A stretch of 64,000 bases of DNA from an uncultured Nitrososphaerales archaeon. GTDB taxonomy: Archaea > Thermoproteota > Nitrososphaeria > Nitrososphaerales > Nitrososphaeraceae. The stretch spans positions 704,001-768,000 of the forward strand of contig CAVQMO010000010.1 in the NCBI GenBank assembly GCA_963713605.1, written 5' to 3'. How positions within the stretch are numbered: position 1 is the first letter of the stretch; each line of letters starts with the position of its first letter. The notes beneath the pieces were generated by a model. That model did no database searches. It saw only the letters and a program-made list of their open reading frames with translations, and was not told the origin of the DNA. Positions 1-64,000 of the stretch are shown here, piece after piece. The translations under genes and the position numbers were made by a program.

Positions 1-1102
1 TGGTGTGAGTAATCTATATCTTTCTTTTGACGGAGTGACACCTAGGACTAATCCAAAGAATCACTGGGAGGTGCCGTATACTCTAGAATCTGCAAGAAAG
101 TGTGGAATGACTGTTGTCTTTGTTCCAACTGTAATAAATTCAATAAATGACCATGAACTCGGAGGCATTATTAGGTATGCTCAAAAGAACATGGATGTGG
201 TTCATGCCGTTAATTTCCAGCCAGTTTCATTAACTGGTCGAATGTCGAAGAAAGAACGAGAGAAATATAGAATAACTATTCCAGATTGCATCGAGAGGAT
301 AGAAGAGCAGACTAATGGTGAAATCCCTTCAGATGGTTGGTTCCCGGTTCCATCATGCATGCCCATGACAAATGTCATTGAGGCATTTTCAAAGAAGCCG
401 AAATACGAATTGTCCATACACTTTGCATGCGGAGCAGGAACTTATGTCTTTGAAGACAGTGAAACCAAGAACCTAGTGCCTCTCACTTCTTTCGTTGACA
501 TTAAAGGTCTGCTAGAGTACTTTGAAGAGAAGGTTGACGAAATCAAGTCTGGCTCTAATAGGTATTGGAAAATGCTCGAAGTTTTAAGGAAGATAGGTCA
601 ATTTGTTGACAAGAGCAAACAACCGAGAGGATTGGACTTGGCCAAGATGTTCTCCAGTATATTACTGAAACGGAACTTTGACTCGGTAGGTTCGTGGCAT
701 GGCAGGTCTCTTTTCCTTGGAATGATGCATTTTCAGGATAAATACAATGAAGACTTGGAACGTCTGCAGAGATGTGACATACACTATCTGACACCGGATC
801 TTAGGATAATACCTTTCTGTGCATTTAACGTAATACCTGAATGGTACAGGGACAGAATACAGAAGAAATACAGCATTCCGGTTGAAGATTGGGAAAAGGA
901 ACACGGACAGACCCTCGAAGCCGGTCTTTACCGAGGAACAATGAGAAGAGGAAAATCACAAGCACAGATGGGTTGCGCAATGTCAGAGATGCATAAGGCC
1001 GGCAGCAGAGCTTTCAGCCGACGACGACCACAAGGGAGTAGAACTAAGAACGGGAATGGCTGGAGCCTAGCTCTTCGATACCCTCTTTATTGTCAAATTT
1101 AG
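1..1102 (+). CDS. tes: Radical SAM tetraether lipid synthase (Tes/GDGT-MAS family), 5'-truncated by the window edge
   Basis: VNFQPVSLTGR, HFACGAGTY, MHFQDKYNxDLERLQRCDIHYxTPDxRIIPFCAFN motifs typical of the MJ0619 family. The natural C-terminus probably ends at about 1070 after an indel near 1000. Confidence 0.8.
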   Translation, partial: GVSNLYLSFDGVTPRTNPKNHWEVPYTLESARKCGMTVVFVPTVINSINDHELGGIIRYAQKNMDVVHAVNFQPVSLTGRMSKKEREKYRITIPDCIERIEEQTNGEIPSDGWFPVPSCMPMTNVIEAFSKKPKYELSIHFACGAGTYVFEDSETKNLVPLTSFVDIKGLLEYFEEKVDEIKSGSNRYWKMLEVLRKIGQFVDKSKQPRGLDLAKMFSSILLKRNFDSVGSWHGRSLFLGMMHFQDKYNEDLERLQRCDIHYLTPDLRIIPFCAFNVIPEWYRDRIQKKYSIPVEDWEKEHGQTLEAGLYRGTMRRGKSQAQMGCAMSEMHKAGSRAFSRRRPQGSRTKNGNGWSLALRYPLYCQI

Positions 1103-1422
1103 TCATCATGTCATTATTTTATGAAGGTTAGTTTCGCCGAGACGTAGATCATTTCTAATAATGAATTCGCCTCAAAATTAAAGCAGTAAAGAGAATCTTC
1201 TCTATGATGTGATTCTTCAATACTAGATGACATTTAAATTATGTATAGTGCAATTATTCGTTGACAAACGATGACAAGGAAAACCTTCCGATATCAAATG
1301 TGACGAGGATCTTGAGTTTGGAGTTTGTCATTGCTTAAATTACTAAATATGTTGGATCCAAATCAATTCATATAACCTGTTCATAAACTTGATAAAGAGC
1401 TGAACCCATCTTATAATATGAA

Positions 1423-1947
1423 TTGGTTGTTATAGAAACTACTTCTTCTCTTGAGAGTTTTCGAAAGTTTATAATTGTTAGTACGTGTAGATCGTTTATT
1501 CCGGAAAGCTACCTCAAGGACTTTGAGGTATTTCCAGAAAGAGAAGAGGGTCCTGGAGCAATCTATATCGAAGCAGCAGATAAGGTAACATTGAAAAGAA
1601 TTAGAGAAATGACATTCGTGAATGCTAAAGAAATTCTGGGTATTATCTACTCATCAAAGAGTGGGAATACCAGACTGAAATGGAGACAAACAAGAAAGAA
1701 AATAGGTAAGGTGCAAGGAGATGCCTCGTCGAATGCGCTTGTAAATATGGTTGAGTCAGGAGTGTTAACCCAAGAGTGGGTAGACAACTACCTAAGGGCT
1801 TCTCATTCACGGAAAACCTCGCAAGATATTGATCAGACTTTGCAAACAGCTGACTGCAGATCCGACCACTCCTCATTCAACATCGTCAACTTCTCAAAGC
1901 CAGCCTCCCTCACCTTCATCTTCAACTCAATCTCCTACTTCCAATAG
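1423..1947 (+). CDS. Conserved hypothetical protein
   Basis: 174-aa ORF with TTG start, AT-rich TATA-like element upstream and globular composition. Confidence 0.7.
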   Translation: MVVIETTSSLESFRKFIIVSTCRSFIPESYLKDFEVFPEREEGPGAIYIEAADKVTLKRIREMTFVNAKEILGIIYSSKSGNTRLKWRQTRKKIGKVQGDASSNALVNMVESGVLTQEWVDNYLRASHSRKTSQDIDQTLQTADCRSDHSSFNIVNFSKPASLTFIFNSISYFQ

Positions 1948-2005
1948 TCAGTAAGTAGCTTACGATAGTACAATATCAACCCTCTTTGGTTGCGGAGACT
2001 GGCGT

Positions 2006-3097
2006 ATGATCGTCAAGGAAGTAAAGGGATCAGCAGGAAAGGCGTATTTTCTAGTTCCTCAAGACGCAGATGACCTATTCAGTATAAGAAGAATACTGTC
2101 ACGTGACGACCTAGTTGTAGCAAGTACCACTCGAATGATTAAACAAGAGAAAGAATATTCTCGCCCAGATAGAGGAGAGCGAATTAGTGTCAAAGTGTGG
2201 CTCCGCGTTGATAGTTTGGGATTCGACAAAATGGTTGACAGACTACGAATTAAGGGAATAATTTCCAATGCAAGCAGTGAACTCGTACCTAAAGGTTCTC
2301 ATCATTCACTAACTATTGGAATAGGGGACAACATTACCATTGAAAAGAAAAGGGACTGGCTACCGTACGAGAAAAATATTGTCCATAGGTTCTCCGATAC
2401 CTCACTCTATCTTCTTGTGGGTGTGGATCTTCAAGAATGCGCAGTAGCGAAATTGAGCGGAACACATCTGGGAATAGTCCCAAATATTTACTCCGGCCAA
2501 AGCGGAAAAAGATACCGCGTTCAGACCTCTAAGACTGCTGAACCCGAACAGTTCTTCGATGAAATATTTAAACTCATAAAATCACAGTTAAGCGTGGAAG
2601 ATGTTGATACAACTGATAAAGTGATCATTTTTGGGCCAGGGGAAACGAAAAAACGATTATATAACTTTCTTATACGAAAGGACAAGAACCTGGCAAATTT
2701 GGCCTCTGTTATCGAAGGAATAGATGTGGCAGGCGAAGACGGGATATTGTTATTCGTTCGTTCACCTAGGATGAAGGAAGTCATGGAAAACAGCAAGATC
2801 TCGACGGTCTTGTCATTGTTAGACGATATTATGATATTCGTAAGTAAGGGGGTGAATCGATTCGCCATGGGCTTCTCTGAGGTAGCAAAAGCTGCTTCTA
2901 TGCGTGCTGTAGAGTCAGTGATTTTCTCCAGCTCGATATTTGGAACTGTGGAGGAAAACGAGTTGGTTAAATTGCTAAATACGATAGAAAGTCAAGGTGC
3001 TTCAGCATTTGCTATAGACTCTTCCACGGACATTGGAATGAGAGTCTCGTCACTTGGAGGAATTGTTTCAGTTCTGCGATATCAAATTAGTACATGA
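2006..3097 (+). CDS. pelA: Pelota (mRNA surveillance/ribosome rescue, eRF1 family)
   Basis: PxDADDLF N-terminus, RLRIKG, HHSL, IIFGPG and C-terminal LGGIVSVLRY. Confidence 0.92.
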   Translation: MIVKEVKGSAGKAYFLVPQDADDLFSIRRILSRDDLVVASTTRMIKQEKEYSRPDRGERISVKVWLRVDSLGFDKMVDRLRIKGIISNASSELVPKGSHHSLTIGIGDNITIEKKRDWLPYEKNIVHRFSDTSLYLLVGVDLQECAVAKLSGTHLGIVPNIYSGQSGKRYRVQTSKTAEPEQFFDEIFKLIKSQLSVEDVDTTDKVIIFGPGETKKRLYNFLIRKDKNLANLASVIEGIDVAGEDGILLFVRSPRMKEVMENSKISTVLSLLDDIMIFVSKGVNRFAMGFSEVAKAASMRAVESVIFSSSIFGTVEENELVKLLNTIESQGASAFAIDSSTDIGMRVSSLGGIVSVLRYQIST

Positions 3098-3193
3098 GAA
3101 CAGTATGAAACAGGGGGCATTTTGATTGACTCATTCTGATTAGGCTTAAGTGGCAACTATAGCGATAGAAATCCCTCAATCTTCTCTCAATAC

Positions 3194-3574
3194 TCATTGC
3201 GTTAATTGTTCTTTTCGTTTATCGCCCACAACGCTAATTGATGTAGACCCAATTAGCCACTTCAGATAAGGCTTGGATGCTTTATCTATATTTATTTCGA
3301 GGATTTCAGGAATGTCATACGGGTGCTGTTTTTCTAGTTTATTCATTAGCTCATTGGCTTTTTTTTTGGTTGTTTTGAACAACGCAATGAACTCTTCCTC
3401 CTCGTTTAGCTTATTCTCCCACCAATACAACGATCGCACCTTTGTGTAACTTACGCAGGCACATAATTTTGCATTCACTATCATTTCATGTGCAATTTCG
3501 CGTAAAGATTTTTCATTTGCAAATGTCGAAATAATAATTCTAGCTCCTGTGGTCAAATTCTTGTTGCGAACCAT
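3194..3574 (-). CDS. cutA: Divalent-cation tolerance protein CutA
   Basis: LCACV, SLYWWE, FKTT and HPYDIPEI motifs. Confidence 0.92.
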   Translation of the reverse strand: MVRNKNLTTGARIIISTFANEKSLREIAHEMIVNAKLCACVSYTKVRSLYWWENKLNEEEEFIALFKTTKKKANELMNKLEKQHPYDIPEILEINIDKASKPYLKWLIGSTSISVVGDKRKEQLTQ

Positions 3575-3778
3575 AACGATGCTTCTGAAAATAACGTAAT
3601 GTTATCTTATATAGGCTACTTTTTATTGATTTAAGTTATGAGATTTGTCAATATTAATAATTACCAGTCCATTCTGAATAGGTTAGCTAACTAAAGACTA
3701 ATCTTTTAGTCACTAATACCATGACTTCTTGCCTTAAGTATTAGATTCGAATCATGAATCTGTAGTCTATTCCCGAAA

Positions 3779-4300
3779 TTGAACCAAGGAAAGAAGAAGA
3801 TAAAGATTGAAATGGAAGACGAAGAAGGTGGCAAATATAACCTCTCTTTAGAAGGTAGTATTTCAAAAACAAAGATTCTAAAACTATATGAATTCATGAA
3901 TATGCTAGATGGGAAGACAAGGAATTACGAGGGAAGTAGTCGTGGAGAAGGTGATTACTATTCCGGTTCAAATGGCAGGTTGGATGAAAATCGGCCTGTT
4001 TCGGTAGGTGACAAGATCTGGAGCGTCGTTGCAAACAAGTTTAGTTCAAACGCTTTCACTTCATCGGATATTCAAGAAATGTTCGAAGCAGAGTATGTTG
4101 AGCCAATACAGTTGAGCATTATTTCCACGTATCTCTCGAGATATTCAGAGAAAGGAAAACTCACAAGGATAAAGAAAGGAAAAGAATGGGTGTATAGGCT
4201 GGGTAATAGGCTACCAAGTAATACTTTGTTTCGACGAGAGCAACCATTTGATGCAAGTGATTTGAACCACAATATTGCCAAATCTGCAGAAGTAAATTAG
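3779..4300 (+). CDS. Winged-helix DNA-binding protein, conserved hypothetical
   Basis: C-terminal FTSSDIQE...LSIISTYLSRY...GKLTRIKKGKEWVYRL is a wHTH pattern. Confidence 0.7.
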   Translation: MNQGKKKIKIEMEDEEGGKYNLSLEGSISKTKILKLYEFMNMLDGKTRNYEGSSRGEGDYYSGSNGRLDENRPVSVGDKIWSVVANKFSSNAFTSSDIQEMFEAEYVEPIQLSIISTYLSRYSEKGKLTRIKKGKEWVYRLGNRLPSNTLFRREQPFDASDLNHNIAKSAEVN

Positions 4301-4547
4301 TTAGCTATCGAAGGGTAGCATGGAACAGGAATTGGCCCTAAGTTGAATGTCGATTACAATAAGTTATGTAGCTAACCAGCCTTTTATTCCACTTCCACTT
4401 TTCACACAAGTGGAATTCACGCATCTAAATTTTGTCAAAATCTCCACACAGCGACATTCTTTTCGCTATTTCGTAATTTAGCTAGTTCGTTTCAATTGTT
4501 TACAACTGAATCATAACCAATTGCGGATAGACTTCAATTTGCACCAA

Positions 4548-4603
4548 CAACATACAACTATACAATATACAATATACAATATACAATATACAACATACAA
4601 CAT
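4548..4603. repeat. Heptamer tandem repeat (CAAYATA) x about 8
   Basis: caacata caactata caatata caatata caatata caatata caacata caacat read directly. Confidence 0.9.
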
Positions 4604-4838
4604 GGAAAAATTCACCTTCTCCCCACACGTCGTTCTCAATATCTACGACGATACATAACTCCCTCCTTTGCAGGAGGGGGGATATGTGTATCAAATAATG
4701 TAAAAAGTGGAGGCCTATTTGAAAATTAGCTTCAGATAACATTAGCATGACATGATCCGAGAACGACTCGTGACATGTTCATTGCAATATTCACCCCCCC
4801 ATATACTTTTTATTCACATTAGTTATCTGAGAATCATA

Positions 4839-5300
4839 ATGTCCGATTCCAGCCAACTTCTTGTTAGAAGAATCAAAGAGGGGACGGTCATCGATCATAT
4901 CGAATCCGGAAAAGCATTAACTGTCCTGCGAATATTGAATATCATGGGTACAGAAGGCAACGTAATTACAGTTGCATTAAATGTGCCAAGCAGTAAGCAC
5001 GCTAAAAAAGACATCATTAAAGTTGAAGATAGGTTTCTAAAAAAGGACGAAACTGACAAACTCGCACTTATTGCTCCAACTGCCACAATTAATATCATAA
5101 GCGATTACAAAGTGGTGGAAAAGAGAAGAATACAACTTCCTGACGCAATCATTGGAATATTTCGGTGTCCGAATCTTAAATGCGTAACCAATAGCGATGA
5201 CTACATTAGGCCGTCGATTGACATTATAGATAAACAGAATATTGTCCTAAAATGCAGATATTGCGCTCGAGTGGTTGGTATCAATGAACTCTTATCTTGA
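4839..5300 (+). CDS. pyrI: Aspartate carbamoyltransferase regulatory subunit
   Basis: IKEGTVIDHI, KKDIIK, APTATINII and CPNxxCVTN...CRYC zinc site; start placed at MSDSS. Confidence 0.95.
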   Translation: MSDSSQLLVRRIKEGTVIDHIESGKALTVLRILNIMGTEGNVITVALNVPSSKHAKKDIIKVEDRFLKKDETDKLALIAPTATINIISDYKVVEKRRIQLPDAIIGIFRCPNLKCVTNSDDYIRPSIDIIDKQNIVLKCRYCARVVGINELLS

Positions 5301-5543
5301 GTTTCGCGGGTTATTCGTATGATGGGTTGTCAGGGATTCAGCCCCAGTTACATTACCCTAATATCAAAAAGCTTTACAAAAATAGGCAACCAGTATGCAT
5401 GACTTGGGTCATGTATTCAAAGGCAAATTATCTGCGATTGAAAATATCAAGAACGATACTCGGTTAAGGATAAATAAATGAAAGGAAAAAAGATGATCGG
5501 AAATAATAAAAAGTTCTGCTCAGTTATAAGAGCGTTTTTCCCG

Positions 5544-5804
5544 CTATTTATTCATCCTTAGGACATCTACTTGTCCACTGTGTAGCCAGTCCTTTAGCTC
5601 TTCGTGACTTGGCTTTGCGTCGTGTTTTCCTGCCAGATGGAGGTGCAGTAGTACATAATTAACCTGATTTAACAATGGTTTGTTATTTTCATCCCCTTTT
5701 CTAGTCTTTGTCTTCAAATCGGCCGGAACAGTGGCCCACCATTCCTCATAGGTCCTCTTTGCTCCACTCTTAGGTTGTTGACCAAATCCTTTTGGTAATG
5801 TCAT
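5544..5804 (-). CDS. Small soluble hypothetical protein beginning MTLPKGFG (motif shared with AmoX)
   Basis: 86-aa ORF with ATG start, TATA-like CTTAAAAAG about 30 nt upstream and T-rich tract downstream. Confidence 0.8.
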   Translation of the reverse strand: MTLPKGFGQQPKSGAKRTYEEWWATVPADLKTKTRKGDENNKPLLNQVNYVLLHLHLAGKHDAKPSHEELKDWLHSGQVDVLRMNK

Positions 5805-5996
5805 ATTGTGAATAATAATAAATCCTGGCTTTTTAAGCGTTTATGTCTGAACAGTAACTATGAATGGTATGAAATCACCCTTATTGGATTCAAAATCTGA
5901 TCACACCTCCACGCCAGGTAAGCTGCAATTGTCCTTCTACCCTAAAACGCTCGTGATACTTTTGGACCTCTCGGAAAAAAAATTATTCCAAACAAT

Positions 5997-6224
5997 CTAA
6001 TCCGACGTAACGAATTTTTTTGAGATCCGGTAACTTACTCCCATTCCAATAAAGAGAGTCAATAAACCAAGTGACGCTGTAATTAGTAAGTCTGCCTTAA
6101 CATAATAGTGCATCAAAAAAGTCACGAGTATTGCTGGGACTGCCATAATTAGTGCAATTAGGCTGCTTACTCCGAACAATCTTGTCTTGCTTAATGGAGT
6201 AGATTCATCATTCCCCCCTTTCAT
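5997..6224 (-). CDS. Small two-TM membrane protein
   Basis: Two hydrophobic segments followed by a basic tail; similar to 6474-6731. Confidence 0.7.
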   Translation of the reverse strand: MKGGNDESTPLSKTRLFGVSSLIALIMAVPAILVTFLMHYYVKADLLITASLGLLTLFIGMGVSYRISKKFVTSD

Positions 6225-6473
6225 TATCTACAAATTCCTTCCTGCCCTTACCTGAGGATGAACATGTATTTGTTCATATCCATTAGTAGCCTGGATGTGT
6301 AAAGTCGAATACTACAATCTTTCTGATTGAAAAAAAAGGCTTTTGCTGCTAAATTGTCCTCACGCATATACCATCCATATTATTTTCTTAAACAAACTGA
6401 TGATGAAGCTGAAATAATTCTACGACCAATATTTATATTTCTTGGTTAAGTGAGAAATTATGATAAAAATTAT

Positions 6474-6731
6474 ATGCATTCCCCGCCCTCGAGGATTGTC
6501 TTTTCCTATAAGAATAGCAAGGTTATCTCCCCCGACGATTTAATAAAGTCGTTTTGGCTAAGCACGGCGATGGCCTTAGTTCTAGTTCTACCACCGCTAG
6601 CAATTTTTGTCGGGATAAACCACAACACGGAGGATATCCTCACTGCCTCACTCATAGGATTTGGAGTCCACTTTGTGATCCTAGCTTTCTCTGTTAGAAT
6701 TTGCTCACAGTTAGAGAGACTATTCAAGTAA
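6474..6731 (+). CDS. Small two-TM membrane protein
   Basis: Two hydrophobic segments; resembles 5997-6224; start uncertain. Confidence 0.65.
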   Translation: MHSPPSRIVFSYKNSKVISPDDLIKSFWLSTAMALVLVLPPLAIFVGINHNTEDILTASLIGFGVHFVILAFSVRICSQLERLFK

Positions 6732-6879
6732 TGAGTACCTTAGAGGGTCATCCTACCTTACACCTGTCGAAGTTGAAGGGACCTTTAGTCTCAGTCTCAT
6801 TTTCCGTACTCATGAAGGGCTAGCTAAATGTTAAAATGCTAGTCACGGTACCAGTATTCACGGAGACTCTTGAGGTAAA

Positions 6880-7934
6880 ATGAGTTCTACTGTGAGTATG
6901 CCAAGTAAGATCTTTGGCACAGTGCTATCCCATGGATTAAGAGGACGCATGTTGTCTAAGAATGAGCTTCATACACTAGCCGAATCAAGGGATATAGATG
7001 AACTCGTTACAAGAATGAAGAACACCGTATATCTTGATGCACTAGCTAAGTTACCGAAGCCTTATACAGCAGAGAAAGCGGAGAGCGCACTTCGCGAGTA
7101 CCTCGTCAATGTCCATGCCAAGTTGGTAAATATCTCGGGGGGCTCAGGGATACTGTACACGTGTACTTTACAAAGTATATCACTTGGAATCTTAAATTGA
7201 TTTTAAAAGGAAAGGCCTTGGGCAAGTCATACGAGGAGCTCTTACCAAAAATTAATCTCCGAGCGGAAGAGTTAGTAGGGAGGCGAGATTTGATAGTAAA
7301 AGCATTAGTTGCCCAAGACTTTGACGAAGCAGTCTCTGTCCTGTCAGGTAGTGAATTCTTTGAACAGGCATCCAAAGCAGCTGCAGCTTATAAGGAGAAA
7401 AGGGACCTGAGGCTATTTGATATCTACCTAGACCATGTCTTCTACAAGACGCTCGATAAAGCCATGAAATCTGAGACACAGGATCCAGACATAAAGAGGG
7501 TGGTCTCAGTTGATATAGATTCGTATAACGTTTTAGCGGTGCTTAGAGGTAAGTATTGGAATTTGAGCCCTGCAGACATAAATGATTTAATTGTGACTAC
7601 TACTCCAAAGGTCACCAGAGAGACCCTACAAAAGCTCATGAACGCCGAAAAGATATCAGAGGCAGCTTCAGAGTTAGGGGATACAGTTTATAGGGAAATC
7701 ATTCCTCAGAACGTATCCGACGACATAGATATCATTATGCAATTAGAGGCAGGCTTTGAAGGGATAGGTTTGAAACGTGTTTTTAGTGCCTTTAGATCGG
7801 TTTTCAGCGTTGCCATCATGCTTGCAGCATTAAAGCTCATAATGATCGAAATAAGGAATCTTTCAGCGATTATTTCAGGTGTAGAGCAGAAAGTGTCCCA
7901 TGATCTTAATAGTCTCTCGACTTGTGACTCCTGA
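6880..7934 (+). CDS. atpC: A-type ATP synthase subunit C (indel at about 7155, 3' end uncertain)
   Basis: RGRMLSKNELHTL, NLKLILKGK, YLDHVFY, IDSYNV and EIRNLSAI motifs across ORFs 6880-7200 and 7161-7934. Confidence 0.88.
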
Positions 7935-8015
7935 CTGAGTCATCGTGGTCTACCATTAGGAACCCGAAGATTATCACGCTTAATTCGGTCTAATTGCACT
8001 ACTTTAGCCCTTCAC

Positions 8016-8612
8016 TCACTGGCGTAAATGAGTAAATAATGGGACGAGTGAATGAGTAAAGGGAATATTTTTTTCACTCTCTCGATTGAATCCCACCATC
8101 ACTACTCGGCCTAGCAAGGACTTGTGTAGATCTTTTACGATTTCCTGCTCTGTTAGTGGCCCATAAACCTGAAAGAAGTATTTCTCGTTATGAAACGAAA
8201 TATGTTGTATAATAGAGTCGGTGACAATAACTGGGTCTTTATAGAGTTTTTCTGATGCAGATCTTCCCTTCATTTCTACTGTAATCTGTAGCTGTCGTTT
8301 CAAGTATTTACTTCTGGTAAAATTGGAATCTATAGACAAAACATTCATTTTATACTGAGCAATAGCCTTGTCGAAATCGCGGACGGTCTTGCCACATAAT
8401 TGCAAAATCTGTGCTGTTTCTATCTCAGAAGATATCCCTTTCTGCTTCCCGAAAATGTAAAACAACCCGATGATCTCGTCTGCGGAGATATACGGAAATT
8501 CTTTTTCACCTGCCAAAAAAGCTTTAATTCTTTCGGGAAGATCTTCTGGAAAAAGTAGACCCATGTAAGAATTGGCAAATGCGGTCAACGTGTTCATTGA
8601 GTTTATTGGCAA
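8016..8612 (-). CDS. Hypothetical protein
   Basis: 198-aa ORF with protein-like composition; start uncertain. Confidence 0.65.
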   Translation of the reverse strand: MPINSMNTLTAFANSYMGLLFPEDLPERIKAFLAGEKEFPYISADEIIGLFYIFGKQKGISSEIETAQILQLCGKTVRDFDKAIAQYKMNVLSIDSNFTRSKYLKRQLQITVEMKGRSASEKLYKDPVIVTDSIIQHISFHNEKYFFQVYGPLTEQEIVKDLHKSLLGRVVMVGFNRESEKNIPFTHSLVPLFTHLRQ

Positions 8613-8651
8613 ACACGTTTATACATTACCCTACATGATACAACTAGAATC

Positions 8652-8969
8652 ATGTCTGCAACAAGTCCACAGAACGCTACTGTTCATATCATTGTCCATG
8701 GAAGAATGGCCTTATTTGACAAAGTTAAAGATCTCCTGGGAAAGAGAGGATTTGATTTCCAGAAGATGAAGCTGGCAAGCCTGGAGGAAGCGGGCAAAAC
8801 AGGGGAATACGTTGCCATGCTGTGGCCTCCATGGGATCCTAAAGAACTCATCTTAAGTGAGATCACTAATTTGCCCGAACCATCCGATCAAAAGCAACCA
8901 GCGACTACAATGGCAATGGGTGCTTGGTCAACAGTTGGACAGAAAGAGATCTCTAGAATAGAGATTTGA
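8652..8969 (+). CDS. Hypothetical protein
   Basis: 105-aa ORF with ATG start and TTTATA about 30 nt upstream. Confidence 0.7.
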   Translation: MSATSPQNATVHIIVHGRMALFDKVKDLLGKRGFDFQKMKLASLEEAGKTGEYVAMLWPPWDPKELILSEITNLPEPSDQKQPATTMAMGAWSTVGQKEISRIEI

Positions 8970-9015
8970 AGTAGGGTTGAAACTTAGCCCGCAGTCATCC
9001 TCTACCTTGAGAGAG

Positions 9016-9819
9016 TTAGTCAAGCTTGGGTTGAATTGATGCTCTTCTGTAGCCGTGGCTGAAGTCTGGATCATATACCTTCGAAAATTGGTAACTTGTT
9101 GGTTTGACTACGTTACCAACAATAAATAACGCAGTCTTGGTTATGCGTGCTTTTTGAGTTTTGTCAGCAATATCTGCCAAATTCCCTGTAATAATGACCT
9201 CATCATCCCAAGTAGCTTTGTAAACGACTACCGCCGGAGTATTATCCGTATAAGCTCCTCCTTCCAACAACTGTTGGATTATTTGCTTAATCAGGTGAAC
9301 GCTCAGATAAAAGGCCATAGTTGAACCATGTGATGCAAGTTGGGAAATTTTTTCTCTTTCAGGAACAGGAGTTCTGAGCTCTGCTCTAGTAATAATTACG
9401 GTCTGAGTATTCCCAGGTAATGTTAATTCCATGTTCAAAGATGCAGCAGCTCCTAAAAGGGAAGTAACTCCAGGAATCATTTTACAAGTTATTCCATCTG
9501 CTTGTAGCTTGTCAACCTGTTCTTTAGTAGCACCATAAATATTTGGATCTCCATCATGCAATCTCATAACAAGTTGACCTGCCCAAGAAGCGTCTCTCAT
9601 TATTTCATAAATTTTTTCTCTATCTATCAATGAGGCGTCATACAGCATTGCATTCTTTTTCGTACATTCAAGTAATTTTGGATTTAATAAGGAGCCTGAA
9701 TAGACAATCGTATCCGCCATCACCAGCAATTTTTTTGCCTTCACTGTAATAAGATCAGGATCCCCAGGACCTGAGCCGGCGAAGTAAACTACAGGTTGCC
9801 TTGCTTTTGGCTGACTCAT
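9016..9819 (-). CDS. cbiF: Precorrin-4/cobalt-precorrin-4 C11-methyltransferase (CobM/CbiF)
   Basis: GSGPGDPDLITVKA, RLHDGDP, ELTLPG.TQTVIITR and C-terminal SKVYDPDFSHGYR. Confidence 0.92.
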   Translation of the reverse strand: MSQPKARQPVVYFAGSGPGDPDLITVKAKKLLVMADTIVYSGSLLNPKLLECTKKNAMLYDASLIDREKIYEIMRDASWAGQLVMRLHDGDPNIYGATKEQVDKLQADGITCKMIPGVTSLLGAAASLNMELTLPGNTQTVIITRAELRTPVPEREKISQLASHGSTMAFYLSVHLIKQIIQQLLEGGAYTDNTPAVVVYKATWDDEVIITGNLADIADKTQKARITKTALFIVGNVVKPTSYQFSKVYDPDFSHGYRRASIQPKLD

Positions 9820-10535
9820 TTCTTTTTCACAACCATTATCGAAAAATACTTTTCTCCTGTCTCAGTTACTTGCTGTAATTCTCGAAGTTGAGAAGTCCTG
9901 ATTGTCTGCTCATCGACGGAGACGTTCTGAGCTATAGTTACCATCGAATCATTACTAAATCCGGCATGCGGCAACATGTGTATCACCTTGCCGAAATATC
10001 TTCCGTCTTTTAGAAAAATTACAGTATCACATGTACTTGCCGTATTCCTTACTCTCTCGATGTCATAGCATGCTGGAATAATGCCCACTGTCTGCTCACC
10101 TTCAGCCAGACTCAATTTCGCTTCGGCTGCAAAGGAGAACATAGAAGTAATACCTGGAATGATCTCGATCTCGATATCGGGAAAACTTTCTCTCAACTCC
10201 TTGAATACATAAGCCCATGTACTATACAGAGATGGATCCCCAACAGTGAGATAAACCACATTCTTTCCTGAATAGACAGATTCGGCGATCTCGGCGGCGT
10301 TCTTTTTCCAATAAACCACCAATGATTCTTTGTCCTTTTTCATCGGGAAAACCATGGTTCTGACGGTTTGGTGTTCTCTATCGATATATCTCTCAACCAC
10401 ACCAATAGCAATGCTTGGTTTTCCCTCCATTGAAGTCGGACCGAATATAATGTCCGCCAATTTTAATCTCTCTAAAGCCTTGATCGTAAGTAACTCTGGA
10501 TCTCCTGGCCCGCATCCAATACAAGAAAGCCTCAT
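9816..10535 (-). CDS. cbiL: Precorrin-2 C20-methyltransferase (CobI/CbiL)
   Basis: GCGPGDPELLTIKA, FPM, GDPSLYSTW, IPGITS and YFSIMVV. Confidence 0.9.
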   Translation of the reverse strand: MRLSCIGCGPGDPELLTIKALERLKLADIIFGPTSMEGKPSIAIGVVERYIDREHQTVRTMVFPMKKDKESLVVYWKKNAAEIAESVYSGKNVVYLTVGDPSLYSTWAYVFKELRESFPDIEIEIIPGITSMFSFAAEAKLSLAEGEQTVGIIPACYDIERVRNTASTCDTVIFLKDGRYFGKVIHMLPHAGFSNDSMVTIAQNVSVDEQTIRTSQLRELQQVTETGEKYFSIMVVKKK

Positions 10536-10717
10536 TTTTCGAAAATGGACCAAGCAGTAATTTAAGTTACACTTTGGAATAAAGCAGATTAATGAATACT
10601 TTAGACGCACATTCAACTATCTTTCGCGTTCCATTCTAACACAAAAGAGAGAGGTGAGCCCAATTAATTAATAAAGGTTGCTCGATGGACAGATATTTCG
10701 TGCTAAATGTCACGAAG

Positions 10718-11320
10718 TCAGCAAGTAGGTTTGGTTGCCGAGATTATCAGAACTGGATTTCTTGCCAACATCATGGTCCCGGTCGCGACTTTCCTTGATT
10801 TTGAAATTGTGACTTGTGTCACATCTACCTCTTCAAGATTAGCACTATAAATTGTGGACAATGCTTCATACGCCGATTCTATTAGAATGGTATTAATAAC
10901 TAACCGGCCGTCCGTTTGCAATTTCGATATTCCCATTTCGATAATCTTTCTTGTATTGCTCCATGTCCCCCCCACAACTATAGAATTTGCCTGTGGAAGC
11001 CTGGGCAGCGCAACTTGCGCATCAGATAAGATGACCTCTGCTTTAAATCCAAATCGACTCAAATTCAGCCTTGTTAATTCTACTGCCTTTTCATCAAAAT
11101 CTATTGCGTAGGTTACTCCTCCCCTGATCTGATTGCAGATTTCAACAGTCAAGCTACCGCTACCACAACCAACATCAATTGCGGTAAAACCTTCCTTCAG
11201 CCTCATCTTGCTTATTGTTATTGCTCTAACTTCTTCCTTTGTTATGGGCACCTGCTCGGATCTTTCGAACAGCTCGTCAGGGATCCCTGGGGTATCATAT
11301 TTCCAACGTAAATTTGCCAA
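10718..11320 (-). CDS. cbiT: Precorrin-6B C15-methyltransferase (decarboxylating) CbiT
   Basis: PGIPDELF, PITKEEVR, DVGCGSGS SAM motif and MMLARNPV. Confidence 0.92.
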   Translation of the reverse strand: MANLRWKYDTPGIPDELFERSEQVPITKEEVRAITISKMRLKEGFTAIDVGCGSGSLTVEICNQIRGGVTYAIDFDEKAVELTRLNLSRFGFKAEVILSDAQVALPRLPQANSIVVGGTWSNTRKIIEMGISKLQTDGRLVINTILIESAYEALSTIYSANLEEVDVTQVTISKSRKVATGTMMLARNPVLIISATKPTC

Positions 11321-11342
11321 GATTTTGGCATTTTCCCCTATT

Positions 11343-11639
11343 TTAATGTGCGAGACCTTGATGCAATCCTGTGTAAATAAAGATCATAAACATCAAAAGG
11401 AGGAAAATAAAGGGGAAAATGCCATTGGTTGCAAGCTTTCTCCTTTGTGGCTTCTGAACTGTTCGGCCAATCTTCTTAGATATACCATACGATAATAAAT
11501 AAAAGAACAGACCGATGAGAATGACAATGCCTATCACTGTCCCTTGGTCAGTACCTGGTACTATGACCAGGCCGGCAATTACTCCTCCAATGACACCAAG
11601 TACCGCACGCATGTAATAAATTTTATCGAACATTTCCAT
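11343..11639 (-). CDS. Three-TM membrane protein, EMC6/Rab5ip-like
   Basis: IYYMRAVLGVIGGVIAG...GLFFYLLSY...KLATNGIFPFIFLLLMFMIFIY pattern. Confidence 0.65.
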   Translation of the reverse strand: MEMFDKIYYMRAVLGVIGGVIAGLVIVPGTDQGTVIGIVILIGLFFYLLSYGISKKIGRTVQKPQRRKLATNGIFPFIFLLLMFMIFIYTGLHQGLAH

Positions 11640-11745
11640 TCTATCGACTAGGTACAATACGATTATTACAGTCTTCAAGCATCCTGGTTTAATTCCTTAC
11701 GGTTTGCGTGGAAAAGTGTTATAATTGGTTGTTGGTAGAGTCACG

Positions 11746-13764
11746 ATGAAGGTCATGGAACTATCGGGTCTTGAATTACATTGCCTAATTGAAGATATCA
11801 ATCAGAAGTTAAATCAAGGATATTACGTGGGCGCTATATCCAGTATTTCACGATATTCGTTTTCCCTGAAAATGCGCCACCCTAATCTTTCTGATGTAAT
11901 GGTGGTACTTTCTACAGCTGGAATATGGATGACGAGGATGAACTTCCGTACTTTCGAAGATAGTCCAATTACTAGTAGTATGAAATCAGAGATAGAGAGA
12001 GCAAAGTTCGAGGGTATTGAACAGGTAGGGGATGAGCGTGTAGTCTATCTCAAGTTTAGACATCTTGACGGCCGTTTGAGAATCATAATAGCCGAATTCT
12101 TTCGTAAGGGAAACGTAATTGTGTGCGACGAAAACAATGTGATAATTACAATTTTGAATCCGGTTGAGGTTAGACATAGGATACTTAGAACTGGTATGAC
12201 TTACCAGTCACCTCCGCCCAGAGGCATTAACATATTTGATCTCTCAGTCAGTGATTTATTGGAATTGCGTGAGAAGGAGAAGGATCATAACATGGAAGTT
12301 GAGAAGTGGCTTGGCAGGAATATCTCGCTATCAAAAAAATATATCGAAGAAATAGTTGCCAGGGCCAAAATGAAGCATAGGAGATTAAGCGATACAACCC
12401 GAGAAGACATAGAAATAATCTTTGAATTGACCAGAAAGCTTGTATTTGACATATGTAATCCGTTAACGCATGAACCATTAGTGGTTTTAGACAATGCGGG
12501 ACGACCAATCAGCGTTATACCCTTTCGGCTAGAATCAATATCAGGGGGCGTGGAATATGTTCCTCATGAAACTCTGATGGAGGCTGTAGATGCTGTTTTT
12601 AGTAAACTGTTGACAGAAGAGGGTTCAAGCACACGTACGATTGAATTAGATAACAAAATTGATGTTCTAGAACATGACTACAGCCAACAGAATCAAGCCG
12701 AGTCACAAGTGATTGAGAAATCCAATGCAATTAGGAAATTGGCACAGGAATTTATGACGCTTCCTAATACTGTGACTAACATCCAAGACAAGTTACTATC
12801 TTCTGTTCTAGAGAAAAACTCCTCGAAGATCGTTACCATCGCTGGTAGAAAATTTCTTGAGATAGTCGATGAATCCATACCATTCGATCCACGCCTGCCA
12901 AGAACCTCCTCCTTACTATTTGACAGAGCAAAAGAATTAGAAAGGGGTTGTCAATCGATACGAAATGCAAAATCTAGACTAGTTGACCAAATTGAGGATC
13001 TAAGGCGAAAGGCTGATCTACTCCAAAAGAAAGCTGCAGTAAAACTCCAAGTTGAAAAAGAATGGTTTGAGAGATACAGGTGGTTTATAGGCAGTGAGGG
13101 GATTTTGTGCATCGGAGGAAGAGATGCTTCATCTAATTCCGCAATTATACGGAAGCACTTAACGGATCAAGACTTGGTATTTCATGCGGAAGTCCATGGA
13201 TCGCCGTTCTTTGTTCTCAAGAATGTACCGAGCAATGGCGCTGAGCAACTTCAAACAAGCCTATCGGAAGCCGCTCAGGCAACTGTATCGTTTAGTAGGG
13301 CTTGGAAGGATGGATTATCAGTTGCTGACGCTTATTGGGTCATTCCAGATCAGGTAAAGAAAGGCGCTCCCACTGGCCAGTTTCTGCCCAAAGGTTCCTT
13401 TGTCATACAAGGAAAGAGGAACTATGTCAAGGGTGTGGAAATTAAGTTGGCTTTGGGTGTGATAATCTTGGAAAAAAGATATGCCCTAATGTGTGGTCCT
13501 CAGGATGCGGTGAAAAAAAAATCAATTGCATATTGTGTACTTTTGCCAGGGGGAAACAATCCAACTAATATGGCTAAAAAATTTAAGCAGGAAATGGTGA
13601 GAATATGTACTGACGTTTCTGAAGAGTTCAAGGACCTTCTAGAGTACCTTAAGTCGATTTCAATTGACGAGATTGTTAAGACCATTCCCCACGGACAATC
13701 AAAGATTTTGATTACAAAAAAAGGCGATCTTCTAACCCAATCGATAGAAGAATTGCATTCCTAA
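11746..13764 (+). CDS. rqcH: Ribosome quality-control factor Rqc2/NEMF (NFACT family)
   Basis: EQVGDERV, GNVIVCD, WFERYRWF, GGRDASSN, FHAEVHGSP and PTGQFLPKGSFVIQGKRNY. Confidence 0.92.
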   Translation: MKVMELSGLELHCLIEDINQKLNQGYYVGAISSISRYSFSLKMRHPNLSDVMVVLSTAGIWMTRMNFRTFEDSPITSSMKSEIERAKFEGIEQVGDERVVYLKFRHLDGRLRIIIAEFFRKGNVIVCDENNVIITILNPVEVRHRILRTGMTYQSPPPRGINIFDLSVSDLLELREKEKDHNMEVEKWLGRNISLSKKYIEEIVARAKMKHRRLSDTTREDIEIIFELTRKLVFDICNPLTHEPLVVLDNAGRPISVIPFRLESISGGVEYVPHETLMEAVDAVFSKLLTEEGSSTRTIELDNKIDVLEHDYSQQNQAESQVIEKSNAIRKLAQEFMTLPNTVTNIQDKLLSSVLEKNSSKIVTIAGRKFLEIVDESIPFDPRLPRTSSLLFDRAKELERGCQSIRNAKSRLVDQIEDLRRKADLLQKKAAVKLQVEKEWFERYRWFIGSEGILCIGGRDASSNSAIIRKHLTDQDLVFHAEVHGSPFFVLKNVPSNGAEQLQTSLSEAAQATVSFSRAWKDGLSVADAYWVIPDQVKKGAPTGQFLPKGSFVIQGKRNYVKGVEIKLALGVIILEKRYALMCGPQDAVKKKSIAYCVLLPGGNNPTNMAKKFKQEMVRICTDVSEEFKDLLEYLKSISIDEIVKTIPHGQSKILITKKGDLLTQSIEELHS

Positions 13765-13911
13765 TTAAAAGCGCTAAACAATTGCTAGTCATGTCAAACT
13801 TTCAAAAATGCAAACTGACAATTTCAGTTTCTAGCAAAGTAATTAAGTAAATCATAGTCTTCATCTATTGTGGCCGAAAGGGATTCCATAAGCAAGCACC
13901 GAGATGCAAAT

Positions 13912-14460
13912 ATGACTACTAGGGTTCTTGTAAGAGATATTATGAATAGTACCGTTGTTTCTTGTCATCCCGACGACTCGGTGAATGAAATCGCCAGGAA
14001 AATGAAGGACGAGAAAATAGGCAGCATAGTGATCATGAGAAATGAAAATCCGGTAGGGATAGTTACAGATTGGGACATAGTTACGAATACGGTTGTACAG
14101 GATGTCAAGCCTAGCATGATGAAAGGATCTGACATTATGAAACAGCTTTATACTATTGAAGGGGAAGAAAGTGTTACCGAAGCAGCTCGGCAGCTGAGGC
14201 AAAAAAATATCAAGAGATTGGGTGTGGTCTATAAAGGAAGGCTTGTTGGCATTATTTCTGCGTCAGACGTTATCGCCGTAACTCCAGAGCTGGTAGACGT
14301 AGTGTCCGAGAAGGCGTCGCTGATAAGAGGGGAGATTGGCCGGCCCATAGGCAATGTATCAGGGTATTGCGATGAATGTGGCGAATGGTCTGATTTGCTG
14401 CAGTACGTTCAAGGAACTTTTAATTGTGAAGAGTGTAGAGGCGAAGCAGCAGCCGTATAG
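13912..14460 (+). CDS. CBS-domain pair protein with C-terminal zinc ribbon
   Basis: VRDIM...GIVTDWDI...GIISASDV followed by GYCDECG...CEEC. Confidence 0.88.
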   Translation: MTTRVLVRDIMNSTVVSCHPDDSVNEIARKMKDEKIGSIVIMRNENPVGIVTDWDIVTNTVVQDVKPSMMKGSDIMKQLYTIEGEESVTEAARQLRQKNIKRLGVVYKGRLVGIISASDVIAVTPELVDVVSEKASLIRGEIGRPIGNVSGYCDECGEWSDLLQYVQGTFNCEECRGEAAAV

Positions 14461-14956
14461 AGATCTAGCCTTTTTTGCCGACTCGATGCATGGAAGTCTG
14501 GCTCGGAAGCTTAGGATATTCGGAATGGATACCGCCTATAGTAGTTCGATTTCCGATGAACAATTACTCAGGGATTGTAGCGACCAACGACGAATTCTTT
14601 TAACATCTGATAAAGAATTATTCAAGAGATCTTTGAATAAAAGAATCGGGAGTGTACTTTTGCAAGGTCATTCAGACAAGGAAAATATGTTAAAAATCTT
14701 TGGAGAATGCAACATCAGGGAGATACTGTTTGATTCGGCATTTGCAAGATGTCCCACATGCAATCTGGAACTCGAGAAAAAAGAGAGAGGAGAGATAGAT
14801 CACCAAAACAACTTAATCCCTCCAAAATCTTATCTCCTTTATTCTCATTTTTATCAATGTAGTAGATGCAGGAAAATCTACTGGGAAGGGAGTCATAAAC
14901 CAGCGCTAGTTTCTCTAGCCGAATCGGTTACTCAAGAATTGTACAGGATATCTTGA
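14430..14956 (+). CDS. Mut7-C RNase (PIN-like) domain protein; start uncertain
   Basis: FFADSMHGSLARKLRIFGMDT, RILLTSD, RCPTCN and CSRCRKIYWEGSH. Confidence 0.88.
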
Positions 14957-15077
14957 TCTACTTAATTGATCAAACTTTCGTTTACTATATTCATGATTCT
15001 CAGTAACATGTAGGCCAATGATTGCGTAAAATTAGGAAAAGGTTAAAATCACGTATGCCGAAGAACTTCAGACCATA

Positions 15078-15689
15078 ATGAGTTCATCCTTGCCGCTAGA
15101 GAGGACTATTGACAAGGTTTTATCACAAAAGGAGAGTGAATTAATTTCAAAGTTAGATTCCGCCTATCAGGAATCACTGAAGAATCTAGAATCTTCTAAA
15201 AGTAAACTCAATTCTGAATACATGGCAATACTTGAAAATGCAAAGAAGCAGGCTGAAAATCTCAAGAGGCAGATCGTTGGTTCAAGTAGGCTCTCTGCAA
15301 GGAACAATCAGCTCATCCTAGTAGAGGATTCAGTCAAAACCGTTTTCGAGATGGCAAGGAAGAGATTGTTATCCCTGCACAAGGAACCGGATTATGAAAA
15401 GCTGATGAAGCAAGCCTTATTAAATAGTCTCAACGAAATCGGAAAGAACGACCTTATTATTGAATGTAACAAGACTGACTCTGGTTTGGTACGAAAACTT
15501 GTGGATTTCATTAACAAAGAAAAGGGAACAAAGCTGGCTGTGGCAGATAAGAATATTGACATCTTAGGAGGCATACGTGCCACGTCATCAGATGGAACAC
15601 TGACCTATGATGATTCTATTGATTCTAGAATAGAACGGCTCAAACCTTTAATAAGGAAACACATTGTCCAAATCTTGAGAAGGGAGTGA
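15078..15689 (+). CDS. atpE: A-type ATP synthase subunit E
   Basis: N-terminal coiled coil, ILGGIRA...TYDDSIDSRIERL; lies just upstream of atpA. Confidence 0.9.
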   Translation: MSSSLPLERTIDKVLSQKESELISKLDSAYQESLKNLESSKSKLNSEYMAILENAKKQAENLKRQIVGSSRLSARNNQLILVEDSVKTVFEMARKRLLSLHKEPDYEKLMKQALLNSLNEIGKNDLIIECNKTDSGLVRKLVDFINKEKGTKLAVADKNIDILGGIRATSSDGTLTYDDSIDSRIERLKPLIRKHIVQILRRE

Positions 15690-15698
15690 AAGAGAAAG

Positions 15699-17489
15699 TT
15701 GGTCTCAAAAGGTAAAATAGTCTGGGTGAGCGGTCCAGCGGTCAGGGCCGACGGTATGTCATCTACTAAGATGTACGAAACAGTTGAGGTAGGTGAATCT
15801 AAACTAATCGGTGAAGTCATTAGACTTACCGGAGACGTAGCATTTATTCAGGTTTATGAGACAACCTCAGGTCTGAGACCTGGAGAACCTGTAGTTGGAA
15901 CAGGTCAACCACTATCCGTTACTCTTGGTCCAGGGATTATTGGCCAGATCTATGATGGGATACAAAGGCCATTAGGTGAAATGGCGAAGAAATCAGGCGA
16001 TTTCATCGGAAGGGGAATCGCAACAACACCAATAGATCTAAAGAAGAAGTACAAGTTTATTCCAGCGGTAAAGAAAGGAGATAATATTACTGGTGGTTCC
16101 ATTCTAGGCACGGTGGATGAAACCCCCTTGCTTACTCATAGCATTCTTGTGCCTCCAAATCATCGTGGAGGGGTGATAACTAACATGGTTGGTGAAGGTG
16201 AATATGACTTGGAACAAGTTTTGGCTGAGACACAAAAAGATGGTGGCTTTCAAACAGAACTAAAGATGTACCACAAATGGCCAGTTCGACATCCTAGACC
16301 TTACACCGCAAGATATGATCCTACAGTGCCTCTTGTCACCGGCCAGCGCATTATTGACACATATTTTCCCATCGCAAAGGGAGGGACCGGAGCCATTCCT
16401 GGTGGTTTTGGAACTGGCAAGACTGTAACACTACATCAGATAGCAAAATGGGCTGATTCAAAAGTTGTCGTTTACATTGGATGTGGCGAACGTGGAAATG
16501 AAATGACCGAGGTATTGGTGGAATTTCCTCACCTTCTTGACCCGCGTTCAGGCAGGCCATTGATGGAAAGAACAGTTCTCGTAGCGAACACTAGTAATAT
16601 GCCCGTGGCCGCCCGGGAAGCTTCTATTTACACAGGTGTGACTATTGCCGAGTATTACCGTGACATGGGTTTTGACACTGTCCTGGTCGCTGATTCCACA
16701 AGTCGGTGGGCTGAAGCTTTGAGAGAAATGTCAGGACGACTTGAAGAGATGCCTGCTGAAGAAGGTTATCCTTCTTACCTTGCGTCAAGGTTAGCCGAAT
16801 TTTATGAACGTGCTGGGCGAGTTAGGTCTTTGGGTCTGCCAGAAAGAAGCGGATCCGTGACACTGATAGGAGCTGTGTCTCCTTCAGGAGCCGATTTCAC
16901 GGAGCCCGTGACTACACATACCATCAGGTTCATCAAGACGTTCTGGGCGCTGGATACGAGACTTGCATACTCAAGGCATTATCCTTCGATTAACTGGATG
17001 CAGTCCTATTCGGGGTACTTGGAGGATGTTGCCAAGTGGTGGAAGGAGAACGTGAGCAGTGAATGGTTTGAGTTGAGAGGAGAGTCATATCACATTTTGC
17101 AGAGAGAGGATACGCTAAAAGAAATCGTGAGGCTTCTTGGACCGGAAGCGCTTCCTGACGAAGAAAAACTTATCTTAGAAGTTGCACGAATGATAAAAAT
17201 AGGAATTATTCCAGCAAAATTCCTTCGACACGGTTGATACCTATTGTAGTCCACAAAAGCAGGTGAAATTAGTCAAGCTAATGGTCAGATTTTACAAGGA
17301 GGCACTTAAGGCCTTAAGAGAGGGAACTTCCCTAGCCGATATAAGGGCAATGCGAATAATTACTCCCTATTAAAAGCAAAGTTTGAGATTCCTGACGAGG
17401 AGGTACAGCGACTAGACGGCCTCGAAAACGAAATGAATGAGCAGTTTAAAAAACTGCAAAGTAAAGAAGAGGTAAAAGTGGTTGTCTGA
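15699..17489 (+). CDS. atpA: A-type ATP synthase subunit A (indels at about 17205 and 17365)
   Basis: GGFGTGKT Walker A, GCGERGNE and [14 protein letters not shown]-terminus continues in shifted frames to TGA 17489. Confidence 0.95.
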
Positions 17490-18872
17490 ATCAGCTGCCA
17501 TCGAATATACTAAAATAGCCGAAATTAAAGGTCCTCTCATAATCATTGATGGGATCACTAAGGCGTCCTTCGATGAGCTAGTTGAAATCGAGACTTCAGA
17601 TTCCGACAGAAGACTCGGCAGAGTGCTCGAAGTCGGCCACGGAAAGGCTGTGGTGCAGGTATTTGAAGGTACTACGGGCCTAGCGATCAGTGGAACGAAA
17701 GCTAAATTCTTGGGTAGAACCATGACTATGCCAGTTTCTCCGGAACTCTTAGGTAGGGTATTCGATGGACTCGGCCGGCCTAATGACGGTCTCCCCGATC
17801 CTATAGCGGAGAAATTCCTCGATGTAAACGGGGAGCCAATGAACCCTGAACGAAGGGAATATCCTACCTCATTCATACAAACAGGGGTCTCTGTAATTGA
17901 CGGTATGCTTACGCTCGTCCGTGGCCAGAAACTTCCGATATTCTCTGGCTCCGGAATGCCACATAACATTGTGGCCAGCCCAAATAGCTAGGCAGGCAGC
18001 TGTTGTAGGAACAAAAGAAGATTTTGCCGTAGTCTTCGCAGACCATTGGAGTTCAATATTCGGAGGCTCAATACTTTAAACGAAGTCTCGAAGAGTCTGG
18101 CGCCCTGAGACGAAGCGTATTATTTCTTAATCTAGCAGATGATCCTGCCATCGAGCGAATCATAACCCCTAGGGTAGCTCTTACTGTAGCCGAATATCTG
18201 GCCTTTGAATTGGGAATGCATGTGCTAGCGGTATTGACAGACATGACTAACTATGCTGAGGCATTACGTGAAATTAGCGCTGCAAGAGAAGAAGTCCCTG
18301 GAAGGAAAGGATATCCAGGCTATCTGTACACCGATTTGGCAAACAACTACGAGCGTGCTGGGCGTATACGAGGCAAAAATGGCAGTGTAACTCAGGTGCC
18401 GATACTATCCATGCCCGCTGATGATATAACGCACCCTATTCCGGATCTTACTGGTTACATTACTGAAGGTCAAATAGTGTTAGGAAGAGATCTCTTCCGA
18501 AAAGGCGTGTATCCGCCTGTGAACGTTCTCATGTCCCTTTCAAGACTTATGAAAGACGGTGTTGGGGAGGGAAAAACGAGATCGGATCACATGGAAGTTG
18601 GTAATCAGCTATACGATGCTTATTCTCGAGCTCAAGAAGTAAGGGCTCTTGCTGAAATCGTAGGAAGATCAGGACTGACCGGCGTAGACCTCAAGTATTT
18701 GGATGCAGGCGATATGTTTGAGAATCATTTTCTAAAACAAGGACAAGACGAGAATAGGGGATTAGAAGAGACACTTTCAAGGGCATGGGACATACTCTCA
18801 ACTTTACCAGAGGGAGAGCTCACGAAGATAAAAGAAAAGCATGTGAGACAATACTACAAGGAGACAAAATGA
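17482..18872 (+). CDS. atpB: A-type ATP synthase subunit B (indels at about 17970 and 18040)
   Basis: [30 protein letters not shown] and [19 protein letters not shown]. Confidence 0.95.
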
Positions 18873-18882
18873 ACTTTTAATC

Positions 18883-19522
18883 ATGTCATTTGGGGGAAGG
18901 GTTACTGCTACAAAGATTGAACTAATCAAGATCCGTCGTTCCATGCAGGTAGGAAAGATGGTTCACAAGATCCTTGATGATAAACGGGAGGTTCTGTTAA
19001 AAAAGATAGACGAAATGATCGAGGAGGCTAACAAGGCCAGAGGGGACATCTGGTCACCATTAGCGGAGATCTACTCTGCCGTATATGATTCCTACATGTC
19101 CCTTGGAACAACAACGCTAGAATCAATTGCTGATTCTACTCCCAGTATCATGGAGGTTGAAGTAAATGTACGTAGAGTTGTGGACGTAAGGATCCCGACT
19201 CTCCACGTTAGCAATAAACAGGGGGGGCAGGAATTATCGTATGGTTTCGTGGAAACCAACGCTTCGGTAGATAAAGGAGCGAAACTAATAAAGAATATAC
19301 TCCCACAAATTTGCAAAGCGAGCCGAATACGAGAATGCAATATTTAGTTTAGCAAAGGAACTCGAGAGAACTCAGAAGTTGATTAACGCGTTGGAGTACG
19401 TGATAATTCCACAGTATGAGAATGCGATAGCATTTATCCGGGCTACTCTCGAAGAACGAGAAAGAGAAGATTTCGTGAGACTCAAAAAAGTTAAAGCAGT
19501 ACTAGAAAGGAAAAAGCTTTAA
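18883..19522 (+). CDS. atpD: A-type ATP synthase subunit D (indel at about 19322)
   Basis: ATKIELI, KILDDKREVL; shifted frame gives TQKLINALEYVIIP...EERERED FVRLKKVK. Confidence 0.92.
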
Positions 19523-19556
19523 TACTGTCGGGATTGTTTTGGGAACTCATCGGGAA

Positions 19557-19688
19557 ATGAGCGAGAATATTATCACAAGCTTTTTCGAGGAATCAAGAGA
19601 TGTTCTCAAGAAAGAATATGAAACTATGGTAGAGCAAACGAAAGTGATGCTTGGTGAATGTAAACGCAAAGCACTCTCCAAAATATAG
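19557..19688 (+). CDS. 43-aa helical microprotein inside the atp operon
   Basis: MSENIITSFFEESRDVLKKEYETMVEQTKVMLGECKRKALSKI; below the ORF-track cutoff, co-oriented between atpD and atpK. Confidence 0.6.
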   Translation: MSENIITSFFEESRDVLKKEYETMVEQTKVMLGECKRKALSKI

Positions 19689-19800
19689 TTCATTTATCCT
19701 GGTTTCTTGGTTAGTAACAATCCTTTGTAATTCTTTTTAATATATAGAATTATCCGTTTGCCGAGATATCATTAAATAGGGCGTCCCATCTCGAACCCCT

Positions 19801-20139
19801 ATGAAGAAAGGAAAGGGAGGACGTATTTTTATCCCGGTTATCGTGGCTCTGACCACAATAACTTTCATAACCGTAAGTTCCATGGGGTCTATAGCACATG
19901 CTCAGGAAGAGGCTGCTGCTGGTGATGCAAGCTCGTTCAAATTGATAGGTGCAGGAATGGCGTTTGGTTTGGCCGCTCTTGGCGCGGGTATCGGACTTGG
20001 TTACGTTGGAGCTGCCGGCTTAGCAGCAATTAGCGATAATCCTAAAATGCAGTCCAGGGTTTTCATCATTGTAGGTATGGTAGAGTCAATTGCAATTTAC
20101 GGAATCGTCATGATGTTCATCATACTCGGTCAAGCGTGA
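19801..20139 (+). CDS. atpK: A-type ATP synthase proteolipid subunit c/K with N-terminal signal-like leader
   Basis: GLAALGAGIGLG helix and ESIAIYG carboxylate motif; leader ends AHA-Q. Confidence 0.93.
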   Translation: MKKGKGGRIFIPVIVALTTITFITVSSMGSIAHAQEEAAAGDASSFKLIGAGMAFGLAALGAGIGLGYVGAAGLAAISDNPKMQSRVFIIVGMVESIAIYGIVMMFIILGQA

Positions 20140-20203
20140 CCTAAATCAGGAGATTCCTGATCGGCGCCTCTATCTGAGAGGATAACGGATGGACTGGGAC
20201 TAA

Positions 20204-22396
20204 ATGGGAACCGCTAAATTACTAAAAACCACGCTCGTTCTACCTAGGACTGAGACGCAGCAAGTTGTAAGCAGACTTGCTCAACTTGAATGGTTTCATT
20301 CATTACAACATGCATCTGAGTACGTTAACCCCTATTATGACGACCTATTATTGAAGGCGCAGAGGCTCTTCCAAGAAATTGATGATGTAGTCAAGGCTTT
20401 GGGAGTACCTCTAGAAACGGGCGTAATGGATACGATGTTTAAAGGTGCTCCGAAGGAGCACACATCCTACGAGATTGAAGATATTCAAGGCTTTATAGTT
20501 GATTTGGAGGGGAGAAGTGCTGCTCTCCTGGATGAGCCTAAAAGGATTCTTTTGGAACAGAATCAGGTATCAAAACAGTTGGAGGAATACCGTACGATAG
20601 CTTTGACCTTGGAAATGGCAGCGGATTTGAATTTAGATCTTCGAATTTTCTCTAAATTGAAAATATTCTATGCTGCAACTTTTATCATTGAAAATAGCGA
20701 CCAAGACGAGATCAAGAAAAGCTTGGGAGATCTGCCGATGCAGATTGTTAAATTAAATGAGCACAAATCTGCCTTAATCATTTTTGGTTCAGCTGACAGC
20801 GACGCTGATAGAATAATCAAAGTTCTGAGAAGCTTCGGAGTGCACCCCTTGCAAGTACCCCCTAACATGCCCCAGAATCCTCATTTGGCATATGCTGAGT
20901 CTAAAGCCAAAATAAAGGAATTGGAGAAGCAAAGTACAGCTCTAAGCAAGAAGGTTGAGAAATTGAAATTATCTCTCACTACGAAGCTACTATCATTACA
21001 CGAAGCTTCTCAAGTGGCAAAGGATGTTTTAGAAGCAACTAGGAAGCCAGGTGGCACCAAGAATTTCGCTATGATTGAGGGCTTTATCCCTGAGCAAATG
21101 CAAAATATATTCAAGAATTTGACAAGCGACTACGTTTCCGTGATGGATGTTCCTGAACGCTTGGCTACTGATGAAAGTCACGCTGAAGATCACGATGAGA
21201 AGCTTCCTACGCTCCTAAAAAATAAAAAGTATATCCGTACTTTCGAAATCATTACAGAGACACAGGGATTACCTAACTATGACGAGAGAGACCCTACGTC
21301 CATTATTGCCTTCGTGTGGCCTCTGTTCTATGGATTGATGTTTGCAGATTTAGGACACGGCATATTGCTCTTTGGTCTAGGGATGCTTTTCAGATACCGC
21401 GGCAACGGATCTCTTACCACATGGGGAACTTTAATAGCGGCGAGTGGAGCGGCCGCAGCCATTGCCGGCCTGGGGACGGGAGAATTATTTGGTTTTCATG
21501 CTATAGAGCTACCGATTCTGGCGCCCATTGCTGAACAATTAGGATTTGTGGGAATGTTAAGTGTGTCAGAGCTAACCTTTGAAGAGGTAGTCAAGATTTT
21601 GGAAATATCAATTGCTATAGGGGTGGTGCATATCTTGCTGGCTTTCTTCCTGAGGCTCTGGGCAGATATCAAAAAACATGATAAACTTATGATCTATTAT
21701 CATGATATCCCAACTATAGTACAATACTTTGCGGTGGTAAGCCTTATCCTCGCAGCAATAGGTTCTGGATATGATATCATCGGCATGTTCGGCATTACAG
21801 GAGTCACCCATAACGAACCAGTGCCTTGGCTGACGGTCGTTTTCGGAGACTGGGTCACCGTAGACTTGGTTGCAAAAGTAGCCCCCCTTGTAATCATTGG
21901 TACTGTGATAACTATGATCATCGGTGGCATGAAGGAAGAGAAACACCTCAAGAAACTTGGGAAGGATGAGGGTGGTGGATTGGTGGGTATAGTGGTGGAG
22001 GTGATAATGGTACGAATCATTGAAATGCTTTCAAACACAATAAGTTATTCTCGACTCGGCATAATGCTATTGGTTCATGCCGCACTGCTTGTAACGGTTA
22101 TCGATTCATTCGAATCGTTGGGTGGCACAGTTGGAGGATATGCTGTCCTTATCGGCGGAAATATTGGTATAATGTTGATCGAAGGATTGATAGTATACAT
22201 TCAAACAATTAGGTTACACTTATACGAATGGTTTCCTAAATGGTATATCGGCCAAGGTATTGACTTCAAACGCCTCGTTCCCAAGATGCTCTATTCCAAA
22301 TTTGTATGGCAGACTAGAGCCATTGATCATAGCTTGGACTATAATCGGGTAGGGGATAAGAGAAGCTCTCGCGAAGAAGTAATTGGGAGGTCATGA
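20204..22396 (+). CDS. atpI: A-type ATP synthase subunit I (a)
   Basis: PTLLKN, P.Y.ERDPT, FYGLMFADLGHG, SNTISYSRL and IRLHLYEWF. Confidence 0.95.
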   Translation: MGTAKLLKTTLVLPRTETQQVVSRLAQLEWFHSLQHASEYVNPYYDDLLLKAQRLFQEIDDVVKALGVPLETGVMDTMFKGAPKEHTSYEIEDIQGFIVDLEGRSAALLDEPKRILLEQNQVSKQLEEYRTIALTLEMAADLNLDLRIFSKLKIFYAATFIIENSDQDEIKKSLGDLPMQIVKLNEHKSALIIFGSADSDADRIIKVLRSFGVHPLQVPPNMPQNPHLAYAESKAKIKELEKQSTALSKKVEKLKLSLTTKLLSLHEASQVAKDVLEATRKPGGTKNFAMIEGFIPEQMQNIFKNLTSDYVSVMDVPERLATDESHAEDHDEKLPTLLKNKKYIRTFEIITETQGLPNYDERDPTSIIAFVWPLFYGLMFADLGHGILLFGLGMLFRYRGNGSLTTWGTLIAASGAAAAIAGLGTGELFGFHAIELPILAPIAEQLGFVGMLSVSELTFEEVVKILEISIAIGVVHILLAFFLRLWADIKKHDKLMIYYHDIPTIVQYFAVVSLILAAIGSGYDIIGMFGITGVTHNEPVPWLTVVFGDWVTVDLVAKVAPLVIIGTVITMIIGGMKEEKHLKKLGKDEGGGLVGIVVEVIMVRIIEMLSNTISYSRLGIMLLVHAALLVTVIDSFESLGGTVGGYAVLIGGNIGIMLIEGLIVYIQTIRLHLYEWFPKWYIGQGIDFKRLVPKMLYSKFVWQTRAIDHSLDYNRVGDKRSSREEVIGRS

Positions 22397-22649
22397 TAGC
22401 AAAATATATTCAGCTAAGGTCTTTGACGACGACCTAATAACTACCACCAATCGTAGAGCTAAATCAAGATTTGTTGGGGTAACTAACAGCTGTATTTTCT
22501 TATCAACAATGTATAGATTAATGTATGGGGCTGAGCCTTGTCTCCAAGTCGATAGCTGCTGCAATCCTGGTCACCAGGTCACGTATGACTAGTTATGATT
22601 CCTTTAGAGATTGTGACCTATGTACCAATGTTCTTTGGTGATTTTTAAG

Positions 22650-23453
22650 TTGCTAGAGAATCCGATTGCAGTTTTTGACTCGGGCCTGGGTTCCTTATCT
22701 GTAATAAAACAATTACGCAGGCAATTACCGACTGAAAATCTATTGTACCTTGCAGATGAGCAACACTTTCCATATGGTAACAAGACAAGGCAAGAACTTC
22801 TAACCATAATCCTTGATATCCTACGATATCTTGATCGATATAAGCCAAAATTGGTAGTTGTTGCTTCAATTACTCCTTCAGTTCAGATTCTAGAAGAAGT
22901 CAAACGCTTATCTAAAATGGGCGTCGTGGGAATTATCCCTCCACTCAAGACCGCCTCTAAGCTCACGAAGAAAAAGCATATTGGAATATTGGCTACCGCA
23001 AGTACGATTAAGAGCAGAGAGTTGGGCGATTTGATTAAGTCCCAAGTCCCACAGAATATACTTGTAACCAGATTTGATGCATCAGAAATTATAAGCTTGG
23101 TTGAGAATGGTGAATATATCACCAATGAGCGGAAGACATTTGATGCAATTTCTAAAGCAATAGAGTATCGCGAAGATCTTGAATCACACATAGATGTGAT
23201 GGTTTTGGCAAGTACCCACCTACCCTTTGTCTCGAATTATCTCGTCTCTTTACTGCCAACCATCAGGTTGATTGACCCTGTAAAACTTCTCGCAAATGAT
23301 GTAAGGAAATATCTATCTACCAATCATATGGCCAAAAAGAAAGGGGTGGGTCGAACTGAAATTCTAATTACGTCGAACAAATCTAGATTTGAAGGAATAA
23401 TTAGAGAATTAGGCATTAGAGAACCAGTAAAGGAAATCTTTCTTGCCCTCTAA
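22650..23453 (+). CDS. Glutamate racemase (MurI)-like protein with Ser at both catalytic Cys positions
   Basis: IAVFDSGLGSLSV, YLADEQHFPYGNK, VVASITPS, LASTHLP and LIDP. Confidence 0.85.
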   Translation: MLENPIAVFDSGLGSLSVIKQLRRQLPTENLLYLADEQHFPYGNKTRQELLTIILDILRYLDRYKPKLVVVASITPSVQILEEVKRLSKMGVVGIIPPLKTASKLTKKKHIGILATASTIKSRELGDLIKSQVPQNILVTRFDASEIISLVENGEYITNERKTFDAISKAIEYREDLESHIDVMVLASTHLPFVSNYLVSLLPTIRLIDPVKLLANDVRKYLSTNHMAKKKGVGRTEILITSNKSRFEGIIRELGIREPVKEIFLAL

Positions 23454-23580
23454 GGGAAACGACATTCCAATACCTCTAATCGCTGTGAAAATTGGCAGAT
23501 TGCTTGAACCATTTCAATAGAACCACTATGAATATGAATATTAGGTAGATTTACCTTAGACTAGGACTTACTAGTCCTGT

Positions 23581-24499
23581 ATGGATCTGAGAATCGTTTT
23601 CTTGGGCACTTCAGCAGACCACCCCAACTGATGATCGAGGACTCTCTTCTATCGCAATTGCTCGAGGAAATGAGATTCTTCTTTTCGATGCGGGGGAAGG
23701 TATGCAAAGAAATTTTGTAAGATCAAGTCTCCGGATGAATTGCAAAATGAAAGTCTTTGTCACCCACATGCATGCCGACCACTCACTGGGAATCCTGGGA
23801 TTACTCCAAACACTATCGCTTAATGGCAGGACCCTACCTGTTGATATCTATGGTGAACCAAGACTCGCAGAATTCATAAAGTTTAGTACAAGACTGATTG
23901 GTTTCGGGCTTTCCTTTGATGTAAATCTTCACAATATAGAATCTGAGGGATTGCTGGTTCGTGAGGATGATTATGAAGTAACATGTTGCGAAGCAGATCA
24001 TAATGTACCTGCTTACTCATTCTGTCTGACAGAGTTGGATAGACCTGGGATTTTTGATATCAAAAGAGCCGTACAATTAGGAATACCAGAAGGGAAATTA
24101 TACAAACAGCTTCAGTCAGGGATGGATATTGTAATCAACGGAAGTATAGTAAGATCATCTGATGTGGTAGGGTCAAGACGCCCTGGGAGGAAGATTGGAA
24201 TCTCCGGTGATACAAGACCAACCGAAAAGCTTGGTAAATTTTTCGAAAATTGCGATCTACTCATTTTTGAGTCAACATATGGTGAAGGGCTCCGACATAA
24301 GGCGATCGAAAACTTTCATGCTACTGCTGCCGAAGCTGCAAAGCTAGCGAATCAGTTTGGTGCTAGGAAGCTTGTATTAACTCATTTTAGTACCAGATAC
24401 CGGCAGAGCAGTCAATTGCTCGCAGAAGCGCGTCTCATCCATGAAAACGTAGATGATGCACATGATCTGAAAATAATACACCTCCCATACCGTCAATGA
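23581..24499 (+). CDS. rnz: Ribonuclease Z (indel at about 23617)
   Basis: MDLRIVFLGTS, FDAGEGMQ, THMHADH, SGDTRP, ESTY and LTHFSTRY. Confidence 0.93.
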
Positions 24500-24787
24500 T
24501 TCCTCTGAACAACTTCGAGCCAACTCGATATTTAATAATTCTATTACAAATTTATAACTGGAGCATACCATTCTTTGCAGGGGATGAAGTGAATAATCGC
24601 TGCTCCAGGCAGAGCCAGAAGCTATGATGACCTCGCGACGAACAGACCCCAAACAACTAGGTCTAGGTCCAAGTCTGCATCAGTTCCAAGCATGACTTCC
24701 GTAATTAGTCACCATGTAAAGCAATAGAGCTTCAATTGCAGTTGTTTCAAACTCTTTTCAATAGATTGACCGGACATTCTAAAAATA

Positions 24788-25729
24788 ATGACCTTTTCAA
24801 TCCACAACATATACATTATTCATGGGACACTATTTCTTAAAATCTTGGAAGAATTAGTATACAATTATCCTCTTTACAGACCCCCTTCTGAGGCAAACTC
24901 AACGATCTTACAGGTCACGTTGGGATGCTCGTTTAATCACTGCTCATTCTGCAGCATGTACCGAACAAAATCCTATCAAGAGAGGTCATTAGAGGAGATC
25001 AAGTTCGAAATAGATTTGGTTTCCAGATACCAACCCCTAACCGAAAAAATCTTTCTTGCCGATGGGGATGCATTAAATGTTAAGACCGAAAGGTTGGTTG
25101 AAATATTAGACTATTTGAATCTCAAATTTAAGAGTCTTAAGAGAATTTCATGCTATGCAATGCCAAGGAATCTGATCCAGAAAAAGGACTCAGAACTTGA
25201 ACGGTTACGAGATCGAGGATTAAGCATGTTATATGTTGGGATAGAGAGTGGCAATGACGTAGTGCTGCAAAAAGTCACAAAGGGTGCATCTTCCTCAATG
25301 ATTATTGAGAGTTGTGAGAAAGCAATTGATCACCAATTCACACTCTCTTGCATGGTCATTCTCGGCTTGGGCGGCAGAACATATACTGATGCACACATAT
25401 CTGATACCGCCAAGGTTGTGAGCCAAATTAGCCCGCACTATCTTGCCGCTCTTAACCTCCAACTCGACGAAACCGTTCGTACTGAGTTCATGTTCAAGTT
25501 TAAGGAGCCATTTTCCTGGTTAACTGATTTGGAGATCTTGAATGAACTAGAAAGGCTAATTGTGCTTTTCAATCCGATTAGAGAAGTAATCTTTAGAGCA
25601 AACCATGCTTCAAATGTATACAGTATTGGCGGGACTCTACCATCTGAAAAATCAAAGCTTCAGAGACTAATTCATGAATTGAAAAGTCACCCTGAAATGT
25701 TAAGACCAAAGATTGTTCGAAGATTCTGA
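24788..25729 (+). CDS. Radical SAM protein of unknown function
   Basis: YRPPSEA, CSFNHCSFC cluster motif, FLADGDAL, GIESG and FRANHASN. Confidence 0.9.
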   Translation: MTFSIHNIYIIHGTLFLKILEELVYNYPLYRPPSEANSTILQVTLGCSFNHCSFCSMYRTKSYQERSLEEIKFEIDLVSRYQPLTEKIFLADGDALNVKTERLVEILDYLNLKFKSLKRISCYAMPRNLIQKKDSELERLRDRGLSMLYVGIESGNDVVLQKVTKGASSSMIIESCEKAIDHQFTLSCMVILGLGGRTYTDAHISDTAKVVSQISPHYLAALNLQLDETVRTEFMFKFKEPFSWLTDLEILNELERLIVLFNPIREVIFRANHASNVYSIGGTLPSEKSKLQRLIHELKSHPEMLRPKIVRRF

Positions 25730-25884
25730 CCATGTGCGGGTATTCGGTTATTGTTCTGCCAACTTTAACTTCTAACGTCGTAGCCGAAGAAAACGTAGAT
25801 GACTAAATCATAACACCAAAAAACGCTATCCTTTCAGAATTTAAGAAAAAACAAATAAAAGGAATTTTTGAGTAGTCAGTCACG

Positions 25885-26163
25885 TTACCAGTGGTGCTTT
25901 TCGTCCGGAATAAGACCTATCTGCTCACGCTCGAAGTAAGTCTCCAATTCTTGAGTCCATTTTTCTTTAGCCGAACCTCCTCCAAGTCCCTTTCGTCTGA
26001 GCCAAAATGCAATTACACTCAGGAGGAAAACTGCGAAAAGCATAGTCCCAAATATGTATACCATTACATCGAAGAACAATGGGTCGTATGCTGGTCCTAC
26101 TTGTTTCAGAAGACTCTCCAATCCGGTGCTGAACATTCCCACAAGGCTTAGAATGGCGCTCAT
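25885..26163 (-). CDS. amoY: Single-TM protein, probable AMO subunit AmoY
   Basis: GPAYDPLFFDVMVY followed by a TM helix; tandem with the AmoZ-like gene next to rps15 and near amoB/X/A (identified from recall of AOA synteny). Confidence 0.6.
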   Translation of the reverse strand: MSAILSLVGMFSTGLESLLKQVGPAYDPLFFDVMVYIFGTMLFAVFLLSVIAFWLRRKGLGGGSAKEKWTQELETYFEREQIGLIPDEKHHW

Positions 26164-26357
26164 ATTACGATATAATCCAAATAAAATCTATGATATATAC
26201 ATTTTGGTTCACACCGCCGGATCAGCAATAGATATAACGAAATTACTACATTTGCTCAGACCCGATAAATACGTATTTCTAGCAAAAAAATGCCCTAGTG
26301 TATGTATTAAAAAGTAACTAATCTTCAAAAAGAAGGAAAGGTGTTGTTTAAGTATTT

Positions 26358-26780
26358 CTATCTATTTTGATTTCTTTTCATAGCTTCAAGTTCATCTTTG
26401 TATCTCTGAGCTTCTAACTTCCAATCTGGTTCACTATGCCGTGTAGATTCTGTAGTGGCGGCCCTTCTCGCCCCTCTGGACTTTGCGAAGAATGCACCTG
26501 CCACCCCTCCGAATATTACTACAAGTATTATAATAAATAGTACAGTGCTGTCAAGGGTAGCGCTAAGCATAGAAGTACCGGAGCCGTATGCACCTTGCTG
26601 CTCAGCAAGTGATGTTTTCTCTCTAGCAAGTTTCAGCTGCTCCTCAATACTGCTTGATGTGGTTCCGGCGCCCCCGCCGCCTGTGTACTGCGCATTAGCT
26701 GTCTGAATACCAGGCAAAATAAATGCAGCTGCCATGAGTACTGCCATAGTGGATAGAGCCGGTAGGTAGGCTTTATTCAT
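26358..26780 (-). CDS. amoZ: Signal-peptide, single-TM protein, probable AMO subunit AmoZ
   Basis: Signal peptide ending ANA-Q, helical IEEQLKLAREK, GAYGSGT, TM helix and basic tail; divergent from rps15. Confidence 0.6.
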   Translation of the reverse strand: MNKAYLPALSTMAVLMAAAFILPGIQTANAQYTGGGGAGTTSSSIEEQLKLAREKTSLAEQQGAYGSGTSMLSATLDSTVLFIIILVVIFGGVAGAFFAKSRGARRAATTESTRHSEPDWKLEAQRYKDELEAMKRNQNR

Positions 26781-26884
26781 ATGTTCAGTTTTCGAATCTC
26801 GATTATTTAACTTTTTTGTAAAGTTCAGTTCGCTCTTCAATGTCCGTAACATTTAGATGTCGACCCTCAGAACGTTGTCTATCA

Positions 26885-27337
26885 ATGGCACGAATGCATG
26901 CACATACTCGCGGCAAGTCTCATTCAACCCGTCCTACGTCCAAGAGTGTGCCTACTTGGGTTAGCATCAGTCATTCAGACCTTACATCTATTATCATCAA
27001 AATGTATAATGAAGATGGCTTAACTGCTTCCCAGATTGGTATCATTCTCAGAGATGAGTATGGGATACCACTAGTGAAACCAATTTTGGGAAAAACCATA
27101 ACCGATGTTTTGAGAGAGAACGGTGTTAAGCAGGATATGCCAGAGGATCTAGACAGGTTAGTGAAAAAGGCCCTTGGTTTACAAAGGCATCTCAGAACTC
27201 ACAACAGCGATAGAAGAAACGTTCGTTCCCTAGAACTGATTGAATCGAAGATACATCGTCTATCAAGATATTACAAGATAAAGGACAGAATCGACAAGAA
27301 TTGGAAATATGCTGCGGTTATAGCACAGGCTCAATAG
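26885..27337 (+). CDS. rps15: 30S ribosomal protein S15 (uS15)
   Basis: MARMHAHTRGKSHSTRP, SQIGIILRD and LELIESKIHRL. Confidence 0.96.
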   Translation: MARMHAHTRGKSHSTRPTSKSVPTWVSISHSDLTSIIIKMYNEDGLTASQIGIILRDEYGIPLVKPILGKTITDVLRENGVKQDMPEDLDRLVKKALGLQRHLRTHNSDRRNVRSLELIESKIHRLSRYYKIKDRIDKNWKYAAVIAQAQ

Positions 27338-27352
27338 ACTCACGACTTCTCG

Positions 27353-28805
27353 ATGAACCCACGAAATAGGCTAGATGATGATCTCAAGTCTATTTCAGAT
27401 ATTATTGGGGACCTCGTAAGAAAAGAGGGTAAGTTCCTTATTCTATCGAGCCCATCCCCAGATGGAATAGCAGCAAGTAGTATAGTCTTCCAAACTCTTG
27501 CAAGATTAAACGCCAAATGCATATTGAGAAGCACTTCGAGTATAACAGATTCTTTACATATTGGAAACTCAGTTTCCAATGAATATGATTTATGCTTGCT
27601 GTTAGATTTCGAACATGAGTCAGTCGAAAAGCTTGACAAGAGCCTTCAAAACAAGTGGTTGCTGATCAGGCACCTATCAGATGAGATAGTTCCCGAAGCT
27701 AACAAAGCATATGACCAACGCGTTCTGAACATTAATAGGTACGAGCTCAATGGCTGGTCAGAAATAACCACTGCAGGGATATGCTATCTATTGTCGATAG
27801 CATTAGACACTAAAAATACAGATCTTTCTGTGCTGGCTGTACTTTCTTCGCTTGGCGAGAGACAGGATTGTGGAGAAGGTAGGTCACTTTTGGGAATAAA
27901 CGCTGAAATAGCCAAGGTTGGTGAATCCCAAGGTCTGCTGCAAAGCCAACCAGACGACCTTCTCATAGTAGGACACGAATGGAGGCCAATACACGAAGCA
28001 ATCGCTTTGACTCGTTTTCCATACATTGAAGGATTAACATGGAATTTAGAGAGGGCTAGGTCAATAGTGGAAAATTCTGGGATCAAGTTGAAGGAAAATG
28101 GGAAATGGCGAGTCTTCACCGATCTTCTGGATCAAGAGAAATGGTCAATCTATGAAGGGATTGCAAAATTCGTTGCCACTAATTCTGGCGCAGAGGTATA
28201 TTCCTTTAGAAGGTATACGTGGGATCAGCTACACCTTACTTAAGGAAGACAGGGGAACTCCACTTCGTGACGCGAGAGAGTATTCAGATCTCCTCAGAAT
28301 TTGCGGTAAAGCGCAAAAATCGGGAGTAGCAATATCAGTATGCCTTGGTGACCGCTTCAAGATGCTGGAAAAAGCTGAAGAAACAGTCGATCGTTATCTT
28401 GACATTCAGAGAAGATCTTTAAGCACTATATTCGCAGAGAAATGGAGGATTTGGGTTGACAGAGACATGGTCTTCATGAACGGGGAAGGGGCGGTGGCAG
28501 AGAATTCCCTCGAGGATATCATGACTCTTCTTGAATCCTCCCCACAATTCTTGCGCAAGATCATTGTTGGCAGGACGGTTACACAAACAGGTGCATACAA
28601 GTATTGTTGTCGAGTCAGTGACTTGCCTAAATTCACAGAGTTGGCATCAGCGATACGGAAATGTTATGGCGTTTCTAATGTATTACCCCATCCATTTGAG
28701 CCCTATGTGCTGTGTTGCGAAGTCCTTCCTAGCGATTTAGAAAACTTTGTCTCATGTTTGAAGGCTGCACCCAGGACCAGTGAATATGCAAGAGCCTCTC
28801 GTTGA
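27353..28805 (+). CDS. RecJ/DHH-family protein with degenerate motifs (indel at about 28195)
   Basis: DGIAASSI, GWSEITTAG, LGERQD, PYIEGLT and LRDAREY; located after rps15. Confidence 0.8.
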
Positions 28806-29049
28806 TAAAATCACTGTATATATAGAACTAGATCTAGAAGATGAAGGCAAAAGAGATGCAATAATGAAATCACTCGTTGCTGATAACATCAATTTCCCAC
28901 CCGGCTTAGAAATGCAAATGCATTCTCTTTCAGAGAACATACTTTCGATAGAGTTCCATAGCGATGGTTCTATAGAGACGATTTCCAATACAGTAGACGA
29001 AGTCTTGAGTCATATTTCGATTGGGAAAATGGTGTTAAATGATGATTGA
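28780..29049 (+). CDS. pcc1: KEOPS complex subunit Pcc1-like protein
   Basis: About 89 aa, SLVADNINFP, TVDEVL; conserved position in the rps15-DHH cluster. Confidence 0.7.
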   Translation: MNMQEPLVDKITVYIELDLEDEGKRDAIMKSLVADNINFPPGLEMQMHSLSENILSIEFHSDGSIETISNTVDEVLSHISIGKMVLNDD

Positions 29050-30313
29050 TCCTCGACTACTAAAAGACGATCCAGAACGGATACGGCAAATGCTTTTTCA
29101 AAGAAATCTGTCTTTTCCATTAAATGAGTTATTGGTGCTGGATAAGAGAAGACGCACGCTAATTTCCGAGAGCGATTTGTTAAGACATCGAAAGAATGTG
29201 ATCGCTCAAACAATTGCGAGAAAGATGAAAACTAGAGTGGACAGTTCGGAAGAGCTCAGGGAGATGAAATCCCTTGGCGATAGAATCCTCAAACTGGGTA
29301 AAGATCTTGAAGAAACAGATTCAAATTTCAAACATTTGATGATGAGTCTACCTAATCTGGTCAGTAGCTCTGTACCTGTAGGTGCGAATCAGCGAGATAA
29401 TGTGGTAGTTAGATCGATAGGAACACCTAACAAGTTCGATTTTGCACCTCTTGATCACGTTGATCTCGGAACAAAGTTGGATCTGTTTGATTTAGAACGG
29501 GCTGCAAAAATTTCTGGCTCTCGTTTTTACTTCTTGAAGAATGTGCTGGTAAAGCTGAATATTGGACTCCTCCAATTTGCTCTGGATTATTTGCAAGATC
29601 AAGGATACATACTTGTGCAACCTCCTTACATGATAAGAAGAGAGCCAATGGAAGGTGCTGTTATATTGGACGATTTTGAACATGTCATTTACAAAATCCA
29701 TGGAGAAGATTTACACATGATTGGCACCTCCGAGCATGCGATGGCGGCAATGCATATGGATGAAATTCTAGAAGGAGCTTCTCTCCCGTTAAAATATGCT
29801 GGTATTAGTCCGTGTTTTAGAAAAGAAGCTGGTGCGCACGGGAAAGATACGAAAGGCATCTTTCGAGTGCATCACTTTGACAAGGTTGAGCAATTTGTAT
29901 TCACACGTCCAGAGGATTCAGAAAAAGAGCATCAGAAAATGGTAGAATTGGCCGAGAAATTTTATGAAAAATTGGGAATCCCAATTCGAACTGTACTCCT
30001 GTGTACGGGGGACATGGGTAAGACCTCCTCAATAACTTATGATATAGAAGCTTGGATGCCAGGACAAGACTGTTATAGAGAGATAGTCTCGAGCTCGAAT
30101 TGTTTAGACTATCAGTCTAGAAGATTAAGAGTAAGATTTAGAGATCGCCCTGATGAAGAGACTCGTTTGGTTCATACCCTAAACAGCACTCTGGTCGCGA
30201 CCGGAAGAACATTAGTTGCAATTATTGAAAACTTTCAGCGCGCTGACGGAACGATAGAGGTTCCCGATCCCTTGAAGAAATTTGTAGGAACTGACGAGAT
30301 TTCCGCCCAATAA
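29042..30313 (+). CDS. serS: Serine--tRNA ligase
   Basis: LPNL, GSRFYFL, GTSEH, FRKEAGAHGKDTKGIFRVH, EIVSSSNC and HTLN. Confidence 0.97.
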   Translation: MIDPRLLKDDPERIRQMLFQRNLSFPLNELLVLDKRRRTLISESDLLRHRKNVIAQTIARKMKTRVDSSEELREMKSLGDRILKLGKDLEETDSNFKHLMMSLPNLVSSSVPVGANQRDNVVVRSIGTPNKFDFAPLDHVDLGTKLDLFDLERAAKISGSRFYFLKNVLVKLNIGLLQFALDYLQDQGYILVQPPYMIRREPMEGAVILDDFEHVIYKIHGEDLHMIGTSEHAMAAMHMDEILEGASLPLKYAGISPCFRKEAGAHGKDTKGIFRVHHFDKVEQFVFTRPEDSEKEHQKMVELAEKFYEKLGIPIRTVLLCTGDMGKTSSITYDIEAWMPGQDCYREIVSSSNCLDYQSRRLRVRFRDRPDEETRLVHTLNSTLVATGRTLVAIIENFQRADGTIEVPDPLKKFVGTDEISAQ

Positions 30314-30410
30314 AAGTTTCAAGAATTTAACGACGATTATTTTCTAGATAATACTCTAGTTAGTGATATGAAATACAAAAATGAGGGAAGTTAGTTTGCG
30401 TGTGTGACTT

Positions 30411-30965
30411 CTAGATCACTTGCCACGGTCTCGTTGCAAATGTTACGCCTAAGCCTGCTCCTATCACCATTACTTGATATATCACATTCGTCCATGGAAC
30501 CGGTTTGAATATCGGTTCGCCTGTCACTTGAACGGTTTGTCCTGGACCAAGTCCTGGGCCAATGGTCTGAATATTGAGCTGTGTATGGACATGATAAATA
30601 CCTGGTTCCAACGCTCTGACGGTTAGTGAGTATGGAATTGTTGCTTCTGGTTCGATGTCAAAGACGTTGCCGGGTGGATCACGAGCTATGAACTCCCATC
30701 TGTTGCCTGCATTTGTTGATTCACTGAAAAGCGACAACCACGCTCTAAGTGGTCTGTTCACCAAGCTCTGTAGTGTACCAGTTACCGTTAGCTCATCACC
30801 AGTCTGAATTGTCTGACCAGAAAAAGATTCATCTTGAATTCTCACAAACCTACTCTGGAGTTGGGCCTGAACACCATGTCCCTCTACAGAAGGCATAAAT
30901 GCGAATGCACTAGACATTACTAATACCGCAGCCAATCCTGTCAAGACTATAGCCTTGTTAATCAT
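30411..30965 (-). CDS. amoB: Archaeal ammonia monooxygenase subunit B
   Basis: Signal peptide then HGVQAQLQSRFV, NAGNRWE, YHVHTQLN and TFATRPWQVI. Confidence 0.97.
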   Translation of the reverse strand: MINKAIVLTGLAAVLVMSSAFAFMPSVEGHGVQAQLQSRFVRIQDESFSGQTIQTGDELTVTGTLQSLVNRPLRAWLSLFSESTNAGNRWEFIARDPPGNVFDIEPEATIPYSLTVRALEPGIYHVHTQLNIQTIGPGLGPGQTVQVTGEPIFKPVPWTNVIYQVMVIGAGLGVTFATRPWQVI

Positions 30966-31206
30966 TTGTAGTTTCTAAGCGATACCAGAAGAAACAAAGA
31001 TATATATTTTGCTGTAACCGATGAGCCAACTTAAGGCTCCTGCTTGAAGTAATCCTTAGTTTTTGATAAAGTCCTCAAAATGGATTCATAATTGCTTAAG
31101 CAATCCCTTTCAATGTAACTGATCCGGAATGTGGGATCTATTTCCGCAACCCGTATTAGTAACAGCAAAATTTAAAAAGGAAAGGACTCATCAAATATTG
31201 TATAAG

Positions 31207-31506
31207 ATGACATTACCAAAGGGATTCGGACCTGGTGGAAGACGAGTTGAAGGTGGCGGTAGTAGGGACGACATAGAAAAGATGATTGGGCGCAGAGTCG
31301 AAAATATGAAAGGTATCTTAGTTCTAGGCCTTGCATTGTGCTGGGCTGCAACAGCTGGTGGTGTTTACGTAGGCGTAACTGTTTATCCTTGGGCCTATCC
31401 CTTGCCAAGTGGAATATATGCCCTATCTGTGCTTACTGTTATCGAAGCTCTAGGCTTCTTCTGGATGTGGAAGATCTCAACAGAAAAACCTCTACGTCCG
31501 TACTGA
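31207..31506 (+). CDS. amoX: Ammonia monooxygenase subunit X
   Basis: MIGRRVENM, YPWAYP and two TM helices; immediately upstream of amoA. Confidence 0.9.
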   Translation: MTLPKGFGPGGRRVEGGGSRDDIEKMIGRRVENMKGILVLGLALCWAATAGGVYVGVTVYPWAYPLPSGIYALSVLTVIEALGFFWMWKISTEKPLRPY

Positions 31507-31622
31507 TTTATCTTCTATATTTTTTAGCAACAAATTGCGTGTTGCAATCTAACTTTATTTATCTCAAAATAATTTTTGTGAGTAGATAAATTTTATATAT
31601 AACCTCTAGGAGAAAGTTGTTA

Positions 31623-32273
31623 ATGGTCTGGCTAAGACGTACAACGCATTATCTGTTCATAGTTGTCGTAGCTGTTAACAGCACGCTGCTGACTATTAAT
31701 GCAGGAGACTACATATTCTACACTGATTGGGCTTGGACTTCATTCGTCGTGTTCTCCATAGCGCAATCAACGATGCTTGTTGTAGGTGCCATCTATTACA
31801 TGTTGTTTACGGGAGTGCCAGGGACTGCGACCTACTACGCCACTATAATGACGATTTATACTTGGGTTGCGAAAGGGGCTTGGTTTGCTCTTGGATATCC
31901 ATACGACTTCGTTACGGTACCGGTGTGGATACCATCTGCAATGTTGCTGGACCTGTCTTACTGGGCAACAAGAAGGAACAAACACGCGGCGATACTAATA
32001 GGGGGAACATTGGTTGGACTTTCAATACCAATGTTTAACATGATCAACCTATTGACCATACGCGATCCGCTAGAAATGGCATTCAAGTATCCTAGGCCAA
32101 CACTGCCTCCATACATGACACCAATCGAACCACAGGTCGGTAAATTCTATAATAGTCCAGTGGCCTTAGGAGCTGGCGCGGGAGCCGTGCTATCTGTGCC
32201 AATAGCGGCTTTGGGTGCAAAACTCAATACGTGGACTTACAGATGGATGGCCGCTTGGAGTAAGTGGGACTAA
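31623..32273 (+). CDS. amoA: Archaeal ammonia monooxygenase subunit A
   Basis: MVWLRRTTHYLFIVVVAVNSTLLTINAGDYIFYTDWAW...WTYRWMAAWSKWD. Confidence 0.99.
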   Translation: MVWLRRTTHYLFIVVVAVNSTLLTINAGDYIFYTDWAWTSFVVFSIAQSTMLVVGAIYYMLFTGVPGTATYYATIMTIYTWVAKGAWFALGYPYDFVTVPVWIPSAMLLDLSYWATRRNKHAAILIGGTLVGLSIPMFNMINLLTIRDPLEMAFKYPRPTLPPYMTPIEPQVGKFYNSPVALGAGAGAVLSVPIAALGAKLNTWTYRWMAAWSKWD

Positions 32274-32469
32274 GCCAAATTCAGCCAATCCTTTTATTTT
32301 TTCTTTTTCGTTTAAGTAAGATTCACTTATTTTCTCAAATTGCTTCGAACATTCGTAGTTAGTTATAGTCACAATCCAATGCGTGTTGATCAGAAATGGG
32401 TGAAATTAGGAATCAGGCACCGTGCTTAAATTACAATTAGAAAAGAAATGGGGGCTATATGGATAGCTA

Positions 32470-35429
<2,960 letters not shown>

Positions 35430-35488
35430 TATTATTGCTTCTAATTTGCCAGCTTTTATTAGTTTACAATTTTATTTCGTATCAAAAT

Positions 35489-35632
35489 TCATCCGCCACC
35501 AGTCGCAGCATCATAAAGGCAACATTCACATTTATCCCGTTCACCACAATATGGACAAACACACAAGCATGCTTCAATAGCATTACCGCAAATGTCGCAT
35601 GGTGGAGGATCCACCTTGGTCTCATCAACCAT
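35489..35632 (-). CDS. 47-aa cysteine-rich microprotein (9 Cys)
   Basis: MVDETKVDPPPCDICGNAIEACLCVCPYCGERDKCECCLYDAATGGG; TATA-like element upstream; missed by the ORF track. Confidence 0.75.
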   Translation of the reverse strand: MVDETKVDPPPCDICGNAIEACLCVCPYCGERDKCECCLYDAATGGG

Positions 35633-35764
35633 CTCTTAAAATATTCAGTTTGTGACTTATTATACTTTTAATAACAATTCGAATATTGTTCTAAAAGGGC
35701 AATCAATCTCCAATCGATACTCGACACTAATCTCTAAATAACTGTTTGAGGTACACTTCTGTAA

Positions 35765-36737
35765 ATGACGATATCTCTTGTCCCATCCGAAATTGTTGAG
35801 CAGAGAAATATTCAAAGTCGTGGTACTGGTTCTCATTCGCCATTTACTACAGGGACAACCTTGGTCAAGAGAGGATTCGCGCACATGCAGAAACACGGAG
35901 TCATCATGGATGTAACCAATATTGAGCAAGCGCAAATTGCGGAAGAAGCAGGAGCAGTCGCCGTAATGGTGCTCGATAAACTCCCATTCGATGTCCGGTT
36001 GGCTGGTGGTGTAGCAAGGACTGCTAGTGTGAAGGTTGTCCAAGAGATAATGGACGCAGTTACAATCCCTATCATGGCCAAGTGTAGGATTGGTCATCTT
36101 GGAGAGGCTCAAATTTTAGAAGAGATAGGTGTTGATATGATTGACGAAAGCGAAGTACTTACCCCAGCTGATGAAGAAAACCATCTTTGGAAATGGAATT
36201 TCAAAATACCATTTGTAAATGGCGCCAAGAATCTCGGTGAAGCCCTTCGCAGAATAGAAGAGGGATGTTCTATGATAAGAACCAAAGGTGAACCTGGGAC
36301 CGGCAATGTAGCCGAAGCAGTGTCACATATTAAAGCAGTCAACAATGATATACGAAGGCTTAATTCGATACTAGATGATCCGCAGGAACTCATAAAGGCG
36401 TCTAGACATTTACAATCGGCTCTACCTTTAGTTGAAGAGACAGCTGAGGCTAGGAAAGTTACCCGTTGTAAATTTTGCGGCAGGAGGAATATCCACACCA
36501 GCTGACGCCGCACTTCTGATGAGTCTTGGCTGTGACGGCGTGTTTGTGGGTTCTGGAATTTTCAAGTCAGACGATGCCTCACAACGAGCTCAGGCGATAG
36601 TCCTCGCTACCACATACTTTGATGACCCTGCCACCGTGCTTGAATCACAGAGAATGGTTGACGAAAAGAAGTCTATGTTGGGGCTTGATACGCAAAACTT
36701 AGCTTTGAGGATGCAGGAAAGAGGACCATCCGTATGA
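35765..36737 (+). CDS. pdxS: Pyridoxal 5'-phosphate synthase lyase subunit (indel at about 36452)
   Basis: [44 protein letters not shown] and VFVGSGIFK. Confidence 0.95.
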
Positions 36738-37408
36738 GTCGAGATGGGCTTATCATAGGAGTACGAGGAATTCAAGGAGATGTCGAAGAGAACGTTTCCC
36801 AGACTAGGAACGCTTTTAGTTATCTTGGAAAGAAGGGTAACGTGAGAATTGTTCGACACTCTAAAGACATTTCTGGAATTAGTGGTTTAATTTTACCTGG
36901 TGGAGAAAGCACTGTAGTCAGCAACTTCGTCACCGTTAATGGGGAACTTTTTCGTAAGATTGCCAATGTGGTATCCAGAGGGATGCCAGTATTGGGAACT
37001 TGTGCAGGTATGATTATCCTATCCACCAGAGCTCATGACAGGATAATTGGACAAACTAAACAAAAGTTACTATCTTTGTTGAACATAGTAGTAGAAAGAA
37101 ACGCATTCGGAAGACAAAGGGATTCCTTTGAGGCAGATATGGAAATCCCTATGATGGGAAAAAGGCCTTTCAAAGGCATATTTATACGAGCTCCAATTGT
37201 CTCGAAGGCAGAGGAGGGCGTTCAAGTTATTGCAAAGCTAGAGGACAAGGTTGTAGCGGTAAAGCAAGACAATATAGTTGCCACAGCTTTTCATCCTGAA
37301 CTTGGCTCTGACAATAGATTTCACCTACACTTAATCAAGTCTGCTACCGAATTCAGGGATCACACCAATTTGATGCGGGGGGTGGGATTCGAACCCACGA
37401 ACCCCTGA
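36734..37408 (+). CDS. pdxT: PLP synthase glutaminase subunit
   Basis: QGDVEE, PGGEST, GTCAGMI, RNAFGRQ and FHPEL; 3' end overlaps tRNA-Leu on the opposite strand. Confidence 0.93.
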
Positions 37409-37493
37409 GAGACGGGATCACCTATAACTGTGATCTTAAGTCCCGCGTCTCCAAGCATACGATTACAATTTGGCCAGGCTCTACAACCCCCGC
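37374..37493 (-). tRNA. tRNA-Leu(UAA) with two introns (23/24: 37449-37467; 37/38: 37419-37434)
   Basis: Removing both introns gives an 85-nt cloverleaf GCGGGGG...CGGGA CT TAA GA TCCCG...GTGGGTTCGAATCCCAC CCCCCGCA; both junctions form bulge-helix-bulge-type motifs. Confidence 0.9.
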
Positions 37494-37538
37494 TGTTGCT
37501 TCATTGGACGAATCGATTAGTCCTTACTTAAATCTTAC

Positions 37539-37582
37539 AGGAGGGGACAGCGTGTAGGAGGGACAGCGTGTAGGAGGGGACA
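37539..37582. repeat. 16-17-bp G-rich tandem repeat (AGGAGGG[G]ACAGCGTGT) x about 2.7
   Basis: Read directly between the divergent tRNA genes. Confidence 0.85.
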
Positions 37583-37810
37583 ACCGAATAATCGAGGTTT
37601 GTTTTCCAGATCCTCAAGAATTCTCTGCCGTCAGACCCATTTCATGGAAATCGAGAATCAAACTAAAAAACATTAAGATACTAAAAAGATTTAGATTTTA
37701 GTGGGCTGGACCTTCAGGTGAAAAAGCGGGCCTGCATAAAAAGAGTGCAGTTAAGCTTATGTAGGTGGCCGTAGCGAATGTAACTTCCTGCCTTGTAGGG
37801 TGTTGTTAGT

Positions 37811-37884
37811 GCCTTGATAGCTCAGCCTGGTAGAGCGTTGCCTTGGTAAGGCAAAGGTCCGGGGTCCAAATCCCCGTCAAGGCT
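37811..37884 (+). tRNA. tRNA-Thr(GGU)
   Basis: GCCTTGA/TCAAGGC acceptor stem, TTGCC-TTGGTAA-GGCAA anticodon arm, T-loop TCCAAAT. Confidence 0.95.
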
Positions 37885-38166
37885 TACCTTCATTCCCAAA
37901 ATGTTCAGAAAGAATTGGCTTATGATGTGTTTACTCGGCATTCAAATGACGTTTAAGGCCGTCCGTTCAAAATGAGAATTAGCTTCTGAACTAAATATTT
38001 GGCAGTTTCAAGTCAAGAGAAGATCCGTATATATCAATTAGTAGATGTTGCTGAGCCAATTCAAATACCAATAATACCTGATTCATATTTGAGAGAAATC
38101 GGAAACGGTGGTGCATGAATGCAGGAATATTAGAAAAAATAGTCTATTAACCCATTTTCATTACCA

Positions 38167-38418
38167 TCATACTGCTTCTGAGAATACTTGCTCTACTGTT
38201 TGTGACACTGCATCCTAATCTCCTTGAATGAAATGCAGCCAAAATTCTTTGGCAAGAATCCATTGGTCACAGTCATTTGCTTGTGAAAATTGAATGGCTC
38301 TTCGAACTCTCTGTGTCTGTGTCAGCTTGCAAATGCGCTTTCAGTTGTTGCGGTGGATGTTGCTCCAATGAACATGTTTGCCATCGCCGCCATTAAGACC
38401 AAATATTTGGTATTTATT
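38167..38418 (-). pseudogene. Decayed gene for a small secreted Cys-pair protein (SQANxC.NG..P.N.GC...IQGD type)
   Basis: Signal-peptide-like NTKYLVLMAAMANMFIGATSTATTESAFA, then SQANDC / NGFLPKNFGC / IQGD*DAVSQTVEQVF in different frames with in-frame stops. Confidence 0.55.
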
Positions 38419-39381
38419 CTGTACCGAGAAGAATGGTTCGTTTATTTGCATTAAGCAAATTCAGATACGGGTCATAATTCTAAATTATATTAGACTCCGA
38501 ATAATGAAAATCATCTATATTCCAGAACGGTTATTCCTGAGGTAAACCCGCTTGCTTTCGAAGATAATCCAGTAATTCTTTGTTGTCATCGTGATGTTCT
38601 ATCCGTAAATAATGTTTCATTCCATTCAGTAAATCATTACTTTTAGAATGTTGAACCGAATTGTCTTGCTGTTGGCTTTTATCATGTCGTGAAGTGTTGC
38701 ATTGATCACTATATAGACTACAATGCACGTAATTTGTGAGCTATTATAAGGATATTTATTACTAGATTTGGCTAAAATATTTTCGACCTATTTTACCGTT
38801 TTTGATCTATATATACTACTCGTATACATATCAATATGAATATACCCGCCGCTCGGCTTGCTACTCAAAGGAATCTAAACTTTAGTACTATTTGCTATTC
38901 TTAGGACTATACGACTATTCAATCTTGCGTCGTTATATGATATTCATTTCATAATCATCTTTAAGAATATCTTTGCCTTCTATCAATGGATTTTTAGAAT
39001 CCATCTACCTTATTTATGGTAGCTCATAATAACTCCAATCATCGATTCTTGCGATTTTTTTTGCCGATCGTTATAAACGGGCGCAACTGGCCAATAAATC
39101 AATGCTCAATTTTAGGCTTAGGATTTCTAATTGCCTCGACAGGATCCGTGACCCTGCGTCGAGCACATGAACGTTCGTCATTTACTTAGCCCTGTCATAT
39201 TACGATCAGGGATGATCCTATTGAACCCATCTGCAAATGTCATGCTTGGTTAGTCACACCCACTCCTGTAAAAGCCCTATTTAAATTCATGAGATGAATA
39301 TTCGTTAAATTATTAACATATGCAGGAAGGCCTACATTATGCTCGTTACCACTTGTGATGATAAAGACAGAAATTTAAGGG

Positions 39382-39633
39382 CTAGCCACTAGGTATTTTC
39401 TTTACGATCATGTTCTCATGTACTGTGATGACTGTTTCACGTTGTCGCAATTTGGCCTTATACTTCAAATTTCTGGGTTTAGTTCTTAACCTATATCCGC
39501 AGCATGGGCACCATAATCCTTCCCATTTCAAAAATATCTCACATATCTGGCATCTTTTTTGGCCATTAGCGTATCTTCCCATTCCCACTGGTTTCTGAGC
39601 TTTATGCCTAGAACATATTCCTTTACACGTCAT
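39382..39633 (-). CDS. Small basic Cys-rich (zinc-binding) protein
   Basis: MTCKGICSRHKA...RCQICEIF...CPCCGYRLRTKPR. Confidence 0.8.
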   Translation of the reverse strand: MTCKGICSRHKAQKPVGMGRYANGQKRCQICEIFLKWEGLWCPCCGYRLRTKPRNLKYKAKLRQRETVITVHENMIVKKIPSG

Positions 39634-40047
39634 ACATTTTAGCCTTGTCAATTCATGATAAAAAATACGCTTATTAATCTTTCTCAACATCAATGCATAA
39701 AATCATAATCAAATGTTTTCTAATTTAGAGGAACGTATGTAGTAAGTAACATATTTTGGAGAATGAGTATGCAGTTGCACGCTTGCCTGAAAACTACTAG
39801 AACCAAATCGCTATAAACGCCCTTTTGTCGTCAAAAAGTACCCTTACTAATGTCCGTGGTTTCGCATAATTTAGGGGGGGTCTTCTAGTACATGATTAAA
39901 GGAAGAAAGCAAGAATTTATCGATATGTGCAGGATCAATTTGGCGCAATTCTGGATGCCAAATAGAGCATAAATACAAGTCGTTTGCCTTCATATCATCG
40001 GGATATGATAAGATTGAAAGCTTCAAATGCTATACATCGAATCATGA

Positions 40048-42368
40048 TCATCTATTTCTAATTATGTTAAGTGCAGAACCCATCTTGAACCATTCTATTT
40101 GAGCCTCATTGTAAGAATGCTGAAGCCAGATTGTCTCTTCCCCTTGATTACCATGATGTAGTATACACTCTAGAGGTTTGCCGGGTTCTAATCGACTTAA
40201 CCCATGTATACTCACCCTATCATCTTCACGTACCTTTTCAAAGTCTGATTTGTTGGCAAAAGTAGTCTGCAAGGACACCCTGCTTCTTCAAGTTAGTTTC
40301 ATGAATTCTTGCAAAAGTTCGAGCGATTACCGCAACACAGCCTAAATACCTTGGAGACATGCGGCATGCTCTCTACTACTACCCTCTCCGTAGTTCATAT
40401 CACCTATTATGATCCATTTTATTCCCCTGTTCCTGTACGTTCTAGCAATTTCTGGAAAGGTAGCAATCTGATTGTTGGACACGTTCTTTCCAACGCCAAT
40501 TTTTCCATTAAAGGAATTCACTGCGCCTAGGAGCAGATTATCACTTATTTTATCAAGATGCCCTCGATACATGAGCCATGCTCCTGCAGGAGAGATATGA
40601 TCGGTAGTACATTTCCCGGCTACTTTGGCCAGTATTACAAGGTGTTCAAAATCCCTCCCATCCCAGGCTGGGAAGGGTTCAAGTAATTGGAGTCTATCAC
40701 TATCCTTTCTGATAACCACGCTGATGTTTTCCGGATCTCTAGACTGGTGCTACATATGTATCTGCCACGTCCGCGAATCCTAGATTGGGAATCTCTGGCG
40801 CAACCTTGGGAGGTTCAAGCTTAAACAAGCTTCCATCGCTAGCTACTAATTTATCATTGAGGGGATTAAATGATAACCTGCCACCCAGAGCTAACGCAAT
40901 GACCATCTCTGGACTGGTGATGAAATTCATAGTCTCACGTCTACCATCATTTCTACCTGGAAAGTTACGATTGTACGATGTGACGATAGAATTAGGCACG
41001 CCAGTTTTCAATTCCGATCTCTGCCATTGACCGATACATGGTCCACACGCATTAGCAAGGACATTAGCTCCAATTCTCTTAAGCAGATCCATCTGTCCGT
41101 CTCGTTCAATTGTTGATCTAATCATTTCAGAGCCAGGCGTGACCTGCAAAGGTATCTTTGATTTCAATCCGCGCGCATTGGCCTGTTCTGCAACATCGGC
41201 CGCGCGTGACATATCTTCATACGATGAATTGGTGCAACTACCTATTAATGCAACTGATATTTCGTCTACATATGCATTTCTTCTTACGTCAGAGGCCATG
41301 TTTGAGACGGGACGAGCAAGATCTGGTGTATGAGGACCTACAATATATGGTTCTAATTCGGAAAGGTTCAACTCTATTAATTGATCAAAGTACTTTGAGC
41401 TATTTTTTCGGTTTCGTAGTATATCCCTCTCTATTTCTGGATCTTGTTGTAGTATGCTAAAATGTTGGTTCGCGAGCTCAGCTATTTCACTCCTTCCTGT
41501 AGCTGCCAGATATTCACCCATCTTTCTGTCGTAAGGAAAAATTGAAGTTGTAGCACCAATCTCAGCTCCCATGTTAGTAATGGTTGCCTTACCTGTGGCA
41601 GCTGAGGGTCGTGCAACCTGGACCAAAATATTCAATTATCGCGTTCGTGCCCCCAGATACAGTCAAGATTGAGGCTACATGTAAGATAATATCTTTAGGA
41701 GATGTCCATCCACCAAGCGCTCCAGTGAGAAGTACTCCAATTCGCTTGGGGTACAACAATTCCCAAGGTAGTCCTGCCATTACTTCGGCCGCATCCAAAC
41801 CTCCAACACCTATAGCCAGCATACCAAGACCACCTGCATTAGGTGTGTGTGAGTCGGTACCAATCATTAGGCCACCAGGAAAGGCATAGTTCTCTAGGAC
41901 AACTTGATGAATAATACCTGCGCCAGGCTTCCAGAACCCTATTCCGTATTTTTTGCTTGCAGATTCTAAAAACTGGTAGACTTCACTATTTTCGTAAAGT
42001 GCTTCGCGTGTGTCTTGCTGACCTTCTGCCCTCGCCTGGATCAGGTGATCACAGTGCACGGTAGTGGGTACCTGCGTATGTTGCAACCCAGTCTGCATAA
42101 ATTGGAGCAGTGTCATTTGTCCAGTTACATCTTGGAGCGCTACCCTGTCCGGACTTAATGACACGTAACTCTTACCCCTCGCTAAATTATTTTCTAGATC
42201 GGGCATAACTTGATGATCCAAATGACCAACGAGTACTTTTTCACTCAAAGTAAGGGGTCTATTTGTTAATGTCTGAAATCTTGATATATTATTCTGAAAT
42301 CTCCAGTAAAACTCTGCAATAACACGGGACGTCGATTGTATGTCGATCGAATCATTTTGCTCGGTCAT
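40048..42368 (-). CDS. acnA: Aconitate hydratase (several indels)
   Basis: [49 protein letters not shown] and [12 protein letters not shown] over four ORFs. Confidence 0.93.
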
Positions 42369-42842
42369 ATACTATCTAAACATTTAGGCAATATATACAT
42401 GGTTTAGATTATCAAGGGATTCGCTGTATCCGTAAAACATGAAATTATTTTAACCAAATATTTCCTTTAGTGTGGCCAAATGTCATGATGCGAATGAAAA
42501 TTCTCTCTGTGAGGAGATTAGTATTGATCTGACCAACGTCGATTGTCAGCATATGTGCAAAGGGAATTGAGTACTACACATAACCATATGACAATCAATT
42601 GTTTAATGTGAATTCGTTAACATTGGCGATTTTTTTGAATGCAAGAACAATACTTTTTAATCGTTTTTGTTTAACCACGTGGAAATATATTCGCTCTTAT
42701 AACTTGTAGTGATATCGAAATGAAATATATCAGATGTAATACGTATTTAAAATGTAATGTAGTTAATTTTGTTGACGCAGGGTAATTGGTGACAGAAAAA
42801 TCAAGAGCGGTATAAACTACTCAGCGATAACTCTAAACAATA

Positions 42843-43169
42843 CTAGTTTTGAAGCTCATCGGCACCCTTCCGTACTACCTCTTCAAAATTAACTAATGGG
42901 ACTATTTTGGATGAATTAAACTTGGCAGAGCCTATATCAATTAAGAATTTCTCCAGTTGATGAGCGCTCTCTGCGTCGACGATCCAAATAAACGTGTGCT
43001 CCAATGCTGAGTGATATCTACCAATCATCTTGTTTATTCCATATTTAGATTGGTTATTTGTTGCATTTGCGCTCTTGTCTGCCATTTGGACCATAGTCCT
43101 AGCACTTGTTTTGTTGTTTAAAGGACACAGATCTACGGTGTGTGTGCCGAAAATTCCAAATAATGCCAT
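42843..43169 (-). CDS. Hypothetical protein (possible GYD/DUF3303-like fold)
   Basis: MALFGIFGTHTVDLCPLNN...LEHTFIWIVDAESAH; family assignment tentative. Confidence 0.7.
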   Translation of the reverse strand: MALFGIFGTHTVDLCPLNNKTSARTMVQMADKSANATNNQSKYGINKMIGRYHSALEHTFIWIVDAESAHQLEKFLIDIGSAKFNSSKIVPLVNFEEVVRKGADELQN

Positions 43170-43558
43170 GCAACTTGGTTTCATGAAAAGTATATAGCCT
43201 TTATGTTTTTTGGACTCTTCTTGGTTGTTCAATTTCGATAGACAGGCACAAATCCATTTACTCAGTTTTTCAAGTCTGAGTAGGGCCCATCATTGTAGGT
43301 CCCTACCTCGTTGGACGTCGAAGGAGGGCCTCTTGTTGCATCAAGTTTCATCCTTAAAGTAATGCTCTCAAAATACCCAATCTACAACAAGAATATTTAT
43401 CCACCTGGCTTCGGACTATTCATTATCCCTTCTAGGCATAGTAATAGTTGTTATTTTGATATTCTAATTGTCGGGTATTTTTGTGTCATGGTTTTCTTGA
43501 ACCTAGATATCTCGCTAAATAACGGTTGTCAAGAATTGATTCATGGCGAAAGGGTTAA

Positions 43559-43747
43559 TTGAGATCGATCCCTTTCAGGATGCTGCGAATGGTAAAGAGG
43601 AAGCAGGCCATAGGAATCTTGGGGATGGCCTTTGCGGTTGCAGGCGGAATTGCCTGGTTTTTCAGACAGACCTTTGTAGCAGTAATGCTATGGGGTGTTG
43701 CTGGGTTGATCCTACTTAAGTTGAACAAAAGAAAGAAGAACGTTTGA
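43559..43747 (+). CDS. Small two-TM membrane protein
   Basis: Two hydrophobic stretches flanked by basic residues; start may be 43589. Confidence 0.5.
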   Translation: MRSIPFRMLRMVKRKQAIGILGMAFAVAGGIAWFFRQTFVAVMLWGVAGLILLKLNKRKKNV

Positions 43748-44197
43748 CAAATAGTTATTCCTAGAACAGTAATCATAATTACTATATGATGAAACGTCTT
43801 ATGAAAAGGGAAACAAGTATAGTAAACTCAAGTGATATCTTCAAGTAATAATGATTACGATCTGAGGAAGCAAGATGGACCAAAATGCTACTGCATAGCA
43901 AAGGCTCTTTTATCACAGTAGGAAGTGAATGTCTCTTTCGTTTTAACCTTCTATGGTGAGTTCCTTATGACCCAAACATTGGTTAAGGAGGTTAGGAACC
44001 GAGAACCCAAAATAGCGCTACTATGACAAATAAAAAGAACAAATCAACATAAAGGTCATAGGCGAATATTTTTGCATAGACTTTTGTAAGATGCTTTTGG
44101 TATGATCTCGATAAGCATCAAAGATATGAGTTTCGAGTATTCTACATTAATCAGCACTTGATTCCACTAGAATAACAGCCCATCGAGCAACTACTAA

Positions 44198-44356
44198 CTA
44201 AATAGCTCCCGTTCTACCGCCTTCTGATGATCCCGCTGAACCAGCTGTTAATTTTCTCTCTTCAGCCTTACGTTTACCCCTTGAACCGAATAGTATTCCC
44301 GTCAGGACAGCGAACGCGCCAGCAGCGATGCCATACATAAATATTTCATCTGTCAT
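44198..44356 (-). CDS. 52-aa single-TM microprotein
   Basis: MTDEIFMYGIAAGAFAVLTGILFGSRGKRKAEERKLTAGSAGSSEGGRTGAI; below the ORF-track cutoff. Confidence 0.55.
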   Translation of the reverse strand: MTDEIFMYGIAAGAFAVLTGILFGSRGKRKAEERKLTAGSAGSSEGGRTGAI

Positions 44357-44644
44357 TTTTTCACTGTCGAATATGCCTAGTTGAAAATAAATCTATATCT
44401 TGATTCATTTCATGAAAAAGAATTAATGATAACTTAACAGAGAATAGATAATAACATAAGTTATACGATGCATGTTAATCAGAATTGCTAATTATTCTTC
44501 AATAATCGAGAAGCAATATGAAGTCATTTACACATGATACATACATATCGGTAAAGTTAGCAGAACACCGACGTGACAAGTATAAAAGTCGTTCACGCAT
44601 TATGATTTAATCCAAATGAACACTAGAGAGGGCTATTTCAGTTC

Positions 44645-46547
44645 ATGATAGGGGCAAGGCTATCAAGGCTGAATATTGCCATCCTAGTGATCATAGTCGT
44701 AGTAGGCTTCTTGTCTTCGTCCCTTTCATATCAATACTCTTCCATGACAGCGAACAAGGTAGAAGAATTGGCTTCTGATAATATTAGGTCAAACGCAAGG
44801 ATTACCGCATTTGATCTCTCAAGAATCTTTTATCACACTGTGAATCCAGTTGTCAATAAGTTAGGCGTTTTATCGAGTAATCTTTCAGAAGGATTTGACA
44901 ACCAAAGCATGAACCAAATTCTTCTCAAATTTGCACAGGATTCCACAATGGATTTGACAGAAGGATACTATCTTTTTGATAAGGAAGGACAAATATTGTC
45001 GTGGACCGGCTTAGATCCTAAGAATCTTACTACATTCGGGTCTTCAGACCTGATGGATGAGGAATTTGTTCGAATTCCTCTCGAAACTTCATTACCCTAT
45101 TACAGCAATGTTCTTAACTTTCATGATAGTCAACCAAGGCTCTTGATTTCTTTTCCTATCTTTCGAGGAGGCCCTGAAGTAGGCACCGGAGATTCTGAGA
45201 TATCCAATTCAACTACTTTATCTAATGACCATTCTCCAGTTGGTGTAATAGTTGCGGCTATCAATCTGAATACTGTGGGCGAAATGTTACAGAGAGATTT
45301 GTCTCCCGAAGTAGTAAGTAATGTGGGATTCATGGACCGAGATGGAGTCATTGTATATGCTAGGGAGCCTTCTTTGGTTGGGAAGAATTATCTGTCCCCT
45401 GAATTTCAATCTCTTGTTTCTGAAGAGATAAAGAGTTCTTATAATGCGATCATAAATAACTCGCTAAGGGATAGGAATGGTGGAGTTAACGACATAGAGC
45501 TTCCCAATACAGATTCTATCGTGACTATGGCCTATCAGCCTGTCCGCATAGGCACTGAACATTTGTGGACACTCTACGTGAGTGTACCGCACAGTCTTGC
45601 AACAGAGGTTGGGGTCTTAATAGATCAATTGAGCACATTTAGTACGATAGTGGTGATAACCACAGCATGCGTTGCGGTGTTTATCTCATTCATCGTCCTA
45701 TCCTGGAACAAAAGGTTAGACAACGCAATCAGATCAAGGACAGGTCAATTGAAGGAGATCAATAATTCACTTGGGGAGACCAATCGACGCCTAGCAGTCG
45801 CCAACAAGGCAGCTTAAAATCCATGATAAGATGCAGAAAGAGTTCATAAATGTGGCAGCCCACGAATTGAGGACTCCTATCATGCCTATTCTTGGTGAGG
45901 CACAGTACATTGAACGTCAATTTATGGCATCGAAGCCCTTAGTGGCAGTGGACAATGAACAGGTTGAATCAATCATGCGGAACGCCAGAAGACTAGTAAG
46001 ATTAGCTTCAGACATTTTGGATGTAACCCGCATTGAAAGTAAAAGCCTAAAGCTTAGTAAGGAACCATTTGATCTCGACCTAATTATACATTCAGTCTTG
46101 GAGGATACGAAGAACGCTTTGAGGGCAGACGAAGAGAGAGCAAATCAAGTTCAGCTTCAATACAGATCAACAGGGGCAATTTTAGTTCATGCTGACAAGG
46201 GAAGGATATACCAAGTTATCTATAATCTTCTAGCTAACTCAGTAAAGTTCACGCAAGAGGGATACATACGTGTTGCCGTCGAAAAGAATTCCCATGACAT
46301 TGTACTCAGTGTTACAGACACTGGTAAGGGAATCGATTCCGATATCATGACTAGATTATTTACAAAGTTCTCGACCAAATCGGAGACTGGAACTGGGCTG
46401 GGTCTATTCATATGTAAGAGCATAATAGAAGCTCATGGGGGCAAGATTTGGGCAAAAAATAACATTGATGGAAAAGGTTCAACATTTAGTTTTACACTAG
46501 CTTGTGGTGTTATCGATCCCACAAAACGATTATCTGATAGTCGATGA
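44645..46547 (+). CDS. Membrane sensor histidine kinase with extracellular Cache-like domain (indel at about 45808)
   Basis: Two TMs, FINVAAHELRTP H-box, NLLANSVKFT, DTGKGI and GTGLGLFI. Confidence 0.92.
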
Positions 46548-46655
46548 AGAACGGCGGAAGTAAATAAGCATTGTTTACTGTCTATTCCTTGTTACTTCAT
46601 ACCAGAAATATGACTTTGATGTTGGTAACCATTTAGTACTTTGCTCTAATCTCGT

Positions 46656-46710
46656 TGCATGATCAAGCCAGCAAGAGTGCACAAGTACTTGTGCATGCAT
46701 GATCAAGCCA
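46656..46710. repeat. 15-bp direct repeats flanking an 18-bp perfect palindrome
   Basis: TGCATGATCAAGCCA at 46656-46670 and 46696-46710; TGCACAAGTACTTGTGCA at 46678-46695. Confidence 0.9.
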
Positions 46711-46737
46711 ACGCCTCAACATGTACCACCAAACAGT

Positions 46738-47091
46738 TTATCTCGCAACCATTTTCAGAATACTCTCTATAATCTTATTATGGTCTGCATTTACCTCTGT
46801 GGTTACTAGGAGTAGGTGATTTTGTTCTAATGGAACAGTTATTCTCTTGATTTTTTCATATTCGGCCATCGCATACCTTCCTTGTCCTATTTTTGAGGCG
46901 AGGGAATTCCTCAGGGCCCATCTCGCCAATGCCTGCAAATTTGATCGTTTCGTTTCGTCTGGAGACAGGTAATTGGTTATTCCTTCTCTTTGTCCACCAT
47001 ACTTTATCACTCCTGAATCGTCACAGACACCAGCGAACCTCACTCCCGATTCCAAATCAAGAACATCCTTACAGAGTCTGTCAAATTCCAT
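46738..47091 (-). CDS. Roadblock/profilin-like small protein typical of AOA
   Basis: VRFAGV...GGQREG...YAMAEYEKIKRITVPL...LLVTTE pattern. Confidence 0.75.
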   Translation of the reverse strand: MEFDRLCKDVLDLESGVRFAGVCDDSGVIKYGGQREGITNYLSPDETKRSNLQALARWALRNSLASKIGQGRYAMAEYEKIKRITVPLEQNHLLLVTTEVNADHNKIIESILKMVAR

Positions 47092-47403
47092 ATTTATAAC
47101 ATATTAACGTCACGGATCTAATAAGCATTGCCACCACTGGTTAGGCATGATTCTGGATCATACGACATCTAGCCTTTGAGATACTTTTACCAGCACGCAA
47201 CAGTAAATCGAATCTAATGCGACGACTTTTCCTTATCTTCAATTTAGTAAATGTGGCTTTTTTTGATAGTGACGGCCGTCAACTTAAGCTAACGTTGTTA
47301 ATATAAATAACCCTTCTTCATTCTCAACAGAGTATTTCCAGAAGCAAGGGAAACGCTCAAATTGTTTAACAAGCAATTCACAGGAGGAGAACAAAAATAG
47401 TCA

Positions 47404-48222
47404 ATGGTAAGATTCCGGGGTAATGAACGCTTTCTTCACCGGCTAGTTGATAACTCTTACAAGGCATTGGATGATGGAGCATATGATTTCAACACTTCGC
47501 ATCTCAAATCACACGATATTTTAGATCTTAGAAAACGTATAGTCTCTTGTCTATATGTACCTATAATAGGAGAAATAAAATACCGCTCGCCAACACACGG
47601 AGACTTGATAGATAAAAAATTCCAACCTTCAGACATAGCGGAAACGATGATAAATTCTGGAGCAATAGCAATATCAGTCTTGACTCAGCCCTATGAATTC
47701 CACGGATCTATATCCTATCTGTCAGACATTAGGCATAAAATAAATGCTCCCATTCTCATGAAAGATATAATTGTCAGTGATGTACAGGTTAGCATTGCCA
47801 GAAAAATCGGAGCAGATAGCATATTACTTATTAAATCAGTCTTCGACAATAACTTGGCTGAGGGTGATATAGAAGAATACCTAGATTATGCAAATCGGAT
47901 AGGTTTAGAGGTAATCATTGAAGTTCATTCCCAGATAGAATTTGCCGAGTCAATGAAATTAATAGAGGGTTCAAGCAATAATATCCTCGGAATAAACAAT
48001 CGTGACTTGGATACTCTGGATGTGGATACATCAGTAACGTCAGAGATCCTTACTAATCGGAACAAAGGCAAGAATGTGGTCATAAGTGAAAGTGGCATTT
48101 CAGATTCACAAACTATCCGCCAGCTCAGGAAAGTTGGAGCGGATGGTTTTCTAATAGGGGCAGGTCTCATTCAGTCATCAGATATTGGTTATAAGGTGCA
48201 GGAGCTAGTTCAAGCTATCTAA
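47404..48222 (+). CDS. trpC: Indole-3-glycerol phosphate synthase
   Basis: IIGEIKYRSPT, ISVLTQ, PILMKDI, GADSILLI, GINNRDL and ISESGI. Confidence 0.93.
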   Translation: MVRFRGNERFLHRLVDNSYKALDDGAYDFNTSHLKSHDILDLRKRIVSCLYVPIIGEIKYRSPTHGDLIDKKFQPSDIAETMINSGAIAISVLTQPYEFHGSISYLSDIRHKINAPILMKDIIVSDVQVSIARKIGADSILLIKSVFDNNLAEGDIEEYLDYANRIGLEVIIEVHSQIEFAESMKLIEGSSNNILGINNRDLDTLDVDTSVTSEILTNRNKGKNVVISESGISDSQTIRQLRKVGADGFLIGAGLIQSSDIGYKVQELVQAI

Positions 48223-48771
48223 GCCTATGTAGATGCTCAAGTTGCATTCGGGAAATAGCAGATTAATACCAGGTAAACTCTTACTCAAAAATTATAGCAA
48301 AATACTCCACTGGCTAGCCTTAATTCGCAACCTTGTGGCAAGAGCGAACCTCTGTTCAAAAATAATCTTTTTAATTATACCATGTCAGTTCCTCGGCGCC
48401 AATTGGAGTAGGTTAACCCCATCTTGAATATTTGTAGCAAGTCATGTACGTTATCGTTTATGAAGTCGATTGCAGTACTATGCTCTTGCTATCTTCCGGG
48501 GTCAAAGTGAGAGCCGTGATAACATTAGGTGTCACGAAAGATAACTAATTCTCTTACTGCACCTCACGATTAAGATAGTTATACCACAAGCCTCTGATAT
48601 GTTAGGTGACTATAGGAAACCGATTGACTGACATAATGCCCTAATAGCTTAAGTTTTTGGCAATTGCTAGTTTCAGACAGTGTAGATAGTCGATATTTTC
48701 ATCACTCGCGAGCATTCGACGTCTGGAGGTTGAAATCTATGCGAACTGCTACAATAGGATCGGATATTCAG

Positions 48772-48957
48772 CTATGTAAATTCACTAAACCTCTCGTTGA
48801 ACACTTTGCAACCTATCTTCTTGTGAATGTCTACCATCTCCTTTGCATCTCGATCGTCATCAATCTCAAGATGAAATCCACAATTTCTACACACTATCTC
48901 ACTCGACATTCCCTTGTGTCCTATTTCTATCTGATTCATAACGAACCTTACTGACAT
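48772..48957 (-). CDS. Possible small zinc-finger protein
   Basis: CRNC...H....C in a 61-aa ORF. Confidence 0.4.
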   Translation of the reverse strand: MSVRFVMNQIEIGHKGMSSEIVCRNCGFHLEIDDDRDAKEMVDIHKKIGCKVFNERFSEFT

Positions 48958-49480
48958 TGTATCTTAAATCCCATTGACAACAAAATTTGAGCCAGAATTG
49001 AGCAAAAAGCTTTCCGGTCGTATTGAATGCCAATTAGTCCTTCTCAGAAGGAGATACATTTGACCGGGAAGGTAGGTGAAAATATTCACAAAGGCGAAGA
49101 TCTCTGGCGAACCAGCATTAATCAAATATTCCCAGGTATTTATAGTGGCTTGTCGTCAATCCCGGTGAACCTTCTTTTGAAATTTTCCGATGAAAAATAC
49201 ATTGAAGGTGATCAATCGAATCGTCCATTTGCAGTAGAGACTTAAGACCATTTACATCTCAAATGTAGAATTCATTGATGATGGCCACTCCCGTGTTGAG
49301 AGTGCTACCCTGACCGACCGTTGCGAATATGTTGAAAGGGTCATCACAGCTTTAGCACGTCGTTTTGTGTTATTTTATTCCATTTACGTTTATCAATCTT
49401 CTTAAGTCAGCCGTAATGTTAGTCGATGCTTGACAAGTCTATGCGGATCATATTTATGTTTAAAAACTCTAACATCTACC

Positions 49481-49903
49481 ATGCCAGAAGTTGTAAAGAA
49501 TATAATGACTCGAGAAGTTATTACTATTGACAACGATAGGAATATCGTGGACGCTGCGAGATTAATGACAAGTAATCAAATAAGCTCATTAATTGTCGAG
49601 AAGAATCACGATGCGATTGGAATTATTTCCGAAAGAGATTTTGTTCGAAAAGTTTGTTCCAAAGACCTCCGCTCCTCAGAGATCTTGGTATCAGAGATAA
49701 TGTCCAACATATCCATAACGGCTGAACCTGATACCCCACTGGAAGTGGCTGTCCAGAGAATGATTAATCACAGGATAAGAAGACTGCCAGTCCTAGAGAA
49801 AGGGAAGATTGTCGGTATTGTGACAGTGACAGACTTAGCAAGAGAATTAAGAAAAGTCGTCCTACAAGAAGGAGTACTTTACGAACTTTTAAATTCGCAA
49901 TAG
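49481..49903 (+). CDS. CBS-domain protein
   Basis: VKNIMTREV, GIISERDF, IRRLPV and GIVTVTDL. Confidence 0.9.
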   Translation: MPEVVKNIMTREVITIDNDRNIVDAARLMTSNQISSLIVEKNHDAIGIISERDFVRKVCSKDLRSSEILVSEIMSNISITAEPDTPLEVAVQRMINHRIRRLPVLEKGKIVGIVTVTDLARELRKVVLQEGVLYELLNSQ

Positions 49904-50566
49904 AAACGACTCTCAAGTATCACGGGTACGCTGCCAGGTTACTCCACAGACTTCCGGGATAATACTACGAATTAAATAATATCAGTGTATGAGGAACCCT
50001 GTTTGTATTAATTGCAACTTCCTAAATATACAAAGGCTTCATGTTTTGGAACTCACGCTGCCCATGTGAGTCTCTAACCATTATCGGATTTATTTACTGA
50101 AAGTTAGATCCATTAAATTCAATCAAACTTTTAACGAATAAAGCCCAATGCAGGACGTTTGTGCTCTATTATTAGGAATTACTCAGCGCTTTTATATATC
50201 TAATAAAAAAAACAACCGGTAAATCGATTTAACTAGGATGACAGTCGTATTCTGAAAAATAGTCGATACAGTATATAGACGTGTACCACGTGCAGTCAAT
50301 TGTATATATACCACTATTAGTATAGACTTCTACGCAATTCTAGAGGATTATCAACCAACGACCATTATTTAGATGTTTCATGCAGGATAGGGGATAACCT
50401 CTTCTTGGTCTTTCATTATTGAAAACATGACTGATGTCTGCACGTCGCATAACGGATGAATTAACAAATATAGGACTAAATTCTTTCATGTGTCAAGCAT
50501 ACAATACATACTCGGTAGATAGTTAAAGTAATAGTAAATAATGGGAATAGACCTGTTACACATTGA

Positions 50567-51829
50567 ATGATGTGGACTGAAAAATACCGACCTCATAGGT
50601 TTGATGACCTAGTGGGAAATCTTGAAGCTCGCTCGCAGATCATAAAATGGCTAGACACCTGGGTCAATGGCAAAAGGCCATTGCTTATCATAGGTCCACC
50701 GGGTGTTGGGAAGACGTCATTTGTCCACATACTATCAACCGATTATGATTACGATTTAATTGAAATGAATGCCAGCGATTCTAGAACTAAAACTTTATTG
50801 GAATCTAGGATCCTTCCAATACTCAATAATACTAGCCTTTATGGTAAACGAATGCTTTTGTTTCTTGACGAGGTAGATGGAATTTATCGAAGGCAAGACA
50901 CGGGGGGAATTGAATTCCTAATTAAGATCCTAAAGGAGCCCACAATACCAATTTTATTGGCATCCAATTCCAAGAACCAACGGATTAAGGAGTTAACTAA
51001 AAATTGCAGAGTAATCGAATTTCATTCAATATCCTTAGACCTGTCTGAAAAACTTTTGGACCAGATTCTGTCTAACGAAGGATTAAACTTTCCTGTATCG
51101 GAAAAAGACTTAATCGTGAAGAGAAGCCATGGAGATATACGTTCTCTACTTAACCTTGCTCAATCTGCACATGCTCAGTACATGGTAGAGAAAGAATACA
51201 TGTCTGAAATAGATATTGGGCCAGCTGTTGACGCATTCTTTGCTGAAACCTCTCTAGAAAATGCGAAGAATATTCTTGCTAGATCAGATTCCCATTACGT
51301 GGACCCCCGGTTCGGGTTATCTCCTGAAGACAGGAGAAGGGATATTCTGTATGCCTTCTTTACAAGTATTATTTCGTCTCGTGCACTAGATATGAAAACA
51401 AAAGCTGGCCTACTTGAGATTTTATCCTCGATTGACGTCTGGATAGGAAGGATATTTCAGAACCGAAATTGGAGATTGTTAAGGTATCTTGATGAGATGC
51501 TTGCAAACAGAATATACAGCCTATCCCGAAGCAGGGCGATAAACTATTCTCAATATAGTTTTCTATGGCCTACTATTATGCAGGCTATTTCAAGAAGTCA
51601 AGGTTTGAAACCTCTATTCCCTATCCTTTCAGATGAGACTCATTCAGGGACCAGTGCATGTGGGTCATTGACCCTGCCTTACTTTATTTACATCCTGTCC
51701 AAGCATGAAAATCTTGAACATATCCTCACGTTACTTGACTTAGACCAAAAACAAGTGTCGGCAATAGCAAAGGAAATGGATGTATTCCAAAAGCGTATGT
51801 CTCGGACGCGCCTTCGCTTACAAGGTTAG
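50567..51829 (+). CDS. rfcL: Replication factor C large subunit
   Basis: WTEKYRP, GPPGVGKT, EMNASD, LDEVDG and GDIRS. Confidence 0.93.
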   Translation: MMWTEKYRPHRFDDLVGNLEARSQIIKWLDTWVNGKRPLLIIGPPGVGKTSFVHILSTDYDYDLIEMNASDSRTKTLLESRILPILNNTSLYGKRMLLFLDEVDGIYRRQDTGGIEFLIKILKEPTIPILLASNSKNQRIKELTKNCRVIEFHSISLDLSEKLLDQILSNEGLNFPVSEKDLIVKRSHGDIRSLLNLAQSAHAQYMVEKEYMSEIDIGPAVDAFFAETSLENAKNILARSDSHYVDPRFGLSPEDRRRDILYAFFTSIISSRALDMKTKAGLLEILSSIDVWIGRIFQNRNWRLLRYLDEMLANRIYSLSRSRAINYSQYSFLWPTIMQAISRSQGLKPLFPILSDETHSGTSACGSLTLPYFIYILSKHENLEHILTLLDLDQKQVSAIAKEMDVFQKRMSRTRLRLQG

Positions 51830-51947
51830 CGCTGTTAGAAGTAACATTGTTATTCCACTCATTTCTAAACGCGAGCTATGAGGTACGTTTTTCCTCTTAG
51901 CTCTAGTCTCATCTCCAATACGTGATAGAACTACAAAGCAATTCAAT

Positions 51948-53051
51948 CTATGATTGGGGATCGAAGCGAAGTCGAAGGAAATTCTCTAGTTTCCCAATAT
52001 TATATCCTGTCTTGGACGATATAAGCATGAAATGGCAAGTCAGGGGATCAAATGCGTTCAATTTTGTCAGTGTCGTGACAAATGAATCGTAGTCTTTAAT
52101 CTGATCGGCCTTATTGAATAAATAAAGGATCCTGGTTAGTGGAATCATTAGGTCATTCATCACCTTTGTTGAACTTTGTATCTTCTTGTCAATTACTTTC
52201 AGCGGATCACTTCCATCAATAACTAAGAGAGTCAAGTCAGAAAATGTCATCTCATTTAATGTAGATCTAAATGCATCTATCATATAGGGCGGAAGTTTGT
52301 TAATGAAACCAATTGTGTCACTAATAAGTAGTTTCATATTTCTGTTGACTTTAAACGACCGTGTATATGTAGAGAGGGTAGTAAACATTCCTTCTCCTGT
52401 CCGCTTTGTCTCTCCGGTGAGCCTGTTGAATAGCGTCGTTTTTCCAGCAGAAGTGTATCCTGCGATCGAAACCGTTGGAAGCCCTGATTTTCCCCGTTGT
52501 ATTCTGTGCATCTCTCTCTTCTTTTTCTCTTTTTCCAGCTTTTTCTTCAAAAATGAAATTCTCTTCTTAAGATCTAAAGAAAAGACGTCGGCGTCATATT
52601 TACCTAGACCAAAAAATCCTGGCTGCTCACCTAATTTAGCAAGTCTGACTTTATCTTTTATTCTGACTGTTTCATATCTTAGCTCGGCTAATTTCACCTG
52701 AATCGTAGATTCCTTTGTGATTGCCCTTCTCTCAAATATGTCCAGAATTAACCTCTCACGATCCATTACTTCTATTCTGCAGAGGCTGGCAATATTATAC
52801 TGCTGTGACGGTTTCAAGACTTCATCAAATATGATAACATCTGGATTGGAGATTCTAACCATTTCCTGTACTTCAAGAGCCTTTCCATGACCGATTCCAA
52901 ATCTTGATCTCGTTATATTCTTTTGAGTAACTGTTCTCCAAACCTTGTACCCGGCCGCGTCGGCAAGTGCCGTCGCCTCTTCAATAGATCCCGTTTCCGG
53001 GTAGGTGATAAGAATTGCCGATCGGGGGCTATCTATTTTTATCACCTTCAT
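51948..53051 (-). CDS. hflX: GTPase HflX
   Basis: DRERLILDIF, GYTSAGKTT, FTTL, DTIGFI and NKAD. Confidence 0.95.
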   Translation of the reverse strand: MKVIKIDSPRSAILITYPETGSIEEATALADAAGYKVWRTVTQKNITRSRFGIGHGKALEVQEMVRISNPDVIIFDEVLKPSQQYNIASLCRIEVMDRERLILDIFERRAITKESTIQVKLAELRYETVRIKDKVRLAKLGEQPGFFGLGKYDADVFSLDLKKRISFLKKKLEKEKKKREMHRIQRGKSGLPTVSIAGYTSAGKTTLFNRLTGETKRTGEGMFTTLSTYTRSFKVNRNMKLLISDTIGFINKLPPYMIDAFRSTLNEMTFSDLTLLVIDGSDPLKVIDKKIQSSTKVMNDLMIPLTRILYLFNKADQIKDYDSFVTTLTKLNAFDPLTCHFMLISSKTGYNIGKLENFLRLRFDPQS

Positions 53052-53858
53052 TTTAGTTTGATAAAGTAAGAGTTGTTAAAAGTCGTAACATCCTTGGTGA
53101 GATTGCATGGGGCATACAAAGATACCTTCAATTCAGAGGACAGCCTAATGATTTATAAATGTAAGCGGAAGTCCCACAATTAAAATAACTTCGTTTGAAC
53201 CCTGTCTATTCTAGACAATCCCACCCAAATTCGTATATTTGAAATTTTGAGGGTTGAATATACATTAGACTAATAGCATATACTTTTGTACAGGTCCGCT
53301 ACATACTACGAACGTATGTACAGCGGATTTATATATCGCAAACGTTCGCCGAGTCATCAGCAGAGTTGATCTCGTATGGTGTTGCAATGAATGTATCGTG
53401 ACTTCGTCTTTTGACGCTTAATAAGTATGGGAGGTTAAGCTATCGGTCACTGCAACACATGCATGATATGATCTATTTTGAGCATTATTTGGCTGCATAC
53501 TGTTCCCACTAATCGGGAAATAGGTTATAACTTAATAATAAATTCCATTTCCAACGGTCGGTATCAAACTATTAGTCAAGTTCGTTTACGTCAAACCGAA
53601 ACTGATTTCACAGAAATTAGTTTTTCGTTTCCAATCGGAGCTATCTAGAGTTTCGCCATCAAACTAAATACGAACCAGACCTTATCTTAGTTAGGGAAAC
53701 CTTGATAGTACACCTTTAGATTCAAAAATGCCTATCCCAAAGTGAACTGAATTATAGAAACCTATGCAAGCTGATTTAAGGCAATGATCAATTCTAGTCT
53801 GTTGCTATGGTTGGTATCAATTCGTTAAGTTAATGGAATACATCGGTTCGACAATCAA

Positions 53859-54398
53859 TTATCCATATAGTGAATATCTATCCTTCAATATTTGCCTCAA
53901 TTTTCGAGACAATTTTTCACTGACATTTTTTTGCTGATCATTCTTCATGAGGGGGCTAATATTTGAAAACGCAAATGGACCATATGCATAACTTCCTTGT
54001 TGAGACGGTATAACTGGTTCAATTGAATTTAATATATTGACTAAATTGGTCCTTGGTCGTCCGATCGGCTTCACCGTACCTGTTTCGTCGTCAACCGTTC
54101 TCAGCAAAATCTTTAGTATTGAATCTGGGTCGATCTTTCTGTAGCCAAAAGGAGCAGATTCAATCTGTTTATAAACCGTAGTAACGTCCGCATCAACTTT
54201 GGTTCCAATTATAATAGGGACAGGTTTATAAATTGAATCAACTTTAATTTGCCATACCTCATCAAAATTAGAAATTGTTGCATCAAAGAAACCATCGTCA
54301 TGGTTTGAAGGACTAATCAAAAACTTCCAATTTTTAGGATTAGTGCAGTATTTATCAAATAGATATTTTCCCAAATTTCTGTCTTGGAGTATCTCCAT
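53859..54398 (-). CDS. Hypothetical protein
   Basis: 179-aa ORF with ATG start and SD-like GAAGTG upstream. Confidence 0.7.
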   Translation of the reverse strand: MEILQDRNLGKYLFDKYCTNPKNWKFLISPSNHDDGFFDATISNFDEVWQIKVDSIYKPVPIIIGTKVDADVTTVYKQIESAPFGYRKIDPDSILKILLRTVDDETGTVKPIGRPRTNLVNILNSIEPVIPSQQGSYAYGPFAFSNISPLMKNDQQKNVSEKLSRKLRQILKDRYSLYG

Positions 54399-54812
54399 CT
54401 ATGACACTTCGCCTTGATAGCAATATATGAATTTTGCCACTATTTCAACAGGGAAAGTCCTACGCTTTACCGCAAGCTACTCATTTACGTATCAGTGATT
54501 TGACGCTTATTTCGTATCCGAAGTATGTATGCGACGGCAACTAGAGCTACTAGTATACCCAACATGGCAAAAAAAGTACCCTCATTCTTTACAGTCCCTT
54601 GTGGCAATATATTCAAAGTACTTGCTTTAACAAATGAACAAGATGCTAGTAGCCCAGTCAAACAGAATACTGACAATTGATGAATTTGGACTAGTCAGTA
54701 TTTAAAGTTCTACCCAGTCTGGCAGGTTATCATATTTTGACCCTCAATTTCCTACTTCGGTGACCACTATTACAGGTTATACATTTATTACTTATTCGCC
54801 TTCAGAGGCAAT

Positions 54813-54884
54813 GATGCTAATGATGAAAAGGAAGAGCCGTCTGAGATAAGCCTCAGTGATGTTGATTATGAGTCCTGAAGCATC
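54813..54884 (+). ncRNA. C/D-box guide sRNA
   Basis: Terminal stem GATGCT/AGCATC; C ATGATGA (54820-26); D' CTGA (54841-44); C' GTGATGT (54856-62); D CTGA (54875-78); TATA-like TTTATTA about 25 nt upstream. Confidence 0.85.
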
Positions 54885-55219
54885 CACTCCTAATCAATGA
54901 GCTTCACAATTTTGAGCTTTCAATACTTAGTTAGTTGTAAGTCATGGGAAGGAAGGTGGGATAATGAAGAGAGAAGTGGTGTGAATGATGGTGGTGAGGA
55001 TGCGACCAAGTCCAGAGGGATCGGAACCAGAACAGGAAGGCGGTGGTGGAAGAGAAGACGTGGATGAAGACAATCTTGAGAACGACTATCGATTCAGTTG
55101 TGCTGGCAAATAAAGTACGACCCATGACATTCGCTATTCGACATCACTCTATATCCACTTGAGAAAAAGCTAAACTCGCTTCAATACTTATTTATAGCTA
55201 CATATGGAAGGTAACCCGA

Positions 55220-55906
55220 ATGAGGCTTGGCTGTCTTTTTTCTGGAGGAAAGGATAGTACCTATGCAATCTATGAAAGCATACGGCATGGGCACGAAATC
55301 AGTTGCCTATTGACGTTATTTCCGCCAAGCAACGAAAGCCTACTTTTTCATTTTCCAAATGTCTATATCACTCCTCTGGTTGCAAAAGCAATAAGACTTC
55401 CACACTTGGTATCGTCGGTTAAGGGAACTGATTTAAAATGTGAGTTAGCAGCACTTGAAGGCCTAATCAATCAGGCAAGGGTTCAATATCATATTGATGG
55501 AATTGTGCACGGCGGTATTTCAAGTAGATTTCAAAAATCCAATTTCAGCAACTGCTGCTCTAAGTATGGCCTTCATGTTGTTAGCCCACTGTGGGGTAAA
55601 CCCGCAATCAAGTTCATGAGAGGACTAATTTCGAATGGCTTCAAAACTCTAATAACAAGTGTTTCAACTATGGGTCTAGACCGATACTGGTTGGGGAAAA
55701 TAATAGACGAGAAGGAACTGGAACGATTAATTGAGTTGAGTGATCGTAATCACTTTAATTTGAATTTTGAAGGAGGAGAGGCAGAAACTTTAGTCTTGGA
55801 TAGTCCTATTCATCATGAAACAGTTGATGTTATGGACTTTGAAATTCAATGGGATGGTCAGCGTGGAATTTTTAAAATAACTAGCGTAGGGCTAAAATCA
55901 AAATAA
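55220..55906 (+). CDS. dph6: Diphthine--ammonia ligase (Dph6 family)
   Basis: LFSGGKDS PP-loop, FHFPN, PLW and EGGEAETLVLDSP. Confidence 0.88.
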   Translation: MRLGCLFSGGKDSTYAIYESIRHGHEISCLLTLFPPSNESLLFHFPNVYITPLVAKAIRLPHLVSSVKGTDLKCELAALEGLINQARVQYHIDGIVHGGISSRFQKSNFSNCCSKYGLHVVSPLWGKPAIKFMRGLISNGFKTLITSVSTMGLDRYWLGKIIDEKELERLIELSDRNHFNLNFEGGEAETLVLDSPIHHETVDVMDFEIQWDGQRGIFKITSVGLKSK

Positions 55907-55919
55907 GGAAACAAAAGAT

Positions 55920-57287
55920 ATGCTCGACAGCCTGCGAACAAACCTGAGAAGCGCGCTTAAGAAAATCATTGGCGCTTCTGACATTAATCGTGAGCTAATA
56001 GAATCACTTTGCAAGGACGTCCAAAGGGCATTGTTGCAATCTGATGTTAATGTAAAACTCGTGCTTACTGTCACGCAGAATATTAAACAACGCTGCCTTA
56101 GTGAGCAGCCGCCGAAGGGTCTTTCTCGCAAAGATCATATAATAACAATACTTTACAGTGAATTAGCTGAGCTCCTCGGTTATACGGGTGAAGAGATAAA
56201 AACCATAGATAAATCGGCTCAGCCTGAGGTAGATCTATTCTCATTCAAGCCGGGGAAACTCAACGTTGTACTCATGTTGGGAATTCAAGGAAGTGGCAAG
56301 ACAACGGTTTCCTCAAAACTAGCAAGGTGGTTCACAAAGCATGGGCACAAAGTTGGTGTAGTGGGAGCGGACACATTTCGGCCGGGAGCTCTGACCCAAT
56401 TAAGGATGAACTGTAGCAAGGTCAACGTAGAAGTATATGGTAAAGAAGGCGAGAATGATGCCGTAAGGATTGTTGGGGACGGGATCGATTATTTCAGAAA
56501 ACAGAACATTGACATTGTGATCGTTGATACTGCAGGGAGACATAAGGAGGAATCAGGTCTTTTGGCCGAGATGACAGGCATGTACGAAGTCGCCAGACCG
56601 GAACTCGTATTGTTGGTCATCGATGGCACTATTGGCCAACAAGCCTTTAACCAGGCCAAGGCGTTCCATAGTGCAGCTCCGATCGGGGGCATAGCTATTA
56701 CGAAACTCGATGGAACCGCAAAAGGCGGAGGGGTTCTGGCTGCAGTAGTGGCTACAGGTGCCAAAGTGATGTTCATCGGGACAGGTGAAAGAATTGACGA
56801 TTTAGAGCTGTTTTCTCCAACACGATTTGTTGGGCGTTTGCTTGGGATGGGTGATATAAAAGCCTTGCTCGAGATGGCCAAAGGATTAGAGCTTAAGGCC
56901 GATGAAAATCAGGCAAAAAGGGTATTAAGCGGGAAAATGACAATAGAAGACTTTTATGCACAGATGGAAAATGTAGGAAAAATGGGCCTTAGGAACATTA
57001 TTGATAACCTCCCTGGTTTGTCTGGAATGGTAAAGGAAGATCAGTTAGATGCAATCCAAGGCAAATTGGAAAAATGGAGGGTTATTATTCAGTCTATGAC
57101 AACCGCTGAGCGCTCGGATCCAGATATCGTGAATGATTCTAGGAGGAAACGAATCGCCCGAGGGTCAGGGTTAACGGAACATGATATTAAAGATCTTATT
57201 AAGCAGTACAGTAATTCTAAAGCGGTTATGAAGCAGGCAAAAGGAAGACAGATGCAGGGAATGCTCCGACGATTCGGGATAGGATAG
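55920..57287 (+). CDS. srp54: Signal recognition particle protein SRP54
   Basis: GIQGSGKTT, DTFRPGA, DTAGRH, TKLDGTAKGGG and SRRKRIARGSG. Confidence 0.97.
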   Translation: MLDSLRTNLRSALKKIIGASDINRELIESLCKDVQRALLQSDVNVKLVLTVTQNIKQRCLSEQPPKGLSRKDHIITILYSELAELLGYTGEEIKTIDKSAQPEVDLFSFKPGKLNVVLMLGIQGSGKTTVSSKLARWFTKHGHKVGVVGADTFRPGALTQLRMNCSKVNVEVYGKEGENDAVRIVGDGIDYFRKQNIDIVIVDTAGRHKEESGLLAEMTGMYEVARPELVLLVIDGTIGQQAFNQAKAFHSAAPIGGIAITKLDGTAKGGGVLAAVVATGAKVMFIGTGERIDDLELFSPTRFVGRLLGMGDIKALLEMAKGLELKADENQAKRVLSGKMTIEDFYAQMENVGKMGLRNIIDNLPGLSGMVKEDQLDAIQGKLEKWRVIIQSMTTAERSDPDIVNDSRRKRIARGSGLTEHDIKDLIKQYSNSKAVMKQAKGRQMQGMLRRFGIG

Positions 57288-57304
57288 GCATTAGTAATTA
57301 GAAT

Positions 57305-58408
57305 TTGAAGTATTACCTATCATTATGTAAGCAATGCAGGATTAGACAAGGATTCATCGACAGAAAGAATCTAGAAGAACCAAACGAGTGCTTTATTTGT
57401 AATAATTTGATGAGCAAGTTGGAGACCATTAATAATGCGTTAGTCAGCAGGGTGAGTGACGGTTATGAATTTAGAACATTTCAGATCGGAGTCTCGCTCC
57501 CTTCCTCTTACGTTGAAAGAGAGGACAATATTAGGTCAAGACTGAGGGTTAAGGGAAGAAACAGTATAAAGAATCAATTTTTGTCAAATCTTAGAGAAAT
57601 GTTCAAACATGCTCTAAATAAGGAAATGGATTACACATCTCCGGATCTCAGAATAGATCTGGTAATTAATGAAGATAATGAGTTTTTTTTTAATATTATT
57701 CCTACACCTATTGTACTCACATGTAGATACTTAAAAAAGAGACGTGGGATACCTCAAAAACAGACTGTACTGCCCATTATCAAAAGTCAACTCCTAAAAG
57801 ATGATTCCCATTGCGAAAAGTCCACCAGTTTGGAAGAAGTGGTATCTGAATATCTTAAGCAGATAACTTCAGGTGTTAAAGTAAAATTTTCATGGATAGG
57901 CGGAGAAGATAAAGAAAGTCTTGTACTAGGTAAAGGTAGGCCATTTTTTGCTGAGATTATAAAACCGAAGCGTCGAATTATAACTGAACACAATATTAGT
58001 TTGAAGGAGAAAGGGATTGAGCTTTTTGTGTTAAGCGCCTCCAAGAATTTGCCACAATATCCCATGAAATTTGTTTCTATGACACGGATTTCAATTCTAG
58101 CCGAAAGATTAGTATGTAGTAAGGAACTTAATTGCTTACCTTCACTTAGTGGGCGGACTATTTGGTTTAGAAACAAGAAGAGGATCATTAGTAGGGATGT
58201 GCATAGTGTTAAGGTAGTCAATATCCATGGGAAGAATTTTGAACTCGAAATCATCGCGGAAGGTGGGTTACATATCAAACAGTTCGTGGGTGGGAAGGAG
58301 TATTGCGAACCGAATATTTCGACCATATTGGGAGTGAGGTGTGAGTGCATAAGTTTTGATATTATTGATGTATGGCTACGAGACCTTCACGCATTGGAGG
58401 TTTTTTAG
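57305..58408 (+). CDS. pus10: tRNA pseudouridine synthase Pus10
   Basis: N-terminal CxxC/CxxC, YLKKRRGIPQ, GGEDKES catalytic loop, GRPFF and GGLHIKQFVGG. Confidence 0.88.
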   Translation: MKYYLSLCKQCRIRQGFIDRKNLEEPNECFICNNLMSKLETINNALVSRVSDGYEFRTFQIGVSLPSSYVEREDNIRSRLRVKGRNSIKNQFLSNLREMFKHALNKEMDYTSPDLRIDLVINEDNEFFFNIIPTPIVLTCRYLKKRRGIPQKQTVLPIIKSQLLKDDSHCEKSTSLEEVVSEYLKQITSGVKVKFSWIGGEDKESLVLGKGRPFFAEIIKPKRRIITEHNISLKEKGIELFVLSASKNLPQYPMKFVSMTRISILAERLVCSKELNCLPSLSGRTIWFRNKKRIISRDVHSVKVVNIHGKNFELEIIAEGGLHIKQFVGGKEYCEPNISTILGVRCECISFDIIDVWLRDLHALEVF

Positions 58409-58781
58409 CAACCTTCATCCGTAAAAATGTCAGTAAACGAGGAGGATGATTAAGGTATCTATGTGGCAACTACATTGGTCGATGTAGAAACGACTGTTCA
58501 TCCACTTCAATGCATTTCATGCTCTCCTATTTTTAAACCATATTAATGCAAGTCAAACGCGATTCAGAAAGCGATGCGTAATCAAAACTCAAAAACGAAC
58601 GAACGGATTGCAACGATAATTCAATTTATAGCACGAGAGTGGAACCGAATTACCGGGTGAAAATAATTGCCTAAACTCCTTTAAAATGTCCCAAATCGCC
58701 AAGGTAGGACTTACTGGTAGGACTTGAACCTCTATGACTTTGGGAATGCATGATTTTACCATAATGTGAAGAAGTCCCTTT

Positions 58782-58967
58782 TCAAGCTTTCGTATTATCC
58801 TTTTTACTGAATTCAGTAAATCCACATTTTCCGCAGCTAAGTCTGTCCTTGTGTTCAGCCATAAATACCCCTTTTCCACATCTAGGGCAATCTCTCTTGG
58901 ACCTGGTTACCTTATCACCGTCAATCTTGTAAAATTTGTAAACAGATCCTGTATTGGTTTTCGCCAA
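58782..58967 (-). CDS. rps27ae: 30S ribosomal protein S27ae (eS31)
   Basis: CPRCGKGVFMAEHKDRLSCGKCG. Confidence 0.96.
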   Translation of the reverse strand: MAKTNTGSVYKFYKIDGDKVTRSKRDCPRCGKGVFMAEHKDRLSCGKCGFTEFSKKDNTKA

Positions 58968-58968
58968 A

Positions 58969-59391
58969 TTATTTACCTCTACCAGAACCCTTCGCCTCTG
59001 AAGAAGCAGCTTGTTTCGCCTTTAGTTTAGCAGCCTTTTCCTCACTGATCAGCTTCTTTCTTTCCTCTTTAGATAGATTTCTCAATAATCTGTATCGAGG
59101 GACTTGACTTTTGGTTTCCTCCTCTGTATTAAATGCGTAAAATGTTCCGATTAAATCCTTTTTGCCTCTCTCACTTTTCAGATTCATAGGGATAACGCAA
59201 CTCTTGCTCAGCCCAAATTTTTTGGCAACCTCCTCTGATGCCTCGGTTCTCCTTAATTTGCCTGCCTGTTCCTTAAAAAGGACCGTGATCTCCCTTCTAT
59301 TAAGTAATATATTTGTCCTGTCTGACAGGCCAACGACTTCTTGCGACAACACCCTTCTCTCCTTATGATTATCTATAAATATTTTTGCCAA
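58969..59391 (-). CDS. rps24e: 30S ribosomal protein S24e (start may be about 59343)
   Basis: NILLNRREI, PRYRLLRN; adjacent to rps27ae. Confidence 0.85.
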   Translation of the reverse strand: MAKIFIDNHKERRVLSQEVVGLSDRTNILLNRREITVLFKEQAGKLRRTEASEEVAKKFGLSKSCVIPMNLKSERGKKDLIGTFYAFNTEEETKSQVPRYRLLRNLSKEERKKLISEEKAAKLKAKQAASSEAKGSGRGK

Positions 59392-59537
59392 TTGAATCGG
59401 CGAATGAATGGTTACTCTAATTACAATCGGTTAGATATGAAATATATCAACACACGACCTAACAAAATACGAGGAAACGTCCTCTCTTGTATCAAATCAT
59501 CTTCTTCCGATACTTCTTAAATCATGAAGTGTGTTCC

Positions 59538-59627
59538 CGGGTCCGGTGGGCTTCGATCCCACAACAGCTGGCTTCGGAGGCATGTGCTTATGGTATCAGC
59601 ACCCTCTCCTGACTAGGCGACGGACCC
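59538..59627 (-). tRNA. tRNA-Arg(CCG) with 15-nt non-canonical intron at 29/30 (59582-59596)
   Basis: GGGTCCG/CGGACCC acceptor; CTGGC-CTCCGAA-GCCAG after intron removal; GTGC/GCAC helix with TGA and ATG bulges; T-loop ATCGAAG. Confidence 0.9.
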
Positions 59628-59800
59628 ATTTAATATTAACTCAGAATTTCATATTAAAGCCTTTACACAGTGCATTTTATGGTACTTTAAATAATATTGA
59701 CCCAATATTGATATTAAGGTTCGAATCGTACCAATATTCAGAAATTATTACATTTTTTGATATCAAAACTGTTATATTGTAATTGTGTTTATTTTAGACT

Positions 59801-60160
59801 GTGTATGTAAAGATTGATCAACTAGAAATAATGGGTACTCATTTGAAAGAAGTCAAGGTAGGCGATATACTGTCTTTTGAAGCGCTGATCAGGAATCCCT
59901 TAGATTGGGATCATTTCTTCGAGCAGATTGAAATGTTGAAGTATCACCGAAATACACCGTTCACAGTGGTAACACGGGAGGGCGATAGGATCCAAGGACT
60001 TGGAGAAATCATTTCTGCAGAGAAATGGCGAAATGGAATACACTTCGGGTTCAAGATCAAGGTAAAGGTCAAGAAACAAAAGTCGTTGAGTGATAAGAGA
60101 ACGCATGAAAGGTACATCAACCAACCCGTCGTAGCTGAACTGAGTCCCTTACCGTTCTGA
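59801..60160 (+). CDS. Hypothetical protein (start 59801 or 59831)
   Basis: Open frame of 110-119 aa, beta-rich composition. Confidence 0.55.
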   Translation: MYVKIDQLEIMGTHLKEVKVGDILSFEALIRNPLDWDHFFEQIEMLKYHRNTPFTVVTREGDRIQGLGEIISAEKWRNGIHFGFKIKVKVKKQKSLSDKRTHERYINQPVVAELSPLPF

Positions 60161-60390
60161 CATTTTTAAGAAACATGATTCCAAATCTCAAAGTGCTTTT
60201 TTTGAGTATCTGAGCTGGAGCGATGGCTTGTCATTGACATATCGGTGACTAGTTACCAACGAGGCTTAGGCAGGCTCAACCCACTTTGGATAGTGTAGTC
60301 GATCCGGGCATGTACTCACTAATGAAGGCTTTTCCTCTATTAATTTGAAGAATGTTTAAATAAACAAATCTGTTTCATACTCAAATCATT

Positions 60391-61095
60391 TTGCGGCAGA
60401 TTACCTCGTTTGCAGTTGACATTGACGGGACTATAACTGAGAATGGTGGAGGGATGCTTCACCTACCAGCGGTCCTTGAGCTCAGGATTCTCGAAAGAAT
60501 GGGATTTAAAGTTATTTTTGTTACAGGAAGATCGTCGTTTGAAGCTTATACTTTGGCTGTCTTCGCAGGAACAACAAAGGTTGCCGTTTCCGAAAATGGT
60601 GGAGTAATCACCAAGAGCCCAGAGGAACATTTGGTCTTAGGAGATAAGAAAATTTGCGTGGAAGGGTATAATGTACTAAAGGATCATATTGAAGGCATCA
60701 AGAATAAGCCAGTCTTTGGGCGAATGTCAGAAGTTGTCTTGTGCAGAAATTTTGACATTGATCGTGCTCGACAGATACTCAATGAGCATAAACTTCCCTT
60801 GTATCTCAGCGATAGTAAGTATGCCTACCATATTAACAATATTGGGGTAGACAAATTTACAGGGCTGACTGAAGCATTAAGAATTCTAGGGCTTGAAGCT
60901 AGGGACAGTGTAGCAATTGGAGACAGCGAGACTGATATCCCCCTTTTTAGATCTTGCGGCTTTAGTATATGCTTAGGACATGCTGAAGAAAACGTAAAAC
61001 AGAATGCAACCCAAGTGACGTCGGCCAAGCATGGTGAGGGACTCGTGCAAGCCATTCAGTTTCTGTCTCAAAATTTTTTTGAACTAAAGCCATGA
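60391..61095 (+). CDS. Archaeal phosphoglycolate phosphatase (HAD, SPP-like)
   Basis: DIDGTIT, VTGR, ENGG and GDSETD. Confidence 0.9.
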   Translation: MRQITSFAVDIDGTITENGGGMLHLPAVLELRILERMGFKVIFVTGRSSFEAYTLAVFAGTTKVAVSENGGVITKSPEEHLVLGDKKICVEGYNVLKDHIEGIKNKPVFGRMSEVVLCRNFDIDRARQILNEHKLPLYLSDSKYAYHINNIGVDKFTGLTEALRILGLEARDSVAIGDSETDIPLFRSCGFSICLGHAEENVKQNATQVTSAKHGEGLVQAIQFLSQNFFELKP

Positions 61096-63010
61096 GCTTA
61101 AGAACCCTCAGGAAAGAAGCGATGCTACTTGTGGATAAATTATTACTAGATAGAAAAATTGATGGCATAAATTATACACTTAACGAGCCTCAGAACACTG
61201 AATTTGGAGAGCTTACTAGCAATATTGCATTTCAGCTAGCTCAACGATTACATAGTAATCCGTCTCTCGTAGCAAAGGATCTAGTAGAATCTCTTTCTAT
61301 CGAACTAGATAAACAAAGATCACAGAGGTCACTGCTCAAGACAATTGAGGCCCACCCTTCAGGACATATAAATTTCAGAGCAGCTTGGGACGTGTATCCA
61401 AGAGCAGTAATTAACGAGATCTTGGATGACGGTTACGGAAAATTTGACTTTGGAAAAGGAAAAAGGGTCATTATTGAACATACGAGTGTAAACCCTAACA
61501 AAGCGTTACATGTAGGACATTTGAGAAATATGATTATTGGAGATGTTCTGTTCAGGATCCTTTCGGCGGTTAATTATGACACAATTGTATTCTATTACGT
61601 AGACGACTCAGGTCTTCAAGTGGCCGACATAGTTGTTGGATTTATGTATGCTGGATTTCCGGTTGATCCCCCCGATCCTACTACAAAATTCGACCAATAT
61701 TGTGGGAATGAAGTTTATGTGAAAATCAATGATTTGTATCTCAAGAATCCAGACCTCCAAGATAAGCGGAAATCAGTCTTGAAAAGCATTGAAATGGGTA
61801 ATTCTGATATATCAAAGTTTGCGAAGGTTATCAGCCTACGCGTCTTGAAGGATCAACTGAAGACATGCTGGAGTATAAAAGTAAAGTACGATCTACTAAA
61901 TTTCGAATCAGATATTGTGGCTTCCAAGTTGTGGGAGAAAATGTTCGAGATCTTGAAAAATAAAGGTAAAGCAGTATACGAAACTGAAGGAAAAAATAAA
62001 GGTTGCTGGGTAATCAGAGGTTCAGACGCAGACGACGACAAGGTGTTGATCAGAAGCGATGGCACTCTGACATATATGGCTAAGGATATGCCTTACGCAG
62101 CATGGAAGCTTGGCCTGTTTTCCGATCCTTTCCTTTATTACGCATTTTCAAAGCAGTGGGACACTTCTATTCTCTGGGCAGAAACCCTTGATAGGTCGAT
62201 CGGTTTTCCACCAGTACCGACAGTTTGGGGGCGCTGAGGTCATAATTAACTTAATAGACTCCAGACAATCTAGGTTGCAAACTATTATTTCTACGTACTC
62301 TTTCGGCCGTTGCTAAATATGACAAAGAGCGCTATATGCATCTAAGTTACGAACCGGTTACCCTAAGTTCTCGGACTGCGAAGTCGCTAGGCATCAACAT
62401 TGGGGATGCTTCCGCTCATATGTCCGGAAGGAAAGGGATTTACGTCGGCGCCGACCAAGTTATGGAGATACTTTACAAGAAGGCAAAGGAAGAAATCCAG
62501 CGTCGGCATCCGAATTTGACCGGCTCAGAACTATCTGCTATTTCTGAAAGTCTGGGCAGGGCTGCCGTCCGGTATAACTTGATTAAACAGGATTTGGAGC
62601 GGCCAATAGTGTTCGACCTAGAGGAGTCACTGAGCCTGGATGGTGACAGTGGGCCATATTTGCAATATGCGTTCGCGAGGTCTCAAAGGCTCCTTGAAAA
62701 GGGCGAAATAATGCATCAAAGTATCAGCTTTGCCAATCTTCTGCATGATAAGGAGCTAAATTTGATTCGAGAATTATCAAAAATGGATCTAATTATCGAG
62801 CAATGTTCATCACAAATGAACCCAAAGCTCATAGCAAGGTATGCCCATAAACTCGCCGTAGCGTTTAATCTATTTTACGAACAGGTACCTATTCTAAAAC
62901 AGACTGATGATTCTCTAGTTTCTGCAAGGCTTATGTTAGTAAGGGCCTTCAACATAGTGATGAAACTTACGTTAAACTGTCTTGGTATCGATCCATTAAA
63001 TATGATGTGA
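61092..63010 (+). CDS. argS: Arginine--tRNA ligase (indels at about 62200-62330)
   Basis: EHTSVNPNKALHVGHLRN, RSDGTLTY, MSGRKG and GDSGPYLQYA. Confidence 0.95.
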
Positions 63011-63401
63011 TGAGGGTCACGAACTCTATCTAGTTCAATGTGCGCACCAAAAACAATGAAGGTCGCTATATATTGTTCATTTTTTTTGCATCTGTTGGCA
63101 AGGACATTATTCATCACGTTACTGCTCGCAATATGGTTGATATAATGTTCCCTCATGTTAGCACTTTAGTCAAAAAATGACATTAAAACGTAACCATATG
63201 AAGGATATAGATATGAAGCAGTTAGTTGGTATTTATTGAGTAACATTTTTTTGGGATTTCTTTAATACCCATTATGTAACCTAAATAAATTTTTTGTTTG
63301 TATCACTGGATTAGGTAGTATATTGAAAATCCTCCTGACATCCAAAATACGGGATGCATCGATTGGAACGTTCTCTATCTATTCATCGGAAAAATATTTT
63401 G

Positions 63402-63992
63402 CTAACCACCTAGCGTAAATGCTGCAGATTGTTTCTGAGAAGAATAGCCCCCCAGAAATGCTTCGACCGTAAGAGTCGTGTTATACAGCTCATCAGCTTG
63501 GGTATGTAGGGTAAATGCAGATTTCCCATTACTATCGGTCAGTCCACTGAAGAAGTATGTAGAAATACCACTCCCATTTGCAATCCAACCATCGATGCTG
63601 ACGCCAGAAAGTTCAGAAGATGTCTCCGAGTCTAACGCAGAAAAATTGAGGTTTAGGGTTGTGTTACCGGCTTCTTGAGCTGAAACACGGAGAACAAACT
63701 CTTTCAATTCTAATATGCGGGCAGTTTCATTCAGAACATTTTGGGTAACATTGAGTATGACCTTGTTCATTGCTATTGATGCGAGTGCACCTATAGTTAC
63801 AGGATCAGTAGTGGTTACAGTCTCATTGATCATGGTTTTAGTTGTGTTTTCAAAAATAGGAACTGTCGAATTTTCATGGCTAGTATTTTGGATCGACATT
63901 TGCACCTGTTCTTGCGAATAAGCATCTGTATAAAATATCGTCATAGGACAGATGAGGTATATGAGTAGCGTTAATAAACTGCTGCGCATCAA
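63402..63992 (-). CDS. Secreted/surface glycoprotein with Ig-like C-terminal region
   Basis: N-terminal signal peptide, 10 N-x-S/T sequons, GLTDSNGK motif. Confidence 0.7.
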   Translation of the reverse strand: MMRSSLLTLLIYLICPMTIFYTDAYSQEQVQMSIQNTSHENSTVPIFENTTKTMINETVTTTDPVTIGALASIAMNKVILNVTQNVLNETARILELKEFVLRVSAQEAGNTTLNLNFSALDSETSSELSGVSIDGWIANGSGISTYFFSGLTDSNGKSAFTLHTQADELYNTTLTVEAFLGGYSSQKQSAAFTLGG

Positions 63993-64000
63993 TGTAAATA

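Follow-up and report, generated by a model that had tools for sequence, protein, structure and literature searches.

An N-terminal peptide shared by AmoX and a small soluble protein typical of ammonia-oxidizing archaea may be a portable docking motif

A soluble protein of 86 aa, encoded on the minus strand at 5544..5804 of the window (the whole 64,000-nt stretch of DNA analyzed here), shares its first seven or eight residues and an adjoining flexible linker with AmoX, an accessory subunit of the archaeal ammonia monooxygenase (AMO) also known as orf38 and named AmoD in 10.64898/2026.08.31.748207. Judged from its conservation across genomes, this N-terminal tag is real and selected, and in soil ammonia oxidizers it is carried by AmoX as well as by two or more protein groups unrelated to it. 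Quite possibly, if still short of probably, it is a portable docking motif read by a receptor at the cytoplasmic base of AMO. The tag bears on how archaeal AMO is regulated and wired to the cytoplasm, and the first structure of the enzyme includes a cytoplasmic component to which no gene is assigned. Through the tag, several proteins of soil nitrifiers become candidates for a place close to AMO. The soluble carrier described here belongs to a family of about 70 aa that is present in nearly all ammonia oxidizers searched and is tied to a major ferredoxin; no family model covers it, and the literature searched does not mention it.

Within the 86-aa gene, codons 1 to 8 encode the tag (5781..5804, minus strand), whose conserved core is residues 1 to 7. 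A variable polar linker follows at residues 9 to 16 (5757..5780, minus strand), and residues 17 to 86 (5547..5756, minus strand) form a conserved four-helix core that corresponds to the entire untagged form of the protein. A TATA-like box lies 25 to 32 nt upstream of the ATG (5829..5836, minus strand), and the start is presumably leaderless. The product had been described as soluble and His-containing, and it has a maximal 19-residue hydropathy of 0.30, five His and no Cys. The amoX gene (31207..31506, plus strand) is 25.4 kb from this tagged copy, the neighborhood of which varies between genomes, and encodes 99 aa counted from the second Met; its tag (31207..31230, plus strand) precedes a Gly-rich linker, and a TATA-like box is found at 31172..31179 (plus strand). 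It was identified by its length of about 100 aa, by two hydrophobic segments, which agree with the two transmembrane helices claimed for it, and by its position between the divergent amoB (30411..30965, minus strand; PF04744, E 8.7e-11) and amoA (31623..32273, plus strand; PF12942, E 8.7e-117), directly 5' of the latter. Orthologues of AmoX in family f1, which is Nitrososphaeraceae by its named relatives, carry the N-terminal peptide published for N. viennensis AmoX in PMC10030591. The two amoC genes of this genome (L201 and L202, 1411-1971, minus strand) encode identical 187-aa products.

Both reading frames begin MTLPKGFG with the DNA that the earlier note had quoted. A 23-nt pattern matched at two places in the window, whereas 100 shuffles gave no match even with three mismatches allowed, and LPKGFG occurs only twice in the six frames of the 4.09-Mb genome. 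Beyond residue 8 the two proteins have no similarity, as had been stated; AmoX is membrane bound and linked to amoA, whereas the other protein is soluble, and it is a ferredoxin gene that adjoins its ancestral copy. The 204 hits of the small-protein family comprised 136 tagged, 66 untagged and 2 unclassified copies. Among 89 distinct tagged, or long, genes, T2 and K5 were each kept in 88, an aromatic residue or His at position 7 in 88, and G8 in 86; columns P4 and G6 are fixed by construction because the filter demanded both residues, and the ranking of loci followed their similarity to the query. Four Pro codons and four Gly codons are used at the tag of these genes, positions 9 to 15 vary freely, and the linker is 7 or 8 residues long in all 89. 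The same protein-level pattern was seen in 72 AmoX genes of f1 and 17 of f2, with linkers of 7 to 36 residues (amo gene order and AmoX length suggest that f2 is Nitrosopumilaceae and f3 Nitrosocaldaceae). These alignments indicate that the tag is conserved at the protein level, with the consensus M-T-[LMYF]-P-K-G-[FYH] ahead of a flexible linker. Identity over all eight residues, which the earlier note had emphasized, held in part: the shared motif is seven residues with variants, and the exact match is partly luck of lineage because position 7 agrees in only 14 of the 29 genomes with both genes, so that the tag variants of the two genes do not co-vary. The proposal of a selected N-terminal tag was upheld, since orthologues retain it despite variation at synonymous sites and since it also heads other proteins with no relation to these two. 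A conserved short stretch at a disordered terminus that recurs on unrelated proteins is what is expected of a short linear motif.

A shared start of this kind might also be chance, or a functionless relic left when the promoter and start of amoX were duplicated, and the preferred codons that the two tags have in common are consistent with such an origin. A similar promoter and a duplicated promoter-plus-leader module had in fact been suggested, but neither was borne out. The promoters resemble each other in the TATA box only, and to no greater degree than TATA promoters in general: between 31 and 110 of 462 other TATA-bearing candidate genes score as well, a range that depends on the length and direction of comparison, and the 22- to 25-nt spacers of the two promoters score below most of the comparison set. 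Synonymous sites of the tag match amoX of the same genome no better than those of other genera (2.00 versus 1.98 of 4), and nothing in them suggests that the two tags still exchange DNA. Furthermore, free divergence is seen in the adjacent linker but not in the tag. One observation leans the other way: the promoter of the untagged copy (G000:C1 upstream of 99732; L303-L310, L321) contains CCAAAAGG 43 nt before the core, near the 39 nt at which the PKG codons of the tagged copy are placed, and this match may represent a microhomology join formed by recombination or a captured promoter. We give a relic or chance very little credence and regard it as largely refuted, but it may still describe how the tag originated.

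The eight codons could instead act on the translation of leaderless mRNA, at initiation or early elongation, and have been reused to raise expression. In favor of this, all carriers start about 25 to 35 nt past a TATA-like box, and amoX ranks with the most highly expressed genes (log2 TPM 12.1). It is the amino acids that are fixed, however, while the codons vary, and a 5-bp hairpin that this copy could form is lost with the common Tyr variant as well as with synonymous variants. An effect of the codons is consequently improbable, and selection on the peptide itself is the reading followed below.

Across 400 genomes of the class, the small protein was found in 321 of 329 genomes of four AmoX-bearing families (80/83 in f1, 227/232 in f2, 10/10 in f3 and 4/4 in f5) and in none of the 71 others. 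The tally includes six genomes flagged as unpublished (G348, G394, G115, G310, G214 and G266), of which G348 is also among the tag-pattern and the long-gene and AmoX counts; the conclusions are independent of all six. AmoX had the same pattern in the tested subset, being absent from all 11 genomes of four of the other families, so the restriction to ammonia oxidizers and the co-occurrence with AmoX that the earlier note had proposed to check were seen. With families judged by AmoX, the 86-aa family is conserved in and limited to ammonia oxidizers, as expected of an AMO subunit. In the marine and thermophilic lineages its linkage is not to the amo cluster; its neighbor there is a 4Fe-4S ferredoxin gene.

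The tag itself is more narrowly distributed than its carriers. AmoX bears it at 72 of 77 f1 loci, at all 17 f2 loci and at none of 13 loci in f3 and f5; three of the five f1 loci without it are incomplete and two are second copies (L078 in G227 and L080 in G218), the main amoX being tagged in both of those genomes. The small protein is untagged in all 30 genomes of f2, f3 and f5. In nine of nine genomes of genus g6, including the single-contig G167 and G218, the tag pattern matched on AmoX only, and the tagged small protein is accessory and dispensable because it is absent from several complete or near-complete g6 genomes. From this distribution, the simplest order of events would place the tag first on AmoX and later on a duplicate of the small protein in f1.

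The protein had been called an orphan. A homologue search found 425 relatives instead (the best 120 of the 425 were read; 100 representatives at 50% identity) and placed it as the tagged paralogue of the 70-aa family. Eight copies or fragments are present in this genome, and only the 86-aa copy has the 16-residue extension. The untagged form lies directly before, and on the same strand as, a gene for a 97- to 100-aa two-cluster ferredoxin in 28 of 30 genomes of f2, f3 and f5, the two remaining 3-kb loci ending too soon. An untagged copy has the same position in 27 of the 29 f1 genomes whose copies were fetched and in this genome, where a 72-aa copy directly precedes a 97-aa 4Fe-4S ferredoxin (G000:C1:99732-100366; L323:732-1366). 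Only 3 of 136 tagged loci have a ferredoxin neighbor. From the loci compared, the untagged copy beside the ferredoxin is the ancestral form and the 86-aa protein a tagged duplicate. The 97-aa ferredoxin is 84 to 100% identical across all four families, and a second ferredoxin copy (C1:256819-257109) has no small-protein neighbor.

In a published table for N. maritimus, Nmar_1536 is a tRNA transglycosylase, 1537 a ferredoxin and 1539 a beta-lactamase-fold protein; because this gene order matches the f2 loci, it points to Nmar_1538 as the orthologue of the small protein. The ferredoxin following the putative Nmar_1538 is described in PMC12974425 as the most abundant ferredoxin at 32 C. Complex prediction with the 86-aa protein, the G000:C1 ferredoxin and two 4Fe-4S clusters gave a score of 0.01, which carries no weight either way. 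Literature searches with the motif letters, Nmar_1538, and AmoX with motif terms, which covered few subscription papers, returned no description.

The history of the core differs from that of the tag. A tree of core DNA groups copies by lineage and not by tag, and placing all tagged cores in one clade was rejected (35 vs 38 rows, p-AU 1e-27). Tagged and untagged cores are 95% identical in G103, compared with 76 to 85% in six other pairs. We read this as probable gene conversion that involved the core but spared the tag, and repeated gain of the tag is possible. AlphaFold2 predicts four helices over residues 19 to 76 (mean pLDDT 72.9 and 76.5), with residues 7 to 13 at low confidence (below 50). 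Foldseek at E 0.001 returned no match for the four-helix protein among PDB and viral structures, and the top VIA-align hit, 2nn4 (Z 4.4, rmsd 2.8, 58 aligned), was tied with unrelated rows, a weak match that says nothing on fold novelty. Neither the 86-aa protein nor AmoX retrieved anything in a PDB sequence search or scored over the cut-off of any Pfam or NCBIfam model. In the ESM Atlas at 0.8 the long form matched nothing and the marine form matched unnamed Nitrososphaerota clusters only; on viral contigs the marine form had no relative. The four-helix core is also found at the C terminus of a 701-aa membrane protein (P0167, residues 632-697) and after a rhodanese domain in P0201 (residues 233-294), and one genome, G410 (contamination 5%), has six or more copies of the small protein in tagged form (L165-L170).

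Further carriers came to light with a looser tag pattern, which gave 125 matches in 61 f1 genomes versus 6 for the reversed control; the stricter first pattern, with one other carrier, a hydrophobic protein of 55 aa, among 40 fetched hits, had missed most of them. Eighteen new hits of the looser pattern were fetched, of which 16, from 15 genomes, head frames of 104 to 422 aa and the other two head frames of 11 and 27 aa. The rest of the 125 matches lie on AmoX or on tagged copies of the small protein wherever coordinates were checked, which was not in all cases. Seven of the 16 unrelated carriers have charged helical repeats and a C-terminal helix, seven combine a helical domain with an extended disordered region (three with DUF2795), and two are others. 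A Pfam scan of nine carriers found DUF2795 over the cut-off in three and Phasin_2 below it in one (E 0.089). Because the carrier groups are weakly alike near the N terminus, we count them as between one and three additional events. Members of the helical-domain family were found in 42 of 50 f1 genomes, and the family repeats the pattern of the small protein, in which one paralogue is tagged; in this genome it is untagged at 13 of 13 loci.

Several minor observations accompany these carriers. The expanded helical family of this genome (13 loci on G000 C1, C2, C3, C10, C12 and C13) has products of about 150 to 230 aa, has no Pfam match and is nearly confined to f1. A tagged 55-aa protein with one hydrophobic segment is encoded at L180:193-357 in G349, whose genus mostly lacks the tagged small protein. 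A candidate third carrier in this genome, G000:C12:42808 (MTYPKGT..., 141 aa), was rejected, as its relatives vary (PKD, PRE, PKE) and have no aromatic residue. Viral contigs gave two tag matches, one on a 21-aa frame and one on a 216-aa frame (L326:876-1523, minus strand) in which the Met of the tag may be internal or the true start and is preceded by 29 open codons.

The diversity of carriers bears on what might read the tag. Because it is strictly N-terminal, has a tether of free length and is reused on unrelated proteins, it looks like a docking motif. The use of a single short motif by soluble, linker and membrane proteins that are otherwise unrelated is familiar from the pyrenoid Rubisco-binding motif and from the cargo peptides of encapsulins and microcompartments, to which we claim no sequence likeness; the tag here is strictly N-terminal and, to our knowledge, has no known hub or shell. 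N-degrons and IAP-binding motifs are fixed at the N terminus, with a small residue, then a hydrophobic residue, then Pro, and the tag is likewise N-terminally fixed with this order. The reader could be unrelated to AMO: a protease adaptor acting on an N-degron, an enzyme that modifies N termini, a chaperone that targets proteins to the membrane, or simply the head groups of lipids on the inner face of the membrane, in which case the carriers would have a common fate or location and not a complex. We consider this a serious possibility and nearly as likely as a receptor on AMO. The tag is always at residue 1, which fits a pocket for a free or modified N terminus, the carriers differ widely in structure and several of them have a helical or hydrophobic segment at the C terminus, and all distribution data are accounted for equally well. 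A general signal would be expected to have more substrates, however. Among 73 genomes outside f1, the tag was found on AmoX in 45 of 46 f2 genomes, and the 14 other matches did not exceed the 24 of the control; near-tag starts in an f5 genome (G249:C46:5551-5571, minus strand) and an f2 genome (G219:C1:1367556-1367576, minus strand) are within the chance rate.

Under the docking reading that we tentatively prefer, the tag would be a short linear motif at the extreme N terminus on a flexible tether. It would have originated on AmoX in the common ancestor of f1 and f2 and later, in the soil family f1, have been added to spare copies of the gene for the four-helix protein and of genes for long disordered proteins with a helical or membrane segment at the C-terminal end. 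A single receptor facing the cytoplasm would read it on all carriers. The likeliest site is the base of the AMO trimer on its cytoplasmic side, which is the location of the AmoX tail; docked there next to such a tail, or replacing one, a tagged soluble protein would deliver its own domain to the enzyme. Here that domain would be the four-helix protein genetically tied to a major ferredoxin. The comparisons establish the protein-level conservation of the tag, its position, its tether, its spread over unrelated carriers and its distribution; binding through the tag, the order of events, AMO as the receptor and any role of ferredoxin are inferred. A link between the 86-aa protein and the AMO complex is plausible.

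Published cross-links help to locate the AmoX tail. In Table S11 of PMC10030591, AmoX K13, just behind the tag, cross-links the C termini of AmoC (165-183), AmoY (58, 79) and AmoA (214) and another AmoX K13. It also reaches the S-layer protein, Amt1 and AmoZ 67, and because of these three we regard it as promiscuous. The 110 rows of this table include no cross-link site in AmoX residues 1 to 8, and five peptide motifs of the small-protein family had 0 matches in the sequence-bearing tables of supplement 1 of PMC10030591. The published AlphaFold protomer leaves AmoX 1-21 unplaced (pLDDT 25-35). Further points weigh against a receptor on AMO: the cytoplasmic termini of a small complex all lie close together, AmoX of f3 and f5 does its work untagged, the other tagged carriers have no known tie to ammonia oxidation, the tagged small protein is dispensable, its tag variants do not follow those of AmoX, and its gene stands apart from amoX in a changing neighborhood.

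The site where the AmoX tail cross-links is also that of AmoH of Nitrosopumilus maritimus, a small cytoplasmic component with no assigned gene. In the searched literature, which included few subscription papers, AmoH appears only in the preprint 10.64898/2026.08.31.748207, which describes a loop-rich trimer, modeled as poly-Ala at the cytoplasmic base of AMO, that touches lipids and the C termini of AmoC, AmoY and AmoZ. Together with the cross-links of the AmoX tail, this description makes the base of AMO our best guess for the receptor. The four-helix core could itself be AmoH, with the tag an extra anchor in soil lineages. It is small, soluble and basic, as a cytoplasmic subunit with no gene assigned in that preprint might be, its distribution follows the AmoX families (321/329 genomes versus 0/71), and its paralogous cores are homogenized within lineages, as interchangeable subunits would be. 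AmoH is described as rich in flexible loops, however, whereas the core is predicted to be helical over residues 19 to 76; the four Trp of the marine form should probably be readable in a 2.9-A map; and the conserved linkage is to ferredoxin and not to amo genes. We consider this identity hardly probable. By description, the AmoX tail, Gly-rich with few large side chains, matches AmoH better than the four-helix core does. It is conceivable, although unlikely, that the AmoH density of EMD-66926 (PDB 9XJ2) is wholly or partly three AmoX N-terminal tails at the trimer base, a site that soil archaea would have made into an exchangeable socket for tagged soluble proteins, including the ferredoxin-linked signature protein, that regulate AMO or tether electron carriers or storage bodies to it.

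A bacterial comparison is offered by AmoR of Nitrosococcus oceani, which, in PMC13058606, has about 71 residues, is small, cytoplasmic and helical like the 86-aa family, and is discussed with AMO. It is bacterial and co-transcribed with amoC (PMC13058606), and the likeness is by description only.

Between the 86-aa gene and the gene for ATP synthase subunit C, the window has two small hydrophobic ORFs (5997-6224, minus strand, and 6450-6731, plus strand) with no Pfam or NCBIfam match. The ATP synthase subunit C gene (6880-7934), a DHH-like gene (27353-28805) and an oxidoreductase beta-subunit gene (32530-33436) each appear split over two frames, probably through assembly errors.

What the first reader, a model, noticed from the sequence alone, without database searches (positions are those of the whole stretch)
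54813..54884. Dual-guide C/D sRNA: 23S rRNA near the PTC plus wobble C34 of tRNA-Met
Seen: a complete C-D'-C'-D architecture with a 6-bp terminal stem and its own TATA element. The D' guide AGGAAGAGCCG is complementary to CGGCUCUUCCU, the archaeal/eukaryotic LSU segment after the PTC motif GAUGU. The D+5 rule points to the C equivalent to E. coli C2510, which from recall is the site guided by human SNORD49 (Cm4456). The D guide TGATTATGAGTC is complementary to GACUCAUAAUCA, a CAU anticodon arm, and D+5 lands exactly on C34. Established: Cm34 of elongator tRNA-Met is C/D-guided in Haloferax (sR-tMet) and vertebrates (SNORD97). Inference: one RNA couples rRNA and tRNA wobble methylation. Because the guide spans 37/38, it would act on spliced or intron-less tRNA. 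Neither target is in this window.
Basis: partly seen in the sequence, partly recalled or inferred. Interest (0 to 1): 0.75.

Follow-up and report, generated by a model that had tools for sequence, protein, structure and literature searches.

The report
Conserved dual-target box C/D guide RNA
This is a genuine small archaeal guide RNA, kept across a whole class of archaea, that most likely directs sugar methylation of one cytidine at the ribosome's catalytic centre and of the first anticodon base of methionine tRNA; it is a new example of a well-known kind of RNA.

Summary
Window 54813-54884 (+) has box C, D', C' and D, a 6-bp terminal stem and a TATA-like element about 26 nt upstream.

- **D' guide:** it pairs 10 Watson-Crick bp with this genome's 23S rRNA. 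N+5 falls on the cytidine equal to E. coli C2510.
- **D guide:** it pairs 11 Watson-Crick bp plus one G·U with an intron-less tRNA(CAU). N+5 falls on C34.
- **Chance:** a strict architecture search finds only this locus in the 4.08-Mb genome and none in three simulated genomes.
- **Conservation:** a covariance model finds the RNA in 126 of 151 genomes of the class. Both guides occur together in 110 of 151.
- **Covariation:** one family changed the D' guide (G to A) together with its 23S target (C to U). The terminal stem also covaries.
- **Machinery:** fibrillarin, Nop5 and L7Ae genes are present.

Expression and methylation were not shown. The mechanism and both target sites are already known elsewhere (human SNORD49 and SNORD97, haloarchaeal sR-tMet, Pyrococcus sR41). 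This scan reported the same family before in another genome (e1-6435688). Verdict: real, and a new member of a known kind.

The parts
54784..54790 (+). TATA-like promoter element (TTTATTA), centred about 26 nt upstream of the first stem base
   Evidence: Read. TTATTAC is kept at the same distance in the same-genus homologues. Promoter function is inferred from position only.
54813..54818 (+). 5' strand of the terminal stem (GATGCT)
   Evidence: It pairs with 54879-54884. 5 of 6 pairs show compensatory changes across 27 homologues, with 93.5% of cells paired against 36-46% in slid controls.
54820..54826 (+). box C (ATGATGA)
   Evidence: The ATGA core is invariant in alignment A1.
54827..54840 (+). 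D' spacer (14 nt). Guide bases 54830-54839 (GGAAGAGCCG) pair with 23S CGGCUCUUCC. G54836 is N+5 and pairs with 23S C2592 (E. coli C2510).
   Evidence: Duplex energy is -19.9 kcal/mol, against -13.7 for the best site in the 16S region. GGAAGAGCC is invariant in A1. A G-to-A change in family f13 is matched by C-to-U in its 23S.
54841..54844 (+). box D' (CTGA)
   Evidence: Nearly invariant in A1.
54845..54855 (+). D'-C' linker (11 nt). It can close a short helix beside the internal kink motif.
   Evidence: Its length and sequence vary among homologues.
54856..54862 (+). box C' (GTGATGT)
   Evidence: The TGA core is invariant in A1.
54863..54874 (+). D spacer and guide (TGATTATGAGTC, 12 nt). It pairs with tRNA(CAU) nt 30-41. 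G54870 is N+5 and pairs with C34.
   Evidence: Duplex energy is -15.9 kcal/mol, the best of 36 ARAGORN tRNAs. ATTATGAG is kept in 110 of 151 class genomes.
54875..54878 (+). box D (CTGA)
   Evidence: The GA is invariant in A1.
54879..54884 (+). 3' strand of the terminal stem (AGCATC)

Best explanation
Window 54813-54884 (+) encodes a 72-nt archaeal box C/D sRNA.

**Assembly (established for the family, inferred here).** L7Ae binds the kink motifs formed by boxes C/D and C'/D'. Nop5 and the methyltransferase fibrillarin then join. Each guide base-pairs with a target RNA, and the target nucleotide paired to the fifth guide base upstream of box D or D' receives a 2'-O-methyl group.

**D' guide.** It would produce Cm at 23S position 2592, which equals E. 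coli C2510. This lies in helix 90 beside the peptidyl-transferase centre. It is the site that SNORD49 guides in human 28S.

**D guide.** It would produce Cm34 in the intron-less elongator-type tRNA-Met(CAU) at C1:819808-819883.

**Biogenesis.** The gene is probably transcribed from its own TATA-like element. It heads a conserved, same-strand array: sRNA, then a diphthamide-synthase-like gene, then srp54.

**Shown here:** the architecture, both complementarities in this genome, class-wide conservation of both guides, stem covariation, one guide-target co-change, and genes for the three core proteins.

**Inferred:** transcription as a discrete RNA, RNP assembly, the two methylations, and the Met (not Ile2) identity of the tRNA.
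For: **Architecture**
- All boxes and the stem are in place.
- The full layout is unique in the genome: 1 site against 0, 0, 0 in simulated genomes.

**Targets in this genome**
- The D' guide pairs 10 Watson-Crick bp with the only 23S gene. N+5 falls on E. coli C2510.
- The D guide pairs 11 Watson-Crick bp plus one G·U with tRNA(CAU) on C1. N+5 falls on C34, and the gene has no intron.
- Duplex energies with the D guide: -15.9 kcal/mol for this tRNA, -12.1 for tRNA-Ile(GAU) (mismatch at N+5), -10.6 for the Ile2-like tRNA and -9.9 for the initiator-like arm. The D' guide with 23S gives -19.9.

**Conservation**
- BLAST finds homologues in 13 of 13 same-genus genomes at E <= 3e-14. One of these, G013, is unpublished.
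- Model R1 matches 126 of 151 class genomes and 108 of 110 high-quality ones.
- Both guides occur together in 110 of 151, and in 97 of 110 high-quality genomes. The control pattern occurs in 0. One genome in these tallies, G168, is unpublished.
- The tRNA anticodon arm is identical in 23 of 23 family-f1 orthologues fetched.

**Covariation**
- Terminal stem: 5 of 6 pairs show compensatory changes.
- Guide and target: all 79 f13 genomes with the pattern carry GAAAAGCC, and the 31 others carry GAAGAGCC. 23S reads CGGCUUUUCC in 4 of 4 f13 genomes examined and CGGCUCUUCC in 5 of 5 non-f13 genomes.

**Machinery**
- Fibrillarin scores 273.8 bits, Nop domain 150.1 bits and L7Ae 100.5 bits in this genome.

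**Family resemblance**
- All 27 sub-threshold Rfam matches to this stretch are C/D snoRNA families.
- The two with E below 0.05 are SNORD49 (same rRNA guide) and sR41, whose D guide carries UAUGAG in the same register.
Against: - **No expression evidence.** The four runs laid are assembled contigs, three of them flagged as probably DNA. None shows a discrete small RNA.
- **No methylation data exist.**
- **Long D' spacer.** It is 14 nt, while PMC4644070 describes guides as typically 10 to 12 nt (passage). Efficiency at the D' site could therefore be reduced.
- **Imperfect box C'.** It ends in U instead of A.
- **Different register in some relatives.** In five (G016, G020, G018, G015, G024) the D spacer is 13 nt. 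A strict N+5 count there lands on U33, not C34.
- **nop5 reads as two ORFs.** In this assembly they overlap and lie in different frames. This may be an assembly error or a real defect.
- **tRNA identity rests on indirect evidence.** It depends on acceptor-stem comparison and recalled identity rules. The target's anticodon arm is identical to that of tRNA-Ile(GAU) except for nt 34.
- **The guide-target co-change is a single evolutionary event.** It was inherited by one family.
Confidence: 0.82

Rival explanations
1. The RNA is a real C/D guide, but the targeted tRNA(CAU) is tRNA-Ile2, the AUA decoder that receives agmatidine at C34, and not elongator tRNA-Met. The guide would then methylate or mask C34 of Ile2.
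For: The target's D arm, anticodon arm and variable loop are 90% identical to tRNA-Ile(GAU) over positions 8-65. The anticodon arm differs only at nt 34. No isotype-specific tRNA model was available.
Against: - The acceptor stem GCCGGGG differs from tRNA-Ile(GAU) (GGGCCGA). The other CAU tRNA (GGGCCCA) shares GGGCC and C4-G69 with tRNA-Ile(GAU) in f1 and f13 genomes.
- The target's acceptor stem resembles the initiator-like gene (AGCGGGG).
- In f13 the same GCCGGGG...CCCCGGCA tRNA carries an intron.
- Known C/D-guided Cm34 is on tRNA-Met.
Confidence: 0.1
2. Only the rRNA guide is catalytic. The tRNA-complementary arm acts without methylation, for example as a chaperone or tether, or the whole RNP works mainly as a folding chaperone for the 23S centre.
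For: - PMC4644070 proposes chaperone roles for some dual guides (abstract passage).
- The D' guide is more widely kept than the D guide: 126 against 110 of 151 genomes.
- Family f9, G026, G037 and G033 keep the D' guide but carry other D guides.
- The 13-nt spacers in five relatives shift the register.
Against: - In this genome and in most homologues C34 sits exactly at N+5 with a Watson-Crick G-C pair.
- The guide core is invariant against an invariant target.
- Cm34 guided by C/D RNAs is documented for tRNA-Met in other archaea and in humans.
Confidence: 0.05
3. The motif is a chance look-alike or a dead gene in this genome and makes no functional RNA.
For: There is no expression evidence. 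Folding energy is not exceptional (z = -0.31). nop5 appears frameshifted in this assembly.
Against: - The architecture is unique in the genome.
- The RNA is single-copy and conserved class-wide, with stem covariation and a guide-target co-change.
- It keeps its place upstream of the diphthamide-synthase-like and srp54 genes.
Confidence: 0.03

Closest known systems
Haloarchaeal sR-tMet (Joardar et al. 2011, as listed in PMC4033218 and cited in PMC6601510; passages seen, original paper not read)
   Same: It is a trans-acting box C/D sRNA. With fibrillarin, Nop5 and L7Ae it guides Cm34 of elongator tRNA-Met.
   Different: - sR-tMet acts on the intron-containing precursor. Here the gene has no intron and the guide spans nt 37/38.
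- No Rfam match to an sR-tMet model appeared at E <= 10.
- The second guide here has a conserved 23S target.
Pyrococcus sR41 (Rfam RF01126). PMC2584109 describes a Pyrococcus sRNA, sR49, predicted to guide Cm34 of tRNA-Met. That sR41 and sR49 are the same RNA comes from an earlier scan note and was not checked here.
   Same: The D guide carries UAUGAG two bases before box D, so C34 of a CAU anticodon falls at N+5 (alignment).
   Different: The score is 19.4 bits against a gathering score of 54, so this RNA is not a member. The D' guide of sR41 is not conserved in the model. Here it is the most conserved part.
Human SNORD49A/B (Rfam RF00277)
   Same: The guide is nearly identical: AGGAAGAGCCGUCUGA here and AGGAAGUGCCGUCAGA in the model consensus. 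SNORD49A/B are listed for 28S Cm4456. By recalled numbering offsets this is the homologue of E. coli C2510.
   Different: - SNORD49 is a eukaryotic snoRNA.
- The score is 21.0 bits against a gathering score of 37, so this RNA is not a member.
- One guide base differs.
- The second arm is unrelated.
- The resemblance is most simply explained by the shared, conserved target.
Human SNORD97 / SCARNA97 (PMC6601510, passages seen)
   Same: These box C/D RNAs direct Cm34 of elongator tRNA-Met(CAU).
   Different: They are two cooperating eukaryotic RNAs and no rRNA target is described for them. The function reported there is protection from angiogenin cleavage, which is not applicable here.
Pyrobaculum tRNA-targeting C/D sRNAs (PMC6009581, section 15 read)
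   Same: These are archaeal C/D sRNAs, some of which aim at position 34 of a single tRNA.
   Different: There, about 80% (115 of 144) pair a tRNA guide with an orphan guide. Here the partner guide has a conserved 23S target, and the pairing of the two guides is kept across a class.

Membership tests
Archaeal box C/D sRNA | Box C (RUGAUGA) near the 5' end and box D (CUGA) near the 3' end | tested here: met
   ATGATGA at 54820-54826 and CTGA at 54875-54878.
Archaeal box C/D sRNA | Internal D' and C' boxes | tested here: met
   CTGA at 54841-54844. GTGATGT at 54856-54862, where the last base departs from consensus.
Archaeal box C/D sRNA | Terminal helix flanking boxes C and D (stem of the kink-turn) | tested here: met
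   A 6-bp stem. 5 of 6 pairs show compensatory changes, with 93.5% of cells paired against 36-46% when slid.
Archaeal box C/D sRNA | Spacers of about 12 nt between C and D' and between C' and D | tested here: inconclusive
   The D spacer is 12 nt. The D' spacer is 14 nt (13-14 nt in homologues), which is longer than the 10-12 nt called typical in PMC4644070.
Archaeal box C/D sRNA | Guide complementary to rRNA or tRNA with a Watson-Crick pair at N+5 | tested here: met
   D': 10 bp with 23S, with G-C at N+5. D: 11 bp plus one G·U with tRNA(CAU), with G-C at N+5.
Archaeal box C/D sRNA | Core proteins L7Ae, Nop5 and fibrillarin encoded in the genome | tested here: met
   Caveat: nop5 reads as two overlapping ORFs in this assembly.
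Archaeal box C/D sRNA | Accumulates as a discrete small RNA | tested here: inconclusive
   Only assembled contigs were available. None delimits the RNA.
Archaeal box C/D sRNA | Target nucleotides are 2'-O-methylated | not testable with these tools
   This needs RiboMeth-seq, primer extension or mass spectrometry.
Rfam SNORD49 (RF00277) | Score at or above the gathering threshold (37 bits) | tested here: not met
   21.0 bits, E = 0.0024-0.0043.
Rfam sR41 (RF01126) | Score at or above the gathering threshold (54 bits) | tested here: not met
   19.4 bits.
Any Rfam 15 family | A match at gathering score in the window at this place | tested here: not met
   The only gathering-level match in the window is tRNA-Thr at 37811-37884.

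The most novel reading that the evidence does not exclude
The two guides are not just neighbours on one RNA. They form an obligate, ancient pairing, kept in at least 110 of 151 genomes of the class. One RNP would serve both the peptidyl-transferase centre of the nascent large subunit and the wobble base of elongator tRNA-Met. The two substrates would compete for or coordinate on the same particle, linking ribosome production to AUG/AUA decoding fidelity. The RNA may also be cut from the 5' leader of a conserved operon of a diphthamide-synthase-like gene and srp54, tying it to expression of the translation apparatus. Both sites are the ones guided by SNORD49 and SNORD97 in humans, so both guided methylations could date to before the archaeal-eukaryotic split.
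Probability: 0.12. Interest if true: 0.6.

Novelty: new member of a known kind. Interest (0 to 1): 0.42.

Why it matters
- **A gap in the literature held here.** Mesophilic ammonia-oxidising archaea and their relatives are thought to have few guide RNAs. In the three searches run, no listed paper combined names of these organisms with box C/D sRNA terms.
- **A clean test case.** The RNA is single-copy and class-wide, with two specific and independently conserved targets.
- **Two precise predictions.** It predicts Cm at the 23S position equal to E. coli C2510 and Cm34 in elongator tRNA-Met, both testable in cultured strains.
- **Parallel with humans.** Separate snoRNAs guide the same two sites in humans, which bears on how old these modifications are.
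- **A natural experiment.** The relatives with 13-nt spacers test whether the methylation site is measured from box D or from box C'.

Tried and rejected
- **Expression.** The look-up of sequencing runs and read laying gave only Logan contigs. X1 and X2 cover 54852 or 54854 onward. X3 is a relative's contig covering 54762-54848. X4 laid nothing. No start, end or strand of an RNA can be read from these, so nothing is concluded.
- **Other D guides.** The homologues from G032, G026, G037 and G033 carry different D guides.
  - I looked for their targets in their own 23S loci and found nothing of 10 clean bp or more.
  - The idea that the G037 guide aims at C34 of a tRNA-Gln(CUG) was not supported. 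The 1-mismatch genome hits are not tRNAs by ARAGORN.
  - The same held for the G032 hits.
- **Genome-wide half-unit scan.** I scanned for a box, an 11-14 nt spacer and a D-like box, with a perfect 10-mer match to rRNA or tRNA. It gave 15 hits against 11 in the reversed control, which is noise. Only this locus has two adjacent hits. No inventory of other C/D sRNAs was obtained.
- **Papers not held.** PMC92551 (Clouet-d'Orval 2001) and PMC4615378 (Suzuki and Numata 2014) are not in the library. The original Pyrococcus tRNA-guide description and the TiaS identity rules were therefore not read. What I say about TiaS and IleRS identity elements is recalled.
- **Failed pattern.** One search used a spacing that was too long and found nothing. 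Searches replaced it.
- **Earlier scan notes.** Look-ups by place and by sequence gave nothing.

Full report
**1. The observation**

The stretch reads GATGCT-A-ATGATGA-AAAGGAAGAGCCGT-CTGA-GATAAGCCTCA-GTGATGT-TGATTATGAGTC-CTGA-AGCATC.
- This is a complete C-D'-C'-D layout with a 6-bp terminal stem at 54813-54818 and 54879-54884.
- TTTATTA at 54784-54790 is centred about 26 nt before the first stem base. That distance is usual for an archaeal TATA box; this spacing rule is recalled knowledge.
- No ORF of 40 aa or more overlaps the RNA.
- A regex for the whole layout with a stem of 4 bp or more finds exactly one site in the 4,085,224-base genome, this one. It finds none in three first-order Markov simulated genomes.
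- Folding energy alone is unremarkable (z = -0.31).

**2. The rRNA target in this genome**

The window is C10:704001-768000 of a 15-contig assembly that is 87.5% complete.
- The only 23S gene is C1:880853-883835.
- It contains GAUGUCGGCUCUUCCCAUCC. Guide bases 54830-54839 pair with CGGCUCUUCC, 10 Watson-Crick bp.
- The flanking positions T54840 and A54829 do not pair.
- The fifth base upstream of box D' (G54836) pairs with 23S C2592.
- Alignment with E. coli rrlH puts that cytidine at C2510.

**3. The tRNA target in this genome**

ARAGORN finds two intron-less CAU tRNAs.
- The one at C1:819808-819883 has the anticodon arm UUCGA-CUCAUAA-UCGAA.
- The D guide pairs with nt 30-41: 11 Watson-Crick bp plus G41·U.
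- G54870, the N+5 base, lies opposite C34.

RNAduplex energies for the D guide:

| Partner | Energy (kcal/mol) | Note |
|---|---|---|
| tRNA(CAU) on C1 | -15.9 | best of 36 ARAGORN tRNAs |
| tRNA-Ile(GAU) | -12.1 | identical arm, but G34 gives a mismatch at N+5 |
| second CAU tRNA (C10) | -10.6 | |
| initiator-like arm | -9.9 | |

The D' guide gives -19.9 kcal/mol with 23S.

**4. Which CAU tRNA is the target**

- The target has the acceptor stem GCCGGGG.
- The other CAU tRNA has GGGCCCA. Like tRNA-Ile(GAU) (GGGCCGA), it has C4-G69.
- This pattern recurs in f1 and f13 genomes.
- A third gene near C1:280700-280830 has A1, AGCGGGG and GCGGG-CUCAUAA-CCCGC, and appears to carry introns. It looks like the initiator.
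- In f23, f21 and f13 genomes a tRNA(CAU) carries the same ACUCAUAAUC core. The f23 and f13 copies show the GCCGGGG...CCCCGGCA acceptor (5' strand read in f23, 3' strand in both). In f13 it has a 40-nt intron just 5' of A31.
- I read the target as elongator tRNA-Met with about 85% confidence. No isotype-specific model was available, and the identity rules I lean on are recalled.

**5. Conservation**

- BLAST of 111 nt finds strong homologues (E <= 3e-14) in 13 of 13 same-genus genomes, one of them the unpublished G013. It also finds recognisable ones in many family and order relatives.
- I extracted 27 homologues, leaving G013 out, and aligned them as A1. GGAAGAGCC, the box cores and the D' box are invariant or nearly so.
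- In the terminal stem, 5 of 6 pairs carry compensatory changes. 93.5% of cells pair, against 36-46% in slid controls, and 0 of 500 shuffles reach the observed covariation score.
- Covariance model R1 matches 126 of 151 genomes sampled from the class, and 108 of 110 at 90% or more completeness.
- The pattern GAARAGCC...TGANG...ATTATGAG, which requires both guides, occurs in 110 of 151 genomes and in 97 of 110 high-quality ones. It is essentially single-copy. The reversed control occurs in 0 of 151.
- By family the counts are f13 79/80, f21 8/10, f22 6/8, f23 9/17, f18 4/9, f25 1/1, f1 2/3, f9 0/3 and f19 0/14.
- These tallies include the unpublished G168.

**6. Guide-target co-change**

- All 79 f13 matches read GAAAAGCC. 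The 31 other genomes read GAAGAGCC.
- 23S reads CGGCUUUUCC in 4 of 4 f13 genomes examined (G156, G036, G086, G063). A fifth, G162, gave no rRNA match.
- 23S reads CGGCUCUUCC in G000, G037, G032, G026 and G033.
- The guide base that changed (G54834 here) pairs with the rRNA base that changed (E. coli C2512).
- This is a single evolutionary event, but it is the kind expected only if the pairing matters.
- By contrast, the tRNA arm is identical in 23 of 23 f1 orthologues fetched. Guide position 12 varies freely among same-genus homologues (T, G, C, A), as expected for a duplex limited to about 10 bp.

**7. Caveats from relatives**

- In G016, G020, G018, G015 and G024 the D spacer is 13 nt. C34 is then sixth, and U33 fifth, from box D. 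The distance from box C' to the C34-pairing base stays at eight.
- Family f9 (G032), G026, G037 and G033 keep the D' guide but have other D guides. I found no convincing target for these.

**8. Machinery and context**

- Fibrillarin is at C1:927396-928043, Nop5 at C1:928362-929040 and L7Ae at C1:446722-446994.
- nop5 reads as two overlapping ORFs in different frames.
- The gene downstream of the sRNA, on the same strand, is a diphthamide-synthase-family gene (55220-55906, PF01902, 179.7 bits). srp54 follows at 55920-57287.
- tblastn finds each of these two genes beside the sRNA in 40 of 58 loci searched. That set holds a few duplicate genomes, L012 and one locus without the sRNA. In other families the gap between the sRNA and the next gene is often only about 12-100 nt.
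- The array is thus conserved. Co-transcription is possible but was not tested.

**9. Comparison with what is known**

- Rfam has no gathering-level match here.
- At relaxed thresholds all 27 matches are C/D snoRNA families.
- The two with E below 0.05 are SNORD49 (21.0 bits, threshold 37) and sR41 (19.4 bits, threshold 54).
- The SNORD49 consensus guide differs from ours by one base. The sR41 D guide has UAUGAG in the same register.
- PMC9941101 lists SNORD49A/B for 28S Cm4456.
- PMC4033218 and PMC6601510 state that Cm34 of elongator tRNA-Met is made by a C/D RNP with sR-tMet in haloarchaea, and by SNORD97/SCARNA97 in humans.
- PMC2584109 mentions Pyrococcus sR49 for the same job.
- In Pyrobaculum about 80% of tRNA-targeting sRNAs pair the tRNA guide with an orphan guide. 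A conserved rRNA-plus-tRNA pairing is therefore less usual, though it has precedent.
- In three literature searches no listed paper combined ammonia-oxidiser names with box C/D sRNA terms.

**10. Verdict**

This is a real box C/D sRNA with two well-supported predicted targets. The family appears undescribed in the literature I could search, but it is mechanistically ordinary. Expression and methylation remain to be shown.

Noticed in passing
window 54813-57287 and loci L003-L118: The sRNA gene sits on the same strand directly upstream of a diphthamide-synthase-family gene (55220-55906) and srp54 (55920-57287). tblastn finds each of the two genes beside the sRNA in 40 of 58 loci across the class, often with a gap of only about 12-100 nt.
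   Followed up: partly
G000:C1:928362-929040 (locus L085 1110-2196, minus strand): nop5 reads as two overlapping ORFs of 232 aa and 134 aa in different frames. The break lies between ...KTGAST and PPKHGILFQHP. This could be an assembly indel or a real frameshift.
   Followed up: partly
G000:C1 about 280700-280830: An initiator-like tRNA gene (AGCGGGG..., GCGGG-CUCAUAA-CCCGC) appears to be interrupted by introns. ARAGORN missed it at default settings.
   Followed up: partly
G000:C10:592016-592091 and G000:C1:819808-819883: tRNA-Ile(GAU) and the targeted tRNA(CAU) have identical anticodon arms and variable loops except for nt 34. The arm of tRNA-Ile(GAU) is the same in f1 and f13 genomes.
   Followed up: partly
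loci L152 (G063) and L159 (G086): In family f13 the orthologous tRNA-Met gene carries a 40-nt intron immediately 5' of A31. The guide's pairing region (nt 31-41) lies wholly in the 3' exon.
   Followed up: no
locus L079 (G033 23S rRNA): The 23S gene of G033 is about 3.3 kb. About 1 kb separates GGUUUGGUAC from the downstream GAUGUCGGCUC, which are nearly adjacent in other genomes. The inserted sequence ends directly 5' of the D' guide's target. It may be an rRNA intron.
   Followed up: no
locus L123 (G032:C1:1527080-1527260): This is a second box C/D-like RNA. Its D guide GGATCTTGAGTG would place C34 of a CAA anticodon loop at N+5, a tRNA-Leu(CAA)-type guide. It was not checked against that genome's tRNAs.
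   Followed up: no
G000 contigs C2-C9 and C11-C15: 35 of 36 ARAGORN tRNAs and the rRNA operon lie on contigs C1 and C10 (2.3 Mb, GC 0.39-0.40). The other 13 contigs (1.79 Mb, GC 0.364-0.395) hold one doubtful tRNA.
   Followed up: no
loci L020, L021, L022, L024, L025: Five family relatives have a 13-nt D spacer with the extra base next to box D. The distance from box C' to the C34-pairing base is unchanged. This is a natural test of which box sets the methylation site.
   Followed up: partly
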